From positions 16,740,001 to 16,804,000 of the forward strand of contig NC_043007.1 in assembly GCF_006345805.1 (NCBI RefSeq): a stretch of 64,000 nt of DNA. Direction: 5' to 3'. A program made the translations under genes and the position numbers. The number at the start of each line of letters is the position of its first letter. Position 1 is the stretch's first letter. Shown here piece after piece: positions 1-64,000 of the stretch. Below the pieces are notes generated by a model. It saw nothing but the letters and a program-made list of their open reading frames with translations. It ran no database searches and had not been told where the DNA came from. This stretch comes from Octopus sinensis. Lineage: Eukaryota.

Positions 1-250
1 GCAGGAGCCATCATATTAATTTACCAAGAGTTACAGTATGGTGCAGTCAAAATTATTGATTAAACCATTCTTTTTTTGATGGTGCAGTGACTGGTCTTAT
101 TTACTTGAACTTGTTGTGACAATCTGCCATGCCAAGTATTCAAGCAGACTTTGAAAATATGTAGTTTTATTTCCAGCAAGATGAGGCTTTCCCACACTAC
201 CATAGTGATGTAAAGGCCTACATTGATGATATTTTGCCAAATATTGGAAG
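1..250 (+). mobile_element. Degenerate Tc1/mariner-superfamily transposase fragment (DDE/D core, FQQDGAPPH type)
   Basis: Manual translation with stops: ...[57 protein letters not shown]. This resembles the PFFF...FQQDGAPPHY motif of Tc1/mariner-type transposases. Runs off the window start. Confidence 0.65.
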
Positions 251-827
251 CATCTCATATATATATAAATGGTCACAAGTGGATCAATTGGATAATAAGA
301 AAGATATGTTTTGAATGAAACCATTGATTTCCTTGTTAATCTGCAAATAAAGAATATTTATCCCCAAATGCAGAGTTGAGCACTAATTCTCACTGTTCAA
401 TTTTAGCACGCACACTCATGGTGTATTTTATAAATATGCCTGTTCAAGTATCATAATAGCATGAAACTATTAGTAACTCTTTCGGTTCTGCATCTAATTT
501 GATATGTGTATGTGTGTGTGTGTGTATGTAATACATTCATGAAACGATCATAAGATATTTTAAACTTTTAAACTTTTTAAATAATCATACATTATATATT
601 TATACATGTATCTATTAATACAATATTATTTTGGACGTATATCTTCTGTGATGATTTTTTTAATGTAATTTTCCTGCTCTTATTTTATAATATATAATCA
701 CTCTTATTAAATGTCTAAATACATTTAATGTCTTAGACATTTCCCTAACAATAGCACTTATTAGAAATTCAGTATATTGTATTCTTATTGAATATATTTG
801 ATTAACGATATATATATATATATATAT

Positions 828-1115
828 AAAATTTAATAAGGGTAGAAATTGATATTAATAAATTAAAACCAGTGGCCCAGCATATTAAAAAATCCGAAGA
901 TTAAAATATTTTTACATACAAAATTTAAAGGACTGACCACTAAAATTGGATGGTCAATATGCTAGATATAGACGTCAAATCGCTATTTTCCACAAAGAAT
1001 ATGTTCTCAAATGTTTATTTGAGAATATATTCTTTGTGGAAAATAGCGATTTGACGTCTATATCTAGCATGTTGACCGTCCACTTTTTGAGTGGTCAGTC
1101 CTTTAAATTTTGTAT
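828..1115. mobile_element. Fold-back (partially inverted) short repeat between (TA)n tracts, Penelope-like architecture
   Basis: About 95-bp arms (916-1012 / 1017-1115) are near-perfect reverse complements, and one arm extends a further ~90 bp. A second copy of the family lies at 11647-11885 with a different inversion point. Confidence 0.6.
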
Positions 1116-1128
1116 ATATATATATATA

Positions 1129-1605
1129 GATGACAAGTGACCGAGACCTTTGGAGATATGATGTGCTTGAGAAGACCTGGCAAGCCAAGTGAGACCGTAA
1201 CTGTGGCCTATGCCAGTGCAGCATAACCAGCTCACTTAAGAGTACTCTTCAATCATTGGGCAATAAACTGCAGTTGCGAAGACCTGTTGAGTCAAGTGAA
1301 GTCATTGTCATGGCTGATGACAGTACCGCCTGATTGGCACCCATGCCGGTGGCACGTGCAAAGCACCATTTGAGCATGGTCAATGCCAGTGTCAGCCAAC
1401 TGGTCCTGTGCCGGTGACACATAAAAAGCACCATTCAAGCATGTTTGATGCCTGTACCACCTGACTCTCCCTTGTGCTGGTGGCATGTAAAAAGCACCCA
1501 CTACACTCTCGGTGTGGTTGGTGTTAGGAAGGGCATCCAGCTGTAGAAACTTTGCCAGACCAGATTGGAAAGCAGCCTTTAAACAACAACGATGATGATG
1601 ATGAT
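1129..1605 (+). mobile_element. RTE-clade LINE 3' end (ORF C-terminus, 3' UTR with ~55-60-bp tandem units, (GAT)n tail)
   Basis: MTSDRDLWRYDVLEKTWQAK* resembles the RTE C-terminal DRxxWR motif. It is followed by GTGCCGGTGGCACGTAAAAAGCACC units, GTTAGGAAGGGCATCCAGCTGTAGAAAC and a GATGAT tail. Related truncated copies (approx.): 3563-3838(-), 8941-9182(-), 11886-12135(-), 12694-13015(-), 22497-23010(-), 23138-23328(+), 26608-26779(+), 32984-33330(+), 33955-34330(+), 34620-34988(+), 51338-51787(-), 52711-52925(+), 60774-61143(-). Confidence 0.7.
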
Positions 1606-2145
1606 ATATATATATATAAATATATATATATATAAGAATATGGTGGGGTTTGGTTCATTGGTGACCTAAACAAATTGATATGCACAGTAAGTGCTATAAT
1701 TGGTCATCCGTTAGGTTCCAAGTTCACTGCTGAGACTGGAGCTAGGGATCTTCTAATATGTATATATATTTGTGCGTGTGTGATTGTGTGCGTGCATGTG
1801 TGTGTGTGTATGCAGCTAAGTCTTTGACATAATATGATGGCTAAAAACTAGTCTTCCATGAAACACATGTCTGGCCATTGGAAATATCTTGCTTGAAAGC
1901 AAGTGAGGGTTAGTGACAGGAAGAGCATCTAGCCATAGAAAACCTGCCTCAACAAACTCCACCTAACCCATGCAAGCATGGAAAATTGGACGTTAAAACA
2001 ATAATGATGATGATGATGATGAATGAGAAGTATAATTTACTGATTGTTGTCAGTCTTTTTAACTATAAAAACGCAAATACACAGGTGTACCTGGTATGCT
2101 GGCAAAGAGACAGGTGTGTATGATTGAGAATAAGGTACCACTTAC

Positions 2146-2310
2146 CAATTGTTGTAACTGTTGTTACCACAAAACAGAAAGATCCAGAAAATGTCCATCG
2201 GTTTGTCACCTGGCTGTTCCCCTGTATAACATTATATGCATAGAGAGGATCGCTGGCGATGACGTCGAGGAAACTGGCAAGTCTTTCCTTGTCAAGACAG
2301 GTGTGATTGG
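2146..2310 (-). CDS. Internal exon of a two-pore-domain potassium channel (K2P/KCNK; TALK/TREK-like): cap helix 2 and pore helix 1 up to the TTIG filter
   Basis: Translation (A)NHTCLDKERLASFLDVIASDPLYAYNVIQGNSQVTNRWTFSGSFCFVVTTVTTIG. It shows the cap cysteine (NxTCL) and the W-x-F-x-x-S-F-x-F-x-x-T-x-x-TTIG P1 signature. Acceptor ttacag|CC at 2311-2313; donor G|gtaag at 2141-2145; 165 bp, phase 1-1. The TTIG|YG split is typical of K2P genes. Adjacent exons were not identified in the window. Confidence 0.9.
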
Positions 2311-2344
2311 CTGTAACGAGAAAGGTAAATCCGTAAATAATCAT

Positions 2345-2950
2345 TATTATTGTCATCGTTATTTTTGTCGTCATCATCGTCATCATCGTCATCTTCACCA
2401 CCACACTACCATCACATCTTTATCATTACTATCACCACCACCACCACCACCACCACCACCACCTCCACCATCATCATCATCATCATCGACAGCAGCAGCA
2501 GCAGCAGCAGCCGTCCAAGAATTTGGACCTGGAGATCTCCATTTCCAGTGACTTCAAAGGCCACCTCCCAGTGGTGTCGGGCGTCAACGAAGAGCCCTCG
2601 ATTACAACAAGACGACCAAAGTTTTTTTTTCCTCCCAAGGTCTGGGGTCTCCCACCCCTAAGCCCTAGACCATCATTTAATCACCCTTACCCATCTTGTT
2701 GCTTAACAACAACAACAACAACAGCAGCAGCATCATTGCCACCACCTCCACCTCCACCTCAACCACAGTTATCATCATCAACAGTAGCAGCATCACTGAT
2801 ACCACCACCACCACCACTACCACCCCCTCCTCCTCATCATCATCATCACCGCCATCATCTTCATGACAATGATGATGATGATGATGATGACAACACCAAT
2901 ATCGTCACCACCAACAACACTACTAACATTGCCACCACTGTCATCATCAT
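2345..2950. repeat. Compound (CAT/CAC/CAG/GAT)n microsatellite
   Basis: Directly visible; it produces the poly-P/S/H/T ORFs in the track. Confidence 0.9.
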
Positions 2951-3199
2951 CTTTTGTGTATGCTCGTTCTCTGACCAGACGTTCTCTGACCAACATATCC
3001 CTATTTGTCACAGTCCCTTAGTATCTGATATACATGTCAGTTGAGAAAACCACCAGTTTTTGCTGATTCGTATGTCAAGCGTTTTGGACATAAATATTAT
3101 GGTTTCGTGTCCGCCCTGTCATAAACCACTTCACATATACGAGATATGCAAATCACTCCTTTACTCACCCTCTCTCTCTCTCTCACTGTCTCTCTCTTC

Positions 3200-3234
<35 letters not shown>

Positions 3235-4504
3235 GTATGTTGTTTTGAGGAGAGCTCAGTACATGTTATAGAGGATATGGTATTTTTTTGTTTATTGGAA
3301 CTGGAACCAAGAGTTTGCCTCTAGCCATCAGGTTCACAACACTGTGATCTTCAGGTGAGAAGATTGCCAGAAGATCTCAGCAGTGTCACACTTGAGTTGT
3401 CAGACAAACTCTCATATATGTGCACATGCACACGCGTGAGTGTGTGTCTATGTCATTATGTATGTGTTTCTCCCCACCACTTGACAACCGGTGTTGGTAT
3501 GTTTATGTCCCTGTAACCTAAGTGGTTTGACAAAAGAACCTGATAGACTAAGTACCAGGCTTTCATCATCATCATCGTTTAGTGTCCGTTTTCCATGCTA
3601 GCATGGGTTGGACGGTTCAACTGGGGTCTGGGAAGCCAGAAGGCAGCACCAGGCTCCTGTCTGATCTGGCAGTGTTTCTACAGCTGGATGCCCTTCCTAA
3701 TGCCAACCACTCCGCGAGTGTAGTGAGTGCTTTTTACGTGCCACCAGCACAGGTGCCACACGAGGCTGGCAAACGGCCATGATCAGATGGTGCTTTTTAC
3801 GTGCCACCGGCAGGGGGGGGGGGGCAGACGAGGCTGGCATAAGAAAATAATAAGTTTAGCCGATTTCTTATCATCGTTGGCACAATAACGCCTGATATGA
3901 ATTCATTACAGAAAATGCCAGCCGTGAACCAAATATGCTTTCTACTGCACACACATTTATGTTACTTTCACAATCTTCTCTCATGACTAAGTAACTCTTA
4001 CTGGTCATTCAAAGAGACCCAAAACACAAGGACATTTGATATCTAACATCACGTAAAAGCTCTATTTATACCATTCATTGTTATAAATTTTATTTATGGT
4101 AAAACAGTCTTCATCTTTTTCTACACACCCGACATGCTAAAATAGGAATATTAGTATAGATATTCTTTTCTACTTTAGGCACAAGGCCTGAAACTTTGGG
4201 GTGGGGGGCAGTCAATTAGACTGACACCCCAGTACACAACTGGTACTTAATTTATTGACCCTGAAAGGATGAAAGGCAAAGTTGACCTTGGTGGAATTTG
4301 AACTCAGAATGTAAAGACAGACGAAATACTGCTAAGCATTTTGTCCAGTGTGCTAACGTTTCTGCCAGTTTGCCGCCTTATATTTTTGTATGGATATTGA
4401 TGGAAAATATGGGAATATCAGTATAGATATCGATGGATATTGAGGAGTGGATAAATCATTAATCTACCGTCCTAATTATGGATGGGTATACTGGATAATG
4501 TCTA

Positions 4505-4738
4505 ATAGATAGACAGACAGACAAATAGCTAGAAAGAGAGAGATAGATAGACAGACAAATAGCTAAGGAGAGAGAGAGAGGGAGAGGGAGAAAGAGCAAG
4601 AGATAGATAGATAGACAAACAGACAAATAGCTAGAAAGAGAGAGGGAGAGAGTGATAGATAGACAGACAGACAGACAAACAGTCAGATAAAGTGATAGAT
4701 AGACAGGAAGACAGACAGACAGATAGATAGATAGCTAG

Positions 4739-4789
<51 letters not shown>

Positions 4790-4797
4790 TAGGTAGG

Positions 4798-4837
<40 letters not shown>

Positions 4838-4940
4838 AAAAGACAGTTAGAAAGACAAACTGAGAGAGGAAAAGAGACAGAGTGCGAGAGAGAGAGCACG
4901 AGAGAGAGAGTGTGTGAGTGAGAGAGAGAGAGAGAGTGAA
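4505..4940. repeat. (AGAT/AGAC/AG)n microsatellite
   Basis: Directly visible. Confidence 0.9.
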
Positions 4941-7119
4941 AATAATAGATATGTATTTAAATATATCTCTATATGGATACACACACACAGACATACACCA
5001 AAATATATGTACATATATCATTTGAAAAAAAGTGTGACCCATTAAAATAAGTCTTCCAGCTGGTGAGAAATATTTAGAAGACGCCCATTACAGCTGTAAT
5101 CCAATAAGTCGCAGCCGTTTCGGAATTGATCCCATTCTGGCTGTAAACAACTCCAAGTTCTCTGATAGATTATGGGTTTTTGTTCCTTTTCAAAATATTT
5201 TAGAACAAAGGCCTTGAATTCTTGGTGTGGCTGTGTGGTAGGAAGTTTACTTCCCTACCACATGGTTCTGGGTTCAGACCCACTGCGCGTCGCCTTGGGC
5301 AAGTGTCTTCTACTATAGCCTTGGACTGACCAAGCCTTGTGAGGGAGTTTGGTTGAAGGAAACTGAAAGAAGCCTGCCATGTATATGCGTGAGTGTGTGT
5401 ATATGTCTTTATGTATGTGTTTGCCCCACCTCCCACCACTTGACAACCGGTGTTGGTATGTTTATATCCCTATACAGCGAGCTTGGCAGAATCGTTAGCA
5501 CGCTGGGCGAAATGCTTAGCGGTATTTCGTCTGCTGCTATGTTCTGAGTTCAAATTCCGCTGAGGTCGACTTTGCCTTTCATCCTTTAGGGGGCGATAAA
5601 TTAAGTACCAGTTACACACTGGGGTCCATATAATCGACTTAATCCATTTTCCTGTCCTTGTTTGTCCTCTCTGTGTTTAGCCCCTTGTGGGTAGTAAAGA
5701 AATAGGTATTTTGTCTGTTTTTACGTTCTGAGCTCAAATTCCACCGAGGTCGACTTTGCCTTTCATAGGGTGTTGTGTTTACAATCACAAGATCATGGTT
5801 TCAATTCCCAGACCAGCAGTTTGTTGTTCTTGAACAAAACATTTCATTTCATACTGTCCCAGTCTGCTCAACTGTAAATGGGTACCCTTGTGACGGACTG
5901 GCATTCTGTTAATGGGGAATGTTGACCTGCCCACATTGACAACAGGGTGGCATCATTTGAAAGCTACAATAAACCAAGGAAGTGTACTGTGAGCAGCAGT
6001 GTATAACAATATCTGATAGTCTGTCTGATATGGTCATACAGTTTTACAATGATATTGCAACTGGTGAATGGTGAATGGTAGCATCATCATTGTTGGTTAC
6101 AGGTTTTCAATGAGTCAATCACTGGTTCACTGAATTTCTGGTGCTAGAGTGTCAAGGGAGTATCTGTAAGTGGATGCAAAGCAAACATCTCAAGGGATTT
6201 CATTTGTGAAGCTTTGCTTCCTTGGTTTTCTTCCTGACGAAAGACACACTGCACACAGACCCTCCCCACACACACACAACACACATATATGATGGACTTC
6301 TTTCAGTTTCTTATTTCTTTATTGCCCACAAGGGGGCTAAACATAGAGGGGACAAACAAGGACAGACAAAAGGATTAAGTCGATTACATCCACCTCAGTG
6401 CTTAACTGGTACTTAATTTATCTACCCCGAAAGGATGAAAGGAAAAGTCGACCTCGGCGGAATTTGAACTCAGAACGTGGTGGCAGAGGAAATACAGCGT
6501 GCTAACTTTTCTTCCAGCTCACTGCCTTTGCTAACGTTTCTACCAGCTTGCCGACTTCTTTCAGTTTCTGTCTACCAAATCCTCTCACAAAGCTTTGGTT
6601 GGCCCCAGGTCTCTAGCAGAAGGCACTTGCCCATGGTGTTGCACAGTGGAACTGAACCCAGGCCCACATGGTTGGGAAGAAGGTCTCTTAACCACACAGT
6701 CACACCTGCACTTATTTATGCACACATGCATATATAGATACACACACACACACACAAACACACACATGATCTCATCCTCCCCCACACAACTTGACAACCG
6801 GTGTTGGTTTGTTTACATTCCCATAATTTATTTGTTCAGCTAAAAAGACCAATAGAGTAAGTACCAGATTTAAAAATCTAAGTGCTGCGGTTTACATGTG
6901 CAACTAAAACCCTTCAAAGTGGTGCCCCAGCATGGCCACAGTCCTCCTATAACCAAAACAAATGAAAGAGAAGATACATATAAACCAAATTATTCAATGT
7001 CTTCTTTGTTAAGACAACAGGTTGTGATATGAGGGAGATTTGACTGCTATTGCTAGCACACTGAGCGACCTTATAAAGCTCCTTCACGGCTCTTTGGACA
7101 CTATGTTGACGCTATAGGC

Positions 7120-7193
7120 GATGATGATGATAATGATAATGATGATGATGATGATGATGACGGTGATGATGATGGTGGTGATGGTGGTGGCGG

Positions 7194-7231
<38 letters not shown>

Positions 7232-7245
7232 TTGCTGGTGATGAT
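7120..7245. repeat. (GAT)n microsatellite
   Basis: Directly visible. Confidence 0.9.
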
Positions 7246-7409
7246 GGGTATAAAGAAATTCCCTTTTTGTATGAGCTTCACTCACATGTGTCGAGTAACG
7301 ATAGCAGATCTGCTGGCTGTGAATGCCAGCTCACCAAGGGACCATAAGCAGCAACTATTGATCTACTTAACTCTTCTTCTATATATTTCCTCCCACAGTC
7401 CACAGTCAG

Positions 7410-7823
7410 ACTCTCTCTTTTACTCATTCACTTGTTTCAGTCATTTGACTGTGGCCATGCTGGAGCATCGCTTTTAGTCGAGCAAATTGACCCCAGGACT
7501 TATTCTTTGTAAGCCTCTAGTACTTATTCTATCGGTCTCTTTTGCCAAACCACTAAGTTACGGGGACGTAAGCACACCAGCATTGGTTGTCTAGCGATGT
7601 TGGTGGGGACAAACACAAACACACAAACATATATACACACATACATATATATATATACATATATATGACGGGCTTCTTTCAGTTTCCATCTACCAAATCC
7701 ACTCACAAGGCTTTGGTCAGCCCGAGGCTATAGTAGAAGACACTTGCCCAAGGTGCCACACAGTGGGACTGAACCAGGAACCATGTGGTTCGTAAGCAAG
7801 CTACTTACCACACAGCCACTCCT
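7410..7823 (-). mobile_element. tRNA-derived SINE family A, full length
   Basis: Reverse complement of the family described at 18543-18958. Confidence 0.85.
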
Positions 7824-8326
7824 AGAGCTTTTTGTCAGCCTTTATCTATGTAAGCAACAACCCTCACCACCACTTCCATCACCCTAATTGAAAGTCTCGA
7901 TAGTTATTTAGTCTTAAGTGGCAGTCATAAATAACTAAAGTATGACATAATAAAGTTGAGATAAGTATAAGCTGTCTCATAACATTCACAATGACTTACA
8001 AGAGACCGTGTTTAATCAGATTAGCTTTAAATAATAAAATTATGTTTTCTGATTTAGATACAGAGCCAGAGTTTTCTTTTTAACTCTCTAGCATTCAAAC
8101 CAGCTGTATATGGCCTTAATATTCATCTTCTTTTATGTTTAAACCAGCCAAGTCCAGCTTCTTACATCTACCCCACAATAGCTTTCCTAAAATAGAGTTA
8201 CATCATGGAAATCTCACAGTTATGAGATAATGCATGGCTAATTCAAAACAATGTGAATAAATAAGTAATACAACTGACAAAGTAATCTGAGTACTAAAAG
8301 ATTAAAGGGAAGGATTAGTCAATATC

Positions 8327-8707
8327 ATGTTGTGTCTGGGGTAGAGTAATTTTCTTTTTGTGCCTTGTAATTTAACACACTCAGCGATAAAATTTCCACT
8401 TATTTCTTATTTTTATTTTCCTAAAATTTTCGTTGCGTCTTGCAGCCTTTTCAATAGTTTTGACTTTGGTGAGCCCAGGGGATTATAGCAGAAGACACCC
8501 AAAGTCATAGCAGAAGACACTTACCCAAAGTGCTGTGCAATGGGATTGAACTTGAAAACTGCATGGCTAGAAAGTAACACTATTGAAAAGGTTGCAAGAC
8601 GCAGCAAAAATTTTAGGAAAATATAAATAAGAAATAAGAGGAAATTTTACCGGTGAGTGTGTTACATTGTAAGGCACAAAAAGAAAATGACTCTCCCCAG
8701 ACACAAC
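8327..8707. mobile_element. Inverted pair of Penelope-like repeat arms with hammerhead-like motifs
   Basis: About 140-bp arms (8327-8466 / 8571-8707) are reverse complements around a SINE-derived spacer. Each carries a CTA-TTGAAAA-GGTTGC-aagac-GCAAC-GAAAATTT-TAG-like motif. Confidence 0.5.
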
Positions 8708-10737
8708 AGAATATGCTTCAACACATGAACTCATATAAAGAATCTTGCAAACCAAATCCAAAAACGAAATAGTCAATGTCATTAATCCCAGTAATTTGAC
8801 AGGTACCTTATTTTAAAGATCCTGGAAGGATGAAAGGTAAAGTGTTTCTCCCCACCACTTGAAAACTAGTGTTGGTATGTTTATATCCCTGTAACATAAG
8901 TGGTTTGACAAAAGAACCTGATAGACTAAGTACCAGGCTTTCATCATCATCATCATCATCGTTTAACGTCCGTTTTCCATGCTAGCATGGGTTGGACGGT
9001 TCGACCGGGGTCTGGGAAGCCAGGAGGCAGCACCAGGCTCCAGTCTGATCTGGCAGAGTTTCTACAGTTGGATGCCCTTCCTAAGGCCAACCACTCCATG
9101 AGTGTAGTGAGTGCTTTTTACGTGCCACCTGCACAGGTGCCAGACGAGGCAGGCAAACGGCCACGATCAGTTGGTGCTTTTTATGAGCCACTTGGCAGGG
9201 TTTGAACTCAGAACAGAAAGAGCCGGAAGAAAAGACACTAACAATTCTGCCAGCTTGCCACTTTATCCTTATATAATGATTGCCTCATCTGGTCAGATGA
9301 TGTCCATCTCACTTTCATCCTGATTGTTCTGGTTTACTTTCATCCCATCAAGTGAGCAGATATGGCTTTTCAGGCCAGCCATGGCTCACAGGACTTTATA
9401 AAATACAAAATGACTTGTTTCTGTCATTTGACTGTACTGTGGCCATGTTGAGTAAATTGACCCCAGGACTTATTCTTTGTAAGCCTAGTACTTATTCTAT
9501 CGGTCTCTTTTGCCGAACCACTAAGTTACGGGGTCGTAAACACATCAGCATCAGTTGTCAAGCGATGTTGGGGTGACAAACACAGACACACAAGCACATA
9601 CACTCATACACACACAAGCACATACACTCATACACACACACATATATATATATACATATATACGATGGGCTTCTTTCAGTTTCCATTTACCAAATCCACT
9701 CACAAGGCTTTGGTTGGCCCAAGCCTATAGTAGAAGACACTTGCCCAAGGTGCCACGCAGTGGAACTGAACCCAGAACCAAGTGGTTCGTAAGCAAGCTA
9801 CTTACCACACAGCCACTCCTTATCATTTTATCATCTTTTCAGCGTTGATAAAATTAGAACCAGTTGAATGCTAGGGGTCAGTATATTTGACTAACCCCAC
9901 CCCATCCTTAAATTTCAGGCCTTGTGCCTATAGTAGAAAGTGTTATTAGTATCATTGCTATTGTCATTATTAATATTATTATTTAAGGGCTTCTTTAAGG
10001 CATTGAATTGGCTGGCAGAATCACTAGCATGTTAGGCAAAAATGCTTAGAATTTTGCCTCCTTTATGTTCTGAGTTCAAATTCTACTGAGGTCAACTTTA
10101 CATTTTATCCTTCCTGCGTTAATAAAATCAGTACCAGTTGAGCACTGAGGTCATTGTAATTGATTTACCCCATCCCCAAAATTGCTGGCCTTGTGCCAAC
10201 ATTTGGAACCATTGGTAATAGTATCTCTTATCGTTTCTTTCATTTGCAATAGCAATAGTAAAAATATATGCAAAAGAAGCCAGACAAACCAGACAACAAT
10301 GAAGCTATTACGATATATTAACGAACTAATCAATAGTGTCTCTGAGTAATTCCCCTTGATGATTTATTCTTTTTTTTTTTATTACTGTAATTTGTAACGG
10401 GATTTCACAGAAGTTTTTACACATCGCTGTCAAATTTCAACACAAAGCGCTCAATTTTTTTTATAAGGAAACATATGTAACTACTGACAAAGTGACATGA
10501 AACACACACACACACGCGCGCATTCAATAAATCATTATTATTCAGAGAAACAAGTGTATGCATGTCTTGTTTTATTTCTTCTGTTGACAATCCAACATGT
10601 TAGTGCTGTCATGCAAGAGAGTGTCATACACAAGAAATCATTATCCAGTGATACCATATCTAATGTAATGAGCATAGAAAATCTAATTAAAAATAGTTAT
10701 GTAGTGAAGAAAAGACAATGCCAGCTCATTGACTTAA

Positions 10738-11118
10738 TATTATTATTATTATTTTTCTTTCTTTCTTCAAATTTTCTTCCGTTTCTCGCCAAGTGTTTTC
10801 CGTACACCTAGGGGCAGAGAAGCTCATTGCATGCATTCCCAGATTACACACGCAAATTCACAGATAAAATATGTATTTAAAAAATTAATAGATAAATAAA
10901 TGAATGGATGTTGTTTTCACAGCAATAATGCTCTTCTCAGTACATGAGTTGTTCCAGTTAACACGATTTTTTGCACATCCTGTAGGGATGGTAAGCCTGG
11001 TATCATTTTCAAATAGGTTTCAGTACCTTTTTTTATCATTCCTAGAGATCTTACAATCACTGGTACTGTAGTCACTTTGAGATGCCACATTTTTTCAATT
11101 TCTATTAGCAAGTCTTAT
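10738..11118 (-). mobile_element. R4/Dong-type (RLE) LINE 3' fragment with (AAT)n tail
   Basis: ORF 10917-11111 (IEKMWHLKVTTVPVIVRSLGMI...QKIVLTGTTHVLRRALLL) is a restriction-like endonuclease C-terminus, followed by a 3' UTR and AAT repeats. Confidence 0.75.
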
Positions 11119-11615
11119 AATTTCAGCAAGTATGGTAGATGACTTTAGACATGTTTCAGTCTTATTACATTTTTTCAGGAAAACACAAACTTCACCATAC
11201 TTGCTGAAAGAATGAATGAACAATCACTAAGTAAGACATGAGACATTTTGGCACAGCTGTTTTGATGGCACCTATTTGGTGTGACTTATTTGAAGGTGAC
11301 TTATTTGACATCAGACGTTTTAATCTGTCTGTCTCTCTTTCTCTTTCTGTGTGTGAGCATATTTTCCTATTTGTATGAGGAGAGGAAGCATGTTTATATC
11401 AGTCATATCTAATTAATGTATTGTAATTCTTTTATTATTTTACTTGAGCACCGCCTTTTAGTTGAAGAAATCGCCCCCAGGACTTATTCTTTGTAAGCCT
11501 GGTACTTATTGTATCGGTTTCTTTTGCAGAACTGCTAAGTTACAGGGATGTAAACACACCAGCATCAGTTGCCAAGTGAAGAGGGACAAACACAGACACA
11601 AAGACACACATAAAT

Positions 11616-11646
<31 letters not shown>

Positions 11647-11648
<2 letters not shown>

Positions 11649-11885
11649 CAAAATTTAGAAGACTGACCACTAAAAGTGGACAGCCTATATGCTAAACATA
11701 GACATCAAATCGCCATTTACCACGAAGGCAATTTGACATCAATGTTTAGCATATAGACTGTCCACTTTTAGTGGTCAGTCCTTTAAATTTTATATTTATA
11801 AAATCTTTAATCTTCAGATTTTTTTAAATATGCTAAGCAACTGGTTTTAATTGATTAATATCAATTTCTACCCTTATTTAATTTC
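11647..11885. mobile_element. Fold-back repeat, second copy of the 828-1115 family
   Basis: The same sequence in opposite orientation, with a shorter inverted arm, nested in the (TA)n of a SINE A copy. Confidence 0.6.
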
Positions 11886-12163
11886 ATCATCATCATCATC
11901 ATCATCATTTAGCGTCCGTTTTCCATGCTAGCATGGGTTGGATGGTTTAACTGGGGTCTGTGAAGCCGGAAGGCTTCATCAGGCCCAGTCAGATTTGGCA
12001 GTGTTTCTACGGCTGGATGCCCTTCCTAACGCCAACCACTCCGCGAGTGTAGTGGGTGTTTTTTACGTGCCACCTGCACAGGTGCCAGACAGAGCTGGCA
12101 CAAAGGCCACGAACGGATGGTGCTTTTACGTGTCATATATATATATATGGTGCTTTTACGTTC

Positions 12164-12222
<59 letters not shown>

Positions 12223-12489
12223 ATATGTGTGTGTATGCTTGGCTCGAGGTTATAGCAGAAGACACTTTCCCAAGGTGCCATGCAGTGAGACTGAACCTGA
12301 AATCATGTGGTTGGAAGCAAGCTTCTTACCACATAGCCAAGCCTGTGCCTAATGTCTGTCTCTTTCTGTATGTGTGTCTTTCTCTCTGTTTATGTGTGTG
12401 ATCATATTTCTCTTTATGTGTTTGAGGAGAAGGTAAGTTTTTATGTCAATCATGTTCAATCTATAAATTGTAATGTACCTCACCATTTC

Positions 12490-12521
12490 TCTCTCTCTCT
12501 CTCTCTCTCTCACTCTATCAT

Positions 12522-12567
<46 letters not shown>

Positions 12568-12676
12568 CATCCATCCATCCATCCATCCATCCATCCATCC
12601 ATCCATCCATCCATCCATCCATCCATGCATCCATCCATCCATCCATCCATCTATCTATCTATCTATCTATCTATCT
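12490..12676. repeat. (TC)n/(ATCT)n/(ATCC)n microsatellite
   Basis: Directly visible. Confidence 0.9.
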
Positions 12677-13019
12677 AACAGTATGTGTACTGTTCATCAT
12701 CATCATCATCATCATCGTTTAACGTCCGCTTTCCATGCTAGCATGGGTTGGACGGTTCAACTGGGGTCTGGCAAGCCCGAAGGCTGCACCAGGCCAGTCA
12801 GATCTGGCAGTGTTTCTACAGCTGGATGCCCTTCCTAACGCCAACCACTCCGAGAGTGTAGTGGGTGATTTTATGTGCCACCGACACAGGTGCCAGACGA
12901 GGCTGGCAGACGGCCACGCTCGGATGGTGTTTTTTATGTGCCACCGACACAGGTGCCAGACAAGGCTGGCAGATGGCCACGCTCGGATGGTGTTTTCTTA
13001 TGTGTCACCGGCACGTATA

Positions 13020-13242
13020 TCTTTTTTTATTTCATTTATTTATTTCATCTAGTTTCAGCTCACGAGCTGTGGCCATGCTGGGGCACCGCCATTTGTTGTT
13101 GCTACATAATTTCACTTCACGAATGCTTTTTAGCAATTGACATTTGGTGCATGAGAGTTTGATGCAGCTGCCCTCATCTGCACCTCTTGCTGCGAAGTTG
13201 GTTCATCTGGGACGCCTGACAGGAAGAGGTCCAGCTTTATCT
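13020..13242 (-). mobile_element. CR1/L2-group LINE 3' end (RT C-terminus, 3' UTR stem-loops, ATGAAAT-like tail)
   Basis: Minus translation KLDLFLSGVPDEPTSQQEVQMRAAASNS.. then GGCGGTGCCCCAGCATGGCCACAGCTCGTGAGCTGAAACTAG. The clade assignment is recalled from K-L-D-x-F-L-x-x-V-P-D-x-P-type C-termini and is tentative. Confidence 0.6.
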
Positions 13243-13887
13243 GCGAGCATTTGTGTTTGTCTCCATCGCTAAACAGTACTGGCACCAAAACAGATTCCAT
13301 GTCCAGTCAGTCATGCCATATTACCAGCATCCAACGAATAACAATACCCAATTGGCTTGATTCCCTACTAAGTAGATGTACAATATCACACATGAGCAGA
13401 TATGAATATTTAAGATTCTTTACTAAAGCAACCTAACGATATAGAAGCATCCCCGGCACAGTGCTTGCTATATTTGTCAATATAATTGAAATAACATCAG
13501 TCATTAAGCTAATACCTTTTCCTTATCGCATAATTATTTTTAATTAGGTTTCTAATGCTAATCATCATCATCATCATCATCATCGTTTAGCGTCCGTTTT
13601 CCGATGATGATGATGATGATGATGATTACTATTTTAACTATTTTAAATATATGAACAGACAGAAGCATGAATGAACTACGTTCAGGCAGGGCTTAGGTGA
13701 TTAAGGAGTTTATTTTGCAACCATGAGGTTTGGGGTTTGGGGTTTGGGGTTTGGTGTCACTGTGAGGTATGCTGGGTAATGTCTGCTACTACAGCCTCGG
13801 GTTGACCAAAGCTTTGTGAGTGGATTTGGTTCATGGAAACACATACATACATACATATATACATACATACATACATACATACATACA

Positions 13888-14350
13888 TGATGGCTGCCCC
13901 CTCGTTATCGAGTATGGCCATTGCACGAAGCTTAACTGTTACTGGTGCAGTGATCAAATGTGACTTTTTAGCCCAGCTAAAGATCTACAATGTCTTGTAC
14001 AGAATTGGCAACTAAAGCCTTTACCGGTAATAGCCGGCTGTAGTTGTAACTGGGCTTCATGTACCTTTGCATGTCGTTTAAGTCTTCCTGCCGAATTACA
14101 CTCTCTTCCACATGCCCAACAGATATGATTAGTATGGTGTCTTTCAGTCTTATTACACGTCTTCAGGGAAACACAGACAACTGGCCATGTTGTCACTCAT
14201 CTGTCTCGTTCTTTGACTACGAAGATGACCCTTGAGTCCAGCTTTACTGAGGCAGGGTCTTGCACAGACACTGCATGTCAGCATCATAGGAAGACCCTTC
14301 CCATCTGGAAGTGTAACAGCGATGCCCTTCCTGACATCCCTCCTTACTTT
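13888..14350 (-). mobile_element. RTE/BovB-like LINE 3' end with three C2H2-like zinc fingers
   Basis: CSVCARPCLSKAGLKGHLRS, then after a frameshift CWACGRECNSAGRLKRHAKVH and CQFCTRHCRSLAGLKSHI*. A short 3' UTR GCCATACTCGATAACGAGGGGGCAGCCATCAT precedes a (GTAT)n tract. Confidence 0.6.
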
Positions 14351-14395
14351 CTCATGTGCAACTCATACATACATACATATAGACAGACAGACATA

Positions 14396-14610
14396 TGGGG
14401 TGGGTGCTGAAAGGTTCTTGGCTTTAAGGGTATCATGAAAGGCCTGGTTGGAGGCCCAATTGTTCGAGTTCTTTTACAGGGCTTAGAGAAACTGAAGGAC
14501 CACTGCAATAAGTGTGTGAATCTGAGAGGGAAATATGTTGAGTAAAATCATAATTAACTGATCCTCAAGTATTTTCTTTTGCCCAAAGCCAAGAACTTTT
14601 TAGCACCCCA
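14396..14610 (+). mobile_element. Internally deleted mariner (MITE)
   Basis: TIRs GGGTGCTGAAAGGTTCTTGGCTTT / AAAGCCAAGAACTTTTTAGCACCCC in a TA context. The interior encodes a mariner C-terminus (FFLQGLEKLKDHCNKCVNLRGKYVE*). Confidence 0.75.
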
Positions 14611-15380
14611 TATATGTAAACACACACACCCACACATGTATATCTACATATATTTTTGTGTATGTGTGTGTGCATGTCTGTCTCCTTGTCTTGACATCAC
14701 ACAATGGTAATAAACAAGCTTCACCCTCACAGAAACAATGTCTCATGTTTCCTAACTTCCATGAAAACATGTCTAGCTATGGGGGAATATTTCCTTGCTT
14801 GGAAACAGATGAAGATTGGTAAGAACAAGGGCATCTTGGCACAGGAAATCTGCTTCAATGAGTTCCATCTGACCGATGCTAGCTAACTAAGAGTATTAAT
14901 TGTAATGAAAAGTCACTATTATACAAATAATGTTACTTTTTTTGTCCAACTGTTGAGTTATTCGTTGTTCTAAGAACTAAGGAAAATATTATTCTATTTG
15001 GAAAATGGTAGGAGTTGGCAACAGGATGAGCATTTGGTCTTAGAAAAAATTTACCTCAAGAAGGTATCATCTGACCCATGAGGGCATGGAAATGTAGATG
15101 TTAAAACAGTGATGATATTGATGATGACACAAGGTCCCACACTTTTTCTCAAGTCCTGGGACTTGTAAGCTTGGTTGCCTGGTTTCTGTGATGTATTAGT
15201 GACTGAGTTTACATATTAACCTGAATGGGACATAAGTCCATTCCAGAATTCCAGGTCAGCAATTTTTGAGGGGAGGGGCCAAATTGATGGTATTAACTCC
15301 AGCACTTGACTAGTACTTCATTTACTCAATCCTGATGGGATGAGAGGCAAACTTGACCTCGGCAGGATTTGAACTCAGCA

Positions 15381-15895
15381 CTTGTGAAGACCTGTTGAGG
15401 CAAGTGAGGATCAGAATCGAAATCGATCAATGGAAATTGCAGATGTGTTACCAGTGCCGGTGGCATGTTGAAACTCTACTTGTGAAGACCCGTTGAGGCA
15501 AGTGAGGATCAGAATGGAAATCGATCAATGGAAATTGCAGATGTGTTACCAGTGCCGGTGGCATGTAAGAGAACCTTCCGTTTCGTGACCGTTGCCAGCA
15601 CCGCCCCGTTTCGTGTCCGTTGCCAGCCTGGCCTGGCCCTTGTGCCGGTGGCACATAAAAAGCACCATCTGTTCGTGGCCGTTTGCCAGCTCTGTCTGGC
15701 ACCTGTGCGGGTGGCATGTAAAAAGCACCCACTACACTCACGGAGTGGTTGGCGTTAGGAAGGGCATCCAGCCGTAGAAACACTGCCAGATTTGACTGAG
15801 CCTGATGAAGCCTTCTGGCTTCACAGACCCCAGTAGAACCGTCCAACCCATGCTAGCATGGAAAACGGACGCTAAACGATGATGATGATGATGAT
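15381..15895 (+). mobile_element. RTE LINE 3' UTR copy with ~95-bp internal duplication
   Basis: Same family as 1129-1605; near-identical to 19780-20278, including the duplication. Confidence 0.75.
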
Positions 15896-16310
15896 GACTT
15901 AAAGAACTAGAAGAAATGCTGCCTAACATTTTGCCCAACATACTAATAATTCTGCCAGTTCATCCCACACTTTGGAGAAAGAAATAGTCAATGAAATTTA
16001 GCCACAGTATCCCACTGGTTCTTAATTTATTTGTTTCAAATTTTGGCACAAGGCCAACAATTTTAGGGGAGAGTTACATCAACCCATGTGCTTAACTGAT
16101 ACTTATTTTACTGACCCCGAGAGGACAAAAGACAAAGTTGACCTCTGTGAAATTTGAACCCAGAATGTAAAGAAAGATGAAATGCTGTTAACCATTTTGT
16201 CCAGTATGCTATAAATTCTGCCAGCTTCACACTTTAAGGTTATCGTTTTATTAATCTGAAAAGATGAAAGCCTGAATCAATGTTGGTAGGATTTGAACTG
16301 AAGATATTAA

Positions 16311-16521
16311 CCCTTTCGTTACCAACCCAGCTCTGGCTCTTTAGTACAGATGTCTCGTTTTCATAAGTTCTTAATTAAAATCTTCCACCAAACTTTAGTT
16401 ACAAGTTATGTTCCTAACAAAAGCTGAATGATGACTAAGTTATTTTACTAAATTCTTTGTTATATTTAAAGTAATTGAAAGAAACACAGAGCATCTCAAA
16501 ATAAATACAGTAATGAAAGGG
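16311..16521 (+). mobile_element. piggyBac-type MITE (family P1)
   Basis: TTAA|CCCTTTCGTTAC ... GTAATGAAAGGG|TTAA; other copies are listed below. Confidence 0.85.
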
Positions 16522-16525
16522 TTAA

Positions 16526-16823
16526 GAGTTGTGGCGTGCTCCTGTAATCTAGCTACTCGGAGGCTTGGTTGGTTGGCCGGTTTGAGGATGGGAGTCCTGG
16601 TAGTCGGTCTTCTATGGCGACCGGGTGTCCGCGCTAAGCTCGGCATCAATATGGTGCTGGAGAGGGAGCTCATCAGGACCAGGTTGTCTAAGGAGGGTCG
16701 CTTCGGCCCAGAGCGGAAACGCAGCAGGCAAAAGGCCCCGTGTCGAGCAGTAGTGGGATCGCGCCTGTGAATAGTTGTCGGTTAGCAGCCTGTTCGATAT
16801 AACTGAACACCAATCTAATTTTT
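16526..16823 (+). ncRNA. 7SL: 7SL / SRP RNA copy, near full length (probably a retrocopy)
   Basis: Colinear with metazoan SRP RNA: GTGGCGTGCTCCTGTAATCTAGCTACTCGGAGGCT (Alu domain), CGGGTGTCCGCGCTAAGCTCGGCATCAATATGGTG, helix-6 GGAG loop, ACCAGGTTGTCTAAGGAGGG, helix-8 GGCCCAGAGCGGAAACGCAGCAGG, CAGTAGTGGGATCGCGCCTGTGAATAG. Ends in TTTTT (16819-16823). A few 5' nt appear missing. Confidence 0.93.
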
Positions 16824-16887
16824 AAATGGCAGTGCCCCAGCATGGCCACAGCTCGTGAGCTGAAACTAGAATCAATCAATCAATCAA
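16824..16887 (+). mobile_element. LINE 3' terminal stem-loop and (AATC)n tail fused to the 7SL copy
   Basis: AAATGGCAGTGCCCCAGCATGGCCACAGCTCGTGAGCTGAAACTAG-(AATC)4. It differs by one base from the LINE ends at ~13049-13094 and ~23743-23788. Confidence 0.85.
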
Positions 16888-16989
16888 ACTAAACACTTCA
16901 AGGCCATTTGTCTTGTGCATCTCTTCCACTACAGTTGTGGTCTTAAAATCTGATTGTAAACAAAATATCCATATATTGATATTGCAAAT

Positions 16990-18297
16990 ATCCTTTCCTC
17001 AATTCAACCATGTGAAGTAAATGAAAAATCAGGCTGACACATTTCAGTGAATTTAGATCAATTTTTCAGAATTCTATGCTGCCAAGGTCGACTTTGCTTT
17101 CCGTCTTTTTTAGAGTTGATAAAATATGTACAAGTTGGGCATTGGGGTCCATATAATTGACTTATCTGCTCCCTCAAAACTGCTGGCCTTGTGCCAAAAA
17201 TGTTGAAATCCTGGCATTGAATTTTGCTATTGAACTTCAAAAAAAGGCGTAAAGCAGCTGAAACTGCTTGTGATATCAGTGAAACATTTGGTGAGGAAAT
17301 GACCAGTGAGTGGTCAGCTTTAAAATGGTTGAAGCAATTTCGCAGTGGAGACATGAGCCTTGAAGATCGTGAGCATAGTGGACACTCATCTGTCATCAAT
17401 GACGATCAATTAAAGACCGTCATTAAGATAGATCCACGTAAAACCACTTGAAAATTGGCAAAAGAATTTCAAGTTAGCCAGAAAACTGCCTGTAACCATT
17501 TCCATGCGATTGGAAAATCAAAAAAGTCCAACAAATGGGTACCACATGATTTGAATGAAAATCAGAAAATGGTCAGGCATGAAATTTGCTCATCGCTCCT
17601 CCGTAACCAGACCAATCCATTTCTCAACAGTATTGTAACTTGTGATGAAAAGTGGATTCTGTACAATAATAAAATACGTTCTTTGCAGTGGTTGGACCAA
17701 AATGAAGAACAGAAAACCTTCCCTAAACCTGAGCTCTTCAGAAAGAAGGTTGTGGTAACTGTTTGGTGGTGTACTGCTGGATTCCTCCACTATAACTTTT
17801 TAAAGCCCAGAAAAACCATTACCGCAGAAACATATCGCCATGAAATTGCCAAAATGAATGTAAAACTGTTACTCATCCATCCCAGACAGGTCAACAGAAG
17901 ACAGCGCCAATCATTCTTGAGGACAATGCTTAACTACACATTTCACTAATGATGTTCCAGAAGTTGAAGGGAACTTGGCCACAAAGTTCTTCCCTACCCA
18001 GCTTATTCCCCAGACTTTTCTCCTTCTGGCTACCACTTTTACAAGCACCTTGATGGTTTCTTGCGAGAGAAGGAGTTCAAAAATCAAGCTGAGGCTGAAA
18101 GTACATTCAAGGAGTTCATGAGCTCCAGAAGCCCATACTTTTGTGTTACCGGAATAAACAAACTTGTAACTCATTGGCAAAAATGTGTTGATTGCAATGG
18201 TACCCACTTTGATGAATAAAATTTCTGCTTTTTTTTAAAATATATCGTGATGAATTTCATGTTATAAAACGTTGCTTGCGTTTTACTCAGCTTGATA
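16990..18297 (+). mobile_element. Mariner (DD34D, Mos1/Hsmar-like) transposon fossil, nearly full length
   Basis: HTH N-terminus (ORF 17224-17451), WVPHDL and VTCDEKW motifs (ORF 17455-17949), then PAYSPDFSPSGYHF...HWQKCVDCNGTHFDE*. Contains stops and frameshifts. A SINE fragment is inserted at ~17065-17220, and a right TIR-like end lies near 18297. Confidence 0.9.
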
Positions 18298-18542
18298 TTT
18301 ATACTTCATGATTTATAATGAATATTTAAAAAAAATTTTTCATCCATCCTTAATAAGAACACGCATGATGAAACAAGAATAAAGAATAATGACAGATAGA
18401 AAGAAACATGTTGGGACAGTTTCATCATTGACTATTCACCTGACGAATCGAAAACAACACCTGGTTTTCAATGAGAAAAACAAGCCATGAACATGCAATA
18501 AATAAACATGATGAAACATGGATTTCAAAATATGTATATATC

Positions 18543-18958
18543 AGGCACAGGAGTGGCTGTGTGGTAAGTAGCTTGCTTACCAGCCACATGGTTCTGGGTT
18601 CAGTCCCACTGCATGGCACCTTGGGCAAGTGTCTTCTACTATAGCCTCGGGACGACCAAAGCCTTGTGAGTGGATTTGGTAGACGGAAACTCAAAGAAGC
18701 CCGTCGTATATATGTATATATATATATATGCGTGTCTGTGTGTGTGTGTCTGTGTTTGTCCCCCTAGCATTGCTTGACAACCGATGCTGGTGTGTTTATG
18801 TCCCCGTCACTTAGCGGTTCGGCAAAAGAGACCGATAGAATAAGTACTGGGCTTACAAAAGAATAAGTCCCGGGGTCGAGTTGCTCGATTAAAGGCGGTG
18901 CTCCAGCATGGCCGCAGTCAAATGACTGAAACAAGTAAAAGAGTAAAAGAGTAAAGAG
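18543..18958 (+). mobile_element. tRNA-derived SINE family A (head, central TA/TG microsatellite, LINE-derived tail)
   Basis: A-box-like GTGGCTGTGTGGTAAG, B-box-like GGTTCAGTCCC, ACCTTGGGCAAGT, central (TA)(TG)n, tail GGCGGTGCTCCAGCATGGCCGCAGTCAAATGACTGAAAC-(AGTAAAAG)n. Other copies (approx.): 9413-9820, 24248-24642, 25079-25480, 26460-26995, 29832-30243, 38178-38588, 44805-45217, 47360-47772, 47872-48613, 52990-54501, plus many fragments. Confidence 0.85.
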
Positions 18959-19337
18959 ATATACAACAGAAACAGTGTTAGTAACATTGAGTTGCTGTCA
19001 CCATTGATGGCAGTGCCCCAGCATGGGAACGAGACGTTTTTGTGCCACCAATTTAGCATCGTTGATCTGATGCTGACTTATTTGACACCAGGCATTTTAA
19101 TATTTCTCTCATTCTCTCTCTGTGTCTCTGTCTTCCTTTCTTGCTCTCTCTTTCTCTCTCTCTATCTATTTATCTCTGTCTGTCTGTTTCTCTCTTTCTC
19201 TCTCTCCCTTTCTCTTTTTCTCTCTCTCTCTCTCTTTATATATGTAAACCTATTTCTCTTTCTGTGTATGAAGAGAAAGGAAAGTGTTTCTATCTATCAT
19301 TTTTAATTAATAAATTGTAATGTCTCTCATTCTCTCT

Positions 19338-19387
<50 letters not shown>

Positions 19388-19740
19388 CTCTTCTGCTTTC
19401 TCTCTCTCTTTCTCTCTTCCGCTCTCTCCCACTTTCTCTATCCGTACGTGAGTATTTCTGCTCGCGCATAGAGGTCTCCAGTACCAAAAAGTCCCATCAC
19501 CAAAACCATTTCAATGTCCAATTAGCTGTACCAAATTGCCAGTATTCAAACAGCCATGCCTTATTGTGTCTTTCTGTTCTAGCATGGTTGTAGCTGTACT
19601 AATTTACAAATACTACAGAAGTAAAAAGACAACTGATGCTAGTAGATTGATGTATCTTCATAAAGTGCACAGCATGCAGAAGAATGACTAACTTCAGGTG
19701 AAATTTGAGAGACAGACATGTGGACAGCTCAGATAGAGCC

Positions 19741-20278
19741 AGCCTACGTATGCATACCTTCCCTTCTTGGGACACAAAACTCTACTTGTGAAGACCTGTT
19801 GAGGCAAGTGAGGATCAGAATCGAAATCGATTAATGGAAATTGCAGATGTGTTACCAGTGCCGGTGGCATGTCGAAACTCTACTTGTGAAGACCTGTTGA
19901 GGCAAGTGAGGATCAGAATCGAAATCGATCAATGGAAATTGCAGATGTGTTACCAGTGCCGGTGGCATGTAAGAGAACCTTCCATTTCGCGACCGTTGCT
20001 AGCGCCGCCCTGACTGGCCTTGTGCCGGTGTCACGTGAAAAGCACCATCCGTTCGTGGCCGTTTGCCAGCTCTGTCTGGCACCTGTGCGGGTGGCACGTA
20101 AAAAGCACCCACTACACTCACGGAGTGGTTGGCGTTAGGAAGGGCATCCAGCCGTAGAAACACTGCCAGATTTGACTGGGCCTGATGAAGCCTTCTGGCT
20201 TCACAGACCCCAGTAGAACCGTCCAACCCATGCTAGCATGGAAAACGGACGCTAAACGATGATGATGATGATGATGAT
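19741..20278 (+). mobile_element. RTE LINE 3' UTR copy
   Basis: Same family as 15381-15895, with a (GAT)n tail. Confidence 0.75.
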
Positions 20279-20818
20279 GCAGTACCAGGCAATGGCTCTC
20301 GTGGCTTATGATCTCAACTGATTGGAAGTGTTATCATGTACATTGTTTTGTCTTGGTATAAAAGATGGGCTACAGCAAATATTCTGTTCAATACCACAGA
20401 TTTGCTTGACCTTAACCAATTGAGCATGTCCCTTAGTGGCTGATGATATGTGTGTCTCTGATCAAGAGCAGGCATTGTTGGGCAGTATCACAGGTATGTG
20501 TTGAGGGGAATTCTTTGGGGTTTCAATAAGTCACCTCTGGAAACATGGGTGTTTTGTTCATCACCAGGGACCTTTTGAATAGGATGGGCTACTCAACCTG
20601 AAGAAAATTCTAACTGGGCCCCACCTGCAAGGTCATGCACTGTTTATCTTGATATGAGATCACCACATTGCGCACACATGGTTGTGATGCATATGCGTGA
20701 TATACCCTTATCAGACTGGTAGCCATGATGGGTGAAATGGGCTTCATATATATTTACCCTAGTGTCACTTTGATGGCATGCACTGCTCTCTCACTCAATA
20801 ATAATAATAATAATAATG

Positions 20819-20868
<50 letters not shown>
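20279..20868 (+). mobile_element. Non-coding ~520-bp element with defined ends and (AAT)n tail (family D)
   Basis: Starts GCAGTACC and ends CACTGCTCTCTCACTC-(AAT)n. A second copy at 44060-44595(-) has the same ends. Confidence 0.65.
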
Positions 20869-20869
<1 letters not shown>

Positions 20870-21104
20870 GCTTCAAATTTTGCCACAAGGGCAGCAATTT
20901 TAGGGGAGGGGATGAGTCGATTACATTGACCGCAGTGTTTAACTGGTACTTATTTTATCGACCCTGAAAGGATGAAAGGTAGAGTCGATCTTTGAACTCA
21001 GAATGTAGCAACGGGAGAATTACCGCTAAACATTTCACCTGGTGTGCTAATGATTCTGCCAGCTTGCCGTGTTAATATAATAATAATAATAATAAAAATA
21101 ATAA

Positions 21105-21482
21105 CAGTAGCAAAATGTGGAACCTGAAGACTAAAACAAAACCTGTTGTCATAGGTGCCCTGGGAATGATAGCAAAAGGGGCTGATCGCTACCTAATTCA
21201 GATACCAGGAAACCCCAAAATGGCAGAAATTCAAAAGATAGTGCTCATGGGAACTGCTCATATCCTACGCAAAATACTTTCTGTGTAATCTGAAGTTTTA
21301 AAACAAACATAATTTTCGTTTTTTTGACATTCACTAGTACAACACTAAATACAAAACCAAATATATGGCACACTAGGCATAACAACATCACGAACTTCCA
21401 ACCTGTTGTCTCTTGAGGTCTCTGGGTGAGACTTGGAGCCAACTTGTACAAATATAAAACAAAAGTCAAACACAGAATAATA

Positions 21483-21551
<69 letters not shown>

Positions 21552-21568
21552 GTAATAATAATAATAAC
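21105..21568 (+). mobile_element. R4/Dong-type LINE 3' fragment inserted in (AAT)n
   Basis: SKMWNLKTKTKPVVIGALGMIAKGADRYLIQIPGNPKMAEIQKIVLMGTAHILRKILSV*, then a 3' UTR and a long (AAT)n. AAT repeats also lie on the 5' side. Confidence 0.8.
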
Positions 21569-21945
21569 AATCAAGGTAAGAAACTAGAATCATTACTGCA
21601 CTAGGCAAAAATGATGAGCGGCATTTCTACCAAGGTCAACTTTTCCCTTCGTCCAATAAAATACTAGTTGAAAACTGAGGTCAGTGTAATCAACTTCTCC
21701 TTCCGCTCAAAATTGGTGGCCTTGTACCAAAATTAGAAAGGGCAAATACAAAAATAATAATAATGTTAAACTGGAATATTATTTTTAAAGTTAAGTTGTT
21801 TTACCAGTTTGTTAAATGTTTACATCAGTTCTGCACTAAGTAATAAAATAAAATAAAATAAAATAATAAAAAAAAACCTACTTTCAGGTACAATTTGTTT
21901 TTTTTTTTCTGCGTGTTTAAATTTAAAAATATATTTATGGCGTGT

Positions 21946-22203
<258 letters not shown>

Positions 22204-25200
22204 TCAGAGGGAGGAGAGGCAGAGGTGGTACAAAACTATAACCCAGACACCAGTTGTTAAATAATTTCAATTAGAGAGTCAAATGAGTACACGGATATTA
22301 AGGTGATGCACAGGTTGTTAACTTAAGTTGCTGTTATTGCAGTTGTTGTGGAAGTGTTGGTGCAGATCAGCTCTGATCAAGCAGGCACAAGGCACGCAGG
22401 TAGATATACAACCAAACAACTGGGTGCAACCCAGAGAACTGCTGCTCCAACTATATCACTCTACTGATTAGCTGAAACTTATACTGCATACTCAGATCAT
22501 CATCATCATCATCATCATCATCGTTTGACGTCTGCTTTCCATGCTAGCATGGGTTGGACGATTTGACTGAGGTCTGGCGAACCAGATGGCTGTGCCAGGC
22601 TCCAGTCTGATCTAGCAGAGTTTCAACAGCTGGATGCCCTTCCTAACGCCAATCACTCCGAGAGTGTAGTGGGTGTTTTTAAAGTGTCACCGGCACGAGT
22701 GCCAGGCAGGCAGTACTTGCAACGACCACGCTCAAAAATGGTGTTTTTTTTATGTGCCACCTGCACGAGAGTCAGTCCAGCAGCACTGGCAATGACCTCG
22801 CTCAAATGTTTTGTTCACATGCCACCAGCACAAGTGTCAGTGAGGTGACGCTGACATCGATCACGCTCAAATGGTGCTCTTTACGTGCCAGACAGCTGCT
22901 CTGGCAGTGAACATGCTTGGATAGAGCTGTTAGCGCTCCACTGACATGGGTGCCAGTCATCGAACTTGGTTCAATTTCGATTTCCCTTGCCCCAACAGGT
23001 TTTCGCAAGCAAGCAGATATGCTATTTATATTTATCTATCTATCTGCGGTCAGTTGTTGTGACTATGACCATTCGTGGTTTTGACATGACTTGATAAGCT
23101 TTCTCCATACTGGTCAGTTTTTCGCTCGAGTTTTCCTGGCACATAAAAAAGCACCAACAGATCGTGGCCATTGCCAGCCTCGCCTGGCCCCTGTGCTGGT
23201 GGCACATAAAAAGCACCCACTACACTTACGGAGTGGTTGGCGTTAGGAAGGGCATCCAGCTGTAGAAACACTACCAGATCAGACTAGGGCCTGGTGCAAC
23301 CTTCTGGCTTCCCAGACTCCAGTCGAACCGCTAAGCGATGTTGTGGAGACAAACACAGACACACAAACATATACACACACATACATATATATACATATAT
23401 ATGACGGGCTTCATTCAGTTTCTGTCTACCAAATCCACTCACAAGGGTATGGTTGGCCCAAGGCTATAGTCGAAGACACTTGCCCAAGGTGCCACACAGT
23501 GGGACTGAGCCTGGAACCATGTGGTTCGTAAGCAAGCTATTTACGACACAGCCACTCCTACGCCTAGAGAAGGATCCCTCACTGAATTTATGCCATTGAA
23601 TACTAGGGATCAGGACAGTGGCTGTTCCTCTACACTTGCTATTGGTGATGTACATCCAATTATAGTTTGTATATGTGTGTGGGGGGGGGTGCAGATGAAA
23701 CACTGAAGCTGTTGATTCTACAACTATTTCATATATGAAATAAATGGCGGTGCCCCAGCATGGCCACAGCTCGTGAGCTGAAACTAGATGAAATGAAATA
23801 AATATGTTTGTTTGGATCTGCTGATTTTCTCTGTCCAAATGCCCTTCCTGTCACCAACCCTCACTTGTTTCCAATGAAGGTAATATTTACCCCTGGTCAG
23901 ACTCATCTTCATGAAAGATTGGAAACAAAGTACACCACTTGTATGACAATGATGTTTGTTTACAACCCTTGTATAATGTCAACACACACACACACACACA
24001 CACATGATATACATACAGAGTGTTTTTAAATTATTTTTACAACTTCCACGATCCATTGTACCAATTAAAGTTGAGATCATCTAGATGTGTGGTGTGCAAC
24101 CAAAGGAGCCCATGTAGAAGTGTTCTGATGTTTCTGATAAAACTTAATTTAGTTTGCCTATGTTTTTCAATAAACCCTGTTCAGTTATCCTTATATAGCA
24201 TTCTTTTTTTTCTGAATATTTCAAATTGTAAAGATAAGATGCCCTGTTGTGTGGTAAGTAGCTTGCTTACCAACCACATGGTTCCGGGTTCAGTTCCACT
24301 GCGTGGCACCTTGGGCAAGTGTCTTCTACTATAGCCTCGGGCCGACCAAAGCCTTCTGAGTGGATTTTTTAGACGGAAACTGAAAGAAGCCCTATCATAT
24401 ATATGTATATATATGTGTGTGTATGTGTATGTGTATATGTTTGTGTGTCAGTGTTTGTACCCCCAATGTCACTTGACAACCAATGCTGGTGTGTATACGT
24501 CCCTGTAACTTAGCGGTTCGGCAAAAGAGACCGATAGAATAAGTACTAAGGCTTTCAAAGAATAAGTCCTGGGGGTCGATTTGCTCGACTAAAGGCGGTG
24601 CTCCAGCATGGCCACAGTCAAATGACTGAAACAAGTAAAAGAGAACTGAGACAGTAAGAAATGACCTGAACAAATAAACTGAAGGCCAAAACTTTTGGCA
24701 TCAAAGCAATGGAATTTTGAATGTGGCATTAAGTTGAAACAAAAACATGAGTAACATGTAAAAAAAACAGAACAAAGAACAAACAAAATACAAAAACAAA
24801 CAATTATCAGATTGGTTTGTGTTCATATATAAAAAGAATATTGAAGTGACAAGTGGGTGTTTATAAAAGACTTCTTGAAAATAATATTCAAGTATTTGTT
24901 TCTTCCAGCATGGAATGAGAAAAATGTCATCTCTAAACATGCTATACACACCCTGATTAATACACCCAAATGTACTGGATCGTTTTCCTACAAGTAAGTA
25001 TTCCTAAATCATCTTTATTGCTTTGCTCTGCAGAGGAAACCAATGGTACTGATAAGGAAATACTCAGTTAATCGGTTACTCTTTTACTTGTTTCAGTCAT
25101 TTGACTGTGGCCATGCTGAAGCACCGCCTTTAGTCGAGCAAATTGACCCCAGGACTTATTCTTTGAAAGCCTAGTACTTATTCTATCGGTCTCTTTTGCT

Positions 25201-25519
25201 GAACCTCTAAGTTACGGGAACGTAAACACACCAGCATTTGTTGTCAAGCGATGTTGGGGGGACAAACATAGACACACAAACATACACACACACTCACACA
25301 CATATATATATATACATATATACGACGGGCTTTTTTCAGTTTCCGTTTACCAAATCCACTCACAAGGCTTTGGTCGACCCAAGGCTACAGTAGAAGACAC
25401 TTGCCCAAGGTGCCACGCAGTGGGACTGAACCTGGCACCATGTGGTTGGTAAACAAGCTATGCACCACACAGCCACTCCCATGCTTGGTGAAAGAAAATG
25501 ATGATGATATTCTGCCTTA

Positions 25520-26049
25520 GATATTCTGAGTGATAAATGGCAAGAAAAACCTCTCTATGGCAAATACCCAAAGAGAGCGAATAATGCAGATGTTGACAAA
25601 GCCCTTACCCATCAATGGCTAATGGCTTCTGGCTTAAAATCTGAAACAGAAGGGTTTATCATAGCAGCTCAAGATCAATGCCTACCAACAAGAAACTACC
25701 AGGCCAACATATTAAAGAACGGCAGTAGCCCAACATGTCGTGTATGTCAACAACAAAATGAAACCATTGATCATGTTGTCTCCAAGTGCAGTCTTCTAGC
25801 GCCTACAGAGTATCTCAACAGGCATGATAGAGCTGCACAATATATCCACTGGGTAATTTGCAAAAACCTGGATTTGCCCCATGAAAAAAACTGGTGGGAA
25901 TACAAATCACCTCCAGTGCTTGAAAATGACCACATCTCACTCCTCTGGAACTTCACCATTCAAACTGACAGAAAGATAGATGCAAATAGGCCAGACATTA
26001 TTTTGAAAGACTTCAAAAATCATGCCTCCTCATTGATATGACTGTCCCA
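25520..26049 (+). mobile_element. R4/Dong-type LINE fragment (CCHC zinc knuckle and RLE endonuclease start)
   Basis: ORF 25622-26041: ETEGFIIAAQDQ, CRVC...ETIDHVVSKC, RHD, ANRPDII, then LIDMTVP after a frameshift. Confidence 0.9.
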
Positions 26050-27716
26050 GGTCTGTGATTTAATTTCTTTTCCCAGTTATAACTACTTCACTTCAGTTGC
26101 ATCATTTACATCTTTAAGACTTCAAAAGAAAAGCATGGAAAGCACCACACCACCATTCTCCCCAACCCAATTCTTTTCTTTCAAGTTTCATGATCAAAAA
26201 GAAACAAATATTTACTTAAGTATTTTGTCTGACCTTAACATGTCTGTTTCAGTAGAGTTTAGCGTCAAACATTTAGAGGTTACTTCCTGAATATTGGAGG
26301 CCAGCACCAGAATACTGCACCAGCTGCAATAACTTAATCCTTTTGTGATCATATTTCTACTGTAATAGACTAGCAATGTGTTCATGTGTCTTGAAATTAA
26401 TCCAGAATTTTTTAAAGGATTTAGTAAAGCAACAGATTATTATTATTTTTTTTTTCATTATTACGAACCACTTGGTTCCAGGTTCAGACCCTCTGCATGG
26501 CACCTTGGGCAAATGTTTTCTACTATAGCCTCGGGCTAACCAAAGCCTTGTGAGTAGATTTGGTAGACGGAAACTGAAAGAAGCCCGTCATATATATGTA
26601 TATGTATACTACACTCACGAAGTGGTTGGCGTTAGGAAGGGCATCCAGCTGTAGAAACACTGCCAGATCAGACTGGGCCTGGTGCAGCCTTCTGGCTTCC
26701 CAGACCCCAGTTGGACTGTCCAACCCATGCTAGCGTGGAAAGCGGACGTTAAACGACGACGATGATGATGATGATGATGATATATGTATGTATGTGTGTC
26801 TGTGTGTGTTCCCACCAACATCGCTTGACAACCGATGCTGGTGTGTTTACGTCCCCGTAACTTAGCGGTTCGGTGAAAGAGACCAATAGAATAATTACTA
26901 GGCTTACAAAGAATAAGACCTAGGTTCGATATGTTCGACTAAAGGCTGTGCTCCAGCATGGCCACAGTCAAATAACTGAAACAAGTAAAAGAGTAGAGAG
27001 TTAAGAAAACAAGATATTTTTTTTTTTTGCCCACTTGGCACACACATCCATACAATCTTCCCTGCTGATTAAGGGTTTAATCAAAGATAAATTACCATCT
27101 TGAGTATGACGATCCAAATTTGAGATTTAAACTGAAGAGGAGCTATTTATAGAATACAGATCTAAATAGGTGATTTTAACCATAGATAAACTAAAATCTT
27201 AGGAATGCCGATCCAGATTGTGATTTAAACTGAAGATGAAGAACATCTGGTTCAAACTGATGGTTGTTCTTGAAACCAAATTACTCATTACAGCCATAGG
27301 AATGTCAGTATTTTGAGCGAGTATTGTTAATGTTGATTATTGCCTTTATTTATATATATGTATATATATGTATATGTGTGTGTATGTATATGTTGTATAT
27401 CTGTGTTTGTTCCCCCAACATCGCTTGACAACCGATGCTGGTGTGTTTATGTCCCTGTAACTTAGCAAAAGAGACCGATAGAATAAGTACTAGGCTTACA
27501 ATGAATAAGTCCTGGGGGTCAATTTGCTCGACTAAAGGTAGTGCTCCTTTAGTGGACCCATGAATATTTCATGGAATTAATGGTAAACTTATTAGGTTGT
27601 CTCTGAAAAATTTCATCCAAAAACCTGAAGGCATAGCCTGTGTTGTGTCTGTATCAAAAAATAGTCACTTATTAGTTATTCATGGAAAAGTGAAGGAAAT
27701 TGGAATATTTTATATA

Positions 27717-28239
27717 CCGTAATTCCTCGATTATAGTCCGCCCTTGAGTATGATACGCAGGGGATTTTTAGGGGGCTGTACCTCTGAAAAACTTAAACCT
27801 TGTGTATAATATGCACTCCTTCTCTAACTTGAGTCATGCGTAATTAAGCCAGCAGCACCTAGTCGAAACAAACACTTCCGTGTACGCATAATACAATAAC
27901 GGTGATGTTCTTAACTGTTATATGGGAATGTAAATATGTTTGCAAATTGTTTTTGTTACATGTTATTCTGTGTTCTGAATATTTTTATTTTAATAAATGT
28001 TGCTTACTGCAAGTTATGGATGATTCTTTTATGACTTCATTGCTTTCAGGCTTAGCTTAAGGTATTTTCGTGCCCGACATCACAAAATGCGTCTGAATAA
28101 ACATTGCCGGACAGCAAATAGAGACTCGGACATTGCTTAGAAAATATTTTTCATTTTTAACCTCGTATATAGTACGCACTAGGGATTTTGACCTTTAAAT
28201 TTTGGGGATAAAATGCGGATTATACTCGAGGATTTACAG
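27717..28239. mobile_element. pogo/Tigger-like MITE
   Basis: TA|CCGTAATTCCTCGATTATAGTCCGC ... GCGGATTATACTCGAGGATTTACAG|TA: imperfect TIRs with TA TSD. Confidence 0.7.
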
Positions 28240-30481
28240 TATACACTTTATATACTTTATGCACAATTTTATAAACTTAATACACAGCACTCTCCCTCTT
28301 TCTCCCTCACTCTTCGCCATATCCTCTTTTTCTCTTTCCTTTTTCTTTTGTTCTTCACCTTCCCCTTCAACTAACCACATGAAAGTGTTGCAGACAAGCT
28401 AATAATGGTGATAAAGTAGTGAAATGAATATAATTGACTATTCCCTGCTAAAATTTTTAAATAGTGTACCAGACAGCCACATGGAAGCTCCCTCGTACTC
28501 TTCATAATCAGTAGAGCACCAGTCAAGCATGCAGAGACTCTGCTACACATTTTATAATCAACAGAAACTCAGATAACTATATAGATACTTATTTCTTTAT
28601 TGCCCACAAGGGGCTAAACATAGAGAGGACAAATAAGGACAGACAAACGGATTAAGTTGATTACATCGACCCCAGTGCGTAACTGGTACTTAATTTATCG
28701 ATCCCAAAAGGATGAAAGGCAAAGTCGACCTCAGCGGAATTTGAACTCGGAACGTAACGGCAGACGAAATGCCGCTAAGCATTTTATCCGGCGTGCTAAC
28801 GATTCTTATTTCTTTATTGCCCACAAGTGGCTAAACACAGAGGGGACAAACGAGGACAGACAAAGGGATTAAGTCGATTACATCAACCTCAGTGCATAAC
28901 TGGTACTTAATTTATCGACCCTGAAAGGATGAAAGACAAAGTCGACCTCGGTGGAATTTGAACTCAGAATGTAACGGCAGACAAAATGCCACTAAGCATT
29001 TTGTCCGGTGTGCTAACGTTTCTGCCAGCTTACCGCCTTTATATAGATACTGCATTGCATTTTATCATAATCAGTAGAGTACCAGGTAACCATACTGAGG
29101 CTCCTTCATATTTTACAGTTTTTGTCATTTTTTACTGCTTAAACAGGGAGGGGAGTGTGGCATCTATGATTCCATTTTTCGCTTTCCTTTTTCAGGGCCT
29201 TATCTAAAAAAGAAGGAGAAAATTTATCGTTTGACTAGAGACCTGGTCTAATTATTTGCAACAGAGTAAACTCCACTAAAGGCACCAAAAGACCAACCAG
29301 GTGTTGCTTTTAAATCAGATGATGGCAGGTGATGGATTAAATCTAAAACCCAAGATCTCAGAACACAAAGAACTGAGCATGAATACCACAAGGCACCACA
29401 TTTAATGCTTTGTTAATTCATCATCATCACCCTCATCCTCATCCTCCTCATCGTCGTCGTCATCATCCTCATCATCATCATCATCATCAACGATAACAAC
29501 AGCAACAACCCCTGAACATTACTGTCTCGAATATTAGAATTCACAAAGTCGGTTAATCAGTTCCCATGGCAAACAAGTGACAGAGATCACAATGTCCCCT
29601 CTTAAGCGGATGCCAGTCTGTTGCAGATTCACTCATTTACTGCTGAGTGGAATGGGGCAATGTGAAATGAAGTTGTTTTGTTCAAGAACACAATGAACTG
29701 CTTGGCCCAGGAATTGAAACCACAACTGCAAGATTGTAAGGGCAACACCTAACTACTAGACTACATATCTTCACTTTGGTAGTTCCACCAATCTAAAGCC
29801 ACTGAGTACCAAGTAAGGCTATTTTATTATATACTCTTTTACTCTTTTACTTGTTTCAGTCATTTGACTGCGGCCATGCTGGAGCACCGCCTTTAGTTGA
29901 GCAAATCAACACCAGGACTTATTCTTTGTAAGCCCAGTACTTATTCTATCGGTCTCTTTTGCCAAACCACTAAGTGACGGGGACGTAAAAATACCAGCAT
30001 CGGTTGTCAAGTAATGCTAGGGGGACAAACACAGACACACAAACATATACGCACACATATATATATATATATATATACGACAGGCTTCTTTCAGTTTCCG
30101 TCTACCAAATCCACTCACAAGGCTTTGGTCGGCCCGAGGCTATAGCAGAAGACACTTGCCAAAATGATGCTATGCAGTGGGACTGAACCCGGAACCATGT
30201 GGTTGGTAAGCAAGCTACTTACCACACAGCCACTCCTGCGCCTATGTTTTTTTTTTTCAAGGAAAAGACGTATTTTCCTTTTAAGACTAATAAAAATTTG
30301 CTGTGATTTCTAGCAGATTGATTTACTACCAAGAGATGCCATCAACAACTCAGAGACTTATTTCATATAGCAGTTCATACTTCACAGCTTGACTAGGTGG
30401 ACTTGGTTGTTTGAAAATTAAATTTTTTAGCTAGACATAACCAGGAAGAAAACACCCAGGTTTTTTTGTACTTCCATTTAA

Positions 30482-30925
30482 CCCTTTCGTTACCAACCCA
30501 TCTAAAACCAGCTTTGGCTCAGAAGACAAATGTCTTGCTTTCATAAGTTTTGAGTTAAAACATTCCACCAAACCTTAGTCACAATTTATGTTCTTAACAC
30601 TAGCTTAACCCTTTCGTTACTGTATTTATTTTGAGATGTTCTGTGTTTTTTTCAACTACTTTAAATCTAACAAAGAATTTAGTAAAGTAACTTAGTTACC
30701 ATTAAGCTAGTGTTAGGAACATAAATTGTGACTAAGGTTTGGTGGAAGATTTTAATTCAAAACTTATGAAAACAAGACATTTGTACTCAGAGTCAGGGCC
30801 AGTTTCAGTCAGGTTGGTAACGAAAGGGTTAATGATAACTAAGCCATTTTACTAAATTCTTTGGTATATTTAAAGTAATTGAAAGAAACACAGAACATCT
30901 CAAAATAAATACAGTAATGAAAGGG
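30482..30925. mobile_element. piggyBac-type MITE P1 with an inverted P1 copy (30609-30828) nested at its internal TTAA
   Basis: Both units have TTAA|CCCTTTCGTTAC...AAAGGG|TTAA ends, and the outer element resumes exactly after the duplicated TTAA. Confidence 0.85.
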
Positions 30926-31334
30926 TTAAATAAGATATGCGTGTCTATAATAACTGAATGACCACGGCTGTATATTCTGTAAATTTGCCTAATGGTTTTC
31001 TTTTTTACAACATATGCAGAGTTATTTATACCTGCTGGAAAGGTTACCTGAACTGGTTCATGCCATGTCTGATACCTAGCTCTGATTCACGTAAAGTGCT
31101 TCGTAAATTTACATAAACTAATGCCTGAACCATGGACACAATGAAAAAATATCCACCATATGGCTTTGCATTCTTTGTTGTACAAGGTTAAGTTTATACA
31201 AGTGCATGTGTGTGTGTGTGTATGTGTGTGTGTGTGTGTGTGTGCATGTGTGCGTGTAGGCACACACACACACACAATATAAAATGCTGACTTATGACCT
31301 GGATATACTTAAATACCTAGCCAGACATGTTTAA

Positions 31335-31935
31335 GGCGGTGAGCTGGCAGAAACGTTAGCACGCCGGGCGATATGCTTAGCGGTATTTCGTCTGCCACTA
31401 CGTTCTGAGTTCAAATTCCGCCGAGGTCGACTTTGCCTTTCATCCTTTCGGGGTCGATTAAATAAGTACCAGTTATGCACTGGGGTTGATATAGTCGACT
31501 TAATCCGTTTGTCTGTCCTTGTTTGTCCCCTCTGTGTTTAGCCCCTTGTGGGTAGTAAAGAAATAAGTATTTCGTCTGCCACTACGTTCTGAGTTCAAAT
31601 TCTGCTGAGGTCGACTTTGCCTTTCATCTTTTCAGGGTTGATAAATTAAGTACCAGTTACGCACTGGGGTCGATGTAATCGACTTAATCCGTTTGTCTGT
31701 CCTTGTTTGTTCTCTCTATGTTTAGTCCCTTGTGGGTAGTAAAGAAATAGGTATTTCATCTGTCTTTACATTCTGAGTTCAAATTCTGCCGAGGTCAACT
31801 TTGCCTTTCATCGTTTTGGGCTCTATTAAATAAGTACCAGTTACGCACTAGGGTTGATATAATCGACTTAATCCATTTGTCTGTCTTTGTTTGTTCTCTC
31901 TATGTTTAGCCCCTTGAGGGCAATAAAGAAATAAG
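31335..31935 (+). mobile_element. SINE family B (Meta-domain-like), trimeric copy
   Basis: Head GGCGGTGAGCTGGCAGAAACGTTAG, B-box-like GAGTTCAAATTCC, GAGGTCGACTTTGCCTTTCATCCTTTCGGGGTCGATAAA..AAGTACC; a ~180-bp body repeated three times. Other copies (approx.): 4164-4378, 5478-5765, 6310-6550, 28590-29038, 39620-40063, 57615-58033, 59755-60212, 61980-62180. Confidence 0.8.
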
Positions 31936-32242
31936 ACATGTTTACACCTTGTTTACATTCTAATATACTGCTCCAAATTGCCTTAAGGGAAGGCTATAAT
32001 TGCTCTCTCACCTCCACAATTATTTCCCAGATGACCCTCTATTCAGCCTTTCATCCATTTGGTAGTTGTGTCTTTCTTTTCCCTACTTTTTTTTACACTT
32101 TCCCCCCATATCACCCCACCCCTTTCTCTCCAGAATTCTGTTCTAGATTTCCAAATTGACCTTTCCTCCTAATATACAAAACAACTCTTCAATTCTCAAC
32201 AATCCACTCTTAATAATGACCATATTTTCCCTTATATAAAAA

Positions 32243-32320
32243 ACTAGCAGATATACCCGGCGTTGCTTGGGATTTAAATGGCATAGTTTTTATATATGGT
32301 ACAGTTAAGTTGAAACATGT
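32243..32320 (-). mobile_element. Helitron 3' end fragment
   Basis: Reverse complement reads CCCAAGCAACGCCGGGTATATCTGCTAG|T, like the 3' end of the 39060-39348 element. Confidence 0.5.
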
Positions 32321-32619
32321 GATACAGGGAAGTGCAGCATTAACGACAAAACATTTGTGGAGTAAATGAAGGGCTAATTCGACTGACATGTCATGCATCT
32401 GTTTGGAAGATTCCAGATCCTAACATTATGGTTGCTTGTATTTTTTATCTTTTTTCTTTTTTTCTTTTATTTTACCTATTAGAGTAACTTCCCTTTTATT
32501 CATCAGTTTTTCAGTTGTATGGACTAAAGGTCGGAGGTGGGGCAGGATAAACTACCTACATCAACTTACTATAAAAGCAGGTAGTAATTTTACTTTAGCC
32601 TTATTCTTAGTGCAAGTTT

Positions 32620-32940
32620 TGAAGAGTGCAGTTTGATTTTAACAGTTATTTTTTCAAAGCTATTATAGATGTGACAAAGGAGCATATTCAGCATATTTTG
32701 CTTTATGAGTTCAATAAAGGCATCAACGGAATGGAAAGTGTGAGGAATATTAATGCAGTATATGGGGATCGGACAATAAGCATAAGCCAGTGTCAACAGT
32801 AGTTCCAGAAATTCTGAGCTGGAAACTACAGCCTTGAAGATGAACCTCATCCTGGAAGGTCTGTAGTGCTCAATGAGGACGTCCTGCAAACCCTGGTGGA
32901 ACAAAATCTCATCATAACTGTCGAGGAGCTAGCAGAGAAG
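32620..32940 (+). mobile_element. Mariner transposase N-terminal (HTH) fragment
   Basis: VTKEHIQHILLYEFNKG...RNINAVYGDRTISISQCQQ*FQKF*AGNYSLEDEPHPGRSVVLNEDVLQTLVEQNLIITVEELAEK. Confidence 0.8.
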
Positions 32941-34905
32941 ACAATACTGAAATATACCATAGCTACAGAAATAACAATTTAAAGGCCGTTGCCAGCACCG
33001 CCCCGACGGGCCTCTGTGCCGGTGGCATGTAAAAAGCACCATCCAATCGTGGCCGTTGCCAGCCTCGCCTGGCCCCCGTGCCAGTGGCACATAAAAAACA
33101 CCATCCGACCATGGCCGTTCGCCAGCCCCGTCTAGCACCTGTGCCGGTGGCACGTAAAAAGCACCCACTACACTCACGGAGTGGTTGGCGTTAGGAAGGG
33201 TATCACGCCGTAGAAACATTGCCAGATCAGACTGGGCCTGGTGCAGCCTTCTGGCTTCACAGACCCCAGTTCAACCGTCCAACCCATGCTAGCATGGAAA
33301 GCGGACGCTAAATGATGATAATGATGGTGATGTGAAAAATATGGATGATTTTCATTCTAATAAATGATCTTTTATATATAAATTAGAAATACAGGGACAG
33401 GAGATGGATTCCAAGCATGGAAAACTAAAAATACAATCATTGTTCAATGTGAACCTGCAAGCTACAAGTACAATAAGTTGGGCCACCGTAGTTCAAACAG
33501 GGCATGCCATATAAAGCTGCTGCCTAAACTACCACATATGCTTTTACCATATTCATAGTTGAATGCTCTTTGCTTTTTTCCTAAGAGCTACACTGATCAC
33601 ACACACACACACACACACAGTGCCAGTTTGCCCAAGCTGTGACATAAAAGTACTTGATATTCTTTGGCATTTAACTATCCTTTGATTATTCTTTCACATG
33701 AATGCTTCATAGAAATATATAAACCAATCTCTTGTTTTGATCACAATATTAAAGGTATATATTAACAATTCTCAATTGTTTATGGAACATAAAACAGAGT
33801 CTCTTTCTGTACAAACATTAAAATATAGGGATGATATTTACAATGAGTGAAAAACATTAACCCCTTTTTTACCATATTTCTGTTGAGATACATTACCTCC
33901 GTTGCAATTACTTTTGAAAATAAAGAAGAATTTAATGAAATAACGTTGTCAAGGAGACCTATTGAGTCAAGTACACCAACATCAAAAAATCCAATGGAAA
34001 TTGTAGTTGTGATACCTGTGCCAGTGGCACGTAAAATGCACCATCCGAATGTGGCCGATGCCAGCGCCGCCTTGACTGGCTTGCGTGCTGGTGGCATGTA
34101 AAAAGCACCAGCCAATCATGGCCATTGCCAGGCTCACATGGCACCTGCACTGGTGGCACATAAAAAGCACCCACTACACTCACGAAGTGGTTGGCATTAG
34201 GAAGGGCATCCAGCTGTAGAAACACTGCCAGATCAGACTGGAGCCTGGTGCAGCCTCCTGGCTTCCCAGACCCCGGTCGAACCATCCAACCCATGCTAGC
34301 ATGGAAAACGGACGTTAAACGATGATGATGATTATTATTATTATTATTATTATTATTATCAAAATGATGTTTGACACATAAATTTGCATGAGATTTTAAT
34401 GAAAGATTTTAATTTAGGTTCTTTAAAGAGGAAGTTAGTGTTATAGAACCAAGTTTAGTCTCAGGTGGGTTATACAATTTGTATTTGTGTCAGTAAAGCT
34501 TAATTTTTTTACTTGCAGATATCAAATATCTGAAATTTATCCTTGAAGTTTTTACAGTTATCTATTATGGTATACGTGGCTTTTACATTCATCCTTATGG
34601 TTATTAAACGACTGTGATCGTAACCAGCATCACTTTACTTGCACTTGTGCTGGTGGCATGTGAAAAAAACATTTCAGCGAGGTAGTTACCAGTGCCACTG
34701 GACTAGCTCCTGTGCAGGTGGCATGTAAAAAAACACCATATTGCCAGTACCGCCTTACTGGCCCTCGTGCCGGTGGCACGTAAAAGCACTCACGTTAGGA
34801 AGGGCATCAAGCTGTAGAAACTCTGCCAGATCAGATTGGAGCCTGGTGCAGCTATCTGGTTCACCAGTCCTCAGTCAAATTGTCCAACCCATGCTAGTAT
34901 TAAAC

Positions 34906-34988
<83 letters not shown>

Positions 34989-36024
34989 ATGTGGCATTGA
35001 AGTTACATAAGTCTAGTTATCCTTGATAATGCTGCGAGTTGGATGTTACATTAATAATAGCTGAAGAATTGTATCTTCCGTTTGTGACCAAAATATCTAT
35101 ATCACACCTGCTAGTTATATACAGGTACTATAGTGAAGTACATTGTTCCAACATAAGTAGCAAAAGCATTATACAATTTACAGACAAGTTTTTTTTAGTA
35201 ACAATGTTCTGGACTTAACAGATAAATTGAGAGATAAATTCAAAAGCTAGCCTGTGGTAAGAAGCTTACTCTTCAACCATATAGTTCAGGGTTCAGTCCC
35301 ACTGTGTGTACCTTGTGCAAGTGTCTTCTACTATAGCCTCAGAACGACCAAAGCTTTGTGAATGGATATGAGAGATGGAAACTGGAAGAAATTTGTATGT
35401 AGGTGTGTGTGTGTTTGCATGCATGTCTTTGTCCTCAACAACTGGTGTGTTTACATCCCCCGTAACGGTTTGGTAAAAGAGAATAAGTACCAGGCATTAT
35501 AAGATAAGTCCTGGTGTCAATTTCTTCAACTAAAGCCTTTCGAGGTGGTGCCCCAGCATGGCCACAATCAAATAACTGAAGCGTGTAAAAAATAAAAAAA
35601 ATAAAGGATAAACTACTCAATCACATATGTTTAATGTTACAGAGGGTTTTAACAATTCCCATTTGAAAAACTCTTTCATATCCTGTGTTGATAAAAATCT
35701 TTTCAAACACTGCCAGGCTTTGGTGAATTTTTCAAATTGGCAACCTTCATTTCAGCACCATTACAGTTAGTTATAAGAATTCTGACTAACACTATCTAAT
35801 GTCATCTTTATCTTTAAGTTCTCTAAGTAATGAGCTTTGTTTCCGGTTTATGAAACAAACAGATATGCTCTCCAGAAAAGTTAATCCCCAGCTTCCTAAT
35901 GGAAATTCCTTTTCCATCACCCTCATAATACACAAGTAAAAGCCATTGAGGGATCATGCAAGAAATAGCAGTCAAATCTTTCTCAGATCATACTTGGATA
36001 TATGCTACAATATAATTTTTAAAA

Positions 36025-36490
36025 AATGCACCCTTTTAAATCCTAGCCAGGCTCATGGGCCCAGTTTCCCAGTTTGTATGGCGTATGTGTTCCCCAGCTG
36101 GATGGGATGCCAGTCCATCGCAGCGTTACTCATTTTTGCCACCTGAGTGGAATGGAGCAATGTGAAATGAAGTGTTTTGCTCAAGAACACAACACATCGC
36201 CCGGTCCAGGAATCAAAACCACAATCTTACAATCATGATGCTCACAACCTAACCACTAAGCCACGTGCCTCCACAATAAATGCACCCTTTTAAAGCCTAG
36301 CCAGGCTCATGGGCTCAGTTTCCCGGTTTCAATGGCATATGTGTTCCTTGGCTGCACAGGACGTCAGTCCATCGCAGCGTTACTCATTTTAGCCAGCTGA
36401 GTGGACTGGAGCAACGTGAAATGAAGTGTTTTGCTCAAGAACACAACGCGTCACTCAGTCCAGGAATCGAAACCGCAATCTTACAATCAT
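36025..36490 (-). mobile_element. Tandem pair of tRNA-derived SINEs
   Basis: Reverse-complement head GGAGGCACGTGGCTTAGTGGTTAGG...GGTTTTGATTCC, body TTGTGTTCTTGAGCAAAACACTTCATTTCAC; two units. Confidence 0.7.
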
Positions 36491-36924
36491 ATGCTACAAT
36501 ATAATATAGTCATATGCCTGAGAATGAAAAAAAAAAAAAGAAAAGAAAAGCCGTGATGATGTGGGTATACACGTCTGGTGTAAAATGGTATTATACAAAT
36601 AAATAGTTAGTTGTGGTTATGCTACAATAAAGTACAAATCACCCTGTCAGAGACATTGGGGTGGTTCGCCAATACCACCTTCAACTGGATGGCCATTGGT
36701 CTACAGGAAACTCAACTGTCCTTTGACAGGTCTTGTTTTTAGTCCTGCTGGGCGTCCAGACACCTTCCTCAGTATAGTAGCAAGCTGCCCAGTGGCAAGG
36801 CCAGTTTATTTGCTGACCACTTGACCCTGGAACAGGTGGTATTGGTCAACATGGTACCAGTGGCTGGTCTCATCAGGAGCTGATGAGATCCCAGGCGTTG
36901 TATTTCATTGGATATACATAAATA

Positions 36925-37200
36925 TATATGTGTGTGAGTGTGCGAGTGTGTGTCACTGTATGTGTGTGAGTGTGTCTGTGTGTGTGTGTGTGTGTGGGTG
37001 TGTATCAGTGTGTGCTTGTGTGTGTGTGTGCATGTGTGTCTGTGAGTGTGTATGCATGTATGTGTGTGCATGCATGTGTGCATGTGTGTGTATGTGTGTG
37101 AGTGTGTCTGTGTGTGGGTATTATCTGTGTGTGTTTGTGTGTGTGTGTGTGTGTGCGCATGTATGTGTGTAAGTATGTGTGCATGTGTGTGTCTGTGTGT
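36925..37200. repeat. Degenerate (TG)n microsatellite
   Basis: Directly visible. Confidence 0.9.
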
Positions 37201-38723
37201 GGGGGTGTCTGCGTGTTTGTGCCTCCTTGCCATGACATCATGCAATGGTTGTAAACAAGACTTACTGGTCCACAAGCAGTGTCGCTTGTTTTCAGTCTAC
37301 TACAAAAACATGTCTGGCCATGGGGAAATATTACCTTGCTTGGAAAACAGGCAAGGGTTGGTGACAGGAAGGGCATCCAGCAGTAGAAAATCTACCTCTT
37401 TGAATTCTGTCAGACCCATACATGCATGAACGGGAAAGTGAACACTAAAATGATGATGATGATGACAATGGTAATACACATTTCACGTAAAAATAAACAA
37501 GACAACAAAAGCAATATTTGTGTGTGTGTGTGTGAGAGAGAGAGTAAATGGTTTTCTTTGTGCAGACAAGTATGTTAGGTCAACTCAAAACTGTTCACTT
37601 TTTTTTTTACAATTCACATCAAAGTGAAAGCAGTCAGTCATGATTACAGATTTTAAAAGAGAGATTCACAATAGCTGACAGCATATGTGTGTGTGTGTAG
37701 GAGGTGTATCAATAAAAATGTGTGTGTGTGTGTGGGGGGGGGGGTGTATCAATAAAAATGTGATTGTGTACATCTTAATGTGAACAAGGAGAAAAACGTG
37801 TATTCAATACTTGAGGTAGAGTTAGTGACATGCTACAGTAGGAACCATGCTGAGATTCAAACCACAGTTCTCAAATTTTCCTAATATATTTCCATAAAAG
37901 GTAAAACATTGCCATAAAAGGAATTAACACCAATGTGAATATGATTTGACCAATCAGCCCAGGTTTATTCGTAGCAGTGGAGATAAGTTCAGAGGAGTGT
38001 GCAAGTTTTCCTGCCAAATGGCTTCTAGAATCTTCTGGGCTAATGATGATGATGATGGTTAGTTTCAAAACGTCCTCCATTACACTGAGAACTTACTAAC
38101 AAAGAAAATGGGACCAGAAGTTGCCCTAAAATCCGACTACATTTAATTAGAAGCTGAAATCTCTAAACTCATTACTGCTTTTACTCTCTTTTACTCTTTT
38201 ACATGTTTCAGTCATTTGACCGCGGCCATGCTGGAGCACCGCATTTAGTCGAGCAAATCGACCCCGGAACTTATTCTTTGTAAGCCCAGTACTTATTCTA
38301 TCGGTCTCTTTTGCCGAACTGCTAAGTGACGGGGACGTAAACACACCAGCATCGGTTGTCAAGCAATGCTAGGGGTACAAACACAAACACACAAACACAT
38401 ACACACACATATATACATATATATATACATATATACGACAGGCTTCTTTCAGTTTCCGTCTACCAAATCCACTCACAAGGCATTGGTCGGCCCGGGGCTA
38501 TAGCAGAAGACACTTGCCCAAGATGCCACGCAGTGGGACTGAACCCGGAACCATGTGGTTGGTTAGCAAGCTACTTACCACACAGCCACCTTTTTAACTA
38601 TGTTTGAATGATAATGAAAAAGACAATTAAAAGACTTGAAGTGGAGATATTTGACTATTTGCACAAATTTTGATTACATGAGATTCAAAACAAAAGAGAT
38701 TTATTGGTTAATTATATAAGCTG

Positions 38724-39050
38724 TTGTTGTATTTAGGAAGGGTCATTTTGTCAGTTTAGCCAATAAAAACATATGCACTATATATTTGGTGTTACTTTGC
38801 ATCAGCGTTATTTATTTTTTACATTAATCTTAATCTTATTTCAGCCAGAGTTCTTTCGTCACACTTCTGGCCGAAATAAGATTAAGATTAATGTAAAAAG
38901 TAAATAACGCTGAAGCAAAGTAACACCAAATATATAGTGCGTGTGTTTTTATTGGCTAAATTGGCAAAATGACCATTCTGAAATACAACAATATCTGTTT
39001 CAACACACGATTTCACATCAAAAATCTTGCGAAACAAATATATAAACGTA
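38724..39050. mobile_element. Fold-back Penelope-like repeat with a truncated hammerhead at the inversion point
   Basis: About 125-bp arms (38724-38848 / 38866-38991). The centre on the minus strand reads AGAAGTGTGAC-GAAAGAACTC-TGGC (hammerhead 3' half). Confidence 0.55.
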
Positions 39051-39059
39051 TATAAGCTA

Positions 39060-39348
39060 CTAGCAGTATCGCCCGGCGTTGCTCGGGTTTGTAAGGGAAA
39101 TAACTATATAAGCATTTTTAGAGAGTTACTTCCCTTATATAATAGCAAAAAAAATGGGAAAAAATGATGGTAAAATTTTTTTTAAATCGTAGACTCATCG
39201 TAGACACGCGCTAATACCCAGAAGGGCTCGATATGAATCACGACTATAAGATACCCGGTTTTGGTTAAACTGCACCGCAAAATGTGGGAGTAGTTAGGAA
39301 TCTAAATCGTAGGAGACAGACACACAACTTCACTTTTATATATAAAGA
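39060..39348 (-). mobile_element. Non-autonomous Helitron
   Basis: Minus strand: A|TCTTTATATATAAAAG... and 3' hairpin CCCGAGCAACGCCGGG followed by ATACTGCTAG|T; inserted between A and T with no TSD. Confidence 0.8.
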
Positions 39349-39444
39349 TGTACAGAATAAAGGAAGAGATGGAGAAATGGGGGATTTAGCAGATAGGGAA
39401 GAGAAATAAAAGGAATAGAAAAGGAGAGAAGAGGGTGAAAAGAA

Positions 39445-40295
39445 TTGCAAACAACATCTGATGTCTCTTTTACCCAGTTTTCTTCTAAAATTATTTACAC
39501 TCTATTGTGTGGACACACAGACACAATCCATCCAGTGGAGCATGGTAGCTTCATTTCTTTCAAGTCTTTGCAAATTCTCTGTAATCAAAGCCCATATTTC
39601 ACTGCCATGTAGCATAGCTATTTCTTTACTACCCACAAGGGGCTAAACACAGAGAGGACAGACAAACGGATTAAGTCGATTATATCGACCCCAGTGCATA
39701 ACTGGTACTTAATTTATCGACCTCGAAAGGATGATCGGCAAAGTCGAACTCGGCAGAATTTGAACTCAACGTAACGGCTGAGGAAATACCTATTTCTTTA
39801 TTACCCACAAGGGGCTAAACACAGAGAGGACAAACAAGGACAGACAAACAGATTAAGTCGATTATATCAACCCCAGTGCGTAACTGGTACTTAATTTATC
39901 GACCCTGAAAGGATGAAAGGCAAAGCTGACCTCAGCGGAATTTGAACTCAGAACGTAGTGGCAGACAAAATACTGCTATGCATTTCGCCCGGCTTGCTAA
40001 CGTTTCTGCCAGCTCATCGCCTTTTTCTTCCAGAGCGCCGCCTTTTTCTGCCAGCTCACCGCCATGTAGCATAGCTGTACATACACAGGCATCATGCAAT
40101 CTGCCTTTTACTCTGAGGAGAGGCCCTTAGTTACCAATAAAGGTAAAAACTCTCTGAACTTTGCCTAGCTCATTCTTATTCCAGCAACTACACTATCAGA
40201 ACTTCCTCCTCCACTGCTAACTTGGTCGCTTAGGTAACAAAAGTTGTCTACTACTTCTAATGACCCCCCTGAGCACTTGAGGAAGTCTATTGGGT
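39445..40295 (-). mobile_element. RTE LINE reverse-transcriptase fragment interrupted by a SINE B copy
   Basis: LEVVDNFCYLSDQVSSGGG...KFREFLPLLVTKG...KGRLHDACVCTAMLHG|SEIWALITENLQRLERNEATMLHW. The SINE is flanked by duplicated ATGTAGCATAGCT (39607-39619 / 40064-40076). Confidence 0.8.
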
Positions 40296-40682
40296 ATATT
40301 GATATGGTGAGTATGATAATTATAAATAATTCAATAAATAACTTTGTAGTGCAGTGAAAATAAATGCTTGCACTTGCAAAATGTTTTAAGTTTGAAATTA
40401 CTGTTGAAAGTATTCCCCAGATAAAAGAATTGTTTAGCTTCTAGGGATGTATATATTACAAAATCATTAAAATTTGTTTTATAGTTTTGCATGATTCAAA
40501 ATTTTCCACTTAATGTCAAAATCAAGGTCTTTATCTTTGAGATGCCAAATGTATTTTGACAAAGTAGTGTCTACACATCTGAGTGGGTTCCTGAAAGCGT
40601 ATGCAAGCAAATTATATCATCATTTAAAAGAGTTAACCATTAAGCCAATGCACTCCAATAATTGATACATTTAATTGATTAA

Positions 40683-40906
40683 CCCTTTAGTATTTAAACC
40701 GGCCATATCCAGTCAAAATATTTCACCTGTTTTATGTTCAAACAGGCCAGATCCAATCTCCAACACCTACCCTACAATATCATTCTAAAAATATACAATT
40801 ACATCATTGCAATACTGAAGCTACACGATAATGAATGCATGATTAATTCAAAATAATGTGAATAGATAGGCAATAAATTGGACAAAGAAATATGAATACT
40901 AAAGGG
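40683..40906. mobile_element. piggyBac-type MITE family P2
   Basis: TTAA|CCCTTTAGTATT ... AATACTAAAGGG|TTAA; a decayed relative lies at ~8083-8301. Confidence 0.75.
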
Positions 40907-42148
40907 TTAAATATCATTGTTGAATATTTAGTAACCGGTCTATTTAACTAGTTAAATATTACTGCCAAATGCTAAATTATATAATTCATGTTAAACTAAC
41001 TAACCTCAAATGCATTAGAACCATGGAAAAATAACGAATAAACCAACTGGTTTTTCAGCCAAAATGTTCTTAAAAATAGCTTAGTGCTAATCACTGAATG
41101 TTTTTCAATCAACCAGAACACCATAAGCACTTCAATGGGAACAATGTAAAAGTTAGCTATAAGAGCATATGTAACTAAAAGTATGTCATCTACAATATGA
41201 ATAACCAAGTAGTTAAACCACAATATCTGTCAAAAACAGATACAACCATAAAAGATCAAGAACATTTCTATAGAGTGTTAATTTAAAAAGAGAACTTACA
41301 AGATGCACTACTTCAACAAAAATGTATCAGTGGAGCAATAAGTACCACCTCTGATTGGTGTTGATGTCTGTACTAGGATGTAATCTCATGTCTCCTATTG
41401 AGTAACCATTTTTTTTCCAAGAGTGTTGACTATGTATTGTGGAAAAATACAAAATCATCTCACAAAAAATATGGTTACACTATAGGACACGAGATTGCAT
41501 CCTGGTACAGACATCAAAACCAATTCATACTGAAAATTGATCTGAGTTGCTTTGTGAGGCTAAACAATCAAAGACAAGGTATGAGTAACAGGATGAGATA
41601 GCAAAATACACGTAAACAACATAACAACAAAAGAAAGATTGACCAATGAAGGTAGGCCAACCAATAAAAATGATAGATATGTAATAGGAACACAACAGTT
41701 TGAATAACCGAATTAGTCACATGAAAGATCGCAAAGAGGGAAGCACAGGAACATGTTGAATCTTTAGTATATAAATCTTTTAGATGACTTGTTCAATTAT
41801 TCAAATATTACATTTTATTATGTTCCTATCATTCTCATTGGGTGACCAATTTTCAATTGTAAATCTATATTGATAGTCCCATCCTGCTAAGAGAAATTCC
41901 TTATAGCTAACTATGCACTTACTGCTGACTTGTAACTACTGCAGTATCTTAGGATAGTTACTCTGAAATCTTTCAGGCTGAGTATGAAACATGAGAAACA
42001 GTCAAATCCCCCTCATTGTGTTTGTGTGTGCATGAGTGTATGCATGTGAAATGTGTGTATTATGCGCATAGGCATAGGAGTGGCTCTGTGGTAAGTAGCT
42101 TGCTTACCAACCACATGGTTCCGGGTTCAGCAGAAAATTCAACAAAAC

Positions 42149-42186
42149 CTGTTACTCTGAGTTTCACGTTCCCATTCGTCGGACAG
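42149..42186 (-). ncRNA. Minimal type-I hammerhead ribozyme motif (CCGACGA core variant)
   Basis: CTGT-CCGACGA-ATG-GGAA-CGT-GAAA-CTCAGAG-TA-ACAG: stem I CTGT/ACAG, stem II ATG/CGT, quasi-palindromic stem III, GUA cleavage triplet. Confidence 0.65.
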
Positions 42187-43189
42187 TTTTTGCTAGAATA
42201 GAAATGATATATATATATGTATGTGTATGTGTATGTTTGCATGTCTGTGTTTGTCTCTCCAACATCCCTTGATAACCGATGCTGGTGTGTTTATGTCCCC
42301 GTAACTTAGCGATTCGGCAAAAGAGACCGATAGAATAAGTACTGGGCTTACAAAGAATAAGTCCTGTGGTCGATTTGCTCGACTAAAAGGCAGTGCTCCA
42401 GCATGGCCACAGTCACATGACTGAAACAAGTAAAAGAGAGAGTAAAAAAGAGTATAATTTACACATTACAAGATTGCTAAGATAGTAATGCAATACAAGT
42501 CGAAAGTCGACAACAATGGATGTAAGAGAACTATGACACAATTTAAGTCATGACACTAACAAAAGCAAGCATTGACACAAAATCATGTTTGACAGGGAAC
42601 GAATATATTATTGATATTTTGATGTTTATCAAGTAAAAATGTTGCGATCATTTGTTATTGAAAACAGTATTATTTACATGCGTGATCCGGCAGTAAGTGA
42701 TTCGGCAATTTATTTCACATTCTGCTTTATATATATATATATATAAGTTAAAAATGCAAGTGAAGATATGGTTGACTGAACCATACGCTACTTTCAACAA
42801 TGACATGAATGAACAACTGATCAAACCTGCTGGGTACTGAGTAAAAGAGAAAGAAAGCATTTTTTAGAATTTTCTAGAATTTTGTGTTATATAACCAAAA
42901 TGGCTGTCCAAGTACAAACCTCTGACTGGTTCGTAATTCTTTCATTCTTTTAGTCTTTTAGTCACTGGACTGCAACGGCACCACCTTGCAGGGTTTTGTT
43001 GAACAAATAGACCCCAGTGTTTATACTCCTAAGTCCGGTACTCGGTCTATTGGTCTCTTTTGCCAAACCACTAGGTTATATAGATACAAAGAAACTAGCA
43101 TCACTTGTTAAACTGTGGTGGGAGACAAACTCAAACATAAAAGCACAAACACATACATACGTACATACATATATACATATGTATGTATA

Positions 43190-43501
43190 TCACCGTGATC
43201 ACCGTGACCGACCAGGCTATCAGATGTTGCTTCACATCGCTGGTCACAATGCGCTTCGTATTGTTTTAGCCTTCAAATGACGCCACCCCGCTGGCTAAGT
43301 GAGCAGGTCAACAGAAAAAAAGAGTGAGAGAAAGTTGTGGTGAAAGAGTACAGCAGAGATCGCCACCACCCCTTGCCAGAGCTTCGTGGAGCTTTAGGTG
43401 TTTTCGCTCAATAAACACTCACAACGCCCGGTCTGGGAATCGAAACCGCTATCCTACGACCGTGAATCTGCTGCCCAAATCACTGGGCCATTGCGCCTCC
43501 A
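43190..43501 (-). mobile_element. tRNA(Arg)-like SINE nested in a SINE A microsatellite
   Basis: Reverse-complement head GGAGGCGCAATGGCCCAGTG...GGTTTCGATTCCCAGACCGGGCG; same family as 46596-47010. Confidence 0.7.
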
Positions 43502-44059
43502 CATGTATGTATATATACACATATATATGTACAAACTGACAGACACACACACATACACACACATGCATACTCACATGTGCACACATATACATATATGACA
43601 TGCTTCTTTCAGTTTCCATTTACCAAATCCACTCACAAGGTTTTTGGTCGACCTGGGACTATAGTAGACAATATTTGGCCCAAGGTATCATACCATGAGA
43701 CAATTTGGAACCATGGGGTTTGGAAGAAAACTTCTTAACTCACAGCAATGCCTGCACCTCTGCAGCCCACCTTTAAAGAAAAACTACAAAGCAGTGGATA
43801 AATATAACCTTACCCTGTTCCAACAAAGATATCATTATACATTTGAAGATGGAAAAATTGGTGTTTGGTATGTATAAGATGCATACAGAGAACAGTTAAC
43901 ACATTTTTTGCCAGAGGAAAATTGTATGTATGTATGTATGTATGTATGTATGTATGTATGTATGTATGTATGTATGTATGTATGTATGTGTGTGTGTATG
44001 TGTGTATGTGTATGTATGTGTGTGTATGTATGCATGCATGCATGTATGTATGTATGTAT

Positions 44060-44595
44060 GAGAGAGCAGTGCATGCCATCAAAGTGACATTGGGATAAAA
44101 TATACGAAGCCCAGTATACCCATCATGACTACCCGTCTGATAAGAGTACACCAGATACATGCATCACAACCATATGTGCACGACATGGTGATCTCATATC
44201 AAGATAAACTGCATGTGACCTTGCAGGTGGGGCCCAGTTAGAATTTTCTTCTGGTCAAGTAACCCTTCTTGCTCAAAAGTCCCTGAATAAGGGTTGTTTA
44301 AGGATGTTGAACGAACCACCCATGTTTCCAAAGGTGAATTATCCAAACCTCTAAGAATTCCTTTCAACACACAGCTATGAAGCTCCCCCACTACTTCTGC
44401 TCATGGTCAGAGATGCACATATCGTCAGCCACTAAGAGACATGCTCAACTTGTTAAGGTCAAACAACTGACAAGCAAATCTGTGGTATTGAGCAGAATAT
44501 TTGCTGTAGCCCAGCTTTTATACCAAGACAAAACAATGCACATGATAACACTTCCAACCAGATGAGAAGCCATGAAAGCCACTGCAGGGTACTGC
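44060..44595 (-). mobile_element. Family D non-coding element, second copy
   Basis: Same termini as 20279-20796; flanked by (ATT)n and (ATGT)n. Confidence 0.65.
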
Positions 44596-44596
44596 T

Positions 44597-44606
44597 ATTA
44601 TTATTA

Positions 44607-44650
<44 letters not shown>

Positions 44651-44797
44651 ATTAATATTATTATCATTATTATTATTATTATTAATATTAATATTATTAT
44701 CATTATTATTATTAATATTATTATTATTAATATTATTAATATTATTATTATTATCATTATTATTATTATTATTATTATTATCATTATTATTATTATT
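44597..44797. repeat. (ATT)n microsatellite
   Basis: Directly visible. Confidence 0.95.
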
Positions 44798-45014
44798 CTT
44801 TTTTATTCTTTTATTCTTTTACTTGTTTCAGTCATTTGACTGCGGCCATGCTGGAGCACCGCCTTTAGTCAAGCAAATCGACCCCGGGACTTATTCTTTG
44901 TAAGCCCAGTACTTATTCTATCAGTCTCTTTTGCTGAACCGCTAAGTGACGGGGACGTAAACACACCAGCATCGGTTGTTAATCAATACTAGGGGGACAA
45001 ACACAGACACACAA

Positions 45015-45045
<31 letters not shown>

Positions 45046-45366
45046 CATATATATGACAGGCTTCTTTCAGTTTCCGTCTACCAAATCCACTCACAAGGCA
45101 TTGGTCGGCCCAGGGCTATAGCAGAAGACACTTGCTCAAGATGCCACGCAGTGGGACTGAACCCTCAACCATGTGGTTGGTTAGCAAGCTACTTACCACA
45201 CAGCCACTCCTGCGCCTATTATCATTATTATTATTATAAAACATTGACACCACTGTAAAAATGAGACTTTTGTGCTATTTTTTTTTATACTGAATTTTAT
45301 TGTTTGCTAACCAAAGATAGAAAAAAAGAAACCTGTAATGACCTGTAATATTCATAGCCACTTTAA

Positions 45367-45588
45367 CCTTTTCGTTACTGTATTTATTTTGAGATGCTCT
45401 GTGTTTCTTTCAATTAATTTTAAATATAGCAAAGAATTTAGTGAAATGACTTAGTTATCATTAAGCTAGTGTTAGGAACATAAATTGTGACTAAGATTTG
45501 GTGGAAGATTTTAATTCAAAACTTATGAAAACAAGATATTTGTACTACAGAGCCAGAGCCGGTTTCAGCCGGGTTGATAACGAAAGGG
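45367..45588 (-). mobile_element. piggyBac-type MITE P1 inserted in the TTAA of another inverted-repeat element (45346-45799)
   Basis: TTAA-flanked. The host has ~60-bp imperfect TIRs beginning TAATATTCATAGCCACTTTAACAT. Confidence 0.8.
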
Positions 45589-45843
45589 TTAACATAGCTG
45601 CCTATTCAAGTGGATTCTACTGCAATTATTTAATCCCAAGAGGACATCTCCTCTAGTTGGTTAACGACACACAGCTGCATCTGATAAAACTGCGAGCAGG
45701 GGAACGAACCCCAGCCATCTCCTAGCTCCCCTTGCAGTTAAAGAATCACAGTAGAGTCCACTAGAATGGTCAACCATGTTAAAGTGGCTATGAATATTAT
45801 TTGTCAGTACAACAACTGTATTGTTCTATTGAATGGGTATGAG

Positions 45844-46412
45844 CAGTGGTTCTCAACCAGGATTCACATGGTCCCTGACAGTCCATATATGATTTTGGGG
45901 GGTCCATGCAACAAAATAGTAAATTGAGGATCTACAATAGTATTTTAAGGGGCCCTGAAAAAATGTTGCTTTAGTCGTATGCATTGCAAGAAACAGCTAG
46001 GTTTCTTTCTTTAACCCTTTTGTTACCAATCCAGTTGAAACTGGCTCTGGCTCTGTAGTACAAATGTCTTGTTTTCATAAGTTTTGAATTAAAATCTTCC
46101 ACCAAACCTTAGTCACAATTTATGTTCCTAACACTAGCTGGATGATAACTAAGTTATTTCACTAAATTCTTTGTTATATTTAAAATTAATTGAAAGAAAC
46201 AGAGAGCATCTCAAAATAAATACGGTAATGAAAGGGTTAATGCTTTACATGGTTCAATCTATACAAGTTAATGTGTGAAAAGCAAAATAGGAATTTTGAA
46301 AGAAGTTTCTATAAAACTAGCTTTTAAACATTGAATGGTTATAGGAGTCCACTAGAATAGAATAATAATCACAGGGGTCCATAGATACAAAAAAAATGGT
46401 TGAGAACCCCTG
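45844..46412. mobile_element. hAT (Charlie/Ac-like) MITE with nested P1 MITE (46015-46236)
   Basis: TIRs CAGTGGTTCTCAACC / GGTTGAGAACCCCTG; 8-bp TSD GGTATGAG at 45836-45843 and 46413-46420. Confidence 0.85.
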
Positions 46413-46595
46413 GGTATGAGGGTCCACCCAGGTACAAGAGAAATCAAAGGGGTCCATAAAAAAAAAATTGTTGATAAATAATTGTTGAGACCTATATATA
46501 CTATGTGTGAAAAATAAGATGAGATGAGCAGGGTTGGAACACTTTTGACTATACTTGCTAAACCAAAACTAACTCAAGGTTAGAGAGCAACACCA

Positions 46596-47010
46596 GGAGG
46601 CACAATGGCCCAGTGGTTAGGGTAGTGGACTCGCGGTCGGAGGATCGCGGTTTCGATTCCCAGACCGGGCGTTGTGTGTGTTTATTGAGTGAAAACACCT
46701 AAAGCTCCACAAGGCTCCGGCAGAGGGTGGTGGCGACCCCTGTTGTACTCTTTCGCTTCAACTTTCTCTCACTCTTTCTTCCTGTTTCCTGTCCCTGACT
46801 TCCTATGCAACTGCTGAGCCTGGATGCGCATTCATCCATCCGTCGATGCTCTCGGTGTTGGGGGGGGGGGGGGTGACCTACTTTCTCTTCTGCGGGTCTT
46901 ACGAATAGCAAAGGACCACGTTTTGGACTTCTCCCACCACAGAGGCGCGATCTTGCGACTTCTGGGATGAAGACCACTTCGCTCAACAAACAAACAAAGA
47001 AAGAGCAACA
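46596..47010 (+). mobile_element. tRNA(Arg)-like SINE (possibly the octopus OR-type family)
   Basis: A box TGGCCCAGTGG, B box GGTTTCGATTCC, pyrimidine-rich body, (CAAA)n tail; related copy at 56423-56727. The family name is recalled, not verified. Confidence 0.7.
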
Positions 47011-48083
47011 CCAACAAAAATATTAATTAAACTATAAAGTTAATTAACAGTTAATTAACAGTTGCATGATCATTGCTGACACAAACGAAATTCATTTAGG
47101 TTAACATTTTTTTCTTTTAAGTGAAAAAAAAAAAAAAAATTCCTTGGGGAAATAAAGTATTTAAACCTAATTGTGAGCATTTATATGTTAGATCACTGTC
47201 ATCTTAAAAGTTAAATTAATAGCAAGCATTGACATGACTTGAAATATTATCAACCAGTTAGCAATGGCATTAAAATGGTAAGTAGGTTGATGAATGTTGA
47301 ATGGTTTTTGAAGTAATTCAACCTGGCAAAAAATACCTTTCGTTTTGTATATTAAAAGTGTGCAGGAGTGGCTGTGTGGTAAGTAGCTTGTTTACCGACC
47401 ACATGGTTCCAGGTTCAGTCCCACTGCACGGCACCTTGGGCAAGTGCCTTCTACTATAGCCTCGGGCTGACCAATGCCTTGTGAGTGGATTTGGTAGACG
47501 GGAACTGAAATAAGCCTGTCGTATATATGTATATATATATATATGTGTGTGTGTGTGTTTGTGTGTCTGTGTTTGTTCCTCTAGCATTGCTTGACAACCG
47601 ATGCTGGTGTGTTTATGTCCCCGTTACTTAGCGGTTCGGCAAAAGAGACCGATAGAATAAGTACTGGGCTTACAAAGAATAAGTCCCGGGGTCGAGTTGC
47701 TCAACTAAAGGTGGTGCTCCAGCATGGCCGCAGTCAAATGACTGAAACAAGTAAAAGAGTAGAGAGTAAAGAGTATGTATCTACAAACATACTCCCATAA
47801 AAGATATACATGTGTGTGTATGTGTGTGTGGATATCTAGCTAGATAGATAGATAAATAGATAGATTGATATACTCTTTGACTTGTTTCAGTCATTTGACT
47901 GTGGCCATGCTGGAGCACTGCCTTTAGTCGAGCAAATCGACACCAGGACTTATTCTTTGTAAGCCTAATACTTATTCTATCAGTTCTCTTTTGCTGAACC
48001 GCTAAGTTACAGGGACGTAAGCATACGAGCATCGGCTGTCAAGGGATGTTGGGGCGACAAACACAGATGCACAAACACACACA

Positions 48084-48126
<43 letters not shown>

Positions 48127-48419
48127 TAAAAAGACTCCGCCGGTTACGACGACGAGGGTCCCAGCTGATACGATCAACGGAACAGCTTGCTCGTGAAATT
48201 AACGTGTACCCTTAACGTAGTTCTCGGGGATAATCAGCGTGACACAGAGAGTGACAAGGCTGACCCTTTGAAATACAAGTACAACTCATTTTTGCCAGCT
48301 GAGTGGACTGGAGCAACGTGAAATAAAGTGTCTTGCTCAAGGACACAACGCGTCGCCGGGAATCGAACTCACAACCTTACGATCATGAGCCGAATGCCCT
48401 AACCACTAAGCCACGCGCC

Positions 48420-48422
<3 letters not shown>
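48127..48422 (-). mobile_element. tRNA-derived SINE inserted in (TA)n
   Basis: Reverse-complement head GAGGGCGCGTGGCTTAGTGGTTAGGGCATTCGG...GAGTTCGATTCCC; near-identical copy at 49751-50073, also in (TA)n. Confidence 0.8.
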
Positions 48423-48451
<29 letters not shown>

Positions 48452-49078
48452 CGACGGGCTTCTTTCAGTTTCTGTCTACCAAATCCACTCACAAGGCTTT
48501 GGTCGGCCCGAGGCTATAGTAGAAGACACTTGCCCAAGGTGCCATGCAGTGGGACTGAACCCAGAACCATGTGGTTCGTAAGCAAGCTACTTACCACACA
48601 GCCACTCCTACGCCTATGTATGTATATACATATGTATACACATGCAGATATATTGTAAGTCAGTATAACCCATTTGATTTGACAAGTTAGATCAATAGTT
48701 ATTGTATATATCACATAATAGAATACAATATAAGCCAAGCTGTTGGTGATTTGTACCAGAAAACTACAACTATAGATCAAAAAGTGAGTATCCACCAAGT
48801 ACTGGAGTACCTTCTCCTCCTTATTGCAGGCCTTATACTAAGATTATAGAGAAGGCAGTAAGCTGGTTGAATAGTTGGTGCACTAGATAAAATCTTAAGT
48901 AACAGTTCTTCCAGCCACTTACATTCTGAGTTCAAATTCTGTCAAGGTCAACTTAGCTTTTCACCCTAACATGGTTGTTATAATAAAGTACCAGTCAAGT
49001 ACTGGAGTCAATGACATTGACTAACCCCCACACCCTAAAATTGCTGGCCTGTCGCTAGTCTATTTTCTAGTTTATTAA

Positions 49079-49299
49079 CCCTTTTGTTACCAACCCAGCT
49101 GAAACCGGCTCTGGATCTGTAGTACAAATGTTTCATTTTCATAAGTTTTGAATTAAAATCTTCCACCAAACCTTAGTCACAATTTATGTTCCTAACACTA
49201 GCTGAATGATAACTAAGTTATTTTACTAAATTCTTTGTTATATTTAAAATAATTGAAAGAAACTCAGAGCATCTCAAAATAAATACGGTATCGAAAGGG
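49079..49299 (+). mobile_element. piggyBac-type MITE P1
   Basis: TTAA|CCCTTTTGTTACC...TCGAAAGGG|TTAA. Confidence 0.85.
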
Positions 49300-49700
49300 T
49301 TAAATAAAATTTACACGACATGGAAGGTGTCTGATGCCACATCCCAATCCTCACAATCTATCGATGTTAAAACAAATGCCACCATCTGATGAAGGGCTAT
49401 ATTTACTTGTAAGTGTTCACAGAAAAGGCAAATAAAGCATATACCAGCGACATGACTTCTCTTCAGTTATTATGCTACTGAGGTGATTGTTGACAGAAAC
49501 AAGATGACACATTTCTTCATTTGATCAATGTTTGAGTATTGTTCAACTATCTATGGCCTGTTTTATGACTTTCTTGACTTACATTCCAATATTGTTTGTG
49601 AATACTACATCTATGGCCTCACAACAATATACATAATATAGGTTTACACCAGAGACATTTAACACACACACACACACACACATATATATACACATGTATG

Positions 49701-49750
<50 letters not shown>

Positions 49751-49754
<4 letters not shown>

Positions 49755-50073
49755 GACTCCGCCGGTTACGACGACGAGGGTCCCAGCTGATACGATCAAC
49801 GGAACAGCTTGCTCGTGAAATTAATGTGCAAATGGCTGAGCATTCCACAGACACGTGTACCCTTAACGTAGTTCTCGGGGATAATCAGCGTGACACAGAG
49901 AGTGACAAGGCTGACCCTTTGAAATACAAGTACAACTCATTTTTGCCAGCTGAGTGGACTGGAGCAACGTGAAATAAAGTGTCTTGCTCAAGGACACAAC
50001 GCGTCGCCGGGAATCGAACTCACAACCTTACGATCATGAGCCGAATGCCCTAACCACTAAGCCACGCGCCCTC
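49751..50073 (-). mobile_element. tRNA-derived SINE inserted in (TA)n (copy 2)
   Basis: Matches 48127-48422, plus an extra ~30-bp internal segment. Confidence 0.8.
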
Positions 50074-50091
50074 ATATATATATATATATAT

Positions 50092-50319
50092 ACTGGAGTA
50101 AGCACATAAATGTGAAACAAGGTGGAAAAAAAGAGCACTCAAATACCAGAGGTAGAGTAATACACTTTATTTAAAAGCAGCAGAAATATAACAAAAGCAG
50201 TTACTCGGAGTTTCACGTTCCCGTTTGTTGGACAGTTTTTTTAACAAAACTGTCCAACAAACGGGAACGTGAAACTCCGAGTAACAGCTTTTGTTATATT
50301 TTTGCTGCTTTTAAATAAA
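50092..50319. mobile_element. Fold-back Penelope-like repeat carrying two decayed hammerheads
   Basis: Arms 50166-50240 / 50246-50319; CTGT-CCAACAA-ACG-GGAA-CGT-GAAACTCCGAGTA-ACAG at 50250-50287, the same family as 42149-42186. Confidence 0.65.
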
Positions 50320-50330
50320 AATATATATAT

Positions 50331-50387
<57 letters not shown>

Positions 50388-50568
50388 TTGTATGATTATG
50401 TATAGAGGAATATATTATTCAAAAGAAATTCCAACTCTGTTTTTTATGTTTTATTTATATTCTTTATAATATTAATGTAGAACATAGAATATATAGTATA
50501 AATAGTATATATAGTAAAATGAATTGAAGTATTGATTGTCTTATTGAATATCAAATATTAAATATTAA

Positions 50569-50612
50569 GGGACTAGTATACTTTCTTGCATTTAAGCAGT
50601 CTTCAAGGTCCC
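50569..50612 (-). ncRNA. Minimal hammerhead motif with one extra core nucleotide
   Basis: GGGAC-CTTGAAGA-CTGC-TTAAAT-GCAA-GAAA-GTATAC-TA-GTCCC: 5-bp stem I, palindromic stem III AGTATACT, CUA triplet. Confidence 0.55.
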
Positions 50613-50768
50613 AGGTTGTGACAGGAGTGTTTCAACTGTATATATATATATATATATATAGTTAATCCAAAGAAGAAAACACAAGAAAACACAAAAAAAC
50701 ACAACAACGCGAGGACGTGGAACAAATATAGTATTATTGGACGCTCAGGAAAGAAGGGAAGGAGGAGG

Positions 50769-50803
50769 GTTTAATGTTTCGGGCGGAGCTCTTCGTCGGA
50801 AAC
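50769..50803 (-). ncRNA. Decayed minimal hammerhead (CCGACGA core) in a Penelope-like repeat (~50661-50826)
   Basis: GTTT-CCGACGA-A-GAGC-TCC-GCCC-GAAA-CATT-AAAC: stem I GTTT/AAAC; single mismatches in stems II and III. Confidence 0.5.
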
Positions 50804-50837
50804 ATAGGAGAAGGAAAGATCCCGAATATATATATAC

Positions 50838-50868
<31 letters not shown>

Positions 50869-50933
50869 CATACATACATACATATATACATACATATATA
50901 CATACATATATATGTATATGTATATATATATAT

Positions 50934-50964
<31 letters not shown>

Positions 50965-51826
50965 ATATATACATATACATATATATAGTTTAGAGACAGG
51001 TGCTCTCTATATAGTATACACTTTGATGTGCTCAAGAGAATTGAACTTGAGCTGGTAGAGGAGTAAATGCAAGGACAGGTAAGTAGGCAAGTCGATTTAC
51101 ACAGAATATGGAACCAAGTAATCATCATCATTCCGGACCACCGAGCCCCCAGAAACAGCTGTCGGACTGGTAAAACTCAGCCTGTTTAACTCCTCATATC
51201 ATTTATATTCTGTGTAAGTCGGACTATTTTATATCCCTGCACATGTATATTTCTTTGTATTAAATGCATCTTATATTCTGTGTCAATCTCCTTGCCTAAC
51301 TTGCTCGTCCTTACATTTACTCCCATACATATATATATCATCATCATCATCATCATCATTTAGCGTCCGTTTTCCATGCTAGTATGGGTTGGACGGTTTA
51401 ACTGGGGTCTGTGAAGCTGGAAGGCTTCATCAGGCCCAGTCAGATCTGGCAGTGTTTCTACAGCTGGATGCCCTTCCTAACGCCAACCACTCCGTGAGTG
51501 TAGTGGGTGCTTTTTACGTGCCACCCGCACAGGTGCCAGACACAGCTGGCAAACGGCCACGAAACGGATGGTGCTTTTACGTGTCACCGGCACGGGGGCC
51601 AGGCGAGGCTGGCAACGGACAGGAACGGATGGTGCTTTTACGTGCCACCGACATGGGGGCCAGACAGAGCTGGCAAACGGCCACGAACGGATGATGCTTT
51701 TACGTGTCACCGGCCAGGGGGCCAGGCGAGGCTGGCAACGAACACGAACGGATGGTGCTTTTACGTGCCACCGACACGGGGACCAGACATATATATATAT
51801 GTAAATACACACACACACATATATAT

Positions 51827-51866
<40 letters not shown>

Positions 51867-52023
51867 CGACGATGATGATATAACCATGTTTAACAGCCAC
51901 ATAAAATGTGATCACCAGACTGTAGATAAGAAAGGTTTTGATGAATATATGTTTGATGTATAAAATAAGCACCTTAGTTCACTTTTCATTCACGATATAG
52001 CATATAAGTTTATCCATTATCCT

Positions 52024-52405
52024 CTAGGTCCTATTCAATATCTGACCTTGATTAAAAGTATACCTGAACTTGTAATCTGGATAGAATAACTGCAGATTTC
52101 TCAATAGTTTAGAATAGATGTTCTCTTTTTCACTGATCTTCAGCTTTATGTTAACATTAGCCAGGCTGCTAATTCCTACGACTATACACAGTTTCTCTTC
52201 TCTATCCCAAATCATTATATCAGGTTTGTTGTGTTTACATTTCATTGAGGTCTTCTCTAGTACATTCCACCAGTACGCCTTTTCAATTATGTATCACCAT
52301 GGCTTCTGCCATACTGTGGGTTCTTATTTCTTTGTTCTTGAGGTTATCCTTCCAACAAATTTTATTATAGAGTGTCCTGGCTACAACATCATGTCTCATC
52401 AGTAG
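52024..52405 (-). mobile_element. R4/Dong-type RLE LINE fragment
   Basis: MRHDVVARTLY...YWWNV...KHNKPDIMIWDREEKLCIVV...EKENIY: RHD and PD-(D/E) endonuclease motifs. Confidence 0.75.
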
Positions 52406-52411
52406 ATGTAC

Positions 52412-52442
<31 letters not shown>

Positions 52443-53221
52443 TGTATGTATGTATGCATGTATGTATGTATGTATGTATGTATGCATGTTTTTAATCTGC
52501 AAAAGGGTTAGATTTCCTAGGTTGATAGTATTTTATGTGAAAAAATATTAATTTTGATTAGACATGCTTTCAGAAGGCTAAATAAACTACCAGACACATC
52601 TTTGAATCACACAAAGAAAAGAAAAGAAACAGACAAAACAATACTACAGGGTCTTCCTCTTCGAAGAGCTTTGTGAAAGACACATATTCCAAAAATAAAT
52701 AAGGATTTTATTGCCAGTACCGCCTGACCGGCCCTCGTACCGGTGGCACGTAAATGTACCCACTACACTCTCAGAGTGGTTGGCATTAGGAAGGGCATCC
52801 AGCTGTAGAAACTCTGTCAGATCAGATTGGAGCCTGGTGCAGCCATCTGGTTCGCCAGACCTCAGTCAAATTGTCCAACCCATGCCAGCATGGAAAGCAG
52901 ACGTTAACGATGATGATGATGATGATTAGGATATTGTCATACTTGGAGATGGTCATATTTTACGAATTAAACACACACTGTATGTCAGGTTTTTACTCTT
53001 TACTCTTTTACTTGTTTCAGTCATGTGACTGCGACCATGCTGAAGCACCACCTTTAGTCGAGCAAATTGACCCCAGGACTTATTTTTTGTAAGCCTAGTT
53101 CTTATTCTATTGGTCTCTTTTGCCAAACTGCTAAGTTACGGGGACATAAACACACCAGCATCGGTTGTCAAGCGATATTGTGGGGACAAACACATAAACA
53201 TACATACGTATATATATATAT

Positions 53222-54242
53222 GTTGTTTATGTAATGATCTAATTATCGTAATTTTCTATATTATTAGATATTAAATTTAAGTTTATTCGTAAGATACTTC
53301 TTAGCGATAGATTTATTATTTGATAGCAAGCATACTAGGTGTACTAAGTTAGGCTTTGTATATACATGTTTTAATAGTATTAATTGTAGTTTTAAATTTA
53401 TAATTAAATTAGATAAACTTTGATAAACTTAGATATGTTTCGACTAAAGATTGGTCCAGGCCATGTCTAATTTAATAGCATAACTTAGTTATTTCTTTAA
53501 ATTTATATTCGATAATTATTCCCATTCATAATTATATTTATAGTACTTATAGTATTTATTCGATACTATATTACTACGAATTGATTATTTCTAAAAGTAT
53601 TTTACATAAGATTTCTGAAAGTTCGTTTAAGTTAGTTTATTTGTATTTTGAAATTAGCTATTTCATCTTTAAATATGAAAAATTAATTTATTAGGTTTTT
53701 ATTATATGTGCATATACAATTATTTATAGAGATTATTCTAGATCTTAATTATAATATTTATATACATTTATATATTTTCATTGATAATTTATATATATTG
53801 GTCATTTTAAATATTTATGTAATTAGATATAGACTAATTTTGATATTAGATTATGGGTGGGTTTCCTACCTTATAAATTAAAATTAATATTTAACATTAT
53901 AGTCGATTTGGATATAATCATAATTGTTAAGTTCTATGTCTAGTTTGATAATAGAGTTTATTATAAGTAAAATTATTATATTATATATATTATTTATATC
54001 TTAAAAATATTGTTTAAATATTTCTGATTATATTTTAGATATTTAAATCACCTGAAGAATGACTGTAACCCGAAATTTTAAGAATTGGACAGCCATGAAA
54101 CGATCGTAGTGTTATACTAATTATCTTCTTTTAATAATTTTGATATATATTTAAAATAATATAAATTAATTATCTTATGTATTGGCTTGAGTTTTTCATT
54201 GTATGATTTGCCTAATAGTGGTTTTATCTCTAATTTAATATA

Positions 54243-54243
<1 letters not shown>
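53222..54243 (+). mobile_element. ~1-kb extremely AT-rich element ending in a hammerhead ribozyme (non-autonomous Penelope-like / retrozyme-like)
   Basis: Sharp compositional shift; flanked by (TA)n inside a split SINE A; hammerhead at 54049-54111; no long ORF. Confidence 0.55.
54049..54111 (+). ncRNA. Type-I hammerhead ribozyme with canonical core
   Basis: CAC-CTGAAGA-ATGACTGT-(22-nt loop)-ACAGCCAT-GAAA-C-GATC-GTA-GTG: stem I CAC/GTG, stem II with one A.C mismatch, palindromic ACGATCGT stem III. Predicted cleavage after A54108. Confidence 0.75.
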
Positions 54244-54296
<53 letters not shown>

Positions 54297-54709
54297 ATAC
54301 ATATATATATATATATATATATACACATACATACATACATATATACAACAGGCTTCTTTCAGTTTCCATCTACCAAATCCACTCACAAGGCTTTGGTCGG
54401 CCCGAGGCTATAGAGAAGACACTTGCCCAAGGTGCCACACAGTGGGACTGAACCTGGAACCATGTGGTTGGTAAGCAAGCTACTTACCACACAGCCACTC
54501 CTAATATATATATACATATATATGACAGGCTTCTTTCAGTTTCCGTCTACCAAATCCACTCATAATGCTTTGCTCAGCCCGAGGCCATAGTAGAAGACAC
54601 TTGCCCAAGGTTCCTCGCAGTGGGAATGAACCCGGAACCATGTGGTTGGGAAGCAAGCTACTTACCACACAGCCACTCCTAACTTTATTATTATTATTTT
54701 TGTGTCCTT

Positions 54710-54752
54710 GTCAAAGCTCTTTCATCACACATCCTGTGACCTCTTCAATAAC
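54710..54752 (-). ncRNA. Decayed minimal hammerhead motif
   Basis: GTTA-TTGAAGA-G-GTCAC-AGGATGT-GTGAT-GAAA-GAGCTT-TGAC. It differs from a canonical fold mainly by C>T changes, and has the same architecture as the 38845-38870 half. Confidence 0.5.
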
Positions 54753-56422
54753 ACTTTATCTCATGTGTCTCTTCTTGTTTTGCTTAGTCCATTTCTAATA
54801 GGATGTGATATTCAATACAAATAGTGCAAACAGATTAGTCAGTGCTAAGTGCACAGCACCCATTATTGTTATGGAAAACTCTTTAAGGAAAGAAAAGAGA
54901 TTCTTAAAGAAGATATTTCATACACAAAGAGCTATTTAAGAGCAATAGTGTTTTCTAATACAAAGTGAGATTTTATAATCTTAAACTGTGCAGACATAAT
55001 TGTGTGCTTAAGAAACTCACTTTGCAACCACATGGTTTTAGGTTCAATTCCACTGTATGGCACCTTGGTCAAGTGTCCTCTACTACAGCCCCTGACTGAC
55101 CAGTGCCTTGTGAATGAACTTAGTTGCCAGACAAACTTTGTGGAAACCTGGCATGTTTATGTATGTGTGAGTGTATGTGTGTATGTGTATGTGTGTATGT
55201 GTGTGAGTGTAAGTGTGTGTGTGTGAGTTTGTGTTTGTCCCCACCTCCACTGCTTGACAACTAGTGTTGGTTTGTTTATATTCCTGTAACTTAGCGATTC
55301 AGCAAAAGAGACCAACAAAATAAGTACTACACTTTGGTACCCCAGCATGGCTGCAGTCCAATAAATGAAACATGGAAAAAAATAATTGTTCATGTTTTCC
55401 TTCATACATCCATTCCTGTAGAAGACAGAGAAGGAAGAATAAATAATGTATTAGATTACCTGCTTATTTCTTTATTGCCCACAAGGGGCTAAACATAGAG
55501 GGGACAAACAAGGACAGACGAAGGGATTAAGTCGATTACATTGACCCCAGTGCATAACTGGTACTTAATTTATCAACCCGTCGAGAGTTCAAATCTGTTT
55601 CAGCTGGTTCGTTATGTTTACTTGAGGAAACAAGATCCCTATTTTCATGAATGTCAGAAAAACATGTCTCATGGTATTCCTTCAGGCCCTTTTTCTTCTG
55701 AGTATCCACCAAGTACTGGAGTACCTTCTCCTCCTTATTGCAGGCCTTATACCAAGATTATAGAGAAGGCAGTAAGCTGGTTGAATAGTTGGTGCACTAG
55801 ATAAAATCTTAAGTAACAGTTCTTCCAGCCACTTACATTCTGAGTTCAAATTCTGTCAAGGTCAACTTAGCTTTTCACCCTAACATGGTTGTTATAATAA
55901 AGTACCAGTCAAGTACTGGAGTCAATGACATTGGCTAACCCCCACACCCTAAAATTGCTGGGATTTCACTAAAATTTGAAACCATTGTTGTTATTATTTT
56001 ACAGTTGGTATACATTAGTTAGTACATATTTGAGTAGTAACCGAGACTGTTTGTCTGCTAGTAGAGACACGTAGACTGCTTACCAAGTCAGTCTTATTTA
56101 GTTCCTTCATGTTTTAGCACCAAAATGTAAGAGATATTCAATGATCAATTATATTTTCACTACATTTCAGACACAATGAAAATACATTCAAATTGAAGTG
56201 AATTGAATAAGTTTATGTAATTTCTCACAGTAGATATGCATGATTTCTTGTTGAATAATTCCTTTCTGAGTTAAACCCTTTTCAAAGACGGGACTGTGTG
56301 ATTTCTGAAAGATATATATACAACCTGCTACAAATAGTAGTCAAATTACAGTAAGCTGTATGACCAAAAGCAGAAGGTACCACTTGTTGCTGTTTAGCCT
56401 ATAGTCATGTCTGATCTGTGTA

Positions 56423-56727
56423 GAGGCACATGGCCTAGTGGTTAGAGCAGCGGACTCCCGGTCGAGGGATCGCGGGTTCGAATCTCAGACCGGGCGATGT
56501 GTGTGTTTATGAGCGAAACACTTAAGCTCCACGCGGCTCCGGCAGAAGGTAATGGCGAACTTCTGCTGACTCTTTCGCCACAACTTTCTCTCACTCTTTC
56601 CTCCTGCATCTTGCAGCTCACCTGTGATGGACCGGCGTCCCATCCTGGTGGGGAACCTATACGCCAAGGAAACCGGGAAACCGGCCCTTATGAGCCAGGC
56701 ATGGTTCGAGAGGGTACAAACAACAAC
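56423..56727 (+). mobile_element. tRNA(Arg)-like SINE
   Basis: GAGGCACATGGCCTAGTGGTTAGAGCAGCGGACT...GGTTCGAATCTC head; CAACAAC tail. Confidence 0.75.
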
Positions 56728-56823
56728 ATGTCTGATCTGGCATACAAATGACTAGTTGTAACTATCCCAACATGGTTGTTTACCTCAGACTACATCATCC
56801 AATGAGATTTTTTTTTAAAGATA

Positions 56824-57189
56824 TCTCTTTATATATAAACAGCAAAATGTCTGTGTGTGTGTGTGTGTGTGTGTGTATCCTTTACACAAATCCACAATTT
56901 TTCAGTTAGAAAGCTCGCACTTTCTATGGTCATTCAAAACCGTCCAAGGGTGGTCATGCACATCTTTACATTTCCCCAGTCATTAAAAAATCAATAGAAG
57001 TGACTTTTTGTGAATTTTCTATCCAAAACCCAATCAAAATGCCCAAAACTTGATATGCCAATTGAATGCCAGCTAGCTGTATGTGATTGGTCGGAAATTT
57101 GGACAGTACTCGCGTGTAAGTGCACACGCACGCAGCCGTATATGCATGCACTAGTACTATGACCCAGCGTTGTCGGGTCATAGTGCTAG
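56824..57189 (+). mobile_element. Non-autonomous Helitron
   Basis: A|TCTCTTTATATATAAA...(TG)n...; 3' hairpin GACCCAGCGTTGTCGGGTC then ATAGTGCTAG|T. Confidence 0.75.
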
Positions 57190-58297
57190 TTGAGGTATAA
57201 TCTGACAGCAATCTGGTTGCTATTTTTAATAGTTTTTTTTTAAAGATGTTGGGGTGAGATGTGATGGTGAATTGGCTGTTACTCCAACCAGGTGAAGTCT
57301 TCCTTACCACTATTATTGCTGATGGTGTTGCAGCAGCCAGTTTCTAATATAACATTTGAATAACTCAGAGAGTGTAACACCTTGTGATCTAAGTGAGTTA
57401 CAAATTTATTGGTTGGGGGTTGTAGTATTTCAGCTGAAAAAACACAAGTCAGTTATACAGCAGTCTTACATTGAGATTTATTGACCATGTGGTCCTGCTT
57501 AACAGCTAAGTAGACTGGGTCATCAAGAGTTAAGTGACTTGGCAATGAAAAACATTGTGTTGATAACAGAGTGATGAACTCTCCTGTTATAGACAGATGA
57601 GGATTTTGTATCTTCTTATTTCTTTATTGTTCACAAGGGGCTAAACATAGAGAGGACAAACAAGGACAGACAAAGGGATTAAGTTGATTACATTGACCCC
57701 AGTGCGTAACTAGTACTTAATTTATCGACCCTGAAAGGATGAAAGGCAAAGTCGACCTCGACAGAATTTGAACTCAGAACGTAACAGCAGATTAAATACC
57801 TATTTGTTTACTACCCACAAGGGGCTAAACACAGAGAGGACAAACAAGGACAGACAAAGGGATTAAGTTGATTAGATCGACCCCAGTGCGTAAATGGTAC
57901 TTAGTTTATCGACCTCGAAAGGATGAAAGGCAAAGTCGACCTCGGCGGAATTTGAACTCAGAATGTAGCGGCAGACGAAATTCCGCTAAGCATTTCGACC
58001 AGCATGCTAATGTTTCTGCCAGCTCATCACCTTCATCTTTTTGCTGAACAACCTGCAGAGATGATTTGTTTATAATGATTAAATGTTTGTGTTGCACATG
58101 GGCTCACTCTTTCCATCAAATTGACAGGTGGACAGTTTGCCACACGTCAGATATTTAAGTGATTGCAGGGCAAGGGGAAATGGAGTGTTTTATTCAAGGA
58201 CACAATACACTGCCCAATTCAGGAATCAAAACAACAATTGTCCAATTGTGAATGCAACATCATAACCATCAGCCTACTACATGGTTAGAGTACAAAC

Positions 58298-58660
58298 TAC
58301 TTATCCAGGGCTTCTGAAGCTTTTTTGTTCTGCTGAAAGTTCAGCTATTTTTACCAATAGACTTTTAAGATATTTTTACCAGCAGTCTATTTTCTGAAGG
58401 TTGTCTGCATTCTGCCCTCATTCCTTCTAGTCTTTTTTCAGTTCCATTGTTCTCCCTGTTCATTGGTAAGTTCACAAAGTCATCATTAGATATTCTGAGT
58501 TCTGTAAACTTCATAGTTGGATTTCTCAGCCTTGGTTTCTGACAGGAAAAAACAGGCTTTTCTTTGTCTGATCTGCCTACTTTCTTTTGGGATTGACTTT
58601 TTTTCTTGGAGGTGTCTTCTTTTTCTATGCTTCCTGAGATTCGCCAACACTACACTTGAT
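58298..58660 (-). mobile_element. Decayed LINE (RTE-like) endonuclease-RT linker fragment
   Basis: Lys/Arg-rich minus-strand frames with stops, ending ...RTKKLQKPWIS (KPWI motif). Confidence 0.4.
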
Positions 58661-61149
58661 TTTCTCCCCTCCATACACACACAAGCATGTATCTGACTCA
58701 TACATTGTTCGCTTTCCAGACATTTCTACATTACTGCATGTACTTTATATGCACTTTCTGACAAGTTGTGGTGCACCTGAGCACTGTATACAATAATTTC
58801 CTTATTATTATTATTATCCCCAATAGTTTATAAGGAGGCACTGTCTATTTTCATGTGATTCTGCCAAACTATTTTCTTTTACGTAGTCTTGTTCAGTTTT
58901 TCTGTTGTTCTGGTAACACAGGCAAAACTGCCATCTCAAAAAGTATTTTTCTTTACACGTGTGCAAATATTGCAATTATTTTTAGTGGTATTGACCTCAC
59001 AACTAATAGCTTCATTTTCATTTTATGTCACTTTTAGGAGTATGCATGGAATAATGTTTCATTTTATTTTATTTTCCCACAAACAATGAGTTGTATTTAT
59101 GCAAAGTTGCATCAAATCACTACCATTTCTTTAATCAGTAGCTAAGATACTCTTTCTTTTTCCAACTAGAACATATAATAGTGAGACATCTCTGCAAGCT
59201 ACACTGCATACTTCCTGAATAGGTAAAGGAGATTCTTTAGATCAATTCTATAATTGATCTAATGTTCCTTTATTCTCCCTGTATTGTACTGGTGACATGA
59301 TAGAACATGTCCCTTTCTTCACAGCTGGTTATGTGAGAAAGAAAAAAAAACAGATAGACAGAGAGAAAAAAGAAGAGGGAATTCTTTTGGTGGGAGACAA
59401 GGAAGCCCTTCAAATACTGATGAACAAATGAATGAATGGAGACTGCATAGTTTAGAGAGGTCCCTAGTCTGGAAACGAGGCATCCTCTCTAATACTTGTA
59501 CTATAATAAAATGCATCCAGTATGCTCCTTAAAGTGGTTGGTGGTAGGAAGAGCCTCTACTTGTAGAAGCCATGTCAAAAAATGGGAAATGGAACGTATA
59601 AGCGAGGCACGATGTCCAAGTCTTCCAGGAAGGGGTAAAGTTTAAATATGAATTGACGCTTAACTTTAGGATCCATTGAACTCATACTTGTATGAAAATG
59701 TGGATGTTAAAATGCTGCTGCTGATGATGATGATGACAATGACGATGAATATATATCTCTTTATTGCCCACAAGGGGCTAAACATAGAAAGAACAAACAA
59801 GGACAGACAAAAGGATTAAGTCGATTACATTGACCCCGGTGCGTAACTGGTACTTAATTTATCGACCCCGAAAAGATGAAAGGCAAAGTCGACCTCGGCA
59901 GAATTTGAACTCAGAATGTAACGGCAGATGAAATACTGCTAAGCATTACACCCGACGTGCTAATGATTCTGCCAGCTCCGAATATATATTTCTTTATTGC
60001 CCACAAGGGGCTAAACATAGAAAGGACAAACAAGGACAGAAAAAAGGGATTAAGTCGATTACATTGACCCCAGTGCATAACTGGTACTTATTTAATTGAC
60101 CCCGAAAGGATGAAAGACAAAGTCGACCTCGTTGGAATTTGAACTCAGAACGTAATGGCAGACGAAATACTGCTGAGCATTTCGCCCAGCATGCTAACGA
60201 TTCTGCCAGCTCCGAAGATAACAACGATGACAATACTGATGATAACAATGATCACGATAGTGACGACGGTGATATGTGTGCAGCTGGTATAGAACATACA
60301 TACAGAAATACATCCGTATATACACACACACGTAGTTGCAATACATAAACAAAGAAAAAATACTAACTTCAGCAAAAACACCCAAAAAGTACAAAAGATC
60401 TGTGGCCATTTTTATATGGAAAATGACATGGGAAATCCATTTCTGGCCTTCTTTTTGTTGAATTAGGCATAGTTTCTACAGAATTGTCACTGTATATACC
60501 CTTTTTGTCATTATTAAATAAAATTCTCTACTGCATTGTAAGATGGGTTTCAACCCAGGGCTAGAGACCAATCTTAATAACCCCTACAATGTGATATGAT
60601 AAATAGCACAGTTACAGTTAAGGGACTTCAAGTTTTCCATTTTCTATGAAGAACAATACACGTTTTCTACAAATTAGAGATTACAGTCAGTAAGCAAAAA
60701 CAAGTGGGATCGTCATGGACGGAAGGTAGGATCCTGATATTTTCTTGTATTTTCTAGAATATAACGCTTTTTTATCATCATCATCATCATTTAGCATCCA
60801 CTTTCTATGCTAGCATGGGTTGGACGGTTCAACTGGGGTCTGGGAAGCCAGGACGCTGCACCAGGCCCAGATTGATCTGGCAATGTTTCTACAGCTGGAT
60901 GCCCTTCCTAACGCCAACCACTCCATGAGTGTAGTGGATGCTTTTTATGTGCCAGGCGAGGCTGGCAACAGCCACAATCGGATGGTGCTTTTTACGTGCC
61001 ACCGGCACTGGTATCACAGCTACAATTTCCATTGATGTTGATTGATTTCGATTTTGATTCTGATTGTCACTTGCCTCAACAGGTCTTCACAAGTAGAGTT
61101 TTGTGTCCCAAGAAGGAAAGGTATGCATAAGTGGACTGGCTACATTTTT

Positions 61150-62561
61150 ATATATAAAAATAATAAGACAGTGTGCATAAAGTGTCAGAAACATGATCCA
61201 AGTGGTGGAAATATTTCACTAAAAAAGGCGTAAATGAAGACATATAGTGCAAGCCTATCCTGGTGTTTCAAGAATGTGTGAAGACATTGAGTACCTGGTA
61301 TGCAGGAGAAATGTTCACATGAAGTTTGGTGTGCCAATGATTTGACATGTGCAGAAAGATCACTCTAATGATTGCTATTTCTGTCACTGTGACTTTACAG
61401 GCTGTACTACAGCAAAGAAAAAGAAACACATTGTTTACCCAAATTTGCAATTCAAGGTCAGCATCAAAGCTGTTCTGCTACACAATGGCAACACTCTGCC
61501 TTCTGTTCCCATAGCTTATAGCACAACCATCAAAGAATCATAGAAATATCTGAAAGCAATTCTAACAAGCATGCAGTATGATGACCATACCTGGCATATT
61601 GTGCAGATTTTAAGGTTGTGGCCATGCTTACAAGCCTTCAGCTTGGCTATACTAAATTCCAAGAAAGTTTGCGATAACTTCCTGGGCAACTATCATTCAG
61701 AAGACTATGTGCAATTTGTGAATGATCTGCTGGGTCATTATCATGATATGGGGTGTAACATGTCTCTCTGAAAGTTCATGTGCTTCACCCTCATTTGGAT
61801 TTTTTTGCGGAAAATCTTGGTGCTGTGAGTGATGAACATGGCAAAAGATTCCATCAGGATATTTCAGTTTAAAAACGAACTGACTCTTAACTTTAGGATC
61901 CATTGAACTCATACTTGTATGAAAATATGGATGTTAAAATGCTGCTGATGATGATGATGACGACAACGACGACGAATATATATCTCTTTATTGCCCTCAA
62001 GGGGCTAAACATAGAACGGACAAACAAGGACAGACAAAGGGATTAAGTTGATTACATCGACCCCAGTGCGTAACTGGTACTTATTTAATCGACCCCGAAA
62101 GGATGAAAGGCAAAGTTGACCTCGGCGGAATTCGAACCCAGAATGTAATGGCAGACAAAATACTGCTAAGCATTTTGCCCGATTCAAAGGAAAATGGAAC
62201 CCTGGCATGTTGGCATACTACTGCTGGGGTGTAAAAAAGATCACACTCCGCACAAGAGGCTTAGAAGGGCAAATGTTGTTTAAACTGACAGGTGTGTTTT
62301 TAATTCATAACCAATATATGTTTTGTTATACCAACTAAATTTTTGTGTTGTTCTTTTTGTAACTTTCATTATTTGCAATGTTGTGTTCAATACGCAATAT
62401 TATGCAATATATTATAAAACATATGGTTCATGGTACAGGGGGGAATCGGTGCATAATCTGGAGAAATGAAGGTCAGAATCAGAATCAGGACAATTTTTTG
62501 ACCCAGAAACAAGTCTTGATTAACTTGTACTTTTTTTTAACCTGAAATTTGTTGCACAGTG
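61150..62561 (+). mobile_element. Chapaev3-like (CMC) DNA transposon fossil
   Basis: KDHSNDCYFC; NFLGNYHSEDYVQFVNDLLGHYHDMGCNMSL/KVHVLHPHLDFFAENLGAVSDEHGKRFHQDIS; after an insertion at 61868-62180, GKWNPGMLAYYCW. The 3' end is ...TTTGTTGCACAGTG. The superfamily assignment is from recalled motifs. Confidence 0.65.
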
Positions 62562-63294
62562 TATTCGAACATGTAAAACAACAAACATTCTTGTACAGGT
62601 CAAAAGAAAACTATTTAGAACATTTCTCGAAATGTCTAGGAACAATCTAAATGAAATCAGAACGATTTGACTTCAAAGAAAATAGTCAGCCAAGTAAGTT
62701 AAAACTAAATAAAGATATTTTAATTAACTTTTAAACACACACGACAAAAAATAACAAATTGTATTCCTGAAATGAAATGAATAAAATACGTATTTTTCTG
62801 GTAATTAGTGAGAAAATAAGTTACTCGTTTGCAATAAATTATGTACATATTAAATGAATGTACGTATATTTTTCCTCCCCAAATTGTTTGTCCTTCAAAA
62901 TAGAACTTCAACTTTGAAATATTCCATTGTTTATGTCTATTAACATATATTCTCTACATTTGTAAGAAATCTCAGTCAAGTATTTCATGAGCACTTTTCT
63001 CAGATGAAAATCGTTTATTAACCAACGGAATTTACTGATTCACAGGTGTTGATGTTTTTTTTTTTTTTGTTTTTGGTTTTTTTTTTCCATTTGCATTTCA
63101 TTGGCAACACATTTCCTATTTTGTTTTTCTTTTAACATCTCCTTTTCCATGCTTGTACGGGTCAGATGGAATTTGTTGAGGTGGATTTTCCTACAGCCCG
63201 ATGCCTTTCCTGTTGCTAACCCTCACCTGTTTCCAGGTAATGTTTCCCCATGACCAGACATGTTCTCATGGGAGATTGGAAAGAAAAAAAGAAC

Positions 63295-63974
63295 GGATCT
63301 TTACCTTTTGACCTACAGATTTAAAAAAATAATTTTTTGTAACTAAACACTTTCAAACTTCGTATACTGGTAGAATGTGTCATATAAAACACCTTTTACT
63401 CTTAGCGTTTTTGATAAAAACTTATATTTTTAAAGTTTATTCATGTTGAAGTTCTCGTATTTCGGTAATTTCAACCAATCAATGACGTGTATTCAGCTGA
63501 ATAAAATTACTGCCGTTGTTTGTCAACAACAACTATCAGCGGTGTATATTTCGTTTGTCACTGTTATTTATTACAACCCTAACTCTAAAACCCTAACCCT
63601 AACCTTAAAACCTTAACCCTAACACCCTAATCCTAAAACCCTAACACTAACCCTAAAACCTTAAACCTTAAAACCAGTACAAACGCACGAACGATGTCAT
63701 AAATAACAGTGACAAACGAAATATACACCGCCGAAAGTTGTTGTTGAGAAGCAACAGCAGTAATTTTATTCAGCTGAATACACGTCATTGATTGGTTGAA
63801 ATTACCAAAATAGGAGAACTTCAGCATGAAATAACTTCGTAAATATAAGTTTTTCTCAAAAACGCTAAGAGTAAAAGGTGTTTTATATGACACATTCTAC
63901 CAGTATACGAAGTTTGAAAGTGTTTAGTTACAAAAAATTATCTTTTAAATCTGTCGGTCAAAAGGTAAAGATCC
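63295..63974. mobile_element. Long-TIR fold-back MITE (Merlin-like) with central telomere-like repeats
   Basis: ~280-bp TIRs starting GGATCTTTACCTTTTGACC; 8-bp TSD AAAAGAAC (63287-63294 / 63975-63982); degenerate (CCCTAA/CCCTAAAA)n core at ~63576-63674. Confidence 0.8.
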
Positions 63975-64000
63975 AAAAGAACTCCTCTTACACGACAGTG

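What the first reader, a model, noticed from the sequence alone, without database searches (positions are those of the whole stretch)
16526..16887. 7SL (SRP) RNA fused to a LINE 3' tail: a retroposed chimera or nascent 7SL-derived SINE in a mollusc
Seen: a near-complete SRP RNA with its oligo-T end is joined directly to the last ~45 nt of the LINE found at 13020-13242, followed by an (AATC)n tail. The whole unit appears to sit inside a decayed SINE B. Known: 7SL-derived SINEs (Alu/B1) are best known from Euarchontoglires, and U6-L1-type chimeras form by RT template switching. Inference: this LINE's RT began on its own 3' end and switched to 7SL RNA. Acquiring a LINE recognition tail is the step that creates a new SINE, although the retained TTTTT would stop Pol III before the tail unless it is read through.
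Basis: partly seen in the sequence, partly recalled or inferred. Interest (0 to 1): 0.75.

Follow-up and report, generated by a model that had tools for sequence, protein, structure and literature searches.

The report
LINE tail captures 7SL RNA repeatedly
This is a damaged, near-full copy of the 7SL RNA joined to the last 47 bases of a jumping gene (LINE); it is not a new SINE family but one of many separate fusions of small RNAs to such tails in this genome, likely made when the LINE's copying enzyme ran off a fixed point just before the tail hairpin and hopped onto the end of a small RNA.

Summary
Observation real: SRP RNA (228 bits; 7SL positions 6-298 at 16526-16818), T5, a 47-nt tail 46/47 identical to the LINE end at 13094-13048, then (AATC)n. 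'Inside SINE B' is not supported; a TTAA-ended MITE abuts the 5' end. It is not the 7SL gene (10 gene-like copies lie on another contig, none with a tail) and not an amplified SINE: 32 of 32 dispersed 7SL copies examined carry a retroelement behind them, but with five tail kinds or SINE bodies, varied junctions and crossed 7SL haplotypes. The same tail also carries pre-tRNA, U6 and 5S (38 of 70 T-run-preceded tails; control 0 of 609); 7 truncated tRNA heads start at positions 58-61, the expected m1A58 stop. In a census of 90 tail copies, 58 are solo tails, 40 beginning within 3 nt of the hairpin base, the same point used in the chimeras. Best reading: template jumping from a fixed 5' edge of a CR1-like LINE tail onto Pol III RNA 3' ends. 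Known kind (U6/L2, 7SL/L1 chimeras), unusual in its single breakpoint. The scan noted this phenomenon before on other DNA of this genome.

The parts
16526..16818 (+). 7SL (SRP) RNA retrocopy, positions 6-298 of the genome's 7SL; first 5 nt missing; two private changes (16621, 16712; the second at a conserved G beside the GGAAA loop of the S domain)
16819..16823 (+). T5, the oligo(U) 3' end of the Pol III transcript
16824..16870 (+). 47-nt LINE 3' tail; two predicted tandem hairpins, the first starting 3 nt after the junction
16871..16887 (+). (AATC)n terminal repeat, as on many LINE copies of this family
16307..16525 (.). MITE with TTAA-ended inverted termini, abutting the 7SL copy; independent element, 4 more copies in the window
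16247..16299 (+). decayed SINE fragment on the left only
13048..13242 (-). 5'-truncated copy of the parent LINE (end of ORF2, 3' UTR, same tail)
23742..23788 (+). solo tail with the same 5' edge and no LINE sequence upstream

Best explanation
The element is a single-copy 7SL retropseudogene joined to the 47-nt hairpin tail of an endonuclease-plus-RT LINE (likely CR1 clade), likely made in one insertion when the LINE reverse transcriptase reached a fixed point at the base of the first tail hairpin and jumped onto the oligo(U) end of a 7SL RNA. Shown: the structure; many such fusions with different heads and tails; a sharp 5' breakpoint shared by chimeras and by solo tails. Inferred: (1) ORF2p binds the two-hairpin tail and primes at the (AATC)n end; (2) copying usually ends 0-3 nt 5' of hairpin 1, most likely because the template ends there (RNA cut or trimmed back to the protein-covered hairpins), otherwise because RT lets go there; (3) most such cDNAs integrate as solo tails; (4) a few per cent first add a few untemplated, A-rich letters and jump end-to-end to an abundant nuclear Pol III RNA (7SL, pre-tRNA, pre-5S, U6); SINE RNAs copied to their 5' end do the same; (5) the product is dead: T5 would stop Pol III before the tail, and this copy lacks the first 5 nt and the upstream element of the genes.
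For: 43 7SL loci examined (of 90 candidates; 30, 1, 12): 10 gene-like copies on contig C5 with an upstream TATA-like element and a T-run and one 5'-truncated copy in that cluster carry no retroelement (0 of 11); 32 of 32 dispersed copies are followed by one: 21 short tails (6 of this LINE's kind, 5, 8, 1 and 1 of four other kinds) and 11 SINE bodies (9 at or near the SINE 5' end) (kinds sorted by pattern, blastn and eye). Crossed design: the window's 7SL haplotype occurs with three tail kinds, and this tail occurs on both 7SL haplotypes. Junction spacers differ from 0 to about 28 A-rich letters. Tail census: 3580 exact copies, control 0; in the first 90 listed, 58 are solo, 40 of these start at -8 to -10 (3 positions), against 22 truncations spread over 610 nt of upstream LINE. 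Of 123 exact T4+tail sites, 70 were read: 27 tRNA, 6 U6, 5 5S heads = 38 of 70; control T4 sites 0 of 609 (Rfam on 60 of the 70). tRNA heads keep genomic 3' trailers, so precursors were copied. 7 of the 10 visibly truncated tRNA heads start at positions 58-61 (three rows corrected by eye), and 3 of 30 tRNA-Leu loci start exactly at 59 before trailer, T-run and tail (two are loci already counted): the stop expected at m1A58 (established knowledge), a mark of an RNA template. One chimera (SINE head + T-run + tail, L136) lies inside a 17-bp duplication. Parent protein: RVT_1; closest full relative 1033 aa, endonuclease + RT, 91% identical.
Against: No target-site duplication around the window unit, and only 1 microsatellite-like candidate among 21 tail chimeras, so single-step insertion of this copy is not shown directly; the LINE family itself rarely leaves one. 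The exact source gene of the window's haplotype was not found (nearest gene differs at 6 of 293). 32 of 70 T4+tail sites had no head by the strict test. The census holds only exact-match (young) tails from one contig and cannot see edges 3' of the pattern; a few rows are duplicated loci (L199-201; L178/L232). The fold of the window tail alone is not beyond shuffles (z -1.8, 14 of 200), though a sister tail is (z -3.0, 0 of 200) and hairpin 2 keeps its pairing with changed letters. No RNA evidence was obtained for where the tail RNA begins. CR1 assignment rests on recalled motifs, no tree.
Confidence: 0.8

Rival explanations
1. RNA ligation before reverse transcription: a cut LINE RNA (tail piece with a fixed 5' end) is ligated to the 3' end of a small RNA and the joined RNA is then copied, as proposed for human U6/L1.
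For: A fixed tail edge suggests a discrete RNA end; several junctions, including the window's, have no added letters. RNA ligation is named as a known route in bioRxiv 10.1101/2025.02.02.635956 (passages).
Against: Many junctions carry variable A-rich spacers; heads are pre-tRNA, pre-5S and 7SL, which end in oligo(U)-3'OH, and 9 partners are SINEs joined at their 5' end, expected to be triphosphate (established knowledge): poor RtcB substrates (recalled).
Confidence: 0.1
2. Two steps: solo tails insert by preference at T-runs, including the T-run of older 7SL pseudogenes or genes.
For: Solo tails are abundant and 9 of 58 have T4 just upstream; no duplication flanks the whole unit.
Against: About 9 million T4-W-A sites are expected genome-wide (217 in the window) against 123 T4+tail sites, i.e. 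about 1 in 100,000 per site, yet 32 of 32 dispersed 7SL copies have a partner and 0 of 11 cluster copies with long T-runs do. 15-30-nt tRNA end fragments have no other way to arise in place.
Confidence: 0.04
3. A nascent 7SL-derived SINE family spreading from a chimeric master.
For: Six copies share the window's 7SL haplotype; 8 of 21 tail chimeras have three T or fewer at the junction and could be read through.
Against: The six carry three different tails; among the three with this tail, junction and tail variant all differ; no shared derived change ties same-tail copies; copy number is tens; full S domain kept, unlike Alu/B1 and hagfish SINE1.
Confidence: 0.04

Closest known systems
U6/L2 and U6/Mon-1 chimeras of platypus; U6 with L1, L2, RTEX-2 and AnolisSINE2 in anole; one U6/CR1-like case in turkey (Doucet et al. 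2015, PMC4476161; passages read)
   Same: Pol III RNA fused in sense to a short 3' piece of a stringent LINE or to its SINE; small or no duplications; template switching proposed; named as the route by which SINEs gain tails
   Different: Here an invertebrate, a likely CR1 LINE, heads mostly full-length, 7SL, pre-tRNA and 5S as well as U6, and one dominant breakpoint shared with solo tails
Human small-RNA/L1 chimeras including 7SL, tRNA and 5S (bioRxiv 10.1101/2025.02.02.635956, passages; PMC2104539 background passage)
   Same: 7SL/LINE chimeras are already reported
   Different: There tRNA and 5S parts are mostly truncated and antisense, 7SL cases few, and LINE truncation sites are described as random; here all are sense, with precursor 3' ends, and every dispersed 7SL copy examined is chimeric
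WEIRD/MGL chimeras of Magnaporthe (PMC2104539; abstract and section 9 read)
   Same: Switch sites not random; hairpins near them; no base-pairing needed
   Different: 28 sites among 33 chimeras, LINE parts 230-5461 nt; here essentially one site leaving about 47 nt
7SL-derived SINE1: Alu/B1, hagfish SINE1-1_EBu; marsupial P7SL_MD (Kojima 2020, PMC7245038; part 1 of 4 read)
   Same: 7SL head; the hagfish element also gained a LINE-related 3' part
   Different: Those are amplified families (2363 full copies in hagfish) lacking the S domain, or poly(A) retrocopies; here tens of independent copies with whole 7SL and, mostly, an internal terminator

Membership tests
Small-RNA/LINE chimeric retrocopy (template switch) | 5' part is a copy of a cellular RNA up to its 3' end, same orientation, joined directly to a LINE 3' piece | tested here: met
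Small-RNA/LINE chimeric retrocopy (template switch) | Many LINE copies share the 3' end and only a minority carry a head (Kojima 2015 criterion, PMC4494074 passage) | tested here: met
   3580 tails; 4 of 58 solo tails had a tRNA or U6 head by the strict test
Small-RNA/LINE chimeric retrocopy (template switch) | Independent origin of copies (varied junctions, heads, tails) | tested here: met
Small-RNA/LINE chimeric retrocopy (template switch) | One target-site duplication around the whole unit | tested here: inconclusive
   none at this locus, MITE abuts the 5' end; family rarely leaves duplications; one clear case at L136
Small-RNA/LINE chimeric retrocopy (template switch) | LINE truncation site random | tested here: not met
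   40 of 58 solo tails and nearly all chimeras break within 3 nt; this is the variant feature
7SL-derived SINE (SINE1) | Amplified family: many copies with one junction and shared derived changes | tested here: not met
7SL-derived SINE (SINE1) | S domain deleted, Alu domain kept | tested here: not met
   model positions matched end to end; the copy instead lacks 5 nt of the Alu domain
7SL-derived SINE (SINE1) | Head and tail transcribed as one Pol III RNA | not tested
   T5 lies before the tail; no RNA reads were laid
Functional 7SL gene | Intact 5' end, upstream promoter element, plain T-run terminator | tested here: not met
   starts at position 6 behind a MITE; genes on C5 have the upstream element
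CR1-clade LINE (parent) | APE endonuclease plus RT in one ORF2 | tested here: met
   (shared with other LINE clades)
CR1-clade LINE (parent) | Groups with CR1 elements in an RT tree | not tested
   no named references at hand; motifs resemble CR1 by recall only

The most novel reading that the evidence does not exclude
Octopus LINEs shed a discrete ~50-nt two-hairpin RNA that is their main transposing product and acts as a universal adaptor, capturing any Pol III precursor; the young 7SL-tail fusions that have lost the terminator (8 of 21) are ready-made SINE1 founders that have not yet amplified, giving a live record of SINE birth attempts.
Probability: 0.3. Interest if true: 0.7.

Novelty: new variant of a known kind. 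Interest (0 to 1): 0.45.

Why it matters
How a Pol III RNA gains the exact minimal tail of a stringent LINE is the open step in SINE origin. This genome shows the step repeated hundreds of times with a fixed breakpoint that leaves just the recognition hairpins, with successes (SINEs sharing such tails) and failures (terminator kept) side by side. It makes testable whether a processed tail RNA or an RT stop sets SINE tail length, and the tRNA heads appear to record m1A58 on precursors. For annotation: most 7SL hits here, and many tRNA, 5S and U6 hits, are pseudogenes. The window copy itself is a dead insertion.

Tried and rejected
True 7SL gene: rejected. Inside SINE B: right flank no better than shuffles. 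TSD searches: nothing at this locus; mostly nothing in 90 tails and 21 chimeras. Laying contigs of four DNA-like runs (X1, X2, X4, X7): swamped by repeats; each has a contig from 16862 into the right flank, also the diverged organism D, a weak hint that the tail end is shared and real, but under 31 letters lie on the tail side and no piece spans the unit. No raw RNA reads were offered and no RNA was laid, so transcription and RNA ends stay open. Self-cleaving ribozyme in the tail: considered; Rfam on the window gave only SRP at gathering score, and the predicted fold is two simple hairpins; not pursued. Atlas search gave only generic RT names. ARAGORN at low threshold called U6 and AT-repeats tRNA; such rows were left out of the tRNA library. 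14 of 30 tRNA-Leu pattern loci were primer-binding-site-like matches of another element and 6 were unexplained; not counted. In fetching 40 more T4+tail loci, 10 rows already listed were skipped. Literature searches that found no report of such chimeras in cephalopods: (open-access library only; Akasaki 2010, Ohshima and Okada 1994 and Repbase entries could not be seen, nor bioRxiv supplements).

Full report
Observation. The window holds one Rfam match at gathering score, Metazoa_SRP 16521-16818, 227.9 bits. It is followed by T5, then 47 nt that match 13094-13048 (minus) and 23742-23788 at 46/47, then (AATC)n. Against the genome's own genes the copy begins at 7SL position 6 and has two private changes. 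A MITE with TTAA-ended inverted termini fills 16307-16525; a SINE fragment lies left of it, but the right flank does not continue that SINE.

Parent element. The stretch 13095-13260 has 2434 candidates in the genome. Longer copies end an ORF some 30 nt before the tail; one carries RVT_1, and its best full-length relative has endonuclease and RT domains (1033 aa, 91% identical); a relative at 63% is named from Argonauta hians, in keeping with a likely octopus. The motifs look like CR1 by recall; no tree was made. The tail folds into two tandem hairpins, the first starting 3 nt after the junction; sister tails keep hairpin 1 and change hairpin 2 while keeping its pairing.

7SL copies. The genome has 90 candidates and 28 exact matches to a 3'-end pattern. 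I read 43 loci. Ten on contig C5 look like genes: TATA-like element about 25-30 nt upstream, T-run, no element behind; an eleventh, 5'-truncated, lies in that cluster and also has none. All 32 others are followed at once by a retroelement: 21 by a short tail of five kinds and 11 by a SINE body, 9 of them at or near the SINE's 5' end. Their 5' flanks are unrelated to each other and to the genes. Two 7SL haplotypes exist; the window's is shared by six copies that carry three different tails, and this tail also sits on the other haplotype. Junction spacers run from none to about 28 A-rich letters. This is the pattern of repeated independent fusion, not of a family copied from one master.

Other passengers. 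The junction search already returned tRNA and U6 heads on the same tail. A T4+tail pattern has 123 exact matches; in 70 read, 27 tRNA, 6 U6 and 5 5S heads were found, against 0 of 609 control T4 sites (Rfam on 60 of them). Full-length tRNA rows match a library built from the same loci, so their support is ARAGORN and Rfam, not the library match. The tRNA heads keep 9-31 nt genomic trailers, so precursors were copied. Seven of ten visibly truncated tRNA heads start at 58-61 (rows L193, L232, L235 corrected by eye; the test cannot see starts beyond 61). For tRNA-Leu, 30 of 171 pattern loci gave 2 genes without tail, 5 near-full precursors with tail or SINE, and 3 fragments starting at 59 with trailer and tail. 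m1A58 stops reverse transcriptases (established knowledge), so these heads likely come from modified RNA.

The fixed edge. The tail pattern has 3580 exact copies. In the first 90 listed on contig C1, 32 have LINE sequence upstream and 58 are solo; 40 of the 58 start within three positions just 5' of hairpin 1, 4 one or two further out, 14 inside the stem, while 22 LINE truncations spread over 610 nt. The chimeras use the same edge. So the minimal tail is the commonest young product of this LINE, and the chimeras are the few per cent of such events that captured another RNA.

Mechanism. Shown: anatomy, recurrence, heterogeneity, shared breakpoint. Inferred: ORF2p primes on the tail, reaches the end of a short template (or lets go) at the hairpin base, adds a few letters and jumps end-to-end to a U-ended nuclear RNA; SINE RNAs copied to their 5' end do likewise. 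End-to-end jumping is known for R2 RT (Bibillo and Eickbush 2004; title seen in a reference list; content recalled). Later insertion of tails at T-runs fails on numbers: about 9 million such sites against 123 hits, yet 32 of 32 dispersed 7SL copies have a partner and 0 of 11 cluster copies do. Ligation before copying is not excluded but fits poorly with the spacers and end chemistries. Direct proof by a duplication is lacking at this locus; one chimera elsewhere has a 17-bp one. Public contigs hint that the tail-flank join is shared by four runs; no RNA evidence was obtained.

Comparison. U6 chimeras with stringent LINEs and their SINEs are described in platypus and anole, with one CR1-like case in turkey (PMC4476161, passages); 7SL, tRNA and 5S chimeras with L1 in human (bioRxiv 10.1101/2025.02.02.635956, passages); non-random switch sites in Magnaporthe (PMC2104539, section 9). 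Kojima's test for telling summed chimeras from a SINE (PMC4494074, passages) puts this among summed chimeras. 7SL SINEs outside mammals exist in hagfish (PMC7245038, part 1 of 4) but are amplified and lack the S domain. PMC4758252 (passages) reports CR1-shared SINE tails in oysters and no such chimeras in the passages seen. My searches found no report for cephalopods. Earlier notes of this scan describe the same phenomenon at other loci of this genome; my reading was formed before that look-up.

Verdict. Real chimera, dead copy, known kind; the variant features are the single breakpoint shared with dominant solo tails and the capture of all Pol III precursor classes. Interest 0.45.

Noticed in passing
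window 16307-16525; also 30604-30833, 45363-45595, 46011-46240, 49073-49303: Abundant ~220-230-bp MITE with TTAA-ended inverted termini (piggyBac-like by recall)
   Followed up: partly
window about 17200-17500: Sequence resembling the N-terminal part of a mariner/Tc1 transposase (recalled likeness, not tested)
   Followed up: no
L038, L039, L045 (G000:C14, about 7253010-7253320): Tandem array of an ~86-bp unit made of a U6 3' fragment, T-run and the tail
   Followed up: no
L261 about 1400-1600: tRNA-Leu(CAA) copy without the intron seen in the genes L253 and L258, yet with trailer, T-run and a tail: possibly a spliced but 3'-unprocessed precursor
   Followed up: no
L248-L250, L252, L254, L255, L257, L259, L260, L263-L265, L268, L269: A repeat family carrying an 18-nt match to the tRNA-Leu 3' end with CCA, as expected of an LTR-retrotransposon primer-binding site
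   Followed up: no
L085-L174: 12 of 58 solo tails sit just behind (AT)n repeats, suggesting a target preference or added letters
   Followed up: partly
G000:C5 about 115.3-125.3 Mb (L005, L010-L013, L015, L018-L021): 7SL gene cluster with two sequence types and a shared upstream TATA-like element
   Followed up: partly
L052 about 1400-1510: Unidentified T-run-ended head on the same tail; could be an unannotated Pol III RNA
   Followed up: no
L195: Cluster of three tRNA-Asp genes near a T4+tail site that has no recognised head
   Followed up: no
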